From: Treponemataceae bacterium
GTDB taxonomy: Bacteria; Spirochaetota; Spirochaetia; Treponematales; Rectinemataceae
Assembly (NCBI GenBank): GCA_963667725.2
Contig: CAXXHO010000003.1
Location: 2,048,001-2,112,000 of the forward strand
Length of the DNA: 64,000 bases
Reading direction: 5' to 3'
A program made the position numbers and the translations under genes. Shown piece by piece: positions 1 through 64,000 of this stretch. Every line of letters starts with the position of its first letter. Position 1 is the first letter of the stretch. The notes beneath the pieces are model-generated. The model was not told the DNA's origin. It did no database searches and saw nothing but the letters and a program-made list of their open reading frames with translations.

Positions 1-2428
1 ATCGGATCAGGGAACCGCGGGTATATATACGCCAGGGACCTATACGGCGTCCGGAAAAGGCTATGGCGGCATGGTAGATGTGACGGTCACCGTGGATACG
101 AAGAAGATTACGGCGGTCAAGGTCCTGGGAGACAAGGAGACCAAGGGAATCGGCTCCAGGGCAATCGACGAACTCCCGGCGATGATCGTGGCAGCCAACG
201 GCAAGGTTGACGCCATAGCGGGGGCTTCCTTCACTTCCGCGGCAATCTTCGAAGGCCTGAACGGCGCTTTGGGCAAGGCTAAAGGCAACATTGCCATCAC
301 GGCGCCGATCGCCTTCAAGCCTGGGACATATTTCGGAAAAGCGAAAGGCTACAATGGAGACGTGGTCCTGAAAGTAACCTTTACCGAGACGTCGATCGCC
401 GATATCGCCGTGGACAAATCCAAGGAAACCGAACACGTCGGCGACTCCGCCTATCCCATTATCCTCAAGGATATCAAGGACTTCACCTCCACGGGCGTGG
501 ATATCGTTTCGGGAGCCACCTTCACGAGCCGGGCCTCTCTGCTCGCCGTGGAGGACGCCGCGAAGCAGGCCGGCTGCGACCTGGCTGCTCTCCGCAAAGG
601 AGCGAAACCCTTCATTCTTACCCCCGGACCGAAGATCGTCGAGAATTACGACATCGTGATCGTGGGCGCGGGAGGCGCGGGCATGGCCGCCGCCGCCCAG
701 GCAGCGCAGGAAGGCGTCACCGTCCTCGTCATCGAGAAAGCCGTGGAGATGGGGGGCAACACCCTCGTATCGGGCGGCGCGTATCAGGCTGTCCAGCCTT
801 CGATGGTCTGGGATCCGAAGAATCCCGAGGCCACCACGGGCGTCTACGAGCCCACAAACACCGTCGTTCCGAAGTTCAAGAGCGATGTGGGACGCCTCGC
901 CACGCTCAAGACCATACTGAACTGGAGCGAGAAACCGTTTGACGGTACGATACAGGACAAAGCCGCGATAAAGGACGTCGACAGCTACAACCTGCCATCC
1001 CGCGGCGTCCACCCCGATTACCTTCCTACCCTCCTCACGCTGAAGGGGCAGATCAAAGAATACATCGCCTACGCCGACAAGCACTTCGCGATGGGGCAGA
1101 AGGAAACCGATCTCACCGTGTTCTCAACCCCTGAACTTTTCGTCTTCCAGACCTACTACGGTGGGCTTCGCCTGGACAAGGCCAAAGATAAGTGGATCAC
1201 GAACGAGTTCGCCCTGGTGGACCAGATCTGCCGCCAGGCCTACAACATCAGGCCATGGCTCGAAAAGCAGGGCGCCATCATAGACAACGCCCAGAGGACC
1301 TTGATCGGCTGCTTGTGGCAGCGAATCAACCCCGTGCAGGGCGGCGTCGTGGATGGAGTCAAGTATTCCGGAAAGTGGGGCGCTTATTTCAAGGTTCCCG
1401 AGAACACCCTGCTCAAGGCGAACCCGAAGAATAAAATCATGTACCGGACGACCGCGACTTCCTTGCTGACCAATCAGGGGCGCGTAACCGGGGTCAAGGC
1501 TAGGCGGTTTGACGGCACCGAAGTCGAGGTCACGGCTGCCAAGGGCGTCATCCTCGCCACGGGCGGCTACGGCGCCAACATAAAAATGGTCATGGACACG
1601 AATGAGTATTGGGACTCGAAGTTCCTTACCGCCACTATCAAGACCACCAACCGCAACCTCGCCCAGGGCGAAGGAATCACGATGGGCAAGGCCGCCGGCG
1701 CGGCCGTCACCGGTATGGGTTGGACCCAGCTCATGCCTCTCGGCTGGATCGATAACGGGAATCTCGCGGGCGGTACCGGCGAGAACGTCATCTACATCAG
1801 CCCCGCTGGCACTCCAAACATCGGCAAACGCTATGTGGACGAAGCGGCCGAGCGCGATGTGCTCAGCCAGGGCGCCTTCGATTTCGGCACCGACGGCGGG
1901 CAGTATATAGAACTGAGCAATCCGGGAACCCTTGCCAGTTCGGCGGGAGTCCCTGGGGCGGCGACTAGCAGCGCCAACATCCCCGGGAGAGTCTTCATCG
2001 GGACTTTGGACGAAGCCGCCGCGATGCTGAAGATCGATGCCGCGGTCCTGAAGAAAACAATCTCGGACTACGACGCCTTCATCATCGGCTCTACCGACAA
2101 GAAACCGGTTCCCAACAAGACCGCATACCGCGGCACGATCGGCAGCTGCGAAAAGGACGCCAAGGGGAATTACCTCATCGATACGTACAAGATCGATAAG
2201 GTTATGGTTCGCTGGATGGCGCCATCGACACACCACACGATGGGCGGGCTCGTCGTGGATACAAGCCGTCACGTTCTGAACGCGAAAAACAAGGTCATCC
2301 CTGGCCTCTATGCCGCTGGTGAGGTTACCGGCGGTTTCTTCGCCGGGAATCGACTTGGCGGCAACGCTGTGATGGAAATCCTCGTATCAGGCCGGATCGC
2401 GGGTACTTCCGCGGCGAATGGAAAGTAA
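1..2428 (+). CDS. Flavinylated flavocytochrome-c-family reductase (two FMN_bind domains + FAD-binding catalytic domain), urocanate reductase-like; 5'-truncated by window edge
   Basis: Frame open from position 2 (…YTPGTYTASGKGYGGM); FMN-attachment-like motifs DAIAGASFTS and DIVSGATFTS; GAGGAG dinucleotide motif; HHTMGG and NRLGGNA catalytic-family motifs. Confidence 0.85.
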   Translation, partial: SDQGTAGIYTPGTYTASGKGYGGMVDVTVTVDTKKITAVKVLGDKETKGIGSRAIDELPAMIVAANGKVDAIAGASFTSAAIFEGLNGALGKAKGNIAITAPIAFKPGTYFGKAKGYNGDVVLKVTFTETSIADIAVDKSKETEHVGDSAYPIILKDIKDFTSTGVDIVSGATFTSRASLLAVEDAAKQAGCDLAALRKGAKPFILTPGPKIVENYDIVIVGAGGAGMAAAAQAAQEGVTVLVIEKAVEMGGNTLVSGGAYQAVQPSMVWDPKNPEATTGVYEPTNTVVPKFKSDVGRLATLKTILNWSEKPFDGTIQDKAAIKDVDSYNLPSRGVHPDYLPTLLTLKGQIKEYIAYADKHFAMGQKETDLTVFSTPELFVFQTYYGGLRLDKAKDKWITNEFALVDQICRQAYNIRPWLEKQGAIIDNAQRTLIGCLWQRINPVQGGVVDGVKYSGKWGAYFKVPENTLLKANPKNKIMYRTTATSLLTNQGRVTGVKARRFDGTEVEVTAAKGVILATGGYGANIKMVMDTNEYWDSKFLTATIKTTNRNLAQGEGITMGKAAGAAVTGMGWTQLMPLGWIDNGNLAGGTGENVIYISPAGTPNIGKRYVDEAAERDVLSQGAFDFGTDGGQYIELSNPGTLASSAGVPGAATSSANIPGRVFIGTLDEAAAMLKIDAAVLKKTISDYDAFIIGSTDKKPVPNKTAYRGTIGSCEKDAKGNYLIDTYKIDKVMVRWMAPSTHHTMGGLVVDTSRHVLNAKNKVIPGLYAAGEVTGGFFAGNRLGGNAVMEILVSGRIAGTSAANGK

Positions 2429-2463
2429 CATAGCGCGCATACTGGTTTCATAAGACAATGCGT

Positions 2464-2508
2464 AAAGAAAGGCTGTCCGTAGCGTATCGAGGACAGCCTT
2501 TCTTTTTT
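2464..2508 (+). terminator. Intrinsic terminator (potentially bidirectional) after reductase gene
   Basis: AAAGAAAGGCTGTCC-loop-GGACAGCCTTTCTTTTTT inverted repeat with U tract. Confidence 0.85.
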
Positions 2509-2566
2509 ATTCGCCTCGGCGCGATATCATGTAAATCCTGTCCATTTCTTTATCTCTGCTATAAAT

Positions 2567-2599
2567 AAAAAAGGCCCCGCGGAATTCCACGGGGCCTTT
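2567..2599 (-). terminator. Intrinsic terminator closing the alpha operon
   Basis: Minus strand AAAGGCCCCGTGGAATTCCGCGGGGCC-TTTTTT. Confidence 0.85.
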
Positions 2600-2617
2600 C
2601 GACATAGTATGTTTAGC

Positions 2618-2788
2618 TTATTTCTTGTTGGCGAGGGTTGCTTTGCAGGTTTTGCAGATCTTGGTCTTCTTGCCTTCGATTTCCTGCTCGTAGAGAACCT
2701 TTACGGATTCCCTCTTGCAGATGGGGCAAGTGCCGCGGCCGTGGGCTACCGTCTCGGCAAGGCCTTTCCCTCTATGCGCTTTGGACAT
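2618..2788 (-). CDS. 56-aa basic zinc-finger-like protein downstream of rplQ (candidate ribosomal protein)
   Basis: MSKAHRGKGLAETVAHGRGTCPICKRESVKVLYEQEIEGKKTKICKTCKATLANKK; SD CAGGAGG at 2794-2800; lies between rplQ and terminator; below ORF-track length cutoff. Confidence 0.85.
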   Translation of the reverse strand: MSKAHRGKGLAETVAHGRGTCPICKRESVKVLYEQEIEGKKTKICKTCKATLANKK

Positions 2789-2804
2789 GTTATCCTCCTG
2801 GACT

Positions 2805-3242
2805 TCAGTCGGCTTTCTTGGCGGCTGTTGCCTTGGCTTTCTTTTCGGCCTTGCGCTTTTCGCGTTCCGCCTTCTTGTCGTCCTCTTTCCTGTCTACCAG
2901 CTCGAGGATCACCATATCGGCGCCGTCGTTGGCGCGAGCACCAATCCTGAGGATCCTGGTGTAGCCGCCGGCCCTATCCTTGAAACGGGGACCGATGTCG
3001 GTGAAAAGCTTGGCGAGAATCGCCTCATCGGTGATCTTGCGGCCGATGATCCTGCGATTGTGGACCGAGTCTTCCTTTGCCCTGGTGATCATCTTTTCGG
3101 CGAGACGGCGGGTCTCGATAGCCTTGGCACGGGTGGTCTCGATGCGCTCGTGCTTGAAGAGGACCGTCGCCATATTCCTGAGAAGGGCTTTTCGGTGGGC
3201 CGATACCCTGTTCAGTTTGTTAAACCCGATTTTATGCTTCAT
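2805..3242 (-). CDS. rplQ: 50S ribosomal protein L17
   Basis: [23 protein letters not shown]…GGYTRI motif; alpha operon position. Confidence 0.97.
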
Positions 3243-4287
3243 CAGTCTCTTCCTTCTTCATGCTGAGTTTTAGATAGTTTCTCAGGGGCGTGTAATCCGT
3301 CATGCCCAGGCTAAGATTCCATTCGCCGAGTTTCGCCTTGATCTCCAGGAGGGATTTCTTGCCGAAATTCCGGGTTTTGGTGATTTCTTCCTCAGTCTTC
3401 CTTGTCAGATCGCCAATGGTCTTGATATTGGCGTTCTTGAGGCAATTGGAGGATCTCACGGAGAGCTCCAGTTCCTCGACGGGGGTGTTGAGAATCTGCC
3501 GCACCCTTTCTTCTATCTCATCGTTCTGCTCGTCGCCCGAAGCTTCATCCTCATCGAAATTGATGAAGATCGAGAAATGGTCCTTGGCGATCTTGGCCGC
3601 CTCGCCGAGAGCGTCCTCGGGGCGGGTAGTGCCGTCGGTCCAGATCTCCAGGTTCAGTTTATCGTAGTCCGAGCGCTGACCGACCCTGGTGGGTTCGATC
3701 GAATACTTCACCTTGGTTACCGGTGTAAAAATCGCGTCCATCGGAATGGTGCCCACGATTTCTATATACCGTTCGTTGACTTCGGCGGGCACGTAGCCCC
3801 TTCCCAAGTCAACCTGGATTTCTATATCGAGGTGGACATCCTTATCCAGGGTCGCGATCTTGATCTCTGGATTCAATACTTCAATCGGTTTGTCGGCCGA
3901 GAAGAAAGATCCGCGGATCTCCTCGATGCCCTGTACCTCGTAGAGGAAAGTGCCCTGTTCCTGGTCGTTGGGCAGGCGCACTCTCAGCTGCTTGAGGCTG
4001 TTCAGGAACTCTATAGTGTCTTCCACCACGCCAGGGATGGTCTCGAATTCGCTGGTGACGATATGCTGGGCACCCTCGTCATCGTAACGCACAATCCTGA
4101 CCGCGGTGATCGCGTAGCCCTGGATGGACGAAAGCAGAATGCGGCGCAGGGTGTTTCCAACCGTTGTTCCATATCCAGGCTCGAAAGGATAGGCGATGAA
4201 CTTTCCGTACGACGGCCCTGATTCGCTTTGCTCGTAGGTAATGCCCTTCGGCCTCTTGAAACCCTTGAGAAGGTTCTTCCGCGCCAT
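3232..4287 (-). CDS. rpoA: RNA polymerase alpha subunit
   Basis: [17 protein letters not shown]; alpha-[24 protein letters not shown]. Confidence 0.98.
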
Positions 4288-4296
4288 TTCGGCTCC

Positions 4297-4932
4297 TTAT
4301 TTCGAGTAAAGCTCGACGACGAGCTGCTCGCGAATATCTGCCATATCGGTGATATCCTGGCGATGTGGGTAAGCGACAAGGCGGCCGGCCATGTCGTCAG
4401 GATTGATCTCGATCCAGGGCATGGTGCCGGACTTGCCGACTTCCTGCAGAGCGTTCTTGATCATATCCAGCTTCTTCGCCTGTTCAACCACCGAAACCTT
4501 GTCCCCCGCTTTTACGGAGAAGGACGAGATGTTGACCCTCTTGCCGTTCACGGCTATATGGCCATGGCTTACGAGCTGGCGGGCCTGAGCGCGGGAGGTG
4601 GCGAGGTGCATTCTATAGACCACATTGTCGAGCCTGCGCTCGAGCAATATGAAAAGGTTCTCGCCGGTCTTCCCGGGCATGGAGAGGGCTTTTTCGAAGG
4701 AATTGCGGAACTGCGTTTCCATGAGACCATAGGCTCTCTTGAGCGTCTGCTTCTCGCGGAGCTGAACGGCGTATTCCGACTTCTTGCCCATCCTGGCTTT
4801 CGGGGCCTTCCCGGGGGGGAGGCGTTTGCGGTTCACGGGGCATTTGTCGCTCTTGCAGCGATCGCCCTTGAGGAAAAGTTTCTTCTGCTCGGTGCGGCAA
4901 AGCCTGCACACGGGTCCAATATAACGTGCCAT
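4297..4932 (-). CDS. rpsD: 30S ribosomal protein S4
   Basis: MARYIGPVCRLCR…LERRLDNVVYR; start moved to ATG at 4932. Confidence 0.97.
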   Translation of the reverse strand: MARYIGPVCRLCRTEQKKLFLKGDRCKSDKCPVNRKRLPPGKAPKARMGKKSEYAVQLREKQTLKRAYGLMETQFRNSFEKALSMPGKTGENLFILLERRLDNVVYRMHLATSRAQARQLVSHGHIAVNGKRVNISSFSVKAGDKVSVVEQAKKLDMIKNALQEVGKSGTMPWIEINPDDMAGRLVAYPHRQDITDMADIREQLVVELYSK

Positions 4933-4951
4933 ATGTTTTTCTAACCCCCTG

Positions 4952-5335
4952 TCAGATACGGCGAGCCTTTCTAGGCCTGCAACCATTATGGGGAATGGGT
5001 GTTACGTCGCTTATGGTTTTCACCTTAAGTCCAAGCGCACCCAACTGACGAATCGCAGATTCGCGTCCGATACCAGGGCCCTTCACGAAGACATGAACTT
5101 CGCGGAGGCCACTGTTCATGGCTTTCTGCACAACAGTTTCCGCAACAGTCTGAGCGGCAAAGGGGGTAGATTTTTTCGCCCCTCTGAACTGATGCGTGCC
5201 CGAACTGGACCAAGCGATGGTATTGCCATTCAAGTCCGTGATCGTGATGATCGTGTTGTTGAAAGTCGCCTGGATATAGACGTTGCCTTCGTAAACACTC
5301 TTCTTCTCTTTTCTTTTCTTCGTAGTAACTGCCAC
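4952..5335 (-). CDS. rpsK: 30S ribosomal protein S11
   Basis: [30 protein letters not shown] start. Confidence 0.97.
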
Positions 5336-5351
5336 TTTGGCGCCCCTTTAG

Positions 5352-5723
5352 TTATGCAGCCTTTTTCTTGTTGGCGACAGTCTTGCGCTTGCCCTTTCTG
5401 GTGCGCGCATTCGTCCTGGTCCTCTGTCCGTTGACAGGAAGTCCCTTCCTGTGCCTTAGGCCACGGTAGCATCCGATATCCATGAGCCTCTTGATGTTGA
5501 GGGCGATTTCGGTGCGAAGACGACCTTCGACCTTGAAATCATTCTCAATTACCTTACGAAGCTCGTTGATCTCTTCGTTCGAAAGCTCATTGATCTTCTT
5601 GTTGGGATCAATACCGGTGGTTTCGCAAATTTTTCTAGCGCTTGTCCTGCCCAAACCATAAATATATGTTAGGGCAATTTCGACATGCTTGTTGGGGAGG
5701 TCAATTCCCGCTATACGTGCCAT
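5352..5723 (-). CDS. rpsM: 30S ribosomal protein S13
   Basis: [10 protein letters not shown]…[26 protein letters not shown]; start at 5723 after SD AGGAGG. Confidence 0.97.
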
Positions 5724-5740
5724 GAGATTCCTCCTGCCCT

Positions 5741-5854
5741 TCAGCCTTGCTTCTGTTTGTGCTTCGGGTTTTCGCAAACGATCCTGACAATGCCATTCCT
5801 GCGAATGACCTTGCACTTGTCGCATATTTTCTTGACGCTCGTCCTGACCTTCAT
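5741..5854 (-). CDS. rpmJ: 50S ribosomal protein L36 (Zn-binding form)
   Basis: Manual translation [37 protein letters not shown]; not in ORF track. Confidence 0.97.
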
Positions 5855-5919
5855 AGGTTCCCCTTATACGCTCGCGCAAAGCGCGGACACGCAATTAAAT
5901 ACCATATTCCAAAAAAATT

Positions 5920-7242
5920 CTACAGGTTCCTGGCCTTGATATGGCCTTTTCGGACCAGCCCATCATGGTGATGCATCTTGAGCAGGCCTTCCACCTGGGA
6001 CATGGTGTCGAGATCGACGCCCACCAGGATCAGAAGCGAGGTACCTCCGAGAAGGTATGCCAGCTCGCTCGGGAACTTGAACAGCTGCTGGACCAGGCTC
6101 GGTATCAAGGCGATGAGCGCGAGATACAGCGAACCGGGCAGGATTATCCTGTTCAGTATCCTGGAAAGATACTCTTCCATCTTCTCGCTTCTGATGCCGG
6201 GAATGGAGCCGCCATTCTCGCGGATGTTCTTGGAGATTTCCTGGGGATTCAGCGAAACCTGCGTGTAGAAGTAAGCGAAGAAGATGATCAGCACAACGTA
6301 GAGGAGGTTGTACCAGAATCCGCTTGGCCTGAGCCAATAGGAGAAGTCCCTGAGCCACTTGGCCTGCACACCGAAACTCTGGGCGATCTGCAGGGGGAAT
6401 GTAAGAAGGCTCGACGCGAAAATTACTGGAATGACGCCAGACGGGTTGATTTTGAAGGGGATGTAGGTGTTCTGCGCACCGTACATCTTTCGTCCCACGA
6501 CACGTTTGGCGTAATTGACCGGAATCTTTCTCTGTCCCTGCTGTTCAAGAACAACGAGGGCCACGATGCCTACGAACATGATGAGGACGACGATTGCGTA
6601 GACCGCGTTGAGCTCACCGGCCTGGATCTTCTTTATGAGCTCGAAGCTGGCGTTAGGAAGCCTTGCGACGATGCCCGCGAAGATCAGGATCGAGATACCG
6701 TTGCCGATACCGCGCTTGGTGATCTGCTCGCCCATCCACACCAGGAACATCGTTCCCGTAGTCACCGTCAGAATAGCGATCAGCGTATAGGCCAGTCTGT
6801 TGGACATCACGATGGCGTCCGGTATTCTGTCGGCGTATACCGTACTGGAATAGCCTTGGATCGCGCACACCACGAGGGTGCCGATCTTGGTCCAGCGCGC
6901 TATTTTCTTGCGGCCGCCGTCTTCCTCGGCGATGTTCTTCATCTTCGGGAAGACGATGAGAAGGAGCTGAATGATAATCTGCGTACTGATATAGGGCATG
7001 ACTCCCATCATGAAGAGGGAGAAGTTCTTGAAAGCGCCGCCCGAGAAAAAGTCCAGATAATCAGTAATTCCGCTCGATCCTCCGGCCTGGCTGGCGAAGT
7101 AGGACTGAAGCGCGCTGGCATTGATGCCCGGAATGGGCAGGTAAGCGCCGAGTCGAAACACGAACAGCCAGAAAAGTGTGAATAGTATCCTATCCTTGAG
7201 TTCTTTTATCCGGAAAATGTCTGTAAGCGGGTTCCCTGCCAT
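5920..7242 (-). CDS. secY: Preprotein translocase subunit SecY
   Basis: GVMPYISTQII, GIGNGISILIF, IPGIR, GGTSLLI motifs. Confidence 0.98.
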   Translation of the reverse strand: MAGNPLTDIFRIKELKDRILFTLFWLFVFRLGAYLPIPGINASALQSYFASQAGGSSGITDYLDFFSGGAFKNFSLFMMGVMPYISTQIIIQLLLIVFPKMKNIAEEDGGRKKIARWTKIGTLVVCAIQGYSSTVYADRIPDAIVMSNRLAYTLIAILTVTTGTMFLVWMGEQITKRGIGNGISILIFAGIVARLPNASFELIKKIQAGELNAVYAIVVLIMFVGIVALVVLEQQGQRKIPVNYAKRVVGRKMYGAQNTYIPFKINPSGVIPVIFASSLLTFPLQIAQSFGVQAKWLRDFSYWLRPSGFWYNLLYVVLIIFFAYFYTQVSLNPQEISKNIRENGGSIPGIRSEKMEEYLSRILNRIILPGSLYLALIALIPSLVQQLFKFPSELAYLLGGTSLLILVGVDLDTMSQVEGLLKMHHHDGLVRKGHIKARNL

Positions 7243-7266
7243 GCATTCCTGCCTTTACCGGAGCCT

Positions 7267-7743
7267 TCAGGCTTCCGTAGCCGAACCCATTGCGGTGGGT
7301 GTTTCGACTTTTCCGCCGGCCGCTTCGATTTTAGCTTTGGCACCGGCTGAGATGGCATCGACGCTTACGTTCAGCGCGATGGATATGCTTCCGTTGCCGA
7401 GCACTTTGATGAGCTGCTCGGGTTTCCTGATAAGGCCTTTCAGCAGAAGGGAAACGGCATCCACCGTCTCTCCCGTCTTGAATTTAAGGACCAGATCTTC
7501 GATATTGACGATCTGCCATTCCTTCCTGAAAGGATAATTGGAGAACCCGCGGTGAGGAAGCCGCCTATAGAGAGGCATCTGGCCGCCCTCGAAACCGGGA
7601 TAGGTCTTGCCGCCGGAGCGCGACTGCTGGCCTTTGTTGCCTCGTCCAGCCGTCGTTCCCCTGCCGGAACCCGTGCCTCGTCCAATGATTCTCTTCTTCT
7701 TGTTGGCACCTTCCGGCGCGTGGAGCAGATAATCGGACATCAC
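7267..7743 (-). CDS. rplO: 50S ribosomal protein L15
   Basis: GRGTGSGRGTTAGRGNKGQQSRSG, FEGGQMPLYRRLP. Confidence 0.97.
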   Translation of the reverse strand: MMSDYLLHAPEGANKKKRIIGRGTGSGRGTTAGRGNKGQQSRSGGKTYPGFEGGQMPLYRRLPHRGFSNYPFRKEWQIVNIEDLVLKFKTGETVDAVSLLLKGLIRKPEQLIKVLGNGSISIALNVSVDAISAGAKAKIEAAGGKVETPTAMGSATEA

Positions 7744-7922
7744 TCTACCTCCTTCGCCGAAACGAGATGGTGTACTGTGTTGACCATGCCGAGTATGGCA
7801 GGTGTCGCTTCCTTGATGGTCGAAGACCCGATCTTCCGCAGGCCGAGGGACCTAACGGTTGCCCTCATGACCGGCTTCTGATGGATGGTGCTTCGAACAA
7901 GGGTTATTTGTATCTTTGCCAT
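7740..7922 (-). CDS. rpmD: 50S ribosomal protein L30
   Basis: MAKIQITLVRS…LGLRKI…GMVNTVHHLV. Confidence 0.95.
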   Translation of the reverse strand: MAKIQITLVRSTIHQKPVMRATVRSLGLRKIGSSTIKEATPAILGMVNTVHHLVSAKEVE

Positions 7923-7924
7923 GA

Positions 7925-8437
7925 TTAGCCCCACATATCCTTGAGCGATTTGCCGCGGTTTTTAGCCACGGTCTTCGCGTCCAGCAAGTTCTCCGCCCCG
8001 TTGAATACGGCACGGACGATGTTCATCGAGTTTCTGGAACCGATGCACTTGGAGATGACGTCGGTGTAACCCGCCGCTTCCATGATGGCGCGTACGGGAC
8101 CGCCAGCGATGACGCCCGAACCGGAAACCGCCGGCTTGATGAGCACTTCGGTCGCCTTGTACTTCCCAACGATCTCGTGGGGAAGCGTGCCGTTCTTGAC
8201 GGGCACATGGACGATGGCCCTCTTGGCCTTGTCGACCGACTTGCGGATAGCTTCCGTTACGTCGTTGGCCTTTCCGAAGCCGAAGCCCACATTGCCCTGG
8301 TGATCACCAACCACGGTGAGCGCCGAGAATGAGAAGCGCCTGCCGCCCTTGACGACTTTCGCCGTCCTGTTCAGCTGGACCAGCTTCTCCGTAAAATTAT
8401 CGCGTGGCTGCGAGTCTTCTCTTCTGTTTCTGTCCAC
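7925..8437 (-). CDS. rpsE: 30S ribosomal protein S5
   Basis: NRTAKVVKGGRRFSFSAL, GVIAGGPVRA. Confidence 0.97.
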   Translation of the reverse strand: MDRNRREDSQPRDNFTEKLVQLNRTAKVVKGGRRFSFSALTVVGDHQGNVGFGFGKANDVTEAIRKSVDKAKRAIVHVPVKNGTLPHEIVGKYKATEVLIKPAVSGSGVIAGGPVRAIMEAAGYTDVISKCIGSRNSMNIVRAVFNGAENLLDAKTVAKNRGKSLKDMWG

Positions 8438-8446
8438 GGAAGCCCC

Positions 8447-8812
8447 CTAGAATGTAATCCCGGCTTTGCGGGCACCATCGGCGATCGCCTTGATAATCCC
8501 GTGATACTTGTAACCATTCCTGTCGAACACGACAGTCTTGATTCCTTTCTCAAGGAGCCTTTTGCCGATTTCCTCGCCCAGTTTGCCGGCGCCTTCGACG
8601 TTCCTCGCGATTTCCTTGAGGGACTTCTCGACGGTGGATGCGCATGCGATGGTGTTTCCGACGGAGTCGTCGATCACCTGCACGTACATGTGGACGTTCG
8701 ACTTGAACACGCTCATGCGCGGCCTTTCCGTTGTTCCGGAAATGGACTTCCGGACCGATACCTTGCGCTTCGCGCGCTTTCTCAATTTGTCGTCAAGTTC
8801 TTTTACGCTCAT
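8447..8812 (-). CDS. rplR: 50S ribosomal protein L18
   Basis: [26 protein letters not shown]. Confidence 0.97.
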
Positions 8813-8822
8813 TACCTGCGCC

Positions 8823-9365
8823 TCACTTCACACCGGTCTTTCCGACCTTCCTGCGAATCTTCTCGTCCTCGTACCTGATGCCCTTGCCTTTGTAAGGCTC
8901 AGGTCTCCTGAGGGACCTCACCTCGCTGGCAAACTTGCCAAGGAGAGCAAAGTCGGCGCCCGCAATGAGCACCTTCTGGCCGTTCGCCTCGATCGTCACG
9001 GAGAGTCCCTGGGGGATCATCACCATGAAATCGTTCGAATAGCCGAGGCTCATGACGAGGAAATTGCCCTGCACTTCGGCACGGTAGCCGACGCCGTTTA
9101 CGATCAGGGCTTTCTTGAAGCCCTGGGATACGCCAGTCACCATGTTGTTCAGGAGGCTGCGATAGAGTCCGTGGTAGGCTCCCGCCTGCTTGGATTCATG
9201 CAGCTTCTTGACAATGATGGCGCCATCCTCAACGACGATTTCGACTTCAGGAAGATACTCCTGAGAAAGTTTTCCCTTCGGCCCCTCTACCGTCACATTG
9301 GTGGGAGTAATATTGACTTTAACTCCCTGCGGTATCTGGACCGGCCGTATTCCGATTCTCGACAT
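8823..9365 (-). CDS. rplF: 50S ribosomal protein L6
   Basis: MSRIGIRPV…[11 protein letters not shown]. Confidence 0.97.
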
Positions 9366-9381
9366 AGCTGTTCCCCTAGAA

Positions 9382-9780
9382 TTACCAGACCGTGCAGATA
9401 AGCTCACCGCCCATCTGCTTCTCGACGGCTTTCCTTCCGGTGATAATTCCGCCGGAAGTGGAAATTATCAGGGTGCCGTAACCGTTGAAAACACGTGGAA
9501 GTTCCTTGTACCCGGAATAGACTCGCCTGCCCGGCTTGGACACTTTGTTCATGCCGTGGAGAACGGGATCATTTCCTTCATCGTACTTGAGGAATATCCT
9601 GATAATGTTGTAGCCGTCAGCTTGAATCTTCTTGAAATTCTTTATATAGCCCTCAGTCTTGAGTATCTTGACGATTTCAAGCTTGAGTTTGGAGGCCATA
9701 ATATCGACCTTCTCATGACGGGCCGCACTTGCGTTGCGGATCTTTGTCAGCATGTCCGCGATGGGATCAGAAACGCTCAT
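9382..9780 (-). CDS. rpsH: 30S ribosomal protein S8
   Basis: [30 protein letters not shown]. Confidence 0.97.
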
Positions 9781-9789
9781 CGCTACCTC

Positions 9790-9975
9790 CTACCAGCTCG
9801 ACTTCGTCACGCCCGGAATCTTGCCTTCGGAAGCAAGCTTCCTGAAGCAAATTCGGCACATGTCGAATTTTCTCATATAACCCCTCGCCCTTCCGCAGAT
9901 GTTGCAGCGTCGAACTAAACGGGTCATGTACTTCGGCTTTTTTTCAGCCTTAAGAATCATCGCCTTACGAGCCAT
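9790..9975 (-). CDS. rpsN: 30S ribosomal protein S14 type Z
   Basis: 61 aa, RCNICGR…MCRICFR…IPGVTKSSW. Confidence 0.97.
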
Positions 9976-9986
9976 GTACGCCTTCC

Positions 9987-10661
9987 TTACTTTCTGAAGG
10001 GCATGCCCAACATGCCGAGAAGGCTTTTCGCCTCCCTGTCGGTCTTCGCGGTCGTGACGATCGCGATATTGAGTCCCATCACCTTTTCGATCTTGTCAAA
10101 GTCGATCTCCGGGAAAATAATCTGCTCGTTGAGTCCGAGCGAATAGTTTCCATGGCCATCGAACGCGTTCGCATTGACACCCCTGAAGTCCTTAACGCGA
10201 GGAAGCGCGACATTCATGAGTCTGTCGAGGAATTCCCACATATAGGCGCCCCTGAGGGTAACGCGGCAGCCGATTTCCTGACCCTGCCTGATCTTGAAGT
10301 TCGCGATTGCCTTCCTGGCCTTCGTCTTCACGGCATGCTGGCCCGTGATGATTTCCAGATCGGCGACGGCGGCGTCGAGAATCTTCTTGTTCTCCTTCGC
10401 TTCGCCTACACCCATCGAGACGATTACCTTGACGACTCTCGGAACCTGCATGAAGGATTCATAGCCCATCTCCTTGAAGAGTTCGGGAGCTACCTTTTCC
10501 TTGTAGATCTTCTTGAGTCTGGGCGGGGTGGCTTTCTCGGTGGTCTTGGGCTCATCCTTGGCTTTGGGCTGGGCCTTCGCCTTGGCTTTGGCATCAGCCT
10601 TGGCTTTGCCTTCGGCCTTGGCCTTAGCTAAAGTTTCAGCCTTGTCTTTCTCTTCAGCCAT
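9987..10661 (-). CDS. rplE: 50S ribosomal protein L5 with Ala/Lys-rich N-terminal extension
   Basis: [29 protein letters not shown] overlaps rplX stop (TGATG). Confidence 0.95.
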
Positions 10662-10978
10662 CAGAGCACCTCCCCGCATTTCCGGCACACCCTTTTCTTG
10701 GTGTCGCCGTCGATCTTGTATCCGATTTTCACGGGACCACACTTCTTGCAAACGATCATGACATTGGAAATGTCGATGGCCGCTTCGATCTCGGCGATGC
10801 CGCCGCGATCCTGCTGGTTCTTCTTCTTCATGGCTTTCTTGATCATGTTGAGACCGGCCACGATGACTCTTCCCTTTTCGCGGTCAATCTTCAGGATCTT
10901 GCCCTGCTTTCCCTTGTCCTTGCCGGTTATGACCTGGACAAGGTCCTCTTTCCGGAGCTTGTACTTAACGTCGGCCAT
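10661..10978 (-). CDS. rplX: 50S ribosomal protein L24
   Basis: KOW motif [23 protein letters not shown]. Confidence 0.97.
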
Positions 10979-10987
10979 ATCCTCTCC

Positions 10988-11356
10988 TTACAGGACCTCG
11001 GGGGCCAGAGAAACGATTTTCATATAATCTTTTTCCCTGAGCTCTCGGGCAACCGGTCCGAAGATGCGTTTGCCTTTCGGATTTTTGTTCGCATCGATGA
11101 CCACGCAGGCGTTGTCGTCGAAACGAATATACGTACCATCAGGGCGCCTGTATTCTTTGTGCGTCCTTACTATTACCGCCTTCTCGATCGTGCCCTTCTT
11201 TATGGAAGAATTGGGGAGGGCAGATTTTACGGCCACGACGATGATGTCGCCGACTGAGGCGTACCTGCGACGCGTACCACCCAGCACTTTAATGCACTGG
11301 ACAGTCTTCGCGCCCGAGTTGTCGGCGACCGTGAGCATGCTTTCCACTTGAATCAT
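10988..11356 (-). CDS. rplN: 50S ribosomal protein L14
   Basis: [17 protein letters not shown]…[11 protein letters not shown]…SLAPEVL. Confidence 0.98.
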
Positions 11357-11373
11357 ATATGTCTCCCGTTCGC

Positions 11374-11646
11374 CTATTTCGCCCGCTCGACGATTTCGAT
11401 CAATCTCCAGTGTTTGTCGCGGGAAAGGGGTCTGCACTCCTCAACCCTGACCATATCACCGATATGAGCTTCGTTCTTTTCGTCGTGCGCCTTCACCTTC
11501 TTGGACCTGGTCACGTACTTCTTGTACAGCGGGTGAAGCTTGCGCATCATGACTTCGACAACGATGGTTTTATCCATCTTGTCGGACTTCACGACACCCT
11601 GAAACACCAGCTTTCCTTTTTTCTCATTCTGAACGTCGGTATCCAC
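11374..11646 (-). CDS. rpsQ: 30S ribosomal protein S17
   Basis: [23 protein letters not shown]. Confidence 0.97.
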
Positions 11647-11664
11647 GATATTCTCCTCGGGCCC

Positions 11665-11874
11665 TTACGCCTGTTCGCCGACAGCGGGTGTGCGCTTCGC
11701 CTGGTTAATGAGGGTCTCCACGCGCGCTATCTGGCGGCGGAGATTCCTCTTTGCGAGCGGGTTTTCGACATGTCCCACCACCATCTGGAAGCGGAGGTCG
11801 AAATACTTCTTCCTGAGATCCTCGCGCTTGGCGAGAAGCTCCTCGAATTTCAGCTCTTTAAACGAATTTTTCAT
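11665..11874 (-). CDS. rpmC: 50S ribosomal protein L29
   Basis: FDLRFQ…ENP…RRQIARVET; position between rplP and rpsQ. Confidence 0.95.
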   Translation of the reverse strand: MKNSFKELKFEELLAKREDLRKKYFDLRFQMVVGHVENPLAKRNLRRQIARVETLINQAKRTPAVGEQA

Positions 11875-11878
11875 CGTC

Positions 11879-12295
11879 TTACTCCGTTTCCGCGCGCATG
11901 GCAAATCTGGTCTTGACCGGAAGCTTAGATCCGGCAAGCCTCATCGCTTCTTCGGCGATTTTGGGCTCTACGCCGGAAAGTTCAAAAAGAACGGTTCCCG
12001 GGCGAACGACCGCGACCCAGTATTCCGGTCCCGGCTTTCCTTTTCCCATACGGGTTTCCAAGGGGTGCTTGGAAAATGGCTTGTCCGGGAAAATCCTTAC
12101 CCAGAGCTTGCCGCCCCTCTTGATGTAGCGGTTCAAAGCGACACGGGCCGCTTCGATCTGCCTGTTGGTGAGCCATTCGGGCTCGAGGCAGATAAGGCCG
12201 TATTCGCCAAACGCTATGGTGTTACCGCGCTGCGCGTTTCCATTCACTCTTCCGCGCTGCTGCTTTCTGTATTTTACTCTCTTGGGTAAAAGCAT
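11879..12295 (-). CDS. rplP: 50S ribosomal protein L16
   Basis: [28 protein letters not shown]. Confidence 0.98.
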
Positions 12296-12298
12296 ACC

Positions 12299-13102
12299 TT
12301 AGCTCCTTGCCCTATCGTCAGTTCTGGGAGCATCGCCGCGGGGAGCAGCGGGGCGCCGCGGTCGGCGATCTCCGCCTTCCCTTCTCTCGCCCCTCGGTTC
12401 CGCCGAAGCGCCGGCCGGTTCTCTCCTGGCTTTGCGCGCAAGCATGCCGGCATCTTCGTTCTTGTCGGCTGAGTACACCATGCCCTGATAGATCCAGACC
12501 TTCACGCCAATCTTGCCGAAGGTGGTCTGCGATTCCGCAAAACCATAGTCGATGTCGGCGCGGAGGGTGTGGAGTGGAATGCGCCCTTCCTTGAGTTCCT
12601 CAGTCCTGGACATGTCCGCGCCGCCCAAGCGGCCGGAAACGCGGATCTTGCAGCCCTGGGCTCCGCCCTTGATCGCGTTGGAGATGGACATCTTGAGCGC
12701 CTTGCGGAAGGAGCCGCGTCCCTCGAGCTGGCGGGCGATGTTCTGCGCGACGATCTGTGCGTTCGTATCGGTTTTCTTGATTTCCTTGATCTTTATCTGA
12801 ACCTTTTTGGAGGCGATCTTCTGGATCTCGAGTCCGATTCTTTCTATGTTCGCGCCCTTGATGCCAATAAGCACACCAGGTCTCGCGGTATGAATAATGA
12901 CGGTAATGCGCTGCGGATGGCGAATGATCTCGATTTCGGCCACGTCGGCGCCCTTTACCTCGGGCAGTTCAAGAATGCGCTTGCGGATATGAAGATCCTC
13001 ATGGAGGGTCTTGGCATAATCGCGCGGCTCAACATACCACCTGGAACTCCAGTCTTTGTTGATTCCGATGCGCAGTCCGATTGGATTTACTTTATTGCCC
13101 AC
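12299..13102 (-). CDS. rpsC: 30S ribosomal protein S3
   Basis: [30 protein letters not shown]. Confidence 0.98.
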
Positions 13103-13103
13103 C

Positions 13104-13469
13104 TTACGCCTCCGACTTCTTGCCGATTTCTTCGACTACGCAGGTAATATGGCACATCCTCTTGATGAGCATATCAGCCCTGCCGCGAGCGCGGAACCAA
13201 ACCCTGCGCATCTTCGGACCTTCGTCGATCCTCAGCTCCTTGACGTAAAGCATGTCTTCGCCGAGCTTGCGGTTTTTGTTGAGCGCGTTGGACGCAGCAG
13301 ATACCATAACTTTCTTGATGAGCCTGGCGCCCTTCTGCGGCATATTGTCGAGAATGGCTATGGCATCGGTGTAGGGCTTCTCCCTTATAAGATCCGCCAC
13401 TGGGCGAATCTTGAAAGGCGATCCCATGAGCCATTTTGCCGTCGCTCGGTAACCGGTCTTTTCAATCAT
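13104..13469 (-). CDS. rplV: 50S ribosomal protein L22
   Basis: [29 protein letters not shown]. Confidence 0.96.
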
Positions 13470-13479
13470 GGTCACACCC

Positions 13480-13761
13480 CTATTTCTTCTCGGCTTTTTT
13501 GTCGCTTCCCGCATGACCGCGGAAAATCCTGGTGGGAGCGAACTCGCCGAGCTTGTGACCGACCAGGTTCTCGGTCACATAGACCGGGACCCACGTCTTG
13601 CCGTTATATACTGAGATTGTCTGTCCGACCATTTCAGGAATGATCGTCGAAGTCCTGGAGTAGGTCTTCACCATTTTCTTGTCTCCGGACTTGCTTCCCT
13701 CAGTCACTTTCTTGTACAGGCTCTTCTCGATGAAGGGCCCCTTCTTTACGGACCTTGACAC
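13480..13761 (-). CDS. rpsS: 30S ribosomal protein S19
   Basis: GTG start, SRSVKKGPF…[11 protein letters not shown]. Confidence 0.97.
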
Positions 13762-13774
13762 GAGTGTGCTCCTC

Positions 13775-14605
13775 TTACTTGCGGCGCTTCGTGATGAAGC
13801 GGCCAGACGGCTTGTGCGTATCGCGCGTCTTGTAACCTTTCGCCGGCTGTCCCCATGGAGACACAGGCTGCTTGAATCCCTTACCACGACCCTCACCACC
13901 GCCATGCGGGTGATCGACAGGGTTCATGACCGTACCGCGGACCGTGGGCCTGATGCCCCTCCACCTGTTACGGCCGGCCTTGCCGACGCGCTCGTTCATG
14001 TGCTCTTCGTTGCCGACGGTTCCGATGGTGGCGATGCATTTCTTGAACACCATGCGAAGCTCGCCGGAAGGCAGCCTGAGGACGATATAATCGCCTTCGA
14101 CACCTGCCAGAAGAGCGTTGGCTCCGGCTGAACGGGCAAGCTGCCCGCCCTTGCCGAGGGTGAGCTCGACGTTATGCACCGTGAAGCCCAACGGGATGTT
14201 CTCCAAAGGAAGCGCGTTGCCTACCTCTAGAGCGGCCGTCGGGCCGGACATGATCTTCTGTCCGACCTTGAGTCCTTTCGGGCTGATGATGTAGCGCTTC
14301 TCGCCGTCCGCATAGACAACGAGGGCGATGTTGGAGCTTCGGTTGGGATCATACTCGATGCCGGAGACGGTGCCGGGGATTCCAAACTTGTCGCGTTTGA
14401 AATCGATGACCCTGTACTTCTGCTTATGACCGCCGCCCTGATGTCGAACGGAGATGCGCCCGTTTGAAGCGCGTCCGCCCCTGCTCGACTTACCCTTGGT
14501 AAGGGATTTTTCGGGATTGCTCCGATTCTCGGTAATTTCTTCGTTCGTCACCTGTACCCGGTGACGCAGACCCGGCGTTAAGGGTCTGAAAGTCTTAATA
14601 CCCAT
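13775..14605 (-). CDS. rplB: 50S ribosomal protein L2
   Basis: [20 protein letters not shown]. Confidence 0.98.
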
Positions 14606-14622
14606 ATATTCCCCTTACTTCC

Positions 14623-14907
14623 TTACGCGCCTTCAAAAACACGGATCGTCTCGCCCTTCTGGAGCCTGACGATCGCTTTTTTCCATTCGGCGGTGTTTCC
14701 GGGCCGACCCCTGAGACGCTTCGGCTTGGAAGCGACATTGATGATGTTGCAGCTGACGGGATTGACCTTGAAGATCCTCCGCACGGCTTCCATCACCATG
14801 AGCTTGTCGGCTCGCGAATCTACCTTGAAAACATACTGGCCAGTCTCACGCATGAGATTGCTCTTTTCGGAGAGCACCGGCTCGATCAAAATCGACTCAT
14901 ATACCAT
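14623..14907 (-). CDS. rplW: 50S ribosomal protein L23
   Basis: PVLSEKS, YVFKV, WKKAIVRL. Confidence 0.96.
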   Translation of the reverse strand: MVYESILIEPVLSEKSNLMRETGQYVFKVDSRADKLMVMEAVRRIFKVNPVSCNIINVASKPKRLRGRPGNTAEWKKAIVRLQKGETIRVFEGA

Positions 14908-14922
14908 TTTCGGTGCTCCTTA

Positions 14923-15555
14923 TCAGTTCGCGTAGAACTCGTTGAGCTGCTTCGCGGCCGACTCCAGAACCACGATTTTTCTTCCATAGAAAATATCGTG
15001 CGCTCTAAGCCTGTTGAACGAGAGGTAACTCAGCCACGGGATGTTCCGCGCGGCTCTCTTGAGCATGGGATCATCATCCTTGAGGATGATGACCGTTCTC
15101 TGGGGAGCCTTGGCATCCACGAAGGGCGAGAGCGCCTTGATGAGATCCTTGGTTCTTCCCGACTCGACGGTGAAATCTTCGACTACCGCCAGAGTGCCGT
15201 CCTGGGCTTTCATGCTGAGAATCGTCTTCATCGCCAGGCGCTTCGCCTTGCGGGGCATCATGTAGGAGAAGTCGCGCGGCTTGGGGCCGAACGAGATACC
15301 GCCGCCCACGTACACGTTGGATTTCGTGTCGCCGTGGCGGGCGCGTCCGGTGCCTTTCTGGCTGTAAGGCCTTCTGTTGGTACCGTGAACTTCGCTCCTG
15401 TCCTTGGTGCTTGCCGTTCCGAGCCTCATGTTGGCGAGCTCGTTGTTGATGGCGTAATAGATTACATCTTCATTGATGGGAAGCCCGAAGACGGCTTCGG
15501 AAAGCTCAAGAGTCCTGAGCTCCTTCCCCTCGGTGGAAACAACTTTACTTTCCAT
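14923..15555 (-). CDS. rplD: 50S ribosomal protein L4
   Basis: [21 protein letters not shown]. Confidence 0.97.
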
Positions 15556-15569
15556 TGGGTCCTCCGCCT

Positions 15570-16193
15570 TCAGTTCTTCTTGATCGCTTTACGAACAAGA
15601 ACATCGCAATTGCGCGGGCCCGGAAGAGCACCGCGTACCAAAACAAAACCTTTCTCGGCGTCGACACGGACAACCCTGAGGTTCAAGACCGTCACGCGCT
15701 CGCGTCCCATCCTTCCCGGGAGCTTGATATTCTTGAAGCTCTTGTGGGGGTAGGTACTCTGGCCGGTGGAACCCGGCTCTCTGTGGAACTTGGATCCGTG
15801 AGTGCTGCGGCCGCCGGCGAAATTCCAGCGCTTCATGACGCCCTGAAATCCCTTACCTTTGGAAGTGGCCGTTACGTCGACATAGCGGATGCCTTCGAGA
15901 AGGGCCACATCCAGCTTTTCGCCGACCTGCACGTCTTTCTCGAAATCGCGCATCTCGCGAAGAATCCTGGTGGGAGCGATGCCTTCGGCGAACTGTCCGC
16001 CGTAGGGCTTCGTGACCCTCGTCTTCTTCTTCTCATAGACGCCGACGACGATCGCGTCGTAGCCATCCTTGTCGGTGGTTTTCTTTCCAACGACGACGTT
16101 GGGCACGACCTGCACGACCGTTACAGGAATAAGTTTCCCCGTATCGTCGAACACCTGGGTCATCCCAAGCTTTTTACCGATTATTCCGATCAT
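15570..16193 (-). CDS. rplC: 50S ribosomal protein L3
   Basis: GKKLGMTQVF, SKGKGFQGVMKRW, HREPGS. Confidence 0.98.
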   Translation of the reverse strand: MIGIIGKKLGMTQVFDDTGKLIPVTVVQVVPNVVVGKKTTDKDGYDAIVVGVYEKKKTRVTKPYGGQFAEGIAPTRILREMRDFEKDVQVGEKLDVALLEGIRYVDVTATSKGKGFQGVMKRWNFAGGRSTHGSKFHREPGSTGQSTYPHKSFKNIKLPGRMGRERVTVLNLRVVRVDAEKGFVLVRGALPGPRNCDVLVRKAIKKN

Positions 16194-16262
16194 TCGGTTC
16201 TCCTGCGTTGAACGCGGCCGGCACTAAGCCGGGCGTTTCGGCATTTCAGCGAGCGAATTCGC

Positions 16263-16568
16263 TCACTGTTTGATCTCGACATCCACACCCGCGGGAAGTT
16301 CAAGCTTCATCAGGGCGTCCATGACTTCGGGAGTGGGTTCCAGAATGTCGATCAGGCGCTTGTGCGTCCTCATCTCAAACTGCTCCCTGCTCTTCTTGTG
16401 CACATGCGGCGATCTCAGCACGGTATACTTACTGATTTTCGTCGGAAGGGGAATTGGGCCCGAAACGCGCGCGCCGGCGCCCTGGACCGTCTTCACGATA
16501 CCGCTCGCGCTGTCATCGACAAGGCGCACATCGAAGCCTCTCAGCCTTACACGGATTCTGTCTTTCAT
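16263..16568 (-). CDS. rpsJ: 30S ribosomal protein S10
   Basis: [31 protein letters not shown]. Confidence 0.98.
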
Positions 16569-16742
16569 GTGTCCTCCAAAGATCTCTTGCACATACGATT
16601 CCGGGCCGTACCCTGGCGGGCGCGCTCGATTCTATGTGCGGCGAGGCACAAGAGCCTCGCTGACCGCGGGTTTTCAGCCCACACGGTCAAAATTCCCGCT
16701 CGCGGAAAAACATCACGCGAGCAGGTTATTATCGCAGAATAC

Positions 16743-16784
16743 AAATGGGCTGTCCAGTACCCAAAGGGGAAGGACAGCCCATTT
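16743..16784 (-). terminator. Hairpin after tuf (probable terminator/attenuator)
   Basis: AAATGGGCTGTCC…GGACAGCCCATTT 13-bp inverted repeat followed by a U-rich tail on minus strand. Confidence 0.6.
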
Positions 16785-16793
16785 AAAGACTAA

Positions 16794-17984
16794 TCAGACA
16801 GCAACTTCGACTACCTGTCCGGAAGCGACCGTGTGGCCGCCCTCGCGGATGGCGAACTTCAGTCCCTTTTCCATGGCGATCGGGTAGATCAGCTCTACGT
16901 TGATCGGCGTGTTGTCGCCAGGCATGACCATTTCCTTGCCTTCGGGCAGGGTCACGGTGCCGGTGATATCGGTCGTCCTGAAGTAGAACTGGGGTCTGTA
17001 ACCGGAGAAGAAGGGGCTATGGCGTCCGCCTTCAGCCTGGTTCAGTACGTAGACCTGGCCAGTGAACTTGGTGTGCGGGTGGATGGTGCCCGGCTTGGCG
17101 AGAACCTGTCCGCGCTCGACTTCTTTCTTGTCCACGCCGCGAAGCAGGGTGCCGACGTTGTCGCCAGCGCGGCCTTCGTCGAGAAGCTTGTTGAACATTT
17201 CAATGCCGGTTACGACGGTGGACTTGTTCGGTTTGATGCCGACGATGTCTACGGTGTCGTTGAGCTTGACGATTCCGCGTTCGATACGGCCGGTGACGAC
17301 GGTACCACGACCGGAAATGGAGAAGACGTCCTCAATGGGCATCAGGAAGGGCTTGTCGGTAAGGCGCACAGGGTCAGGGAAGAAGGTGTCCATGGCGTCG
17401 AGAAGTTCCTGGATGCAGCCGGTGACTTCGGGATTGTCGGGCTCGGTCATGGCCTTGAAGGCGGAACCTTTGACGATCGGGGTCGTGTCGCCGGGGAATC
17501 CGTAGAAATTGAGAAGATCGCGGACTTCTTCCTCGACCAGCTCGATCAGTTCGGGATCGTCAACGAGGTCGACCTTGTTGAGGAACACGAGGACGGAAGG
17601 AACGCCGACCTGGCGGGCGAGCAGGACGTGCTCGCGAGTCTGGGGCATTACCGAGTCCGGCGCGGAAACGACCAGGATAGCGCCGTCCATCTGCGCGGCG
17701 CCGGTGATCATGTTCTTAATGTAGTCGGCGTGTCCCGGGCAGTCGATATGCGCATAGTGGCGCTTCTGGGACTGATACTCGAGGTGTCGAGTATTGATGG
17801 TGATACCACGTGCTTTTTCCTCGGGCGCATTGTCGATATCATCGTACTTCATCACCTTGTCGCCGAATTTGTGGCCGCAGTACATGGTGATGGCTGCGCT
17901 CAGGGTCGTCTTTCCGTGGTCGATGTGTCCGATCGTACCGACGTTCATGTGCGGCTTGGTACGTTCGAATTTCTCTTTGGCCAT
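16794..17984 (-). CDS. tuf: Elongation factor Tu
   Basis: [26 protein letters not shown]. Confidence 0.99.
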
Positions 17985-18112
17985 ATCTAATTCCTCCTTG
18001 GCTTCGTCACCGGCTCTTCACGCAAAAACGCGGATGCCGCATGAAGATAGTCCGCCGGCATCAAAGCCGCCGGATCCTAATGCCATGAATATTCTTTTGT
18101 TAAGGCTTTCGG

Positions 18113-18141
18113 ATTATAAAAGAACTTCCAACGGTGATCAA
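18113..18141 (-). promoter_or_regulatory. Sigma70-type promoter for tuf
   Basis: TTGATC-N17-TATAAT. Confidence 0.75.
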
Positions 18142-18185
18142 GAGGCTACCGTTGAGATTGGCGGTTTTTCCCTATTTTTTAATGG

Positions 18186-20273
18186 CTAAAAGGGTTGCCG
18201 CAGAGCTTCGTAGCTTTTAGAGCGCGCTTGGAACTGCGCCCGCCCCCTGCTCATGGACCTCAATTCGCCAGCGAAACCGAAAAGACCGCGCATTGGCGCC
18301 TGAGCCGAGATCGTTTTACGCCCTATCCCGTCCTCCACCGATTCTATTCGTCCGCCTCTGGTGGAGACGGCGTTGAGGACGGGGCCGAAGTGTTCCTCGG
18401 GGCATTCTATGTCGATTTGCATGATTGGTTCCAGTATTTCGGAGCCGGCTTCGAGCAGGGCCCGCCGCGCGGCCATGGCCGTGGCCGCCTCCACCGCGGT
18501 CTCCCCGTTTCGGCCGGTGCCGCCCGATGGCGGAGCCAGGTTGACGATGACGACGCGCACCGCTTCCATCGGCCAGCCCTGCAGCGGTCCCGCCGATATG
18601 GCCGATTCGGCCCCGCGGCGGGCAGCGGCCATGAACTGGGGCTGAAGCCTCAGTCCCGGGGCGCTGGTCACTTCGTTTTCCGTCCCGTCCCCCCCGGACC
18701 GGACGATGATTTCAACCGATACTCTTATTCTTTCGCCGCCGAAATCGTGATCGAAATCTTCCTTTACGGAGGCCTGTCTGACGAGTCTTTCCCGGCAGTT
18801 GACCCGCGGATTGCCCGTCCTTATCTTGAGGCCGAATTCGCGCCTCAGTCTTTCGGCGACGATGTCCAGGTGCAGTTCCCCCTGGCCGGAGACCTCGAAC
18901 CGGCCGGTTTCCCTCTCCTCCCTGACGCCGAGGGATAGATCCTCGACAGCCAGGGATTCCAGGGCCTGCCGGATCGCGGCGACGTCCTGGGCGCTGTTGG
19001 GTTCCATGATCTGGCTGACGACGGGTTCAGGGATTTCCAGGGGCTCGAAGAGTATCGGGAAGGTGCGTTCGCAGAGGCTGGCGCCCGGTTCCAGTCTCGC
19101 CGTCTTCAGCGCCACGACTTCCCCCGCCCCGGCCTCTTTGAGTTCGGTGAGCGATTCGGCGTGTATGCCGAATATTTTTTTTATGGTTATGTCCTTGGAC
19201 GAGCGGGCTTCGAACACTTTGCGGCCGGCATGGAGGGTGCCCGACCATATTCTCGTCCAGGCGTAGTTGTCGCCCGCGCTGTCGCGCAGCGTCTTGAATA
19301 CGAAGGCGGCGAGGTGGGTATTTTCGTCGGGCTGTATCGTCAGCGCGGCTTGGGTTCCGGGATCGGTTCCCGCTGGTACTTTCGCCTCGGCCGGCGAGGG
19401 CAGAAGGGCGATTACCGCGTCCAGGAGGAAGCTTACGGAGCAGTCGACGAAGGCGGAGCCGCAGAGGACGGGAACGATGCCGCAGGTCTTCACCGCGCGG
19501 GCAGCGGCGCGCGCGAGCAGTTCGGGCGGGACTTCCTGGTTGGAGGCGTAGAGGGCGAGGATTTCTTCGTCCCGCTCCGCGAGTTTTTCAAGGAGGAGGG
19601 CGCGCGCCGCGAGAGCTGCAGTCTTCGAAGAAGCGGAGAGGGCAGCTTGGGCGAGGGGCAGCGTATCGCTGCAGTCCGCCGTCTCGAGATTCTCCTCGCC
19701 GCTAAAGTAATGGGGTTCCATGCTGATCAGATCGACGATGCCGAGCCATGTGCGCCCCTCGAAGATCGGGCTCTGGATGGCGACGGCATCGGGCTCGAGC
19801 ATGGCGCGAAGATCCTGGACAACGCTCGAAAAGTCGGCGCCTGTCCTGTCCATTTTGTTGATGAAATAGAGGCGCGGAAGTTTTCTGTCGGCGGCGGCTT
19901 TCGCGATGACCTCGGTGCGGGCCTGCACGCCAGACACGGCGCAGAGGGCAATGACGGCGCCGTCGAGAATCCTGAGCGCCCTATCGACTTCGTTTCCGAA
20001 ATCCACATGGCCGGGAGTATCGATGAGGTGGACAGCCCTCCCCCTCCAGTCGAAGCGCACGGCTGCCGACTTTACCGTTATTCCATGAAGCCTTTCGACG
20101 GCAAGATAGTCTGTGGCCGTGGTTCCGTCATCCACGGCGCCCGCTTCCCTTCTCAAGCCCGCGAGGAAAAGCATTTTTTCCGTGATGGAGGTTTTCCCTG
20201 CGTCGACATGGGCGAGAACGCCTATGTTTCTTATGCTCTCCATGCCAGCGGCGGAAGGCGGCGAAGCGTTCAT
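18186..20273 (-). CDS. Divergent elongation factor G paralogue (EF-G2/recycling-type)
   Basis: AHVDAGKT, DTPGHVDF, NKMD, GQGELHLDI, LEPIM, LRSMSRGR; fusA position between rpsG and tuf; domain IV loops degenerate. Confidence 0.85.
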   Translation of the reverse strand: MNASPPSAAGMESIRNIGVLAHVDAGKTSITEKMLFLAGLRREAGAVDDGTTATDYLAVERLHGITVKSAAVRFDWRGRAVHLIDTPGHVDFGNEVDRALRILDGAVIALCAVSGVQARTEVIAKAAADRKLPRLYFINKMDRTGADFSSVVQDLRAMLEPDAVAIQSPIFEGRTWLGIVDLISMEPHYFSGEENLETADCSDTLPLAQAALSASSKTAALAARALLLEKLAERDEEILALYASNQEVPPELLARAAARAVKTCGIVPVLCGSAFVDCSVSFLLDAVIALLPSPAEAKVPAGTDPGTQAALTIQPDENTHLAAFVFKTLRDSAGDNYAWTRIWSGTLHAGRKVFEARSSKDITIKKIFGIHAESLTELKEAGAGEVVALKTARLEPGASLCERTFPILFEPLEIPEPVVSQIMEPNSAQDVAAIRQALESLAVEDLSLGVREERETGRFEVSGQGELHLDIVAERLRREFGLKIRTGNPRVNCRERLVRQASVKEDFDHDFGGERIRVSVEIIVRSGGDGTENEVTSAPGLRLQPQFMAAARRGAESAISAGPLQGWPMEAVRVVIVNLAPPSGGTGRNGETAVEAATAMAARRALLEAGSEILEPIMQIDIECPEEHFGPVLNAVSTRGGRIESVEDGIGRKTISAQAPMRGLFGFAGELRSMSRGRAQFQARSKSYEALRQPF

Positions 20274-20304
20274 GATGTTTTAGTATAGATCGAATGTACC
20301 CAAT

Positions 20305-20329
20305 AAAAAAGCCGCCCGATGGACGGCTT
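20305..20329 (-). terminator. Intrinsic terminator upstream of EF-G paralogue
   Basis: Minus strand AAGCCGTCC-ATC-GGGCGGC-TTTTTT. Confidence 0.7.
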
Positions 20330-20350
20330 GTACTGCTTGCACGGGGCGGC

Positions 20351-20449
20351 GCCTATGGCCAACGCTCAACTGCGGCGCCTTTGGCCACGCGCGCTTGCAG
20401 CGCCTATAGCCAACGCTTGCCTATAGCCAACGCTTGCCTATAGCAACGC
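20351..20449. repeat. 17-bp tandem repeat GCCTATAGCCAACGCTT
   Basis: Exact copies 20402-20418 and 20419-20435, partial 20436-20449, degenerate copies at 20351 and 20377. Confidence 0.85.
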
Positions 20450-20494
20450 GCGCGGTAGCGCGCGAGAGCCAATAAAGCTTTGTCACTAGATTAT

Positions 20495-20522
20495 AAAAAA
20501 GCCCCAGCGTAGCTGGGGCTTT
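20495..20522 (-). terminator. Intrinsic terminator after rpsG
   Basis: Minus strand AAAGCCCCAGC-TAC-GCTGGGGC-TTTTTT. Confidence 0.85.
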
Positions 20523-20541
20523 AGTTATCAAAAAGCGAGAC

Positions 20542-21012
20542 TTACCACTTGTAGTGGGCGAAAGCTTTATTGGCTTCAGCCATCTTGTGCATGTCTTCTT
20601 TCTTCTTGATGGCGGTGCCGGTACCGTTGAAGGCATCGAGCATCTCATCGGCGAGTTTTTCAGGCATGGCCTTGCCGCTGCGGGCGCGGCTGGCGTTGAT
20701 GAGCCAGCGCATGGCCAGAGCCTCGCGCCTGGAGTCGCGAATCTCGATGGGGACCTGGTAGGTCGCACCACCGACGCGTCGGGACTTTACCTCGACGGCG
20801 GGCTTGGCATTCTCGAGCGCCTTGGTGAAAACGTCGAGCGCCGGAACGCCGGCCTTCTGCTGCATGATTTCGAGAGCGTCGTACATGATGCGCGTGCAAG
20901 TAGATTTCTTGCCCTGAATCATCATTCTGCAGACGAACTTGGTGATGCTGACGGAATTGTACTTCGTATCGGGCGCGTGGCCGCGATCGATGGATTTCTT
21001 TTTTCTGCCCAT
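20542..21012 (-). CDS. rpsG: 30S ribosomal protein S7
   Basis: EVKSRRVGGATYQVP, HKMAEANKAFAHY. Confidence 0.98.
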   Translation of the reverse strand: MGRKKKSIDRGHAPDTKYNSVSITKFVCRMMIQGKKSTCTRIMYDALEIMQQKAGVPALDVFTKALENAKPAVEVKSRRVGGATYQVPIEIRDSRREALAMRWLINASRARSGKAMPEKLADEMLDAFNGTGTAIKKKEDMHKMAEANKAFAHYKW

Positions 21013-21029
21013 TTATTTCGCCTCTTTCC

Positions 21030-21404
21030 TTACGCCTTGGGCTTTTTGGCACCGTATTTGGAACGAGCCTTCTTGCGGTCTTCGACGCCGAGCGTATCTT
21101 TGGCACCGCGGATGATGTGGTAGCGCACACCAGGAAGGTCCTTCACGCGGCCTCCCCTGACGAGCACGACGGAGTGTTCCTGAAGGTTGTGGCCTACACC
21201 CGGGATATAAGCGGTAACTTCGATACCGTTCGTTAAGCGCACGCGCGCGACTTTTCGCAAAGCCGAGTTAGGCTTCTTGGGCGTAACGGTCATGACGCGG
21301 GTGCAGACGCCGCGACGCTGTGGGCACTCATTCAGTGCCGGGGCTTTGGTCCGCCATGTGTTTGTCTTTCTGCCATTGCGGATAAGCTGGTTGATCGTCG
21401 GCAT
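21030..21404 (-). CDS. rpsL: 30S ribosomal protein S12
   Basis: [28 protein letters not shown]. Confidence 0.99.
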
Positions 21405-21517
21405 ATATGCTCTAGACTCCCTTATGTGGTCGCTTGCGCGTCAGCATCGCGCGGACCAGTTTCATTAATCGCGGGTTCGGAAAGCCGGAAAGTGCGGTGG
21501 CGCTTCCCAGGCGATCC

Positions 21518-21547
21518 AAGATACCCCTATAGATCAATCATTGTCAA
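21518..21547 (-). promoter_or_regulatory. Sigma70-type promoter for rpsL-rpsG
   Basis: TTGACA-N18-TATCTT. Confidence 0.65.
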
Positions 21548-21612
21548 TACCGGCACCCGATCGATTTCCGGATGCCGGATCCTAAAACCCATACGTCCCG
21601 AGGGGGACAAAT

Positions 21613-25956
<4,344 letters not shown>

Positions 25957-25971
25957 GCTTCCCCCTAAAGG

Positions 25972-29469
<3,498 letters not shown>

Positions 29470-29786
29470 CCGTTACCCCTCCTGAAGCACGCTGTCGAAG
29501 CGCGCGGGTCATTCGGTCTGCGCCGGAACGTCGCCGCGCTGACTGAACGCGCGGCACCTCGCAATGAAGCGCAGCAATACATAAGAAACTTGCGGTCATC
29601 CCGAGGCACTCGCCAAGTGTCTCCGGAAAACCGCGCTTCCTTTCCCGACGCGGCGCAGCGCGCCGCATCCGAAAAGGAAGCGCATGGTAGAAACTGTGGA
29701 CCGTCCCGAAGGCGCCTGAAAGGCGCGCACCGGGAGGCAAGCCAACAGGCCCGCCTCCCGACACGGCTTCGGAGGATCGCGATGCC

Positions 29787-30173
29787 TTATTTGACTTCGA
29801 CTGCTCCGCCGGCTTCGACGATCGCCGCCTTGACCTTTTCGGCTTCTTCCTTGGAGACGTTCTCCTTGAGAGCCTTGTCTCCGGCTTCGACGAGGTCTTT
29901 CGCCTCTTTGAGGCCGAGACCGGTGATGGCGCGAACGGCCTTGATGATGGAAATTTTCTTGTCCGCGGGAACGTTGCCCTTGAGGACGACCGTGAACTCG
30001 GTCTTTTCCTCGACGGGGGCCGCGGCCGCGGCTGCGGGGCCGGCTGCTGCGGCTACGGGGGCCGCGGCGGTGACGCCGAACTTCTCTTCCATGGCCTTGA
30101 CGAGATCGGCGATCTCGAGAACCGTCATGGAGGCTACTGCGTCGATAATCTGCTCTTTGGTAAGCGCTGCCAT
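29787..30173 (-). CDS. rplL: 50S ribosomal protein L7/L12
   Basis: [22 protein letters not shown]; start at 30173 after SD AGGAG. Confidence 0.97.
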
Positions 30174-30285
30174 ATTATCTTCTCCTGGTAAAAACGCTGG
30201 ATCACCCATACGGGCAATCATAATCAAGACCGACAGGAACGGCAGCAATCCGAAGCCTGACGGTCAACAAACCTAATTAAGCACT

Positions 30286-30324
30286 GCTATGCAGAATTCA
30301 CGCTTTGTGTGAATTCTGCATAGC
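30286..30324. repeat. Perfect 16-bp inverted repeat in rplJ-rplL spacer
   Basis: GCTATGCAGAATTCAC-gctttgt-GTGAATTCTGCATAGC. Confidence 0.85.
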
Positions 30325-30340
30325 GAAGCACAACCTTGGG

Positions 30341-30886
30341 TTATGCTTCGCTAGCTTTCTTCTCTTCGATGGCCTTGAGTACGCGCACCAGCTTGGTGGG
30401 AATCGCGTTGAGGACATAGACGAGATTCTGGGCGGGACCGTTCATCGCCGACATCAACATCGCGATGAGCTGGCCGCGGCCGGGGAGTTTCGAGAAAGCC
30501 TCGACCTGGGCGAGGTCCATGAAGCTCTTGTCCACCACGGCGCCCTTGATCTTGAGATTGGGGACTTCCTTGGCGAAACCAAGGAGAACCTTGGCGACCT
30601 CGTTGGAATCGGACTTCACGAAGGTGACGGCCGTGGGTCCGGAGAGTACCGGATCCACATCGTTGGTATATCCCAGTTCCTCGAAGGCGATTCGCGCGAA
30701 ATTGTTTTTGACGACGTGCAGCTCGGCTCCCTTCTCGCGCAGCTGGTGGCGAAGATTGGTGATCTGCTCGACCGTGAGTCCGCGGTATTCGGCGAATACG
30801 AAGTCGCTGGAACCATTGATCATGCTTTTCAGCGCGTCGATGGCTTCGGCTTTGGAGGACTGTATTTTGTTAGCTCTCATCGCCAT
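30341..30886 (-). CDS. rplJ: 50S ribosomal protein L10
   Basis: EYRGLTVEQITNLR, VVKNN, LSGPTA. Confidence 0.96.
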   Translation of the reverse strand: MAMRANKIQSSKAEAIDALKSMINGSSDFVFAEYRGLTVEQITNLRHQLREKGAELHVVKNNFARIAFEELGYTNDVDPVLSGPTAVTFVKSDSNEVAKVLLGFAKEVPNLKIKGAVVDKSFMDLAQVEAFSKLPGRGQLIAMLMSAMNGPAQNLVYVLNAIPTKLVRVLKAIEEKKASEA

Positions 30887-30890
30887 AGGG

Positions 30891-31577
30891 TTACCTCTTC
30901 TCGTTCTTGGCAATTACGACGCGTACGCTCGGCCCCATGGTGGAAGCCAAATATACGGAGCCCATGAAGTCGCCTTTCGCGTCGGCGGGGCGTTTCCTGT
31001 TGATCTCGTCGATGAGGACGGCAACGTTCTCAGCGATCTGGGCGGCTTCCATGGAAACCTTTCCGATGGCGAGATGGACGATGTTGGTCTTGTCGGACCT
31101 GAATTCGGTGCGTCCCTTCCTGAGTTCGGCGAGAGCGGCCTTGAGATCGTTGGTGACGGTGCCGGTCTTCGGGTTGGGCATGAGGCCCTTGCGGCCCAGG
31201 ACCATACCGAGCTTACCGACGTCCTTCATCATATCGGGGGTAGCAACGGCGACATCGAAGTCGAGCCAGCCGCCCTTGATCTTCTCGATGAGTTCGGCTT
31301 CGCCCGCATAGGCGGCTCCGTACTCCAGGGCTTCCTTGACGCGTTCAGGCTTGCAGAACACAAGGACTTTCTTCTCGCCGCGGAACTGGTTCGGAAGAAC
31401 CACCGTGTCGCGGACCGACTGACTCTTCTTGAGGTTGAGCCTGACGTGGACCTCCACGGTCTCGTCGAATTTGGCGAATTTCGCTTCCTTCACGAGAGCG
31501 CAGGCCGAGGCCAGATCGTATTCCTGGGCGGGATCCACTTTCTTAGCGGCTTCGAGATATTTTTTTCCGTGCTTCAT
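30891..31577 (-). CDS. rplA: 50S ribosomal protein L1
   Basis: [24 protein letters not shown]. Confidence 0.98.
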
Positions 31578-32011
31578 TTCTTCAGCTCCGTCTCTACGCC
31601 CATGGAACGGGCGGTTCCAGCGATGATGCGCATGGCGGCATGAATGTCGTTGGCGTTAAGGTCAGGCATTTTCTGCTTCGCGATCCCCTCGAGCTTGTCG
31701 AGCGTAAGCTTGGCGACCTTGTCTTTCTGAGGAATCGCTGAACCTTTTTCGATGCCGCAGGCTTTCTTGATGAGCACGCTTGCCGGAGGAGTCTTCAGGA
31801 TGAAAGTGAAGGACTTGTCCTGGTAGACAGTGATGATCGCCGGAATCACGAGGCCGGGCTCCATGCTCTTGGTGCGCTCGTTGAACTGCTGGCAGAACAT
31901 GGGCGCCGAAACGCCATGAGGGCCGAGAGCAGGACCAACGGGCGGCGCCGGAGTCGCCTTGCCGGCGGGGCACTGCAACTTTACGATCGCAGTAATCTTC
32001 TTTTTGGCCAT
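31574..32011 (-). CDS. rplK: 50S ribosomal protein L11
   Basis: [23 protein letters not shown]. Confidence 0.98.
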
Positions 32012-32053
32012 AGCCGTTCTCCTTTTGTGGTGTACCCGGCCGCATAAGCGCCC

Positions 32054-32085
32054 GGGGTAGCGTTCCGCCTACGTGCGGAACTCCC
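32054..32085 (-). promoter_or_regulatory. Probable L1-binding autoregulatory RNA in rplK leader
   Basis: Minus strand GGGAG-TTCCGC-loop-GCGGAA-CGCTACCCC resembles the GGGAG/stem/CG..ACCC L1 operator pattern. Confidence 0.55.
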
Positions 32086-32243
32086 ATCTTGTGGAGTTTA
32101 AAACCCCTATCTGAGAAGTCTCGCCAAAGTCCTAAAGGACTTTGGCGGGACCGCTTTTCAAAAGAACGAAGGATCGGATGCCGCGCGAGCGACAACCATC
32201 CCCCTGAAACGCCTTTACGCCCGCAAAGAGGGCGTTCGGGTCA

Positions 32244-32801
32244 TCAGGTCTTCTCTACCTGGGTCATATCGACTTCCACGGGCGTGGATCTGCCGAATAT
32301 GCCCACCATCACCTTGAGACGATTCTTCTCGACATTCACCTCTTCGATGGTGCCGGAGAAGGACTCGAAAGGTCCTTCTATTATCTTCACCTGCTCTCCC
32401 TGAGAGTAGGTCTGTTTCATTCTTATCTGACGATCGCCCTTGAGCTCGCCGGAACGCTGAAGAATTCGCCTGACTTCCTCGTTGGGAATAGGCTGCGGCT
32501 TGTTGCTCACGTTGGAGCCGACAAAACCGGTCACGCCGGTGATCTTCCGTATTCCGGAACAGGTGGCTTTCCAGCCGTTGTCGGGGAGATCCATTTCCAC
32601 AAGGATATAGCCGGGGAGAATCTTTCTCGTCACCGTCTTTTTCTTGCCGTCCTTGACATCGGTCACCTCTTCGGTCGGAACCTTTATGTCGGACACGATT
32701 TCATGGGATAGATCACCCGCGTCGATCATCATGCGGATAGTTTTCTCTATCTTGTTTTCATACCCAGAGTAGACATGAAGAATATACCAGGATTTTGCCA
32801 T
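32244..32801 (-). CDS. nusG: Transcription termination/antitermination factor NusG
   Basis: WYILHVYSGYE, PGYILVEM, GPFESFSG, IFGRSTPVE. Confidence 0.98.
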   Translation of the reverse strand: MAKSWYILHVYSGYENKIEKTIRMMIDAGDLSHEIVSDIKVPTEEVTDVKDGKKKTVTRKILPGYILVEMDLPDNGWKATCSGIRKITGVTGFVGSNVSNKPQPIPNEEVRRILQRSGELKGDRQIRMKQTYSQGEQVKIIEGPFESFSGTIEEVNVEKNRLKVMVGIFGRSTPVEVDMTQVEKT

Positions 32802-32813
32802 CCTCACTCCGCC

Positions 32814-32996
32814 TTAACGGAAGACAATTTCAATGCCCAGTACGAGGAGAAAGTCGATCAAACCAAGCAGAAGGGCCATCGCTACCGTCGAGATCACGAC
32901 TACTTTGGTAGAGGAGATGACATCTTCCCTGCTCGGCCAAACGACTTTGGCCAGCTCTGCGTAACTATCTTTGAAGAACTGAACGATCTTCTTCAT
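32814..32996 (-). CDS. secE: Preprotein translocase subunit SecE
   Basis: ELAKVVWPS plus one TM helix; upstream of nusG. Confidence 0.96.
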   Translation of the reverse strand: MKKIVQFFKDSYAELAKVVWPSREDVISSTKVVVISTVAMALLLGLIDFLLVLGIEIVFR

Positions 32997-33030
32997 GACG
33001 GCTCCTTGATACGATAAAAAACGCTGGCAA

Positions 33031-33103
33031 CAGGCCAGGAAGGACTCGAACCCTCAACATCCGGTTTTGGAGACCGGCGCTCTACCATTAGAGCTACTGG
33101 CCT
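33031..33103 (-). tRNA. tRNA-Trp (CCA)
   Basis: AGGCCAG acceptor stem, anticodon loop CT-CCA-AA, T-arm GGTTCGAGTCC; canonical position before secE. Confidence 0.95.
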
Positions 33104-33174
33104 AGGGTGAATCACGAAGCCAGAGGCTTCGCGATACCATTATCCCAAAAAGACAAAACCCCTGAGGGCCAGCC

Positions 33175-33348
33175 TTATTTGACCTTGGTCTCTTTGTGGA
33201 GCGTGTGCTTCTTGTCCCACTTGCAGTACTTCATCAGCTCGAGCTTTTCCTGCATGGTCTTGCGGTTTTTCGTCGTGGTATAGTTTCGGCGCTTGCACTC
33301 AGTGCACTGCAGGGCGATTATCTCTACCGTCTGTTTCTTTGCAGCCAT
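33175..33348 (-). CDS. rpmG: 50S ribosomal protein L33
   Basis: Manual translation [57 protein letters not shown]. Confidence 0.96.
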
Positions 33349-33410
33349 CGTATTATCCTTTCGTGGCGCGACTTAAAATGCCCCGCGCCTGAATGCTAAA
33401 AATATGTAAA

Positions 33411-33483
33411 AGCCCCCGAACGGAATCGAACCGTTGACCTTATCCTTACCATGGATATGCTCTGCCGTCTGAGCTACAGGGGC
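33411..33483 (-). tRNA. tRNA-Thr (GGT)
   Basis: GCCCCTG acceptor stem, anticodon loop AT-GGT-AA, T-arm GGTTCGATTCC. Confidence 0.93.
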
Positions 33484-33501
33484 GAGGGTTAGAGCATCGG
33501 G

Positions 33502-33530
33502 AATTTATCATTTATAGAGGGTGATGTCAA
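33502..33530 (-). promoter_or_regulatory. Sigma70-type promoter heading tRNA-Thr-rpmG cluster
   Basis: TTGACA-N17-TAAATT with TG extended -10. Confidence 0.75.
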
Positions 33531-33563
33531 TAGCGTGGAATCGATATTCCACGAAGCTTGGCA

Positions 33564-35180
33564 TCAGGACTGCTTCCGGGAACGGCGGTTTCCGATGGCC
33601 GAAGCCAGGGAATAAGCCACCGAATCCTTGGTGACGACGAGGATTGCGACGCCTATAGCGCCGAAAAGCAGGGCGAGAATGACGAAGGGCAGGCCGGCCG
33701 CCACAATGCCGGATTTCGACGAGGCGAAGGCGTTGACGAGGGGTGCCTTGAGGAAAAGCACGGGAATGGAGGCGACGAGGGAATAGGCCAGAAGCTTAAG
33801 GGCGTAGACGGCGCAGCGCCCTAGGGCCTCGCTCAAGCCCTGTGTTTTGCCCTTCAGCAGGACGGCGACGAGGATGGCTGTGTTCACGGCGCTGGAAAGC
33901 GAAAGCGCGAAAGCTATGCCCGGTCCCTTGAATGGAAAAGCGAGAAGGGCCACGAGGGCGATGTTGACGGCGAAGCTGGCTATTCCCGCCAGGGCAGGCG
34001 TCTTGGAATCGGACCTCGCGTAGAAAGCGGGGGCTATGACCCTGTTGGCGGCGATGAAGGCGAGCCCCGTCTGATGCCAGAAAAAGGCCGAGGCGGTGAG
34101 CCGCACCGATTCGTCGGTAAAGCCGCCGCGCTTAAAAAGCAGGGTGACGATCTGCTCGCCCGTGATCATGGAAAAGACGGCGACGGGGATGGTGGCAATC
34201 AGCAGGGTCTGGAGCGTCTTTCCGATGCGCGAGGAATAGAGCGCCCAGTCGCCCCGCTTCACGGCGTCGGTCAGGCCGGGGAGAAGGACGGTGCCGGCCG
34301 ATACGGCGAAGACGCCGAGGATAAGCTCCTGGAGCCGTATCGAATACTGGAGGCTGGAGGCTATGCCCGTCCCCGCCCGCGAGGCGAAGGCCGTGCTTAC
34401 GAGATCGTTCAACTGATAGGCGGCCATGCCGATGATGGTCGGGCCTATGAGGGCGAACACCTTCCGCATGCCCGGATCCCTGAAGGCCGCGCGCGGCGAG
34501 ATGAAGCCGAAGCGGATTCCGGTTTTCAGCACCGCGGGAAGTTGCCACAGGGCCTGGGCCATGCCGCCGGTCACGACGCCGATGGCCATGGCGCGCGCCG
34601 GGTTGGGCATCCAGCGGGAAATAGCCCAGGGAACGACGATGAAACAGACATTGAAGAGAATGGGGGCGAAACCGGAAGGGGCGAATACGCCGAAGGAATT
34701 GAGAATGCCCTGGAAGAGCGCCGCGATGGAGACGAGGGCGAGGAAGGGAAACATGATCCTCGTCAGCACGATGGTCTCAGCCGGATCGGAGCCGAAGGCC
34801 TTCACTATCCAGGGCGTCGCGGCTATGCCCAGGGCCACGACGCCTCCTACGAGGATGAGGAGGACGGTGAGGCTCGAGGAAAGGAACTGTTTCGTCGCCT
34901 TTTCGTCTTTTTCGTGCAGATAGCCTTTGAATGTCGGAATGAAGGCCACCGAGATCGAATTTTCGGCGAAGAGGCGGCGCATGAAGTTGGGGATCATGAA
35001 GGAAACGGAGAAGGCGTCGGAAAGGACGCCCGTGCCGAGGAAGACAGCCTTGGTCATCTCCCGCACCAGGCCCAGGATTCTGGAAACCATGGTGAGGACT
35101 GAGAGCATGCCGGCGTCCCTCACCATCTGCTTTTCCTCGCCTGAGTCGCTCGCCTTCTGATTATCGTTAATTTCGGACAT
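33564..35180 (-). CDS. murJ: Lipid II flippase MurJ (MviN)
   Basis: SRILGLVRE, IPNFMRRLFAE, AFIPTF, FYARSDSKTP; multiple TM helices. Confidence 0.93.
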   Translation of the reverse strand: MSEINDNQKASDSGEEKQMVRDAGMLSVLTMVSRILGLVREMTKAVFLGTGVLSDAFSVSFMIPNFMRRLFAENSISVAFIPTFKGYLHEKDEKATKQFLSSSLTVLLILVGGVVALGIAATPWIVKAFGSDPAETIVLTRIMFPFLALVSIAALFQGILNSFGVFAPSGFAPILFNVCFIVVPWAISRWMPNPARAMAIGVVTGGMAQALWQLPAVLKTGIRFGFISPRAAFRDPGMRKVFALIGPTIIGMAAYQLNDLVSTAFASRAGTGIASSLQYSIRLQELILGVFAVSAGTVLLPGLTDAVKRGDWALYSSRIGKTLQTLLIATIPVAVFSMITGEQIVTLLFKRGGFTDESVRLTASAFFWHQTGLAFIAANRVIAPAFYARSDSKTPALAGIASFAVNIALVALLAFPFKGPGIAFALSLSSAVNTAILVAVLLKGKTQGLSEALGRCAVYALKLLAYSLVASIPVLFLKAPLVNAFASSKSGIVAAGLPFVILALLFGAIGVAILVVTKDSVAYSLASAIGNRRSRKQS

Positions 35181-35279
35181 CGTGTTCCTTCGGAAAAAGC
35201 GCCGGGTCGGCCGGATCGGCAGGATCTGCGGGACCGGCCAATCCGGCAGATCCCGCCAGACAGGCCGATCCTTTAGCCA

Positions 35280-36317
35280 TCAAGACCTGCGGCTTTCGGC
35301 GCAGAAAGAGGCCAGAAGCGAAATCACCTTATCAATATGTTCCTTTTTTATCCAGTAGTGGGCGACAAAACGGGCCAGTCCGCCCTCAGGAGGGCTGATC
35401 CTGACGCCCTCCCCCTCCATGTAGGAAGCCAAAGCCTTCCCGTCCACCCCGGAAGGCAGTCTGAAGAAGACCATGTTGATGTCGAGGGCGTCCTTCTCGA
35501 CGCTGAAGCCGGGCAGGCCGGCCAGTTTCGCGGCCATATAGCGCGCGTTTTCGTGGTCTTCCCCGAGGCGCGTCGTCATTTCGCGCAGCGCGATTATGCC
35601 GGCCGCGGCGAGAATGCCGGCCTGCCTCATGCCGCCGCCCATTATCTTTCTTTTGCGGCGCGCCCTGTCTATAAAGGTTTTCGGACCGGCGAGCATTGAC
35701 CCGACGGGAGCGCATAGCCCCTTGGACAGGCAGAACATCACCGAATCGACATGGGCGGCGATGGCGGCGGCGGGCGCGCCCAGCGAGGCGGCCGCGTTGA
35801 AAAGCCTCGCGCCGTCCAGATGGACGGGCAGGCCCTTCGCCAGGGCGAGGGCGGAAATCTCCTTCATATATGAAAGGGGGATGACCCTTCCTGAGGAATG
35901 GGCGTTCTCAAGGCAGATAAGCGAGGTGGGTGGATAGTGTATGTCGTCGCCGCGGATGCGCGCTTCGATGGCTTCTGGCGGAAGGATTCCCTTGGGAGCG
36001 TCGAGGGGACGGGTCTGGACGCCGGCGATGATGGAGGCTGCCCCCGCCTCGTGCTGGATAATATGGCACTGTTCTCCCAGAATCACTTCGCTGCCCCTGG
36101 GGCACCAGGTAAAGAGGGCCAGCTGGTTGCCGAAGGTCCCTGTCGGGACAAAAAGGGCGGCTTCCTTGCCGACGAGCTTGGCCGCGAGCGTTTCGAGCTC
36201 GTTCACGGTAGGATCGTCGCCGTAGACATCGTCGCCCACGGGCGCTTCGGCCATGGCCGCCCTCATGGCCTGGGTCGGCCAGGTAACCGTATCGCTCCTG
36301 AGGTCTATGTATTGCAT
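35280..36317 (-). CDS. ltaE: Low-specificity L-threonine aldolase
   Basis: IDLRSDTVT, GDDVYG, HLDGARLFNA, CLSKGLCAPVGS, GGGMRQAG. Confidence 0.93.
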   Translation of the reverse strand: MQYIDLRSDTVTWPTQAMRAAMAEAPVGDDVYGDDPTVNELETLAAKLVGKEAALFVPTGTFGNQLALFTWCPRGSEVILGEQCHIIQHEAGAASIIAGVQTRPLDAPKGILPPEAIEARIRGDDIHYPPTSLICLENAHSSGRVIPLSYMKEISALALAKGLPVHLDGARLFNAAASLGAPAAAIAAHVDSVMFCLSKGLCAPVGSMLAGPKTFIDRARRKRKIMGGGMRQAGILAAAGIIALREMTTRLGEDHENARYMAAKLAGLPGFSVEKDALDINMVFFRLPSGVDGKALASYMEGEGVRISPPEGGLARFVAHYWIKKEHIDKVISLLASFCAESRRS

Positions 36318-36389
36318 GCTGTACATCCTTTCCCACAGAATAGCAGGCTTCCCATAGTGTTATCAAGCTTGCGCGATTATGATATAGCA

Positions 36390-37226
36390 ATGCCAATGAA
36401 TATTAAGCTTATCGCTCTCGATCTCGACGACACCCTCCTGAAGTCCGACTTGAGCATTTCGGAAGCCAACAGGCTCGCCATACTGGAGGCCGAGAAAAAT
36501 GGCATAGAACTCGTTCTCGCCTCTGGACGCAATTATTTCGCCATGAAGAAATACATAGAGTTCCTCGGGCTGGACAGGCCGGGCAACTTCCTCATCTGCT
36601 CGAACGGCGCGGAGATTCTCGAAGCCGAATCGGGAAAAACAAAGGACATGCTCCGTCTCCCGGAGGCCTTCTGCCACGAGGCGGCGAAGAACATCGAAGC
36701 CCATGGTTTCCACTGGCAAGTGTATATGGACGGAAAAATCTACTGCGACGAGCTGAACCCCTGGGCCTTTCTCGACGAACGTCTCTCGGGCCAGCCGGCC
36801 ACGCTGGCGCCTCCCAAGGATCAATTGTTTCGCGGCGGCCAGCTCAAGTTCGTCATCCCAGGTGAAACCGAGCGCATCGCCGAACTCTACGCGGAATTCG
36901 CGGACTATTATAAGGGAAAAGCCGAAGTCATGACCTCCAAGCCATACTTCCTGGAAATCCTGCCCCTGGGCGCCGACAAGGGCTCGGCGCTGAGGCGCCT
37001 GGCGTCCATGCTCGGCATCCCCATGGAATCGGTGATGGCTATAGGCGACGCTATGAACGATTTAAGCATGATAAAGGCCGCCGGCTGGGGCTGCGCCCCC
37101 GCCAACGCCATGGAAGAGATCAAGGCGATCGCCCGCGTCGTGTCGAAAAAAACGAACGAGGAAGACGCCGTCGCCGATCTTATTTCTTCGATCGCGCTCG
37201 AGAAAGGCCATCCAGAAACAGCATGA
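36390..37226 (+). CDS. Cof-type HAD-IIB hydrolase
   Basis: DLDDTLL, ASGR, KG, IGDAMNDLSM; true start ATG 36390 (or 36396). Confidence 0.92.
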   Translation: MPMNIKLIALDLDDTLLKSDLSISEANRLAILEAEKNGIELVLASGRNYFAMKKYIEFLGLDRPGNFLICSNGAEILEAESGKTKDMLRLPEAFCHEAAKNIEAHGFHWQVYMDGKIYCDELNPWAFLDERLSGQPATLAPPKDQLFRGGQLKFVIPGETERIAELYAEFADYYKGKAEVMTSKPYFLEILPLGADKGSALRRLASMLGIPMESVMAIGDAMNDLSMIKAAGWGCAPANAMEEIKAIARVVSKKTNEEDAVADLISSIALEKGHPETA

Positions 37227-37974
37227 GGTAATGCTGGACGCTTCCGAAATACTCATCCTGAAGGGCTACTGCGGTTTTTCCGATAAAGCGGTAATGCCAG
37301 CTTTCCCAGACATAGCCGGTCACCGCCTCCATGCCTTCGGGATAGGAAAGCGAAAAGCCGAATCGCCCCGCGTTGGCCTTCATCCATCTTCCCGCCTCGG
37401 TCTTCGCGAAGTCGTCGGTGATGGAACCGAAATCTGCGGCCGTGCCGAGCTGGTGCTGGCTCGCGCCGGGCACGGCGGAGACCCTGGCCGCTTCCTTTTC
37501 GCCCATCTCCGCGACATTGCGGGCGAATAGATCCTTCTGGTAGGCGTAGCTTCTATAGGCCGAAGAAACGACAAGCGCGATGCCATTGGCCCTGGCCGCC
37601 TCATCCATGGCTTTGAGGGCATTAACTGTCGGCTTCCTGAGCCGGTGGCCTGGCCGGGACAGCGAGAGGCCGGTATTGTCCAGGACGACGAGGTCGCCGG
37701 GTTCGTAGCCGCTCGCGAGCCCCTTCTCCTTGTCAGCTCGCGTCAGAAGAAAAGGATCGGCGGCCATTTCCACCTGGATCGCGTCGATCAGGTCGAAAAA
37801 GCGTTCGGGCGCGGCTTCGATCCGTTTGCTGACGGCGGCGGCAGCCGTCGGCTCCATGCCGGAAGCGGTTACGATGGCTTTCATTTCCTTTATCTTGACG
37901 CTTTGGGCCGACTCGCAGCCGGCGACGGAGAGAAAAGCGAGGGTACAGGCAAGAACGAAAAGGATGGATTTCAT
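37180..37974 (-). CDS. M15B/VanY-type D-Ala-D-Ala carboxypeptidase, probable lipoprotein
   Basis: Lipobox-like VAGC; SAYRS, SQHQLGTAAD, ESWH. Confidence 0.88.
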   Translation of the reverse strand: MKSILFVLACTLAFLSVAGCESAQSVKIKEMKAIVTASGMEPTAAAAVSKRIEAAPERFFDLIDAIQVEMAADPFLLTRADKEKGLASGYEPGDLVVLDNTGLSLSRPGHRLRKPTVNALKAMDEAARANGIALVVSSAYRSYAYQKDLFARNVAEMGEKEAARVSAVPGASQHQLGTAADFGSITDDFAKTEAGRWMKANAGRFGFSLSYPEGMEAVTGYVWESWHYRFIGKTAVALQDEYFGSVQHYLMLFLDGLSRARSKK

Positions 37975-38075
37975 TGGAAGCAGTATAGCAGAGGCTTCCC
38001 TTCATGAGGAATGGCCTTGGCGGCCGGGACGCTGAGCTGTTAGGATGAGGGAACGATAAGGCATGAGGAGCGGCG

Positions 38076-38834
38076 ATGACAACTGGGCAGTATGGTGAGT
38101 TCGACAGGATACGCGGCGAATTCAGGGAATACGTGGCGAGGCTCTCGAACGAAGCCCCATGGCTGGGCGCCCTGCAGGAGAAACTCCGCCTTTCGATGGG
38201 CTACGACGATTACAGCATTGAGACACCCGTAGTCTACAACGAAGCGCTCGACGATATCGGTCCGCGCGACCAGCCGCGATTCATCGTCGTGGCCGACAAT
38301 CCTGGAAAGAACGAGCAGAAAGCCTCTAACAGACAATATCTCGTGGGGCAATCGGGCAAGCTCGCCCAGGGATGGTTCCTCAAGGAACTGGGCATGGATT
38401 TCAGGGCTTCCTCCCTCATCATCAACAAGACGCCCATCCATACGCCCAAAACCGCCGAGATCGGCCGCATGCGCAAGATCGCCAAGGACGAATCCGCGCG
38501 GCGGGCCGTCGAGCTGGACCGCCTCCTCGACGAGAGTCAACGCAGGATGGCCCGCTTCGCCTTCGAGATCCACAGCTGCCTGGGAGGAGTCCTCTGGGTT
38601 TCCGGATATGGCGAACTGAAGCCGAAGGGACTTTTTTCGGCCTGGGCCGAGGAAATCACGAGCCTGTACGCCGGCGCCAGCCCGGCCTTGCGCGACAGTG
38701 TCTGGGTGTTCAGGCATTTTTCCATGAATCAATGCGCAATCGAATACAAGCAGTTCGAAGGAAGGGCCAAGGAACCCATGGCAAAGCTCGCGGCCATCGG
38801 CACGGCAAACAGGAAGCGGATTCTGGGCTGGTGA
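38076..38834 (+). CDS. Hypothetical protein, uracil-DNA glycosylase superfamily-like
   Basis: SD GAGGAG; VVADNPG..EQ, YLVGQSG, IINKT, RHFS echo UDG motifs. Confidence 0.6.
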   Translation: MTTGQYGEFDRIRGEFREYVARLSNEAPWLGALQEKLRLSMGYDDYSIETPVVYNEALDDIGPRDQPRFIVVADNPGKNEQKASNRQYLVGQSGKLAQGWFLKELGMDFRASSLIINKTPIHTPKTAEIGRMRKIAKDESARRAVELDRLLDESQRRMARFAFEIHSCLGGVLWVSGYGELKPKGLFSAWAEEITSLYAGASPALRDSVWVFRHFSMNQCAIEYKQFEGRAKEPMAKLAAIGTANRKRILGW

Positions 38835-38861
38835 GCGGCCGGGGTCGCGCCCCCCGCAGCC

Positions 38862-39902
38862 TCACCACCAGTTCAGCACATCTTCGGCGAAGCCGAGGAA
38901 GCGGTCGACCTTGAGGACTTGGCCGTCATCCAGGATGACCTTGCCGGTAAAATAACCGAAAACCTGATGCTGCACGGATTTTATCAGGAGGAGGTCGGTG
39001 GCGCTGTTTCGGTCCACGATGGGCTCGAAATCCATCTCGAAGCGTCCATCGGAACTTTCGAATTTCCAGGGGGCGAGATAGTCCGCCGTGTTGATGCGGA
39101 AGGTCACTTCCTCCAGCTTGTGGGCGCGCCCTCCGTAGAACAGCATGTTTTCCGAAGCGGGGCTCCGGTCCGAAAAGCCGTAGCCGATATTCCAGCCGAA
39201 GGGAAGGCCGTCCAGAAACCCCGACGCCGAGCCCCAGTACCATCGGTTCCTGTAGGTCCAGACTCCCCTGCCCCAATCGAGCCCGGCGAAAGCCGTGTCT
39301 GGCGCGAATGGATAGCTCCGCGAGCCTAGCTTTACGCTGCCGCTCGCCGGCATGCAGTTTATCTTCCTGTTGTAATAGAAGGCGCGGCGATTTTCCTTCC
39401 AGGACGTGGCGATGTTCATGCTGTCGGCGTCGGGCGGCTGATCCAGGATCAGCTCGGCCTCGAGCCCTTTCGCGCCGTCGGGAGCCACGAAACCGGGACA
39501 GGAGGCGGAAATCCGCCGTTTGCCCTTTTCCATCGAGAAGGCGATGGAGAGTTTGCCGCTTTCATGCCTGATTACTCCTTCATCTGAAACTTCCGGAAAT
39601 CCTGTCTTCCCGAGAGGCATGAAGTTCATATCCTGAAACTGGGCGACTTTTCCCGAGGCGAAGTCCAGCCAGGCTATGGCGAATAGCCCCAGATAGCCGA
39701 GATCTGATATCGTGAAGGTGATGCCGTATTTTCCGTCGTGGGAAATCACGTAGTAATAATCCCACTCCTTGAGCCGCAGGGCGGATGCCGACACTTTCGA
39801 TCTGTCGTAGCGCCAGAATGGCTGTCTCGCCCAACCTTCCTCGATGAGTCGCCCATCGTCCCCGAGAAGCTCCAGCGGACGGACGATTTCTTTCTGCGTC
39901 AT
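38862..39902 (-). CDS. DUF2804-family protein
   Basis: LRLKEWDYY, FYYNRKINC, LDWGRGVW, QHQVFG; SD GAGGAGG. Confidence 0.75.
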   Translation of the reverse strand: MTQKEIVRPLELLGDDGRLIEEGWARQPFWRYDRSKVSASALRLKEWDYYYVISHDGKYGITFTISDLGYLGLFAIAWLDFASGKVAQFQDMNFMPLGKTGFPEVSDEGVIRHESGKLSIAFSMEKGKRRISASCPGFVAPDGAKGLEAELILDQPPDADSMNIATSWKENRRAFYYNRKINCMPASGSVKLGSRSYPFAPDTAFAGLDWGRGVWTYRNRWYWGSASGFLDGLPFGWNIGYGFSDRSPASENMLFYGGRAHKLEEVTFRINTADYLAPWKFESSDGRFEMDFEPIVDRNSATDLLLIKSVQHQVFGYFTGKVILDDGQVLKVDRFLGFAEDVLNWW

Positions 39903-39933
39903 GAATTCCTCCTCGTTTGGCATTATCTGGCCA

Positions 39934-40986
39934 TCAATGAGTCGTCGATAGGATCCAATCGCCCAACGCGGAGAGCGCTTCGGGGGCGATGGTTTCGGAA
40001 ATAGCCGCGTATTCGTTGGGCAGGCCCGTTACGGCATGCTGGAATAAGTGATTCAGTCCTTCGAGTTCGAGAAGGCTGTAGTTCTTGTTGCCGGCCGCGT
40101 CCAGGGCCAGCCCGATAGCCTTAAGGTTTTCATCAGCGGGCACCTGCAGGTCCTTCGTGCCGTTCATGGCGAGCAGGGGAATTCTCAGCGTAGAAAGCGC
40201 GACCGAAGGATCGAGCGCCAGAAAGGCCCTAATCCAGGGACTCAAAAGCTGGCTCGCTATAATTTCCGCCGTTTTGCCGCCCATCGCCGCGGGCAGCGCC
40301 GATATAATTTCCGCCTTCTTCTCGGTATCCTCTCCCTGCTCCATGGCGATGGCATAGAGTCGGGCATTGAGGAGGTTGGCTTCTTTGATCGTGTTTTCAT
40401 CCACGCCTGAAGCCTCGGCGAGAGCTCTGTTCTGCGAAAGCAAGAGCTTGTCGCCCCTTATGCCCGGCCCCGCAAGCATGACGACGAAGGAAACAGCGGG
40501 ATCGCTCGATCCCAGCAGGGCGGCGATTATGCCCCCTTCGCTGTGTCCGACGACCCCGACTTTAGACGGATCGATCTCCGGCCTGGTGGAGATAAAGGCC
40601 ACGGCCGCACGAGCATCGTCGGCAAAATCATGGGTCGTCGCCGTGGCGAAATTCCCGCTCGAGCCGCCGATGCCCCTGTCGTCGTAGCGCAGAGCCGCTA
40701 TGCCCCGGCTAGCCAGATAATCGGCTATGACAAAAAAAGGCTTATGACCCAGGATTTCTTCGTCGCGGTTTTGGGGTCCCGATCCCGAAACGAGGATGAC
40801 GGCGGGGAAAGGCCCTTGTCCCTGCGGAAACGTAAGCGTGCCGGAAAGCCGTACGCCCGCGGCTTGATTCGTGAATTCCACGTCATGGGCGGATTGTGGC
40901 GATGCGGATTGGGCAAAGGCGGGCACGATGGCCGCCAAACCCATGACGAGAAAAATGGCGATTCTTTTTATTGATGGAGTTTTCAT
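39934..40986 (-). CDS. Secreted alpha/beta hydrolase
   Basis: Signal peptide; SGSGPQNRDE, YDDRGIG, GHSEGG nucleophile, KDLQV, NHLFQ. Confidence 0.88.
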   Translation of the reverse strand: MKTPSIKRIAIFLVMGLAAIVPAFAQSASPQSAHDVEFTNQAAGVRLSGTLTFPQGQGPFPAVILVSGSGPQNRDEEILGHKPFFVIADYLASRGIAALRYDDRGIGGSSGNFATATTHDFADDARAAVAFISTRPEIDPSKVGVVGHSEGGIIAALLGSSDPAVSFVVMLAGPGIRGDKLLLSQNRALAEASGVDENTIKEANLLNARLYAIAMEQGEDTEKKAEIISALPAAMGGKTAEIIASQLLSPWIRAFLALDPSVALSTLRIPLLAMNGTKDLQVPADENLKAIGLALDAAGNKNYSLLELEGLNHLFQHAVTGLPNEYAAISETIAPEALSALGDWILSTTH

Positions 40987-41087
40987 GCGCCTATTGTGAC
41001 GCATAACTCAGCCTGTCGCAAGAAAGCCGCCGCCTTTATTCGGCGGCGGCGAAGATCTTCCCGGAAACGCCTTTCAATAAGGAGCGT

Positions 41088-42008
41088 TTATTTTCCCAGA
41101 AGCTTGTCCGTGTGCCTCGTGATGGCCGCGGGATCGGCTAGATCGAGAGGAAGGATAATCTTTGTGCCAGGGGCGGCAAGACCGTTGAGAGCCTCGATAT
41201 AGGCCTCGGCTACCCTGAGCGAAGCCGCGTCGGCGCCGTTGGGAAGGGACACGGCCTTGGCAATCGTCTCGATGGACTCGGCCGTGGCCCTCGCGATCGC
41301 CAGAATCTCGGCGGCATGACCTTCCGCCTCGTTGATCGCGCGCTGCTTTTCCCCCGTGCTCTTGTTGACGGCTTCTTCCATGCTGGCCATGGAGTAGTTG
41401 ATCTTGCTCTCCATCACGCCGAGACTTTTGGCGACTTCCGCGCGCTTGTCGCGCTCCGCTTTCATCTGCAGTTCCATCGACTTGAGCACCGTGTCCGGCA
41501 CCTGGATATTCTGTATCTCATAACGCGTCACCTTGATGCCCCAGGGCGCTGCGGCCTCGTCCAGCGCCCGGACGACCGAAGCGTTGATGGCGCCGCGCTC
41601 CTCGAAGGTGCGATCGAGCTCCAGCTTGCCGATGACAGCCCTGATGGTCGTCTGGGCGAGGAATATGCAGGCGAGGCGGTAGTCCGTGACGCCGTAGCTC
41701 GCCCGCTTCGCGTCCATGACGCGAAGGTAGAGCACACCGTCCACGTGAACCTTGACGTTGTCGGCGGTAAAACACTCCTGGGAGGGCACGTCGAGGGCTT
41801 GTTCCTTGAGGGTATGCTTGTATGCCACGCGGTCGACGAAAGGCATGAGCAGATGGAATCCCGCATCGAGGCTTGAGGAATAACGTCCGAGGCGCTCGAC
41901 GATGCTTGTCGACTGGGCTGGGATGATGCGTATCGAACGGACGAGCTGGATGGCGACAAGGAGACCGAAGGCTCCCGTTATGACGAATAAAGGAAGGAGC
42001 GGGTTCAT
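41088..42008 (-). CDS. SPFH/stomatin-like protein
   Basis: VERLGRY, TADNV.V.VDGVLY, LAQTTIRAVIG, WGIKVTRYEI. Confidence 0.92.
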   Translation of the reverse strand: MNPLLPLFVITGAFGLLVAIQLVRSIRIIPAQSTSIVERLGRYSSSLDAGFHLLMPFVDRVAYKHTLKEQALDVPSQECFTADNVKVHVDGVLYLRVMDAKRASYGVTDYRLACIFLAQTTIRAVIGKLELDRTFEERGAINASVVRALDEAAAPWGIKVTRYEIQNIQVPDTVLKSMELQMKAERDKRAEVAKSLGVMESKINYSMASMEEAVNKSTGEKQRAINEAEGHAAEILAIARATAESIETIAKAVSLPNGADAASLRVAEAYIEALNGLAAPGTKIILPLDLADPAAITRHTDKLLGK

Positions 42009-43012
42009 TGCGCATCTCCTTGGCGAGCTGAGCTTTTCATGCCCGCGGAACGCGTCGCCATCGCCATCTCCCTCGCGCGGTCCGACGCGGGTAGCGAAGG
42101 CAGGAGCTCAGCCTTCTGCAAGCCGAGAATATCTGCCAGGCCGCGAAGCTCGGCCAGTTTTTCCGGAAGGACCTGCGTGCTCGCCGAACCCAGGATACGT
42201 TCGAGTCTATCGATGTACTGATCCGCGAGGCGCAGCGTCATCGCCGACTTGCCCCCGGGAGAGGAAAGCGCCCTGGCGATAAGCCCCAGCCCCTCGGCTG
42301 TCGCGTCGCTCACTATCTTGATCGCGCTGGCCTTGCCGTCCGCTTTATTGATCGTGCGCGTCCTTTCGCCGAGCGAAATGTTGATCGCTTCCTCGCGTTC
42401 GCCTTTGGAGACATTGATGCGGCTTTCCTTCACGCCCTCGCTGGCGAGAATCTCGGCACGTTTTTCCCGCTCCGCTCGCATCTGCCTTTCCATGGCTTCC
42501 GTGATGACCTCGCTCGGCGTTATGGAGCGAACCTCATAGCGCGTAACTTTGATGCCCCAGGGATCGGTCGCCTCGTCCACAGCCTTCACGATATTGTCAT
42601 TGATGACCTCTCGCTCGGCGAAGCTCTTGTCGAGCTCGATCTTGCCGATCTCGGAGCGCATCGTCGTCTTGGCGAGCTGGACGGTGGCGAAGCGATAATC
42701 GTCTATGCCATAGCTCGCGAGGACGGGGTCGAAAATCTTGTAGTAAAGGATGCCGTCGACCGTTACCTGGACGTTGTCCGATGTTATGCATACCTGCGGC
42801 TCCACGTCGATCACGTCCTCCTTGAGCTGATGCCTGTAGGCAACCCGCTCCACGAAGGGTATGCGGAGATGAAGGCCCGAACCGAGGGTCTTACGGTACT
42901 TGCCGAGCATCTCCACGACATAGGCTTTCTGCTCGGGCACGATGACGATGAAACGGAAGAGCGCCAGGACCGCCGCCAAGGCAAGGGCATAAGCGAGAAT
43001 GATACCGACCAT
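42005..43012 (-). CDS. SPFH/stomatin-like protein
   Basis: CITSDNVQVTVDGILY, LAKTTMRSEIGK, WGIKVTRYEV, QMRAEREKRA. Confidence 0.92.
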   Translation of the reverse strand: MVGIILAYALALAAVLALFRFIVIVPEQKAYVVEMLGKYRKTLGSGLHLRIPFVERVAYRHQLKEDVIDVEPQVCITSDNVQVTVDGILYYKIFDPVLASYGIDDYRFATVQLAKTTMRSEIGKIELDKSFAEREVINDNIVKAVDEATDPWGIKVTRYEVRSITPSEVITEAMERQMRAEREKRAEILASEGVKESRINVSKGEREEAINISLGERTRTINKADGKASAIKIVSDATAEGLGLIARALSSPGGKSAMTLRLADQYIDRLERILGSASTQVLPEKLAELRGLADILGLQKAELLPSLPASDRAREMAMATRSAGMKSSARQGDAQ

Positions 43013-43533
43013 CACCGATCCTCCTTGATATCTGCCGCGTTCGCGGAATCCTTGTCGAGCAATCGCGGCCCCTCCTCGTTCGGGTCGAGGAAGTCCTTGG
43101 TAACGACGAGGCTCAAGCCTTCGCGCGAGACGACTCTCACAGTCCGCCCGGGCTCAAGCGTCTCGAGATATGAGACTGCCCTCCAACTGGTACCATGAAA
43201 GCGAACGCGCCCCGGAGAATCGGGGCCGATCCGCTCCGTCACCTCGGCCGCCTCGCCTGATAGCGACTCGATCTCCTCGCCCTCGCGATAAAAAGCCGTG
43301 CCCTTCAGGAGCCGCTTGAAACGCTTACGGAGGAAGATTAAGGACATAAGGCTCGAAACTGTCCAGAAAAGAGCCTGTATCGCGGGGCTGGAGGCAAAAG
43401 GAGGCAGAACGCAGAGTATGGAGGTCGCGATGGCTCCCAGTCCGAAAAAGATGATGGCGATGCCGGGGATGAAGGTTTCGGCGCCGACGAGGGCAAAGCC
43501 GAGGAGAGCCCACCAAAACCAGGGACCGAACAT
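43012..43533 (-). CDS. NfeD-like membrane protein
   Basis: N-terminal TM helices + GRVRFHGTSWRA OB-fold; precedes SPFH genes; SD GGAGG. Confidence 0.88.
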   Translation of the reverse strand: MFGPWFWWALLGFALVGAETFIPGIAIIFFGLGAIATSILCVLPPFASSPAIQALFWTVSSLMSLIFLRKRFKRLLKGTAFYREGEEIESLSGEAAEVTERIGPDSPGRVRFHGTSWRAVSYLETLEPGRTVRVVSREGLSLVVTKDFLDPNEEGPRLLDKDSANAADIKEDR

Positions 43534-43583
43534 AGACGAATGCCTCCAAAACCACAAAAAGCCCGCGTGTTTCCAGTGATAAC

Positions 43584-43612
43584 AAGATACGCGCGGCTGT
43601 CCCGCCGGTCAA
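43584..43612 (-). promoter_or_regulatory. Promoter for nfeD-SPFH operon
   Basis: TTGACC-N17-TATCTT. Confidence 0.65.
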
Positions 43613-43649
43613 GTTGCCGACATCATCCGGCCTTTCCCTACGGCCTCCC

Positions 43650-43678
43650 TTGACCGGGAAGTCGGGGCTCCTTACGCT
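43650..43678 (+). promoter_or_regulatory. Promoter for SDR gene (leaderless geometry)
   Basis: TTGACC-N17-TACGCT, 6 nt before ATG 43685. Confidence 0.65.
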
Positions 43679-43684
43679 TCCGGC

Positions 43685-44488
43685 ATGAACACATACCCTC
43701 TCCGCGGCAAAGTAGTGTGGATCACGGGAGCCTCCTCGGGAATAGGCGAGGCTATGGCGCAGGAGGCGGCGCGGCGCGGCGCCCTCCTCATCCTGTCGGG
43801 GCGCGGCGAAAAAGCGCTCGAGGCGGTTGCCGCCGCCTGTCCTGCCGGCTCGGCCGCCGTGCTGGCCTTCGACCTGGCCGACAAGGCGCGGCGGCGGGAA
43901 GCGGCGGCCAAGGCGACCTCCCTTTTCGGCCGCGTCGATTGCCTCATCCTCAACGCTGGAGTCAGCCAACGTTCCCGCTTCGAAAACAGCTCCCCTGAAG
44001 TCTTCGACCTGATCATGGAGACCAATTTCGCGGCATCCGTCGACCTGACCCGGATATTGCTCCCCGAAATGACGAAAAGGAATTCGGGATACGTCGTCTG
44101 CGTCTCAAGCGTGGCCGGCCTCATGGGCGCGCCTTGGCGCACGGCCTATTCGGCCTCGAAACACGCGCTCGGCGGATTTTTCGCTTCGCTGAGGGCTGAA
44201 CTTCAAGGGAAAAAGATTCAGATAACCATGGTATTCCCCGGATTCGTGCGCACCAATATTTCGATCAACGCCCTGGACGGCGACGGCGGAAAACACGGCA
44301 TTCTCGATCCCCTGCAGAAAAATGGCCAGGATCCAGCGGCTGCCGCCCGCATCATCCTCGACGGAATCGAAGGCGGAAAAGCGGAGATCAAGGTTGCCTT
44401 CGACGCCAAAGCCAGGCTCGGTCTTTTCCTTTCGCGGCACTTCCCCGCCCTTTTCGCGAAAACCATAGCCCGACAGGGCGGACTTTAA
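43685..44488 (+). CDS. Short-chain dehydrogenase/reductase
   Basis: TGASSGIG, NAG, YSASK. Confidence 0.93.
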   Translation: MNTYPLRGKVVWITGASSGIGEAMAQEAARRGALLILSGRGEKALEAVAAACPAGSAAVLAFDLADKARRREAAAKATSLFGRVDCLILNAGVSQRSRFENSSPEVFDLIMETNFAASVDLTRILLPEMTKRNSGYVVCVSSVAGLMGAPWRTAYSASKHALGGFFASLRAELQGKKIQITMVFPGFVRTNISINALDGDGGKHGILDPLQKNGQDPAAAARIILDGIEGGKAEIKVAFDAKARLGLFLSRHFPALFAKTIARQGGL

Positions 44489-44582
44489 AGCATGAGACAG
44501 CCATGACCTTCATCGAACGCTGAATCGCTCCCGATCTTCCCGCTGGCGTCTTCTCAGGTTATAGTGACGCAGGGAGTATGCA

Positions 44583-45914
44583 ATGCCAGATTTCACCATT
44601 GAGACGCTGGGAAATTGTTCGCTCGGTTCGCCCATCGGATTGTCGACGACCATGGGCGATGGCGTTCCCAACTTCGTTTCCGAAAACCGGCTCATCCGCT
44701 ACAGAATAGACGCGATGCCGGGCGATCAGCCCCCAGTCGAGAGGAAGGACCTTCTCGAACTCGCGGGACCAAGACAGAAAACCTACTTCAGCCCTTCCCA
44801 TGTCCATGCGGGCATCATCACCTGCGGCGGCCTTTGTCCGGGACTCAACGATGTCATAAGAGCTATCGTCCGCAGCCTCTGGTACCTCTACGGAGTGCGC
44901 CGCGTCACCGGCATCCGTTACGGCTACAAGGGCCTGCTCCCCGACTACGGCTACGACGTCGTTCACCTCAGCCCGGAAGTCGTGGATGACATCCATAAAA
45001 TCGGGGGAACCCTGCTCGGCACTTCGCGCGGCGGCGGGGAACGCAGCTCGGATATCGTCGACACGATTGAACAGCTGAACCTGAATATCCTTTTCGCCAT
45101 CGGCGGCGACGGCACGCAGAAGGGAGCACTCGCCATAGCCAGGGAAATCGAAAAACGCCACCTCAAGATCGCCATAATTGGAATCCCGAAGACGGTGGAC
45201 AACGACATCGAGTTCGTCGAAAAAACCTTCGGGTTCGATACAGCCGTGGTCAAGGCATCGGAAGCGGTGGCGGCCGCCCATATGGAAGCCCATTCACAGA
45301 TCAACGGCATCGGCCTTGTCAGGCTCATGGGACGCGATTCCGGATTCATAGCGGTCCATACCGTGCTTGCCGTTCACGAAGCCAATTTCGTCCTCATACC
45401 TGAAGTTCCTTTCGATCTGGAAGGTCCCTCCGGACTCCTCGCCGCCATCGAACGAAGACTCGAGAGGAGAGGCCACGCCGTCATCGTCGTGGCCGAAGGA
45501 GCGGGCCAGGAACTCTTCGCCGGACAGACGGGCGCCGACGCTTCCGGAAACAAGAAGTTATGCGATATCGGACTTCTTCTCAAAGAAAAAATTCAAGAGT
45601 ATTTCGACGCGAGAAAAATGGAAATAAACCTCAAATACATAGACCCCAGCTACATGATACGGTCCGCCACCGCAGAACCCATAGACTCCATGTACTGCGA
45701 GCGGCTCGGCAACAATGCCGTCCACGCCGCCATGGCGGGCAAGACGAAACTCATCATCGGCCTCGTCAACAACGAATTCGTCCACATTCCCATGGAGGAA
45801 GCGATTTCCAGGCGGAAGCTTGTCGACCCCGAAGGCAGCCTCTGGAGGGACGCGGTGGAAGCGACCCAGCAGCCGCTGAGCATGAAAAACCAGGACGCGG
45901 GACTAAAGCCATGA
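44583..45914 (+). CDS. pfkA: 6-phosphofructokinase (ATP-dependent, PPi-PFK-related clade)
   Basis: [35 protein letters not shown]. Confidence 0.88.
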
Positions 45915-47821
45915 ATAAACCTACTCCGACACAGAGACCGGCCGGAGCCGCCGCGGCAAAAGCGATCGTCGTCGGCGCCGGCCTTTCCGGGCTTACCGCC
46001 GCGGCCCTCCTCGCGGAGCGTGGGCTCGACGTCACCGTCGTCGAACATCGCGACCGGCCGGGCGGCGCCGCTTCAGCCTTCCGCCGCGGAGACATCACCT
46101 TCGACATCGGCGCCGCCATGATGTTCGGTTTCGGCGAGCGGGGCTTCAATCCCCACAACTGGCTCATGACCGAGCTGGGCGAGCCCATCGACCTGTACAG
46201 GCACGAAGCCATGTACATGCTCTTTTACGGCGACAGCCCCATCACCTTCCATGCCGACAGGGAACTCTTTATCCGCGAATTGGAGGGTTTGTTCCCTCTG
46301 GCGGGAGGGGAGATCAGAGCCTTCTACGACTACATAGGCGGCCTTTACGAGAAAGTCATCGCGCCGGTAAGCGTTTTCGAGGCGCCCAACGACATGCCTC
46401 TCTCCGAAATGCGCCGGAACGCGAAAAACAGCCTCAAGGCTCAGCTCACCATGATCGGGCTACTCTTCCGGAACGCCGAATCCATCATGAGCCCCTTCAT
46501 TCGCGATCCCCAGGCAAGGGCTTTCTTTGACAAACTCACCTCGACTTATTGCTACACAACAATCAAGGAGACGCCGGCCATCCTCGCCGCGACCATGTTC
46601 ATAGACAACCATGTGGGCGGCGCCTATTATCCGGCAGGCTCGGCGATGGCCCTTAGCGCGCGCCTCGAAAAGGCGATCGAGGCGAGGGGCGGCCGCTTCC
46701 TCTACAAAACCAAGGCGAAGAAAATCCTGGGCCAAGCCGGCAGGATCACGGGCATCGCGACGGAGAGCGGCGAGGAACTCCACGCCGATCTCGTGCTTTT
46801 CGCGGGCTCATTAAGGGCCTTCGCGGGGTCCATAGACCCCGACAATCTCCTTCCCCGGCGCTGGAAAGAAAAGATACTGAGACTCGAGATGACCATGCCG
46901 AGCTTTGTCGTCTACGGCACCGTTAAAAAAGCTGCGCTTCCTGCGGACGCCATGCCCGTGCAGATGTTCGTCGACAACAGGGAAGCGCTCGACGAGGGCG
47001 ATGTGACTCTCTACCTTCCTTCGCTCGAAGACCCCTCCCTCGCCCCGCCCGAACTCTCCACCTTCCTCATCATAGGCCCTTCGATGAGGCCATGGCCCGA
47101 GCCCATGTCTCCCGGCTACGACGGTGAAGCCTATCTGTTGGCGAAAAAAGCCGAGGCTGACAGGATGCTCGCCCTCGTCGAGCGCCGGATGCCGGGCTTC
47201 GTGGCGGGAATAGAGGGAAGGATCGAGGCGAGTCCCACCACGATCTGGCGATATCTGGGAAAAACCGGCGGCAGCGTCGCCGGACCCAAACAGAAAATGG
47301 GCCAGCATCTTCTCCTCCGCCAAGGCTCCCGCGGTCCGGTTCCGGGTCTCTACTTCGCCGGCGAGTCCACAGTGATGGGCACGGGTACGCCGGCAGTGAC
47401 CGTTTCGGGCATTTCGGCGGCCAACAGGATACTGCGCACGCTGGGACTCCAGGCCTTTTCGTCGGGCAAAAAGGCGGTATCGTCAGTGCGGATCATCCCG
47501 AAGGGGAGCAGGGGCAACCTGCCTGTCGGCGAGGCGGCCGCGCTTTCATCGCGGTGCCGGTGGTGCGAAAAGGCGCCCTGCGCGGCCGCCTGCCCCGCCC
47601 GCTTCGACATTCCGGGCATCATGCGCAGGATGGAAGCGAACAACGTCGTGGGAGCCCGCAGGCAACTAGCCGATTCCGCCGGGACCAGAACATTGGCCGT
47701 AAGCTGCGCCGACTGCGCCGCCGATATAAAAAAAAGGCCGCCTTGCGAGGCGGCCTGCATAAGAAAAAATAGCGCGGAAGGACCCGTGTCGATTTCGCGT
47801 ATTATCGCGTCTTTGTCTTGA
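45911..47821 (+). CDS. Phytoene desaturase/CrtI-CrtH-like FAD oxidoreductase fused to C-terminal Fe-S domain
   Basis: [23 protein letters not shown]; Cys cluster CRWC..APC...CP…CADC…PPCEAAC; ATGA overlap with pfk. Confidence 0.8.
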
Positions 47822-48572
47822 GGCGAAGATAAACCTGTTTGCCGGAATCGGTAGGGCTCGCCCTCTCGTCGATCTCGAAAAGGCCCGAAGCCTTTATGAG
47901 GTCGCCCAGCTTCCTGAAGCCATAGTTGCGGGGGTCGAATTCGGGCTGCCTGTTCGCGATATAGGTGCCGACGGCGCCGAGGTAAGCCCAGCCGAATTCG
48001 TCGGCCGCGTCCTCGACGGCGCTTTCCAGCAGGGCTTTCATCCTGCGGTCCGTCTTGATGTCGCTCTGGCTCTGGGTCCGGGACTGCGCGTCCTTTTCCT
48101 TCGTGGCTTCCTTTTCCCCTTCATCCTCGCGCAGAATTTCGGTGTAGATGAACTTGTCGCAGGCTGCCACGAAGGGCTTCGGCGTCTTGCGCTGCCCGAA
48201 GCCAAGAACCAGTTTCCCGTCCTCCCTGAGCCTCGCCGCCAGCCTCGTGAAATCGGAATCGCTCGACACGACGCAGAATCCGTCCAGGCTTTCGGTGTAG
48301 AGAAGATCCATGGCATCGATGATCATCGCGCTGTCCGTGGAATTCTTTCCCTGCGTGTAGGAAAACTGCTGCACGGGCTGGATGGCGAACTCGAGGAGCT
48401 TATCCTTCCAGGAACGCAGGTTCGTGTTGGTCCAGTCGCCGTAGATTCTCTTGACGCTGGCCACGCCGTATTTGGCCACTTCGGCCAGAAGGCCTTCTAT
48501 GATCTTGGCCTGCGTATTGTCCGCGTCTATGAGTACCGCCAGCTTAAGCTGGCTCTGTTCGCTTTTCATCAT
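47802..48572 (-). CDS. NYN-domain (PIN-like) nuclease with C-terminal OST-HTH/LOTUS domain
   Basis: LIDADN, KRIYGDW, GKNSTD..MIIDAMD, SSDSDF; FDPRNYGFRKLGDLI. Confidence 0.9.
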   Translation of the reverse strand: MMKSEQSQLKLAVLIDADNTQAKIIEGLLAEVAKYGVASVKRIYGDWTNTNLRSWKDKLLEFAIQPVQQFSYTQGKNSTDSAMIIDAMDLLYTESLDGFCVVSSDSDFTRLAARLREDGKLVLGFGQRKTPKPFVAACDKFIYTEILREDEGEKEATKEKDAQSRTQSQSDIKTDRRMKALLESAVEDAADEFGWAYLGAVGTYIANRQPEFDPRNYGFRKLGDLIKASGLFEIDERASPTDSGKQVYLRLKTKTR

Positions 48573-50821
48573 TCTTCTCCTAAAAGGAAGCCTTTGTGCA
48601 GGCTGACCTGCATTACCGAACCGACCCGGATCGAAATGGGGGCGCCGCTCGCCACGTCCTCTCCCTCGAGCACGTAGTCCTTCTCGGTTTTCCGAAGGTT
48701 CACCGGCCTTACGGCCACGGTTCTTATCTCGCCATCGATCGCCCATCGTATATCGAGCCTTGAATACTTGGCTTTGAGGGCGGCCTGGATGACGCGCACT
48801 TTTCCGTTGAAATCCAGTCCGCGCGCGGAAAGCCCGGCTTCGGAATACCTCGCGACATGGCCCGTTTTGGAGTCAGCGGTTTCCGATCCAACCATAGCAT
48901 GGAGTTGGGGAAGGGTATAGATCAGTTTTCGCTTCAGCCTTTCCTCCAGTCTTTTCCTGAATTCGGGCGTGATGGGAAGCCTATTTATTTCAGAGACCAG
49001 AACAGGTTCCGGGTCTATGGCTTCATCGGCCGCGAAGGCCAATGTGCCCGGCTCGGCGAAATCCATAGTCGCCCCTAGATTCCCGAAATCGGTCTCTGTA
49101 ACCGCGTCATGCGCTTCGCGCGCGGTGTCGTAATGTGTGGTGTCGTTATGCGCCAGGTCGCCCTGCGCCGCGTCGCCGCGCGCCGCCTCGCCAGCATGGG
49201 CAGGAGTGCCCCCCGCGCCTCCCGGCGCGCGGCGGTTCTTCCCCGAAGCCGCCTTCGCCGAGCTGCGCATCGCCGGCGGAGGCAAGCCTATATCGACCAG
49301 GGCCTTCTCGATGATCGAAGCCTGGATCGTTCCGAAAAAATAAATCCCCTCGCCCAGCATCTCGTGGGGAAACCGCGAAAGCGTCCCGCTCTGCTCGATG
49401 ATCTTGGCCGAACTTTTGTCGGCCGAAAGCACATACCCGCGGAAAAGCCTTATGGAATTATACTCCTCTTCCCAGGCGCGGATATCGAAGCTTAAGGCTT
49501 GGGGAACAGGCATGCCGCTCATCCTTCCAAGCATTCGCTCGATATCCTCTATGGACCGGCCGGAGGCGAAGGCCCTCCTGATCGAAGCGCGCGTCAAGGT
49601 AATTTCCCAGGCTCCCGACGCGGCGACAAGTATTCCAATATCGAGCAACGCGACGATATCGCGTATCGAAGCGGAGGGCAGGATATGAATAAGACCGGAA
49701 CCATCGACGGAGATCGCGGCATGGGCGTCCTCGGAAGTTATGCGCCATTGAACCGACAACCTCTCGGGTACGCACTGGAGCCCGTCTTCCCTTTCCTCAA
49801 GGAGGCCGAAAGTCCTGAGGGCAGTCGCGACGGCCTCGGAAAATTCATCGGAAACGTTGCCATCCGGCAGAAGGCGAATGAACCTGCCAAGCCCCGAAGG
49901 CGAGAAGGAAAAACGCTTCCCGAAGAAAGGAGCGAAGGAATGAGCGAGCATGCCGCTCTGCGTGGCGCCCGGATTGCCGGCCGTCAGACCGACGAGGGCA
50001 AAAGCGAAATCGCCGGAATGCGAAACGAGCAGTTCGGAAAAAGCCTTGAAATCCGCTGACATCCCATGCTCGTCCCTCGAGGCGATCTTCGCGGCCAGAA
50101 GCGCGTGGATAATCGCTTCCACGATGCCGGCGCCGGCCGGATCCCCCGGAAAAAGAAGCGAGAGCCTCTTCCTTGCGCGAATCGAGAGCTGGCCGCTCTT
50201 CAGGAGAATATCGCGGTACTCCTTGAGAAGGGCATAGGCTATAAGCCCCAAATCCTGCACCGAAAGCAGCGCGGGCGGCGGCCCCTCGCGGAGGAACTCC
50301 CGCGCCTCGGCGGCTTTCCCCGACTCGGCCTCCTCCGTATCGCCCCCCCCCATCGGCCGCTCCCCTGAATCGTTTCCGAAGAGAATATCGGCGCGCGCCG
50401 CGCCCGCCCGCGCGGCCGCGGAAAAGAAAGGATTCACCGCGTAGATATTTTCCTTCACGCTGAAAATGAGCAGACGCTCGCCCAGGTTCGCCAGCCTGTA
50501 GTCCAGCTCATGGTAGGAAACCTCCCCCGCGAGGCTTTTCTGCAGCAGAAGCCTGTCGGCCTCGCCGGCCACGTAAATCGTTCCGACAATAAGCTTGTCG
50601 AGCCTGTCCATCATGGCCACGGCGGCGCGCTGGACCTCGGGAGCCGACAGCATGGCGCCCAGGCTGCTGACAATCTTTTCCTTGTCGGCCGCGACGCGTT
50701 CGCTCTGTCCCAGATAATTGCGGGCGAGCCCCTGGAGCCGGCCCGCGTTGTCGTTGAGCATCGTCTCGCGCCACTGCGCGATCCACATTTCATTCATAGT
50801 ATCGATATTCACTATTTTCAC
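48569..50821 (-). CDS. XPB-associated protein: Helicase_C_3-like domain plus C-terminal WYL-like domain
   Basis: ITLTRASIRRAFASG…L…PVPQAL..DIRAW segment; C-terminal beta-rich RTVAVRPVNL…VLEG…IRVGSV; GTGA overlap with XPB stop. Confidence 0.65.
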   Translation of the reverse strand: MKIVNIDTMNEMWIAQWRETMLNDNAGRLQGLARNYLGQSERVAADKEKIVSSLGAMLSAPEVQRAAVAMMDRLDKLIVGTIYVAGEADRLLLQKSLAGEVSYHELDYRLANLGERLLIFSVKENIYAVNPFFSAAARAGAARADILFGNDSGERPMGGGDTEEAESGKAAEAREFLREGPPPALLSVQDLGLIAYALLKEYRDILLKSGQLSIRARKRLSLLFPGDPAGAGIVEAIIHALLAAKIASRDEHGMSADFKAFSELLVSHSGDFAFALVGLTAGNPGATQSGMLAHSFAPFFGKRFSFSPSGLGRFIRLLPDGNVSDEFSEAVATALRTFGLLEEREDGLQCVPERLSVQWRITSEDAHAAISVDGSGLIHILPSASIRDIVALLDIGILVAASGAWEITLTRASIRRAFASGRSIEDIERMLGRMSGMPVPQALSFDIRAWEEEYNSIRLFRGYVLSADKSSAKIIEQSGTLSRFPHEMLGEGIYFFGTIQASIIEKALVDIGLPPPAMRSSAKAASGKNRRAPGGAGGTPAHAGEAARGDAAQGDLAHNDTTHYDTAREAHDAVTETDFGNLGATMDFAEPGTLAFAADEAIDPEPVLVSEINRLPITPEFRKRLEERLKRKLIYTLPQLHAMVGSETADSKTGHVARYSEAGLSARGLDFNGKVRVIQAALKAKYSRLDIRWAIDGEIRTVAVRPVNLRKTEKDYVLEGEDVASGAPISIRVGSVMQVSLHKGFLLGEE

Positions 50822-52499
50822 TCATCCCATGTTTCGATCGCATAACGGTACCCTTGTTCGATGAGGAACCGTCTGCGGTTGTCGGCGAACTCTTCTTCCA
50901 CGCTGTAGCGTGAAACCAGAGAATAGAAAAAGCTGTTCTGCTGTTTGGGCCTCAGTATTCGGCCCAGCCGCTGCGCTTCCTCCTGCCTGCTGCCGAACGA
51001 GCCGGAAACCTGGATGGCCACCGAGGCGTCGGGCAGATCGATGGCGAAGTTGGCTACCTTCGAGACGACCAGAAGCCTGATCTCCCCGGTTCTGAAAGCC
51101 GCATACAAGGTCTCCCGCTCGGCCTCCGGCGTCGCGCCCGTGATGAGGGGAGCCTTGAGCAGCGCGGCGTAGCGCTTGAGCTGCTCGATATACTGTCCTA
51201 TGACTAGAATGCCTTCGCCCGCGTGATGCTCGGCCAGCGCGACCACGACATCTTCCTTCATGGGATTCTCCGCGGCGATGCGGATCTTCGCGCGCTGGGT
51301 GGCCACGGCGTAGGCAAGCCTCGTATCGTCGTTCATCTGGATGCGAACTTCCCTGCACCATGCTTCCGCTATGAAGCCCTTCTTCTCGAGCTCTTTCCAG
51401 GGCACGTCATAGCGCTTGGGTCCTATGAGGCAGAAGACATCCTCTTCCTTGCCGTCTTCCCTCACGAGGGTAGCCGTCAGGCCGAGGCGCCGCACGGCCT
51501 GCAGTTCGGCCACCACCCTGAAGACCGGCGCCGGGAGCAGGTGGACTTCGTCGCAGACGATGAGGCCCCAGGGTTCGCGCCGCAAAATGCCGAAATGCGG
51601 AAAGTCTGCGTTCTTGTCGGGGCGCCAGGTGAGAATCTGGTAGGTCGCTATGGTGATGGGTTTGATCGTCTTGCTGGCGCCCGTGTATTCCCCGATCATA
51701 TCGGGGTCTATATCAGTCTTGGCGAGGAGTTCGTCCCTCCATTGGTGGACGGCGGCTATGTTCGTCGTGATGACGAGGGTGGTCCGCCCCACGGCCGCCA
51801 TGGCCGCCATGCCGACGATAGTCTTTCCCGACCCGCAGGGCAGGACGATGACGCCGTACCCGCTGCCGGGGCGATTGCCCCCGATAAAGGAAGTGACCGC
51901 TTCGATCTGGTAAGGACGCATGCTCCAGCCGGTCTCGGCATCCCCGAATTTAAGGGCCAAAGGCAGGGGACTGCCGTCCCTCAGCGAGGCTTCGTCCTGG
52001 ACTGGCCAGCCACGTTTCAGGAGCTCGATCTTCACCGTTCCTCGGTCGACGAGACGAAGCGAAATCCCTCCTTGCAGGGCGAAAGCCATTTGCCCAGGCC
52101 TCGGTCAGAGCGTATCTGGCGCTCCAGTGTCGAATCGCGGCAGACGAGGATGAGGCGCGGCACGGCCTCCGGGGACTCGTCCTTGGCGTCGATCAGGACG
52201 AGGGCGCCGAAACGGGCCATGGTGTCCTTCACGATGAAGGGAATGTCCCGCGGCAGATCGTAGCGCGTGAAGCCGGAAAGCGAGGCCACCACGTCATCGG
52301 GGGTCAGTCCCGCCGCCGCGGCGTTCCACAGGGAAAGCGGCGTTATGCGATAGGTATGGAGATGCTCGGGGCTCTTCTCGAGCAGGGCGAAGGTGCCCAG
52401 GGCTTCCCTCGCCTCTTCGAAACGGGGAGCGTGGACATCGAGAAGGACCGAGAGATCGCTCTGCACGATCATCGGTCCTGAATTCGGCGTTGCGTTCAT
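50818..52499 (-). pseudogene. XPB/Rad25-type SF2 DNA helicase split by a 1-nt frameshift near 52063
   Basis: N-part PMIVQSD…KSPEHLHTYRITPLSLWNA; C-part RPYQ, LPCGSGKT, DEVH, GLTAT, GSRQEEAQRLGRILR; adding one base at GGATTT^CG joins the frames. Confidence 0.8.
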
Positions 52500-52533
52500 T
52501 CGGGGCGTTTTCCTATGGAAAAATATTCTTTCA

Positions 52534-53895
52534 TCATGGCAGGAGGAGGATCTGCGTATCGCAGACATTGGTGCCGGTCGGTCCGGTCATGAGGAGACCA
52601 TCGATACCCGAGAAAAAATGATAGGAATCATTGTCGGCGAGAAAGCGCTTCGGATCGAGCCCCGCCGCCCTCGCTTTCTTCAGGAGGGAATTCGAAGCGA
52701 AGGCGCCCGCCGCGTCGGTTGGCCCGTCGTTTCCGTCGGTTCCCGCCGAGAGGAAAACCAGATCCTCATGTCCCGGACGGGAAGAATCCAAAGCCGCCAT
52801 GACAGCCAACGCCATTTCCTGGCTGCGGCCGCCCAGACCTTCGCCCCTCAGGGTAACGGTCGTCTCACCGCCGGCGAGGATGCAGGCGGGACGCCGCAGG
52901 GGAAGTCCGTACTGAGCCATGTCTTCCGCCAACGCGACGAAAAGCTTGGCCACTTCGCGCGCCTCGCCTTCTATGCGGGAGGAAAGGAGAAGCGTGCCGT
53001 AGCCTCGTTTCCTTGCCTCTTCCTCGGCGCTTTTCAGGGCGAGCATATTGTTGCCGACGAGAACGGTTCTCGTCCTGTCGAAAACGGGGGATCCGGGCTT
53101 GGGCGTATCGGCCCTGCCTCCCGCCAGTCCCTCCTCGAAAACGTCGCGCACCGTGACGGGAAGCTTCTCCCAGACGCCGCGCTCGGCCAGGACGCGCCGC
53201 GCCTGCGCCCAGGTGGAAGAATCGGGCACTGTCGGTCCCGAGGCGATGGCGTCCAGATGGTCGCCGATCACGTCCGAGAGAATGAGGGAGAGAACCGAAG
53301 CCGGCGCGAAGGCTTCAGCCAGCCTTCCTCCCTTTATCGCCGAAAGATGCTTCCGCACCGCGTTCATCTCCTGGATGGTGGCGCCGCTCCCTAGAAGAAG
53401 CCTCGTGGCGTCAGCCTTGTCCTCCAGGCTTAGCCCCTCGGCCGGCGCCGCGAGCAGGGCCGAGCCGCCGCCGGAAATCAGCACGATGACGAGTGTGGGT
53501 TCGCCCAAAGCCTCATAGCGGCGCGCTTTCGCCGCCAGGTTCAGGATCTCCCTGCCAGCATCCTCCGATCTCGCGTCGGGGACGGGATGTCCCGCCTCGG
53601 CGAGGCGAAGCCTGGAACATTCGACGCCCGCGAGCGCCTTGGTCACGACGAAACCATCCTCGATCCGGTCGCCCAGAATGCCTTCAAGCCCCTTGGCCAG
53701 CAGGGCGGAAGCCTTGCCCATGCCCGCGACGATTATATGCCAATAGTCGGCGAGAGCATATTCGAAAGAACCTTCCGCGTGACGCAGGGTAAGGGTGTCT
53801 CCTTTCAGCGAGAGGGCGTGATCGAGGAGGCGTCGGGGATCGACGCGCTCGACGGCTTTCAGGAATATTCCCCTGGTGTCATCGTAGGGATTCAT
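52534..53895 (-). CDS. Glycerate 2-kinase (MOFRL/TtuD family)
   Basis: GMGKA, AGHPVPD, ISGGGSALL, IASGPT, GGETTV, GTDGNDG, TGTNVCD. Confidence 0.9.
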   Translation of the reverse strand: MNPYDDTRGIFLKAVERVDPRRLLDHALSLKGDTLTLRHAEGSFEYALADYWHIIVAGMGKASALLAKGLEGILGDRIEDGFVVTKALAGVECSRLRLAEAGHPVPDARSEDAGREILNLAAKARRYEALGEPTLVIVLISGGGSALLAAPAEGLSLEDKADATRLLLGSGATIQEMNAVRKHLSAIKGGRLAEAFAPASVLSLILSDVIGDHLDAIASGPTVPDSSTWAQARRVLAERGVWEKLPVTVRDVFEEGLAGGRADTPKPGSPVFDRTRTVLVGNNMLALKSAEEEARKRGYGTLLLSSRIEGEAREVAKLFVALAEDMAQYGLPLRRPACILAGGETTVTLRGEGLGGRSQEMALAVMAALDSSRPGHEDLVFLSAGTDGNDGPTDAAGAFASNSLLKKARAAGLDPKRFLADNDSYHFFSGIDGLLMTGPTGTNVCDTQILLLP

Positions 53896-54578
53896 CACTT
53901 CTTTCCTTTCATTCCTTTTGCGATAAGGCGTTTCGCCAGATCCAGATTGCGCGCGAGCTGGATGCTCCTCGAAATATTGAAGGCCCTTTCGAACAGCTCG
54001 GCCGCTTCAGCCGGTTTTTTCATGGTATTGAGATAAATCGACCCCGCGTTGTTCAGAGCCGGCCAATTGGTTTCATCCAGCTCGAAGGAACGGAGGAACT
54101 CTTCTATGGCCTTTTCGTGGTCGCCCTGGTCGCGCAGGACCTGTGCCTCCCCGAATACTTTCATGGATACTCGGGTTCTGGCGAAGGACTTTTCATCGGC
54201 GCAGGCGAGACGCCTTTTCTCGATGAGAGGACGCAGGGCTTCGGCCTTTCCGCCGGGGGCGCATTCGGGCTCGTTCAGGGCGAGAGAGTAGCGCTTTTCG
54301 GCTTCCTTTCTCTTGCCCATGGCATAGGCGAGATCGGCGAGGGCGGAATGGCGATGGAAGGTGCGGCCGTAAAGCTTCTCTTCCTTGAGCAGATAGCGTT
54401 CGGCGCCCTCGGCGTCCCCCTTGGCCATGAGAATGATCCCTAGGTTTCTGAGTACGCTGATCGAATTCGGTTCCTTGGTTTCCAGCTTGCGGAACCACTT
54501 CTCGGCTTTGTCGTAATTGCCGGAAATATAGGCATTAAGGCCAAAACGTTCGTATAGGTTGGGGAAAAATCCTTGCAT
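53895..54578 (-). CDS. Tetratricopeptide repeat protein
   Basis: TPR-like helices (RNLGIILMAKGD…AE.YL; NNAGSIY…A.ELFERA); start uncertain. Confidence 0.75.
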   Translation of the reverse strand: MQGFFPNLYERFGLNAYISGNYDKAEKWFRKLETKEPNSISVLRNLGIILMAKGDAEGAERYLLKEEKLYGRTFHRHSALADLAYAMGKRKEAEKRYSLALNEPECAPGGKAEALRPLIEKRRLACADEKSFARTRVSMKVFGEAQVLRDQGDHEKAIEEFLRSFELDETNWPALNNAGSIYLNTMKKPAEAAELFERAFNISRSIQLARNLDLAKRLIAKGMKGKK

Positions 54579-54626
54579 CCCTATAATGTCCCACAAAAGC
54601 CCGGTCAATGTACAGAGCCGAGACCT

Positions 54627-55727
54627 TCAGCCTCCCTCTCCTTTCGTAATCGTGAGGGCTATGGGAAGATGGTCCGAAAAGCCCGAAAAGCCGTTCCAAG
54701 CGGCCGGATGGCCATTTTCGTCGAAAAGCGAAGGATCCTCGTTCACCATGAAGCGGAGAAATTCCGGTCCCTTGCCGTCGAGGAGGGCGGGACCGAGAAG
54801 AAAACCGTCGAGACGCTCCTCCTCGCCGCCGAATATGTAGCTGAACCCCTCATTCCCGTACCAGGGTGAATAGAGAACCGTCCCCTCTCCGCCCAGGGAA
54901 AGGTCAGACGGTCGTCCCGAAACGCGAATCACCCCATCGAGCCAATCTTCAGGAACGCCGCCGCTTCCAGGTTCCGGGGAGTACGATGATCCGCGGGGAT
55001 CGGGCATGAAGGCGGTGGGATACCTTCCCCCCGCCCTTTCGAACTCATCGGGCGATTCGTTGAAATCGCCGCAGACGACGACGCAGCGCCCGGGATCGGC
55101 GGCGATTATCTCGGCGATCCGCCTCGCGACCAAGGCGGAGGACGCGCGGCGCGCCACTTCTGTCACGGCCGGCCCTTCCCTGCGCGATTTCCAGTGGCAG
55201 ACGAACAGCGTCAGGCGGCTTCCCTTTGCGTTGAGATCGAAGGTAGCCTCGAGAACGTCCCTGCTCGGCCCGAAGCCCCACGTGTCGGCGAGGGCATGCG
55301 CCCTCAGCGAAGCGAAAGGATAGCGGGACAGGATGCCGCACTTGATGGCCGATCCGGCCGGCCCGCCGAGGGCGATCCAGCGATAGCCTCCCGCCTTGAG
55401 CGCCCCGCGCGCGAGGTCGGTTAGCACTTTTTCGCTTTCCAGTTCCTGAAGGCAGATAATGTCGGGCGTCCGGTCGCCTTCCGGGAAAAAAGAGCGGAGC
55501 GCCGCTGCGGTATTTTCCAGCCTCTTGCCGTAAAGGTCGGCGTTCCATTTCCCCGAACTCAAGGAGAATTCCGGGTACTCGTTTCCGTCATCCACGGCAT
55601 CGAAAAGGTTGTGCGCATTATAGGATACGATGGTGAGCTCGGGAGATTCGCGGTTCTCCCAGGGCATGGAACAGGTGGATCCCGATAAAAAGGCGATGGC
55701 GGCGATGAAAAAAAGGCGAACGCGCAT
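54627..55727 (-). CDS. Exported endonuclease/exonuclease/phosphatase (EEP) family protein
   Basis: SYNAHNLFD, LQE, HWKS, GDFN, SDHLP; N-terminal hydrophobic signal. Confidence 0.88.
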   Translation of the reverse strand: MRVRLFFIAAIAFLSGSTCSMPWENRESPELTIVSYNAHNLFDAVDDGNEYPEFSLSSGKWNADLYGKRLENTAAALRSFFPEGDRTPDIICLQELESEKVLTDLARGALKAGGYRWIALGGPAGSAIKCGILSRYPFASLRAHALADTWGFGPSRDVLEATFDLNAKGSRLTLFVCHWKSRREGPAVTEVARRASSALVARRIAEIIAADPGRCVVVCGDFNESPDEFERAGGRYPTAFMPDPRGSSYSPEPGSGGVPEDWLDGVIRVSGRPSDLSLGGEGTVLYSPWYGNEGFSYIFGGEEERLDGFLLGPALLDGKGPEFLRFMVNEDPSLFDENGHPAAWNGFSGFSDHLPIALTITKGEGG

Positions 55728-55799
55728 TCCCTTTTTGCCTCCCTGAGGGACAGTCCCTCAAGAATGGAACGCGCGCGGACGGAAATCCTGATTCAGAAA

Positions 55800-56417
55800 T
55801 CAGAGAGGCAGTTCGTCCCTCGTGGAGATTGTCTTTTCGATGAGTCCGTAGGCCACCGCTTCCTTGGAGTTCATCCAGTAATCCCTGTCGGTGTCCCTCG
55901 AAACGCGCTCGAGACTCTGGCCCGTGGCCTCGGCGATTATCTCGTTGAGCCTTTCCTTCGTCTTTTCGAGTTCCCTGGCGTGGATCTCTATCTCGGTGGC
56001 CACGCCCTGGATCCCGGAAAGGGGCTGGTGAATGAGGTAGGAAGAATTCGGCAGGCCATAGCGCCTTTCCTTGGGAACAGCGAGAAGGATGAGGGCGGCG
56101 GCGCTGGCGATGAGCCCCATGCCCACGATGCGCACGGGAGCCTTGATGAATCGTATCATGTCAAAAATGGAAAAGCCCGCGTAGACATCGCCTCCGGGCG
56201 AATCGATCAGGATCGTGATAGGATCCGGGGAAATGCTCTCGAGCAGCAGAAGGTGGCGTATCACCTTTTCCGACAGGTCTTTGTCGACTTCTCCGGTGAG
56301 GAGAATCGTGCGGGTTTTAAGGAAGCGTTCCGACATCACCTCTTCCGGTTTCTGGGGAGTCTTCTTCTCGTCGTTTTCAGGCTCGTCGGCCGCGATAACT
56401 GAAGCTATAGCTCTCAT
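55800..56417 (-). CDS. clpP: ATP-dependent Clp protease proteolytic subunit
   Basis: IDSPGG, GLIASAA, IHQP, DTDRDYW. Confidence 0.93.
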   Translation of the reverse strand: MRAIASVIAADEPENDEKKTPQKPEEVMSERFLKTRTILLTGEVDKDLSEKVIRHLLLLESISPDPITILIDSPGGDVYAGFSIFDMIRFIKAPVRIVGMGLIASAAALILLAVPKERRYGLPNSSYLIHQPLSGIQGVATEIEIHARELEKTKERLNEIIAEATGQSLERVSRDTDRDYWMNSKEAVAYGLIEKTISTRDELPL

Positions 56418-56594
56418 AGGAACTCCATGTCTGTTTTTAGGCGCTTAGAACAAGATACTCTTTTTTTGCCTGACGCGACAACCAGCGAGGCGGGAACGCG
56501 GCGAGCGAGGGCGGCTGAGTGCCTCCCAAAGGCCCCCTTGCCTTAGGCTATTCATTATATTAGATTTTTCATATCTTTAAGAAAGAGGTCCATT

Positions 56595-57149
56595 ATGGGA
56601 AGAAAATATTTCGCCGCCACGGCGGCCGCCCTATTGATAGCGTTGGTCGTCCTGCCTGTTTCGGGAGCATCAGCCAAGCCCTGGTACGCGCCCAGGCTTG
56701 AGAAACTCGGATTCTACGTGTTCGATCCGCCCTTTACCTTCCAGGATTTCAAGGTGACGAACCTATCCGGCGCGGAAAAAGCCAGGACCAGCGTCAAAGG
56801 CAAGGTGGTCCTCCTGAACTTCTGGGCTACCTGGTGCCCCCCCTGCAAGGAAGAAATCCCCAGCATCGAAGCGCTCTCCAAAACCATGAAGGGCAAGAGT
56901 TTCGAAGTCTTCGCCGTCAGCGTGGGCGAAGACGCGGCCACGGTAAAATCCTTCGTGGCGGAGCAGAAAATGACCTACCCCATCTATCTCGACCCCAGGA
57001 ACAGCCTTTCCGCCACCTATGCCTCGCAGGGCATACCGACCACCTACCTTCTGGACAAGGACGGTCGGTTCATCGCTGGACTAGTGGGCAGCTATGACTA
57101 CGCCAACGCCGAATTCGTAGGCTTCCTGAATGAGCTGGCCCAGAAATGA
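56595..57149 (+). CDS. TlpA/ResA-like thiol-disulfide oxidoreductase
   Basis: Signal/TM; LLNFWATWCPPC..E.P; GIPTT. Confidence 0.92.
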   Translation: MGRKYFAATAAALLIALVVLPVSGASAKPWYAPRLEKLGFYVFDPPFTFQDFKVTNLSGAEKARTSVKGKVVLLNFWATWCPPCKEEIPSIEALSKTMKGKSFEVFAVSVGEDAATVKSFVAEQKMTYPIYLDPRNSLSATYASQGIPTTYLLDKDGRFIAGLVGSYDYANAEFVGFLNELAQK

Positions 57150-58108
57150 ACGCGCCGGGGCTCTTCTCCGCCGGCTTGGCCGGGCTGCTTTCCTTCCTGT
57201 CGCCTTGCGTTCTCCCTCTGGTTCCGGCCTATCTGTCCTTCATCTCGGGGACGACCGCCGCCGAACTCTCGGGAGGACATTCGCGCGGAAAAATCTTCGT
57301 GAGGAGCCTCGCGTTTTCCCTGGGTTTCACCCTCGCCTTCACCATCCTCGGCATCATTTTCTCAGGCGGCGCCATGTTCGTGGGCCAGGGGGGAGCCTCC
57401 CGGTACGTCGACATCGCGGGAGGCATCCTCGTCATCTTCCTGGGATTCAACCTCATCTTTGATTTCATGAAGTTCCTGAATGCCGACTCGCGCCTCATCG
57501 GGAGATTCACTGGCCAAAAAGGAGGCGGAATCCTGAGCTCCACCCTCCTCGGCCTGGCCTTCGCGGCGGGCTGGTCGCCCTGCATAGGCCCGATATTGGC
57601 TTCCATCCTTCTTTATGCCGGTAGGGAAAGAAACATCCCCGGCGCCATGATCCTTCTTCTTTCCTACTCCCTCGGCTTCGCCATTCCATTCCTCCTCACC
57701 GGCCTGTTCTTCGACAGGCTCAAGCCTCTTCTTTCTTTTTTCTCGAGGCACGGCAAGGCGGTACGGGGCGTTTCGGGCATCGTTCTCATCCTCTTCGGCG
57801 CGGCCATGGCCATGGGGAGTCTGGGTTCCCTGACCTCGCTGGCGGCCAAGGCGGGCTATGGTCTTGAGAGCTTTATTAAAAACCGACCGGATTTCGCCCG
57901 CTTTCTCGCCGCGGGAATATGGGCGATCATCGCGGCGGCCATGGCGCTGCCTCTTCTGCTCAGCGGGAAGAAAAAGTTTTCATCGAGACGAAAAATCGTG
58001 GTGTCGGGTTTGGCTATAGCGGCTGCCCTGCTGGCCGCCGCGGAACTCGCGGGAATATTCTCCACCTTCGCGCTCGTCGCGCGCTGGCTGACTTTTTCGG
58101 GAATCTAG
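57146..58108 (+). CDS. ccdA: CcdA/DsbD-family transmembrane electron transporter
   Basis: SFLSPCVLPLVP, GWSPCIGPIL; ATGA overlap with TlpA gene. Confidence 0.88.
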   Translation: MNAPGLFSAGLAGLLSFLSPCVLPLVPAYLSFISGTTAAELSGGHSRGKIFVRSLAFSLGFTLAFTILGIIFSGGAMFVGQGGASRYVDIAGGILVIFLGFNLIFDFMKFLNADSRLIGRFTGQKGGGILSSTLLGLAFAAGWSPCIGPILASILLYAGRERNIPGAMILLLSYSLGFAIPFLLTGLFFDRLKPLLSFFSRHGKAVRGVSGIVLILFGAAMAMGSLGSLTSLAAKAGYGLESFIKNRPDFARFLAAGIWAIIAAAMALPLLLSGKKKFSSRRKIVVSGLAIAAALLAAAELAGIFSTFALVARWLTFSGI

Positions 58109-58119
58109 CGGATAGGCGC

Positions 58120-59073
58120 CTAAACGGTCCCTACCCTGAATGATTTCTTGAAGTGGTTCCTTCTGAATCGCTCAATCCATACGACAAGCGTGGCCAGGAC
58201 CAGGCGCGGCACGACAAGCCAGAAAATGCTTATGCCGATCGCCGAATAGAGAATCGTGTCCTCCAGGAGGGAATGGGAAATCGCCGCGTGGTGGTTGAAG
58301 AGGTCGCCGTCCTGCTTTTTCATCTTGCCCGTTTCGTATTCGGCCTTGATTATGCCAGCCCCATATGAGTAGCCGACGATATTGATGACGATCCAGAGGA
58401 AGCTTGCCTCCGCCGGCAGGCCGAAGATCTTCATGAAGGGAGCGAGTATCTTGGATAGCAGATCGATGACTTTGAACTCATCGAAAAGGCTCTGGGCAAT
58501 CATTATCCCAAGGACGAAGAGTACGATTTTAGCGACAAGCGCCAGTGTCGAACGGCCCCAGCTTCCAAGCATCGCGAGGAAGGCCACTTTTTCGGCGCCG
58601 AGTCCAGAGGAGAATACCGTTCCCGCCATGGACTGGGGAAGAAGAAGATTGAGGATGAAGGCGCCGAAGATCGCCATCCCAATGCGCAGCAGCGCCATCT
58701 TGATGGCCGAGGAACCCGCCGATTTCATCACCGCCGTCTCCACGATGAGGTTGTGGGCGGTCAGGCACATGAAGGCGAGAATGGTGACATCCCGAAGCGA
58801 AAGGCTGAGCGAGCCCATGACGGCTATCGCCGAATAGTTGTTGAGAAGGGCCCCCGATATGAAAACGAAGGCGGCCTGGCCGGGGAGGCCGATGAGCCGC
58901 ATCAGGGGGGAGAGGAATCCGGCGATTATCTGCAGGAGACCGCTCCATCCCAAAAGCGCGACGACCAGGCTCGTGGGCACCATTATCTTCAGGAGGAAGG
59001 TTATTGTGGAAACGGATTTCCTGACGCCCGCCATGAGGGCGTCTCCGATTCTTGCCGTAATTTTCTTATCCAT
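58120..59073 (-). CDS. Nucleoside recognition (Gate)/SpmAB-like membrane protein
   Basis: Two repeated PLMRLIGLP / PFMKIFGLP units, HNLIVE and HSLLED motifs. Confidence 0.75.
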   Translation of the reverse strand: MDKKITARIGDALMAGVRKSVSTITFLLKIMVPTSLVVALLGWSGLLQIIAGFLSPLMRLIGLPGQAAFVFISGALLNNYSAIAVMGSLSLSLRDVTILAFMCLTAHNLIVETAVMKSAGSSAIKMALLRIGMAIFGAFILNLLLPQSMAGTVFSSGLGAEKVAFLAMLGSWGRSTLALVAKIVLFVLGIMIAQSLFDEFKVIDLLSKILAPFMKIFGLPAEASFLWIVINIVGYSYGAGIIKAEYETGKMKKQDGDLFNHHAAISHSLLEDTILYSAIGISIFWLVVPRLVLATLVVWIERFRRNHFKKSFRVGTV

Positions 59074-59176
59074 TGATACTTCCGTATTGCTGAACGCAAC
59101 CGCGATAGTAACACAATCCGGCATCCTATGGGAACCGATGGTCTCTAGGAAGCCAGAGGGGGCTTTCGCGGCGCCC

Positions 59177-61252
59177 TTAGGATCTGTGGGCGGCGAGCGA
59201 CGCGATCCTGTCGGCGAATGCCTTGTCGCCCATGAGGTCCTCGAGGCGCGGCTTCATCCTGTACAGCCAATTCGCGTCGCTCATCGTGCCGGGCACGTTT
59301 ATGCGCTCGTTCGCCGGATTCTCCTCGCGGTAGAGCGCGCTCGCGGCCAGGAGGTCCTGCAGGGGATAAACGACGCAGCGCGAGCGCGCCGCGGCGAAGG
59401 CTCCCATGACGAGGAGGGCCGATTCGGGATCCAGCGAAGCGGGAGCGGCATCGGCCAGGGCATATCCCGGCGTCGCCTGTCTGACCATCGCCCATACGGC
59501 GGCGCGGTCTGCCTCCTCTTCCCACCACTGGCGCAGATTCGTGGAATCATGAACCGACATGGTGGCCACCGATTCCTCCGGGTAATCCTCAAGCGGTATG
59601 TAGGGCGATCCCCGCCTATCCCATGCCCTGTGCCAGCGAAGGACGCGTAGACCAGGAATCCCCAGTTCGCCCAAGACGGCGGGAACGAAGGGAGGCACAG
59701 CTCCCAAATCTTCGGCGCAGGCCTGCATTTCGACGCTGTCGGCTAAAATCTTCAGGATATTCCTTCCCGCTCTCTCCCATAAAGCCATGGATTCGCCCTT
59801 CCTGCGCGAAATCAGGGCTTCCATAAGGGTTTTCTCGCGATCCGAAAGGCTGCTCCAGGCCTGGGTGCCCCTGAATTCCCAGGTGGCGAGGAACTGCCCT
59901 GGCGCGACTTCCAGAAGCGTTCTGTTCCTCCACCAGGAGAGCAATGCGTCGACGCAGGACGAAATCGCCGATTCCGCGGGTTTCTCCCCCGCGAACGCCG
60001 CGCAAGTCTCCCGCACGATGCTCGCGATATCGGCGCCGCCCCGAATCGATTGGGCAAAGAGACATAACGGCTCGTTCCCGATCTGGGCGAAGAGCCTCGC
60101 GCGCAGTTCTCCGCGGAGCGGCCAGGGCAGCCCCGACAGGGCTTCGTCTATCGCATGCTGTGGCACGTGGGGCTTCGAGAGCCATCGAATCCTCCCCGCG
60201 TCGAACCCTATAGCGTCCAGCTCCGGATAGGAAAAAGCGAATTCGGGCACGAAATGCCCGAGAAAGCCATCCAACTCATGCTTGCTTATCGCCCAAATCC
60301 TGAAGAATCCCAGCACATGATCGATTCTGTACATGGTATAGAACTGTTCAGCGCTGGCGAGCCTTTCTTTCCAGAATGAATAGCCGCCGCGCTCGATTTC
60401 ATCCCAGCGATAAAGGGGAAATCCCCAGTTCTGACCATAACGCGAATACATATCGGGTGGTGCTCCGGCCGAGCTTCCCGTATCGAACAATTCCCTATGA
60501 AACCAGACATCGGCAGAGTCGGCGTTCATGAGGATGGGAATGTCGCCCATGAGGTCCACGCCGATTTCCCTTGCCTGGGCGCAAGCCGAGGCGAACTGCT
60601 CTTCGGCCCTCATCTGGAGCCACGCCCAGAACCTCGTGCCAGCGACATTGTCCTTTTCTTCCCAAAGGCTGTCGATCAAGGCTTCGTCCACCGTCCCAAG
60701 CTCCGGCCACTCCCACCAGGCGGCCCCGTCGTGGCGCCTCTTGAGCTCTACAAAGCAGGCATAGGGCTTCGCCCAGGACCTGTCGGCCGTCCATTCCTCA
60801 ACCTCGGCAATCAGCTTTTGCCCAATCCGATCCGACGAGATTGCCTTCCACAAGGTCTCGAGAATGCTCAATTTTGCCTCAAGAATCCTGGCGTAAGGAA
60901 CTTGGACCGAAGTTCCGAAATCGACGGCTAGCCTTCTTGCCTGCCCCGCGGCCAAGACCGCGGCCTTTTTAGCCGGACCTTCATTGGCGGCCGCTTGCTC
61001 CAGCTCAGGCAGGTCCCCAATCCGCAGATATACCGGATTCAGCGCGAAAGCGCTCAACGCGCTGTATGGCGATGTCTGCCAGCCCGTATCGTTCACCGGA
61101 AGAAGCTGCACGACATCCATATTCCAGGAACGCGCAAGCTTCGCCAGATCAGCGATATCCGGGATTTCGCCGCATGGACCGCGGCCGGTCCTGAGGGAAA
61201 GAAGCGGCAGCGCGAGCCCGGTCATTCTCTTCGTCGAATTGATGAATTTCAT
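59177..61252 (-). CDS. malQ: 4-alpha-glucanotransferase (GH77)
   Basis: QLLPVND..SPY, GDIPI, GAPPD, GQNWGFP, RIDH..GF, AEDLG, HD, RINVPG. Confidence 0.92.
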   Translation of the reverse strand: MKFINSTKRMTGLALPLLSLRTGRGPCGEIPDIADLAKLARSWNMDVVQLLPVNDTGWQTSPYSALSAFALNPVYLRIGDLPELEQAAANEGPAKKAAVLAAGQARRLAVDFGTSVQVPYARILEAKLSILETLWKAISSDRIGQKLIAEVEEWTADRSWAKPYACFVELKRRHDGAAWWEWPELGTVDEALIDSLWEEKDNVAGTRFWAWLQMRAEEQFASACAQAREIGVDLMGDIPILMNADSADVWFHRELFDTGSSAGAPPDMYSRYGQNWGFPLYRWDEIERGGYSFWKERLASAEQFYTMYRIDHVLGFFRIWAISKHELDGFLGHFVPEFAFSYPELDAIGFDAGRIRWLSKPHVPQHAIDEALSGLPWPLRGELRARLFAQIGNEPLCLFAQSIRGGADIASIVRETCAAFAGEKPAESAISSCVDALLSWWRNRTLLEVAPGQFLATWEFRGTQAWSSLSDREKTLMEALISRRKGESMALWERAGRNILKILADSVEMQACAEDLGAVPPFVPAVLGELGIPGLRVLRWHRAWDRRGSPYIPLEDYPEESVATMSVHDSTNLRQWWEEEADRAAVWAMVRQATPGYALADAAPASLDPESALLVMGAFAAARSRCVVYPLQDLLAASALYREENPANERINVPGTMSDANWLYRMKPRLEDLMGDKAFADRIASLAAHRS

Positions 61253-61254
61253 GT

Positions 61255-62643
61255 CTATCTCCAGAGCGCCCGTATGGAGGCCTTGAGCGAATCGGCCTGA
61301 GCCCATTCCGGCTTGGCTCCCGCCTTTCTCGAAGGCGCCGTCTCGCCTTCCTCCCTGTCCCCGTACTTTGCTTCCAATGGACCCAGCACAGCCGTGAAGC
61401 CGAGAGCCTTGGCCGCCCTGGCCCTCTTGGCCATCTGCCGGACTGGCCGGACCTCGCCCGCGAGCGAGAGCTCGCCAGCGAGCGCCGATTCCTTGGGAAG
61501 AGGCTGGCCTGTCCTGGCCGAATAAAGAGCAGCGGCAAGCGCGAGATCTATGCCCGGCTCGGCCAGGCGCACGCCTCCGGCCACATTGATATAGATATCC
61601 TGATCCGAAAGCCGCAGGCCAGTCTGCTTTTCTATGACGGCGGCGATGCGCGCCACTCTTGAGGCGTCGATCCTGTCGGAATATACCCTGGTGATGCCGG
61701 CCTTAGCGGGCACGGTGAGGGCCTGTATCTCCACCAGGAGAACGCGCGAGCCTTCGTGGACAATCGCGACGGCTACGCCCGGAGGCAGCTCCCCTGCTCG
61801 CTGGATGAGCAGAATGCCCGACGGATCGGCAAGTTCATCGAGCCCCTTGTAGCCCATCCTGTACAGCCCCAGCTCATCAGTCGAACCGAAGCGGTTTTTC
61901 GATGCCCGGAGCGCCCGCAGGTCACCTTCGGCCTGTTCGAAGGTGAGTACGGCGTCCACGATATGTTCCGCTGCCTTGGGTCCCGCTATGAGCCCATCTT
62001 TTGTCATATGGGCGACGAATATTATGATGGAGTCGTGTGTCTTGGCCCATTCGGTCATTTCCTGGGTGCAGTATTTTATCTGGTTGGCGGTGCCGGGCAC
62101 GGCGCCGGCGTCGGCCGAATATACGGTCTGTATGGAATCAATCACGGTGAGGACTGGGTGCACGGCTTCAAGCACCGTCATTATCCTATCCAGATCGGAA
62201 GCGCAGAACACTTCCAGGTTGTCCTTGAGAGCTCCCACGCGATCCGCCCGCAGGCGAACCTGGGCCGGGGATTCTTCGCCCGAGACATAGAGCACTCTGC
62301 CCTTGGACTGCAGCTTGGCGCATACCTGCAAAAGTAGCGTACTCTTGCCTATTCCCGGCTCCCCGCCCAGGAGGATGGCCGAGCCTCTCATGAATCCTCC
62401 GCCGAGAACCCTGTCGAGCTCTACGCTGCCTGAGAGGATTCTCGTGCCCGACGCGGGGTCGATGGCCATGATAGGCAACGAATAGGATTCGCCCTTGATC
62501 TCGGCCTTCATCGAGCCGGCGGTCACGCTCTGCTCTTTGAGCGTATTCCACTGACCGCATTCCGGGCAGCGTCCCAGCCACTTGGGCTCCGTATGCCCGC
62601 AGTTCGAACAGCGGTGCACCGTGGTTTGCTTCTTCATATCCAT
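61255..62643 (-). CDS. radA: DNA repair protein RadA/Sms
   Basis: CSNCG…WLGRCPECG Zn finger, GEPGIGKSTL, KNRFG, Lon-like C-terminus. Confidence 0.96.
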   Translation of the reverse strand: MDMKKQTTVHRCSNCGHTEPKWLGRCPECGQWNTLKEQSVTAGSMKAEIKGESYSLPIMAIDPASGTRILSGSVELDRVLGGGFMRGSAILLGGEPGIGKSTLLLQVCAKLQSKGRVLYVSGEESPAQVRLRADRVGALKDNLEVFCASDLDRIMTVLEAVHPVLTVIDSIQTVYSADAGAVPGTANQIKYCTQEMTEWAKTHDSIIIFVAHMTKDGLIAGPKAAEHIVDAVLTFEQAEGDLRALRASKNRFGSTDELGLYRMGYKGLDELADPSGILLIQRAGELPPGVAVAIVHEGSRVLLVEIQALTVPAKAGITRVYSDRIDASRVARIAAVIEKQTGLRLSDQDIYINVAGGVRLAEPGIDLALAAALYSARTGQPLPKESALAGELSLAGEVRPVRQMAKRARAAKALGFTAVLGPLEAKYGDREEGETAPSRKAGAKPEWAQADSLKASIRALWR

Positions 62644-62936
62644 TCATCGTATCCGAGGAGGGGTCTTGCTTCAATAGCGGAATCCCGATAGCCCTTTCGC
62701 CGCCGATTTCCGCGGCGCGACAGTTCGGGATATTCCATGCGGCAAGCAGGCAACGTTCAACGACGCAAGGATCATTATATCAATCGCATAACTTTAACAC
62801 GAGGACGACAGCGTCTCGATTCGCGGAAAGATTAGACCGAAAAACATCGTAAATTCGGAGACGAACGGGAAATCATCGCATTTATTCTCTTGTCTTTTTT
62901 CAATAAAGCATTATGCTATATATATGGAGGACTATC

Positions 62937-63335
62937 GTGGATAAAAAAGCACTGGCGTCTCTGAAAAAATTATCGAAGAATGGGCACGCTCTGGTTGAGA
63001 TCATGGCAAAATACTTGATCATCCTGGATGAGTCTATCGCCGAAGAAGCCACGGGAAAGCCTGCCAAAGCGGCCGCGGTGAAAAAGGCTCCGGTCGCGAA
63101 GAAGGTGGCCGCCAAAGCTTCGGCAGCCAAGATAGCGGCGGTCAAGAAACCGGTTGCCAAGAAAGCGATCGCGAAGAAACCCGCCGTAAAAGCCAATGAA
63201 AAAGCGGCTGCGAAGCCGACGGCGCCCAAGGTCAAAGCGCCAATTTCAAAACCAGTCGTAAAAGTCGAGGGAGCCGCAGCGCCGGCCCAGGTAAAAAGCG
63301 TTAAGCGCGGACGCCCGGCCAAGGCGAAGAAATAA
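62937..63335 (+). CDS. Lys/Ala/Pro-rich histone-H1-like protein
   Basis: GTG start after SD GGAGG; repeats KKAPVAKK, KKPVAKK, KKPAVK; ends KRGRPAKAKK. Confidence 0.75.
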   Translation: MDKKALASLKKLSKNGHALVEIMAKYLIILDESIAEEATGKPAKAAAVKKAPVAKKVAAKASAAKIAAVKKPVAKKAIAKKPAVKANEKAAAKPTAPKVKAPISKPVVKVEGAAAPAQVKSVKRGRPAKAKK

Positions 63336-63349
63336 TTCACCGCGACGCT

Positions 63350-64000
63350 TCACAGGCGGCCGTTGATCATCCGCATTTTCGTTTCATTTACTTTTGATTG
63401 ACGGTCCGCCGTGAGAAGGCCATTGGTTTCGCCGCCCACATCGTAAAGCTGCGTAAGGCAGTAGCCGCAGAAAAGTCCTGATTCCACCGCATCGCGAGTA
63501 TAGCGCTCAATTTTTTCTTCTATCGATCCGTCTTCCTTGATTTGATACCAGCCAAATCCGCCGTATTCGCTTAAAAACCATGGAGACTTTTTTCTTTCCG
63601 CTTTTTTTTCGGCCTCGCTATTCAGGAACAGCGTCCTGGTCGTCGTGGCCACTCCGTTTCTCAGATAAAAAATCAACACCCTGCGCAGAGAAAAATCGCT
63701 CATTGTCTTCGGATCGCGCGCGGACATCTTTGCGTAGGCGTTAACAGCGAGATCGGCTTTTCCGAGATAATGGTGAAAATCCACGATGTCGCTGTCGAAA
63801 TGTTCCCATCCGGAATTTTCGATCACCGGCCGCTGCGGATCGAGCGACCTGGTTATGGCGACCATTTTCTCCATGAATCGCCTGGTCGCGGAACCGCGGC
63901 GGTACATTCCCCATACACCCCAGGTTTCGTTGAAAAGCACCCAGGAAATCGCCGAAGGATGCATGGAATCTCTTTCGATTATTTCGCGGAACTCGCTCTC
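63350..64000 (-). CDS. Glycoside hydrolase family 2 (C-terminal part; 5'-truncated by window edge)
   Basis: HPSAISWVLFNETWG, SEYGG, GYCLTQLYDV..E.NGL. Confidence 0.85.
   Translation of the reverse strand, partial: ESEFREIIERDSMHPSAISWVLFNETWGVWGMYRRGSATRRFMEKMVAITRSLDPQRPVIENSGWEHFDSDIVDFHHYLGKADLAVNAYAKMSARDPKTMSDFSLRRVLIFYLRNGVATTTRTLFLNSEAEKKAERKKSPWFLSEYGGFGWYQIKEDGSIEEKIERYTRDAVESGLFCGYCLTQLYDVGGETNGLLTADRQSKVNETKMRMINGRL

Follow-up and report, generated by a model that had tools for sequence, protein, structure and literature searches.

Small, basic ribosomal proteins of patchy distribution, such as bS22, bL37 and Thx, were annotated only after ribosome structures had been solved (PMC10618245; for Thx, PMC3353972). 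For comparison, bS22 is described as a short helix of roughly 30 aa with 61% Lys/Arg, and bL38 of Borrelia is BB0162, seen as chain Ai of PDB 8FMW (PMC10618245). Loss of zinc-binding cysteines is documented for the ribosomal proteins S4, S14, S18, L28, L31, L32, L33 and L36 (PMC5912738), and zinc-free counterparts are treated in PMC3353972 as well. While bS22, bL37 and Thx are proven ribosome components, the 56-aa protein described here, encoded after rplQ in the 64,000-nt stretch of spirochaete DNA that we analysed (the window), is a candidate.

This protein resembles bL38 in several respects: bL38 is likewise 55–56 aa long, basic, overlooked by annotation and widespread in Spirochaetia, and it has cysteine-rich and cysteine-poor forms. 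However, bL38 represents a different family, lies at another locus in this genome and is present in Borrelia, where the window's family was not found. The likeness to bS22 is smaller, since bS22 is a single helix of about 60% Lys/Arg, whereas Lys/Arg amount to 25% of the window's protein, which also contains four cysteines and a predicted hairpin; identity with bS22 was rejected because composition and predicted hairpin do not fit its description.

The gene following rplQ and its family

The 56-aa ORF is read on the minus strand from 2788 to 2618, and the plus-strand reading of 2618..2788 is unrelated sequence. Three signals named by the first-pass annotation (a 16-nt spacing after rplQ, a CAGGAGG Shine-Dalgarno sequence and a terminator behind the ORF) were all borne out by sequence and folding. 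The gap between the rplQ stop and the start of the ORF is exactly 16 nt, CAGGAGG pairs with CCTCCT at the 3' end of the genome's own 16S rRNA, and the hairpin at 2600-2569 folds with -27.4 kcal/mol (z -5.85), a stability reached by 0 of 200 shuffles. An Rfam search around the gene returned a chance mir-889 match on the neighbouring hairpin only. Pfam and NCBIfam matches confirm the identity of rplQ, and in the taxonomic order of this genome the gene shares its operon with rpsM-rpsK-rpsD-rpoA-rplQ.

Table 1 Coordinates of the gene and its operon context in the window.
Feature	Position	Strand	Basis and remarks
TP0214-family (PF27208) CDS, 56 aa	2618..2788	minus	ORF list, translation, models, alignment
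Shine-Dalgarno CAGGAGG	2794..2800	minus	5 nt 5' of ATG; complementary to own 16S 3' end
Intrinsic-terminator-like hairpin (14 pairs) with U-run	2569..2600	minus	folding; predicted operon end
rplQ (bL17)	2805..3242	minus	directly upstream, 16-nt gap; Pfam/NCBIfam
rpoA-like ORF (RNA polymerase alpha)	3232..4287	minus	named from sequence and position; overlaps rplQ start; same alpha operon

RNA-library contigs of relatives from 4 metatranscriptomes (of 23 runs listed) cover both the ORF and rplQ, and the junction between the two is spanned by single contigs in X3 and X6. The lack of cover below 2584 is a weak hint of the operon end, as the sequences belong to relatives, and neither a single transcript nor its end can be demonstrated with assembled contigs. 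Codon use of the gene lies within the ribosomal-protein range, a score that 5.1% of background pieces also reach.

A single-sequence search gave 329 homologues and a profile search 2,876. Variation by codon position (0.16, 0.10, 0.42) is concentrated at third positions. Since pN was lower than pS in 80 of 80 pairs (mean 0.17 versus 0.65), coding status is secure: the ORF is a real gene under purifying selection and not a chance frame. Mean identity over six genomes of the order is 66%, compared to 59 for bL17, 66 for RpoA, 68 for SecY and 59–86 for ribosomal proteins, a rate of change that matches ribosomal proteins but equally RpoA and SecY.

Pfam and NCBIfam scans of the 56-aa protein gave no family above the cut-off, and the scanned Pfam copy, which appears older than the PF27208 model, held no row for it. 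PF27208 is nevertheless precomputed on all 120 listed homologues (71–93% identical), and the Atlas match is to PF27208, 'TP_0214 zinc finger-like domain' (0.98, 223/256 features). The orthologue in genome G129, 57% identical and following rplQ after a 23-nt gap, is letter for letter the Tp0214 sequence (WP_010881662.1) printed in the PMC9200625 supplement. The 56-aa protein thus is the orthologue of Treponema pallidum Tp0214, which is annotated in that species as a hypothetical protein. Because PF27208 is catalogued and T. pallidum annotates Tp0214, the gene, earlier called unannotated, was missing only from the supplied ORF track. In the openly accessible literature on TP0214/PF27208 and on Treponema ribosomes, no ribosomal or other role was assigned to the family. 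The two orthologues share family and place after rplQ, whereas the window's protein keeps four cysteines and Tp0214 only the first, with a tail that is 9 residues longer.

Many Treponema orthologues (L015-L017, L021-L039, P0170-P0186) carry Ala/Glu/Pro-rich C-terminal tails of 10–80 residues, and bL17 is often extended too in these genomes. Longer forms amounted to 22 matches; among the eight that were read, five had Ala/Glu/Pro-rich tails, one had an upstream start call and two looked like chimeras on contigs of less than 700 bases, so that no informative fusion emerged. An apparent fusion to bL17 at two loci (L101, L103; gap -171) was rejected as an artefact of N gaps.

Two further features of the window were noted. 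On the plus strand, an ORF at 71-2428 encodes a fumarate/urocanate reductase-like flavoprotein of at least 785 aa with two FMN-binding domains and a FAD-binding-2 domain; it converges on the alpha operon and has its own hairpin at about 2464-2505, between A- and T-runs. At 5744-7242 on the minus strand, rpmJ directly follows secY, and no adk, map or infA ORF lies in between.

Range in the Spirochaetia and separation from bL38

The search across Spirochaetota proposed by the first-pass annotation found homologues widely, with rplQ adjacency throughout the genome's own order. Among 30 relatives 29 carry the gene, the sole miss being a 76% complete genome. A 45-row profile detected it in 58/58 genomes of the same order and in 14/29 other genomes of the class; in other classes 3 of 313 genomes matched, one of them strongly (G086, E 1.7e-12), and the matches in G078 and G085 (E 3e-4 and 6e-4) were taken as chance. 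The single-sequence search also found the gene in G105, which belongs to another class.

In an even sample of class Spirochaetia, 99 of 121 genomes had one strong copy each and in 22 the gene was not found. These searches did not find it in the Borrelia-like family f8 (0/11 and 0/5 genomes), in f60, f11 and f93, in 3/4 listed f92-type genomes and in a few others. A broader 59-row profile gave only noise (E>0.6) on five non-carriers, in which no diverged copy or remnant was seen after rplQ either. On a 23S tree of 29 genomes, non-carriers occupy at least four separate positions, so that the gene appears to go back to the ancestor of the class and to have been lost repeatedly.

Linkage to rplQ follows the order. 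The gene lay directly downstream of rplQ in 37/39 loci, the two misses coming from another order, and in 80/80 named loci (the best 80 of 588), which came from spirochaetes or from records lacking a classification, with the exception of one short contig filed under another phylum. In a 50-locus set, six same-order loci had rplQ upstream and the other 44 had no rplQ within 1.5–2 kb. Because the link is gone outside the order, the operon position characterises this order, which alone has either acquired or retained it. Elsewhere the gene usually has a strong Shine-Dalgarno sequence and often its own terminator-like hairpin. No ribosomal protein was present among 76 flanking ORFs at 40 such loci; recurring neighbours were a nucleoside phosphorylase-family gene (7) and an M48 peptidase (8), 12 ORFs had no family, and in two genomes of one family the gene follows rho.

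Some loci deserve a separate remark. L065, a contig of 3,138 bases assigned in its record to Candidatus Shapirobacteria, carries the gene (79% identical) after rplQ and is probably a mis-binned spirochaete contig. L085 and L086 of Rectinema subterraneum, on two contigs of one assembly, are of equal identity and both have rplQ upstream, reflecting either duplication or assembly redundancy. A complementarity with the long Borrelia uL30 was considered and rejected, as long frames occur only in f8 and possibly f92, and the uL30 frames of the non-carriers G354, G402, G522, G459, G467, G487, G529 and G509 measure 60–73 aa. In f92 (G501, G518, G484), open frames of 93–277 aa surround uL30, possibly an N-terminal extension like that of Borrelia. 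A uL30 match is absent in two of three f73 genomes (G456, G480), both 92–95% complete single contigs.

The suggested kinship with Borrelia bL38 did not hold. A BB0162 orthologue from G444 matched chain 8fmw_Ai (E 3e-24) and found relatives in 115/121 genomes of the class, including a separate bL38 in the window's own genome (G000:C3:852253-852417, minus strand; 46% identical, E 1.1e-9). Alignment of the window family with bL38 by hhalign gave 0.4% against the orthologue and 1.2% profile against profile, and 8fmw_Ai was found by the bL38 profile (2e-22) and not by the window-family profiles. With a bL38 of its own elsewhere in the genome, profiles that do not align and no family member found in 11 Borrelia-like genomes, identity with bL38 was rejected. 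Fold searches on the models did not list bL38, which binds at 23S helix 95 and uL6, although such an absence would not by itself exclude a shared fold.

As an observation on bL38 itself, the protein of this genome (L232:751-918) and of many other Spirochaetia (L233-L248) carries CxC...CxxC, and that of Borrelia and several other lineages SRWGG and one cysteine. To judge from these motifs, spirochaete bL38 resembles a zinc ribbon that occurs both with and without its zinc ligands, a point that the accessible part of PMC10618245 does not mention.

Predicted fold and cysteine-less variants

The earlier description of a Lys/Arg-rich protein with CPIC…CKTC was accurate: Lys and Arg make up 25% of the residues, and the cysteines are arranged as CxxC-x20-CxxC. 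With a pI of 9.8 and a net charge of about +8.6, the protein is laid out as a basic N-terminal tail (1-19), a CxxC knuckle (21-24), a predicted beta-hairpin (about 29-45) and a second CxxC with a predicted helix (45-55). M1, K3, R6, G7, R18, C21, K30 and K46 are invariant in 59 diverse rows, and H5, P22, Y33 and E34 nearly so. All four cysteines occur in 80/80 loci and 51/59 rows, and they are predicted to bind one zinc that stabilises the knuckle-hairpin-helix core.

Structure prediction, also proposed earlier, was run and gave a treble-clef-like model with weak matches only. Two AlphaFold models (pLDDT 80.5 and 79.4, pTM about 0.5) show the order knuckle, hairpin, CxxC at the helix start, with the hairpin spanning about 29-45 and the helix 46-55. 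Foldseek found no match to the model at E<=0.001, and VIA-align over 48,161 chains reached best Z scores of 3.3 and 3.4, which are weak, with FYVE, a nuclease and Lsr2 in the lead. Most of the matches are treble clefs (FYVE, RING, B-box, GATA, HNH-type nucleases, thymidine kinase and ribosomal chains). The Borrelia bL28 chain 8fn2_Z was among the ribosomal ones (Z 3.1, rmsd 2.5, 38 aligned). A treble-clef zinc finger is accordingly the predicted fold class, and the modelled resemblance would support that class only and shows no function. Of the 'Zn-ribbon' comparison drawn by the first-pass annotation, the zinc-finger-like character is retained by the model, and the ribbon gives way to a predicted treble clef. 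PDB sequence searches returned only short CxxC matches (best E 0.057, 0.026 and 0.14).

The knuckle-hairpin-helix core is predicted to be shared with bL28, uS14, eL24 and eS26, to which structural matches are weak (Z up to 3.1). In contrast to these treble-clef ribosomal proteins, the window's protein has a conserved 19-residue tail before the first knuckle. The nearest named Atlas look-alikes are uS14 clusters (0.86), a lead only, and sequence likeness to bL28 is not significant (1.1% against the genome's own bL28). The genome has a bL28 gene of its own, and uS14 (window 9793-9975) and bL36, named from sequence and position, lie in the window. None of bL28, uS14, bL33 and bL36 gave a Pfam or NCBIfam row at E<=1, and none appeared among the 25 families shown for 59 members.

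Eight of the 59 rows lack three of the cysteines and have C-T/S-S-G/A at the four ligand positions, following the pattern C-P-x-T ... S-K-x-G; cysteine-less bL28 shows a similar C-x-x-T/S ... S-x-x-A/G. A protein tree of all columns grouped the cysteine-less rows together (100/95). In a comparison that left out the knuckle columns, all of the 14 rows closest to the T. pallidum form were four-cysteine, and because of this the loss in the T. pallidum form looks separate, which suggests convergence. Given the grouping in the full-column tree, the cysteines may have been lost once or several times. Cysteine state agreed with that of bL28 in 13/14 genomes, bL28 lacking its zinc cysteines in 4/5 genomes with the cysteine-less form and in 0/9 with the four-cysteine form, an agreement that rests on two related families and from which T. 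pallidum deviates; G086 had no bL28 match. The N-terminal hairpin of bL28, zinc-binding or not, contains a Gly/Lys-rich insertion in several Spirochaetia families (L260, L261, L262, L254), which is shared with Borrelia and absent from this order.

A candidate accessory ribosomal protein and its alternatives

Tp0214 protein was detected in three proteome studies, at differing abundance. It tops the NSAF ranking in Table 4 of PMC5015957, in the company of many small ribosomal proteins, and it is described as not highly abundant in the own data of PMC10600179. In PMC11077495 it is present in 3/3 in-vitro samples (ranks 284, 357, 464) at intensities near those of bL29 (148, 440, 148) and bL33 (absent, 575, 305), and below bL29 in two of the three. 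The supplements of PMC12687308, as far as accessible, had no Tp0214 match. At the transcript level, Tp0214 was 2.4-fold higher in rabbits together with rpsS, rpsO and rpmC, while other ribosomal genes were down (PMC8525777). In T. denticola, TDE0793, which we placed in the family by gene order beside rplQ (TDE0792) and not by sequence, moves with rplQ in one table (PMC3914990). Such co-expression with ribosomal genes is expected of any operon member. Finally, Tp0214 ranked 14/68 as a predicted antimicrobial peptide, with 7/8 AMP predictors positive (PMC9200625 supplement).

Taken with the above, we consider the protein to be, with a probability of roughly 0.6, an accessory (dispensable), spirochaete-specific ribosomal protein. 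The ribosomal role proposed by the first-pass annotation thereby gains circumstantial support from the position after rplQ, conservation, composition, codon use, the detection of Tp0214, the model and the cysteine-less variants. Counting against it are that most families lack the operon linkage, that the gene has repeatedly been lost, that abundance data disagree and that rRNA covariation is absent: no column of 23S (29 sequences) or 16S (21) separates carriers beyond chance, as 142/300 and 134/300 shuffles, respectively, reached the observed separation. Searches of PDB sequences and of the literature returned no ribosome structure or ribosome proteomics of a carrier containing the family.

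The same operon, conservation and basic-surface evidence would also suit a factor for assembly or translation that associates transiently with rRNA or pre-ribosomes and is not in the mature 70S, in the way that the treble-clef protein Rlp24 is the assembly counterpart of eL24. Middling LFQ ranks in PMC11077495, the statement 'not highly abundant' in PMC10600179, and repeated gene loss across the class all agree with such a factor, as do the Foldseek rows below significance, which include a chain of the size of eL24 and others from nucleolar pre-60S. In contrast, the strong Shine-Dalgarno sequence, ribosomal-protein-like codon use and top NSAF value (PMC5015957) fit stoichiometric supply, and it is among structural ribosomal proteins that variants without cysteines have been documented best. 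On balance, we regard this explanation as unlikely.

Small zinc fingers acting on RNA polymerase, such as DksA/TraR and RbpA, offer another analogy, and a polymerase-associated or transcription factor co-expressed with rpoA could account for the shared operon, for the copies behind rho and for some JGI automatic names mentioning Spt4/RPABC4, which are unspecific CxxC labels. However, no Pfam or NCBIfam match to DksA/TraR or other transcription factors was obtained, the long basic tail and a charge of about +9 suit burial in nucleic acid, and the immediate neighbour is rplQ, the rpoA link being lost wherever the rplQ link is lost, which makes this reading improbable. A nucleoid-associated or general RNA-binding protein that borrows a strong operon promoter appears slightly more improbable still: it would be small, basic and abundant, as in one study, unlinked from ribosomal genes as in most families, and an Lsr2 dimerisation domain came up in both fold searches (Z 2.5-3.0), but that match is at noise level (5% identity), and a single defined pocket for binding is suggested by the N-terminal motif, which is sequence-specific and unchanged throughout the class. 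An antimicrobial peptide or zinc store is very improbable, since small cationic proteins in general score in AMP predictors such as those positive for Tp0214, the gene is single-copy and slowly evolving across free-living and host-associated lineages, and zinc storage would not be the core role because cysteine-less forms are kept.

Returning to the accessory ribosomal protein, its zinc-stabilised treble clef would sit on the subunit surface, and the invariant basic N-terminal tail would thread into an rRNA pocket as an anchor. K3, R6, R18, K30 and K46 together with H5 would contact rRNA, with the acidic hairpin tip facing solvent. About one copy per ribosome would be made, in this order by co-transcription with rpsM-rpsK-rpsD-rpoA-rplQ. 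If the protein is accessory like bL38, bS22 and Thx, several lineages would therefore have lost the gene, and others would have kept the fold without zinc. By a little over even odds, we favour the broader view that PF27208 represents a ribosomal protein that has yet to be named and goes back to the ancestor of Spirochaetia, the ninth in bacteria with zinc-binding and zinc-free forms, which sits on the ribosomes of Treponema and most Spirochaetia and is missing in Borrelia.

The family was already catalogued and its place in the operon can be read from any Treponema genome, which makes the surprise moderate. What is new is that a separate orthologue excludes bL38, that the family ranges across the class with repeated losses, that its link to the operon is limited to one order, and that variants without the cysteines exist. 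New ribosomal proteins are seldom discovered, and hardly ever by means other than cryo-EM. If our reading is true, the family escaped notice in the one spirochaete ribosome solved so far because it is missing from Borrelia, and the Borrelia structure would not be representative of spirochaete ribosomes generally. It would further give a function to a conserved and repeatedly detected 'hypothetical' Treponema protein, including that of the syphilis agent, and would add a lineage-specific ribosome feature in a group that includes pathogens against which drugs acting on the ribosome are used.
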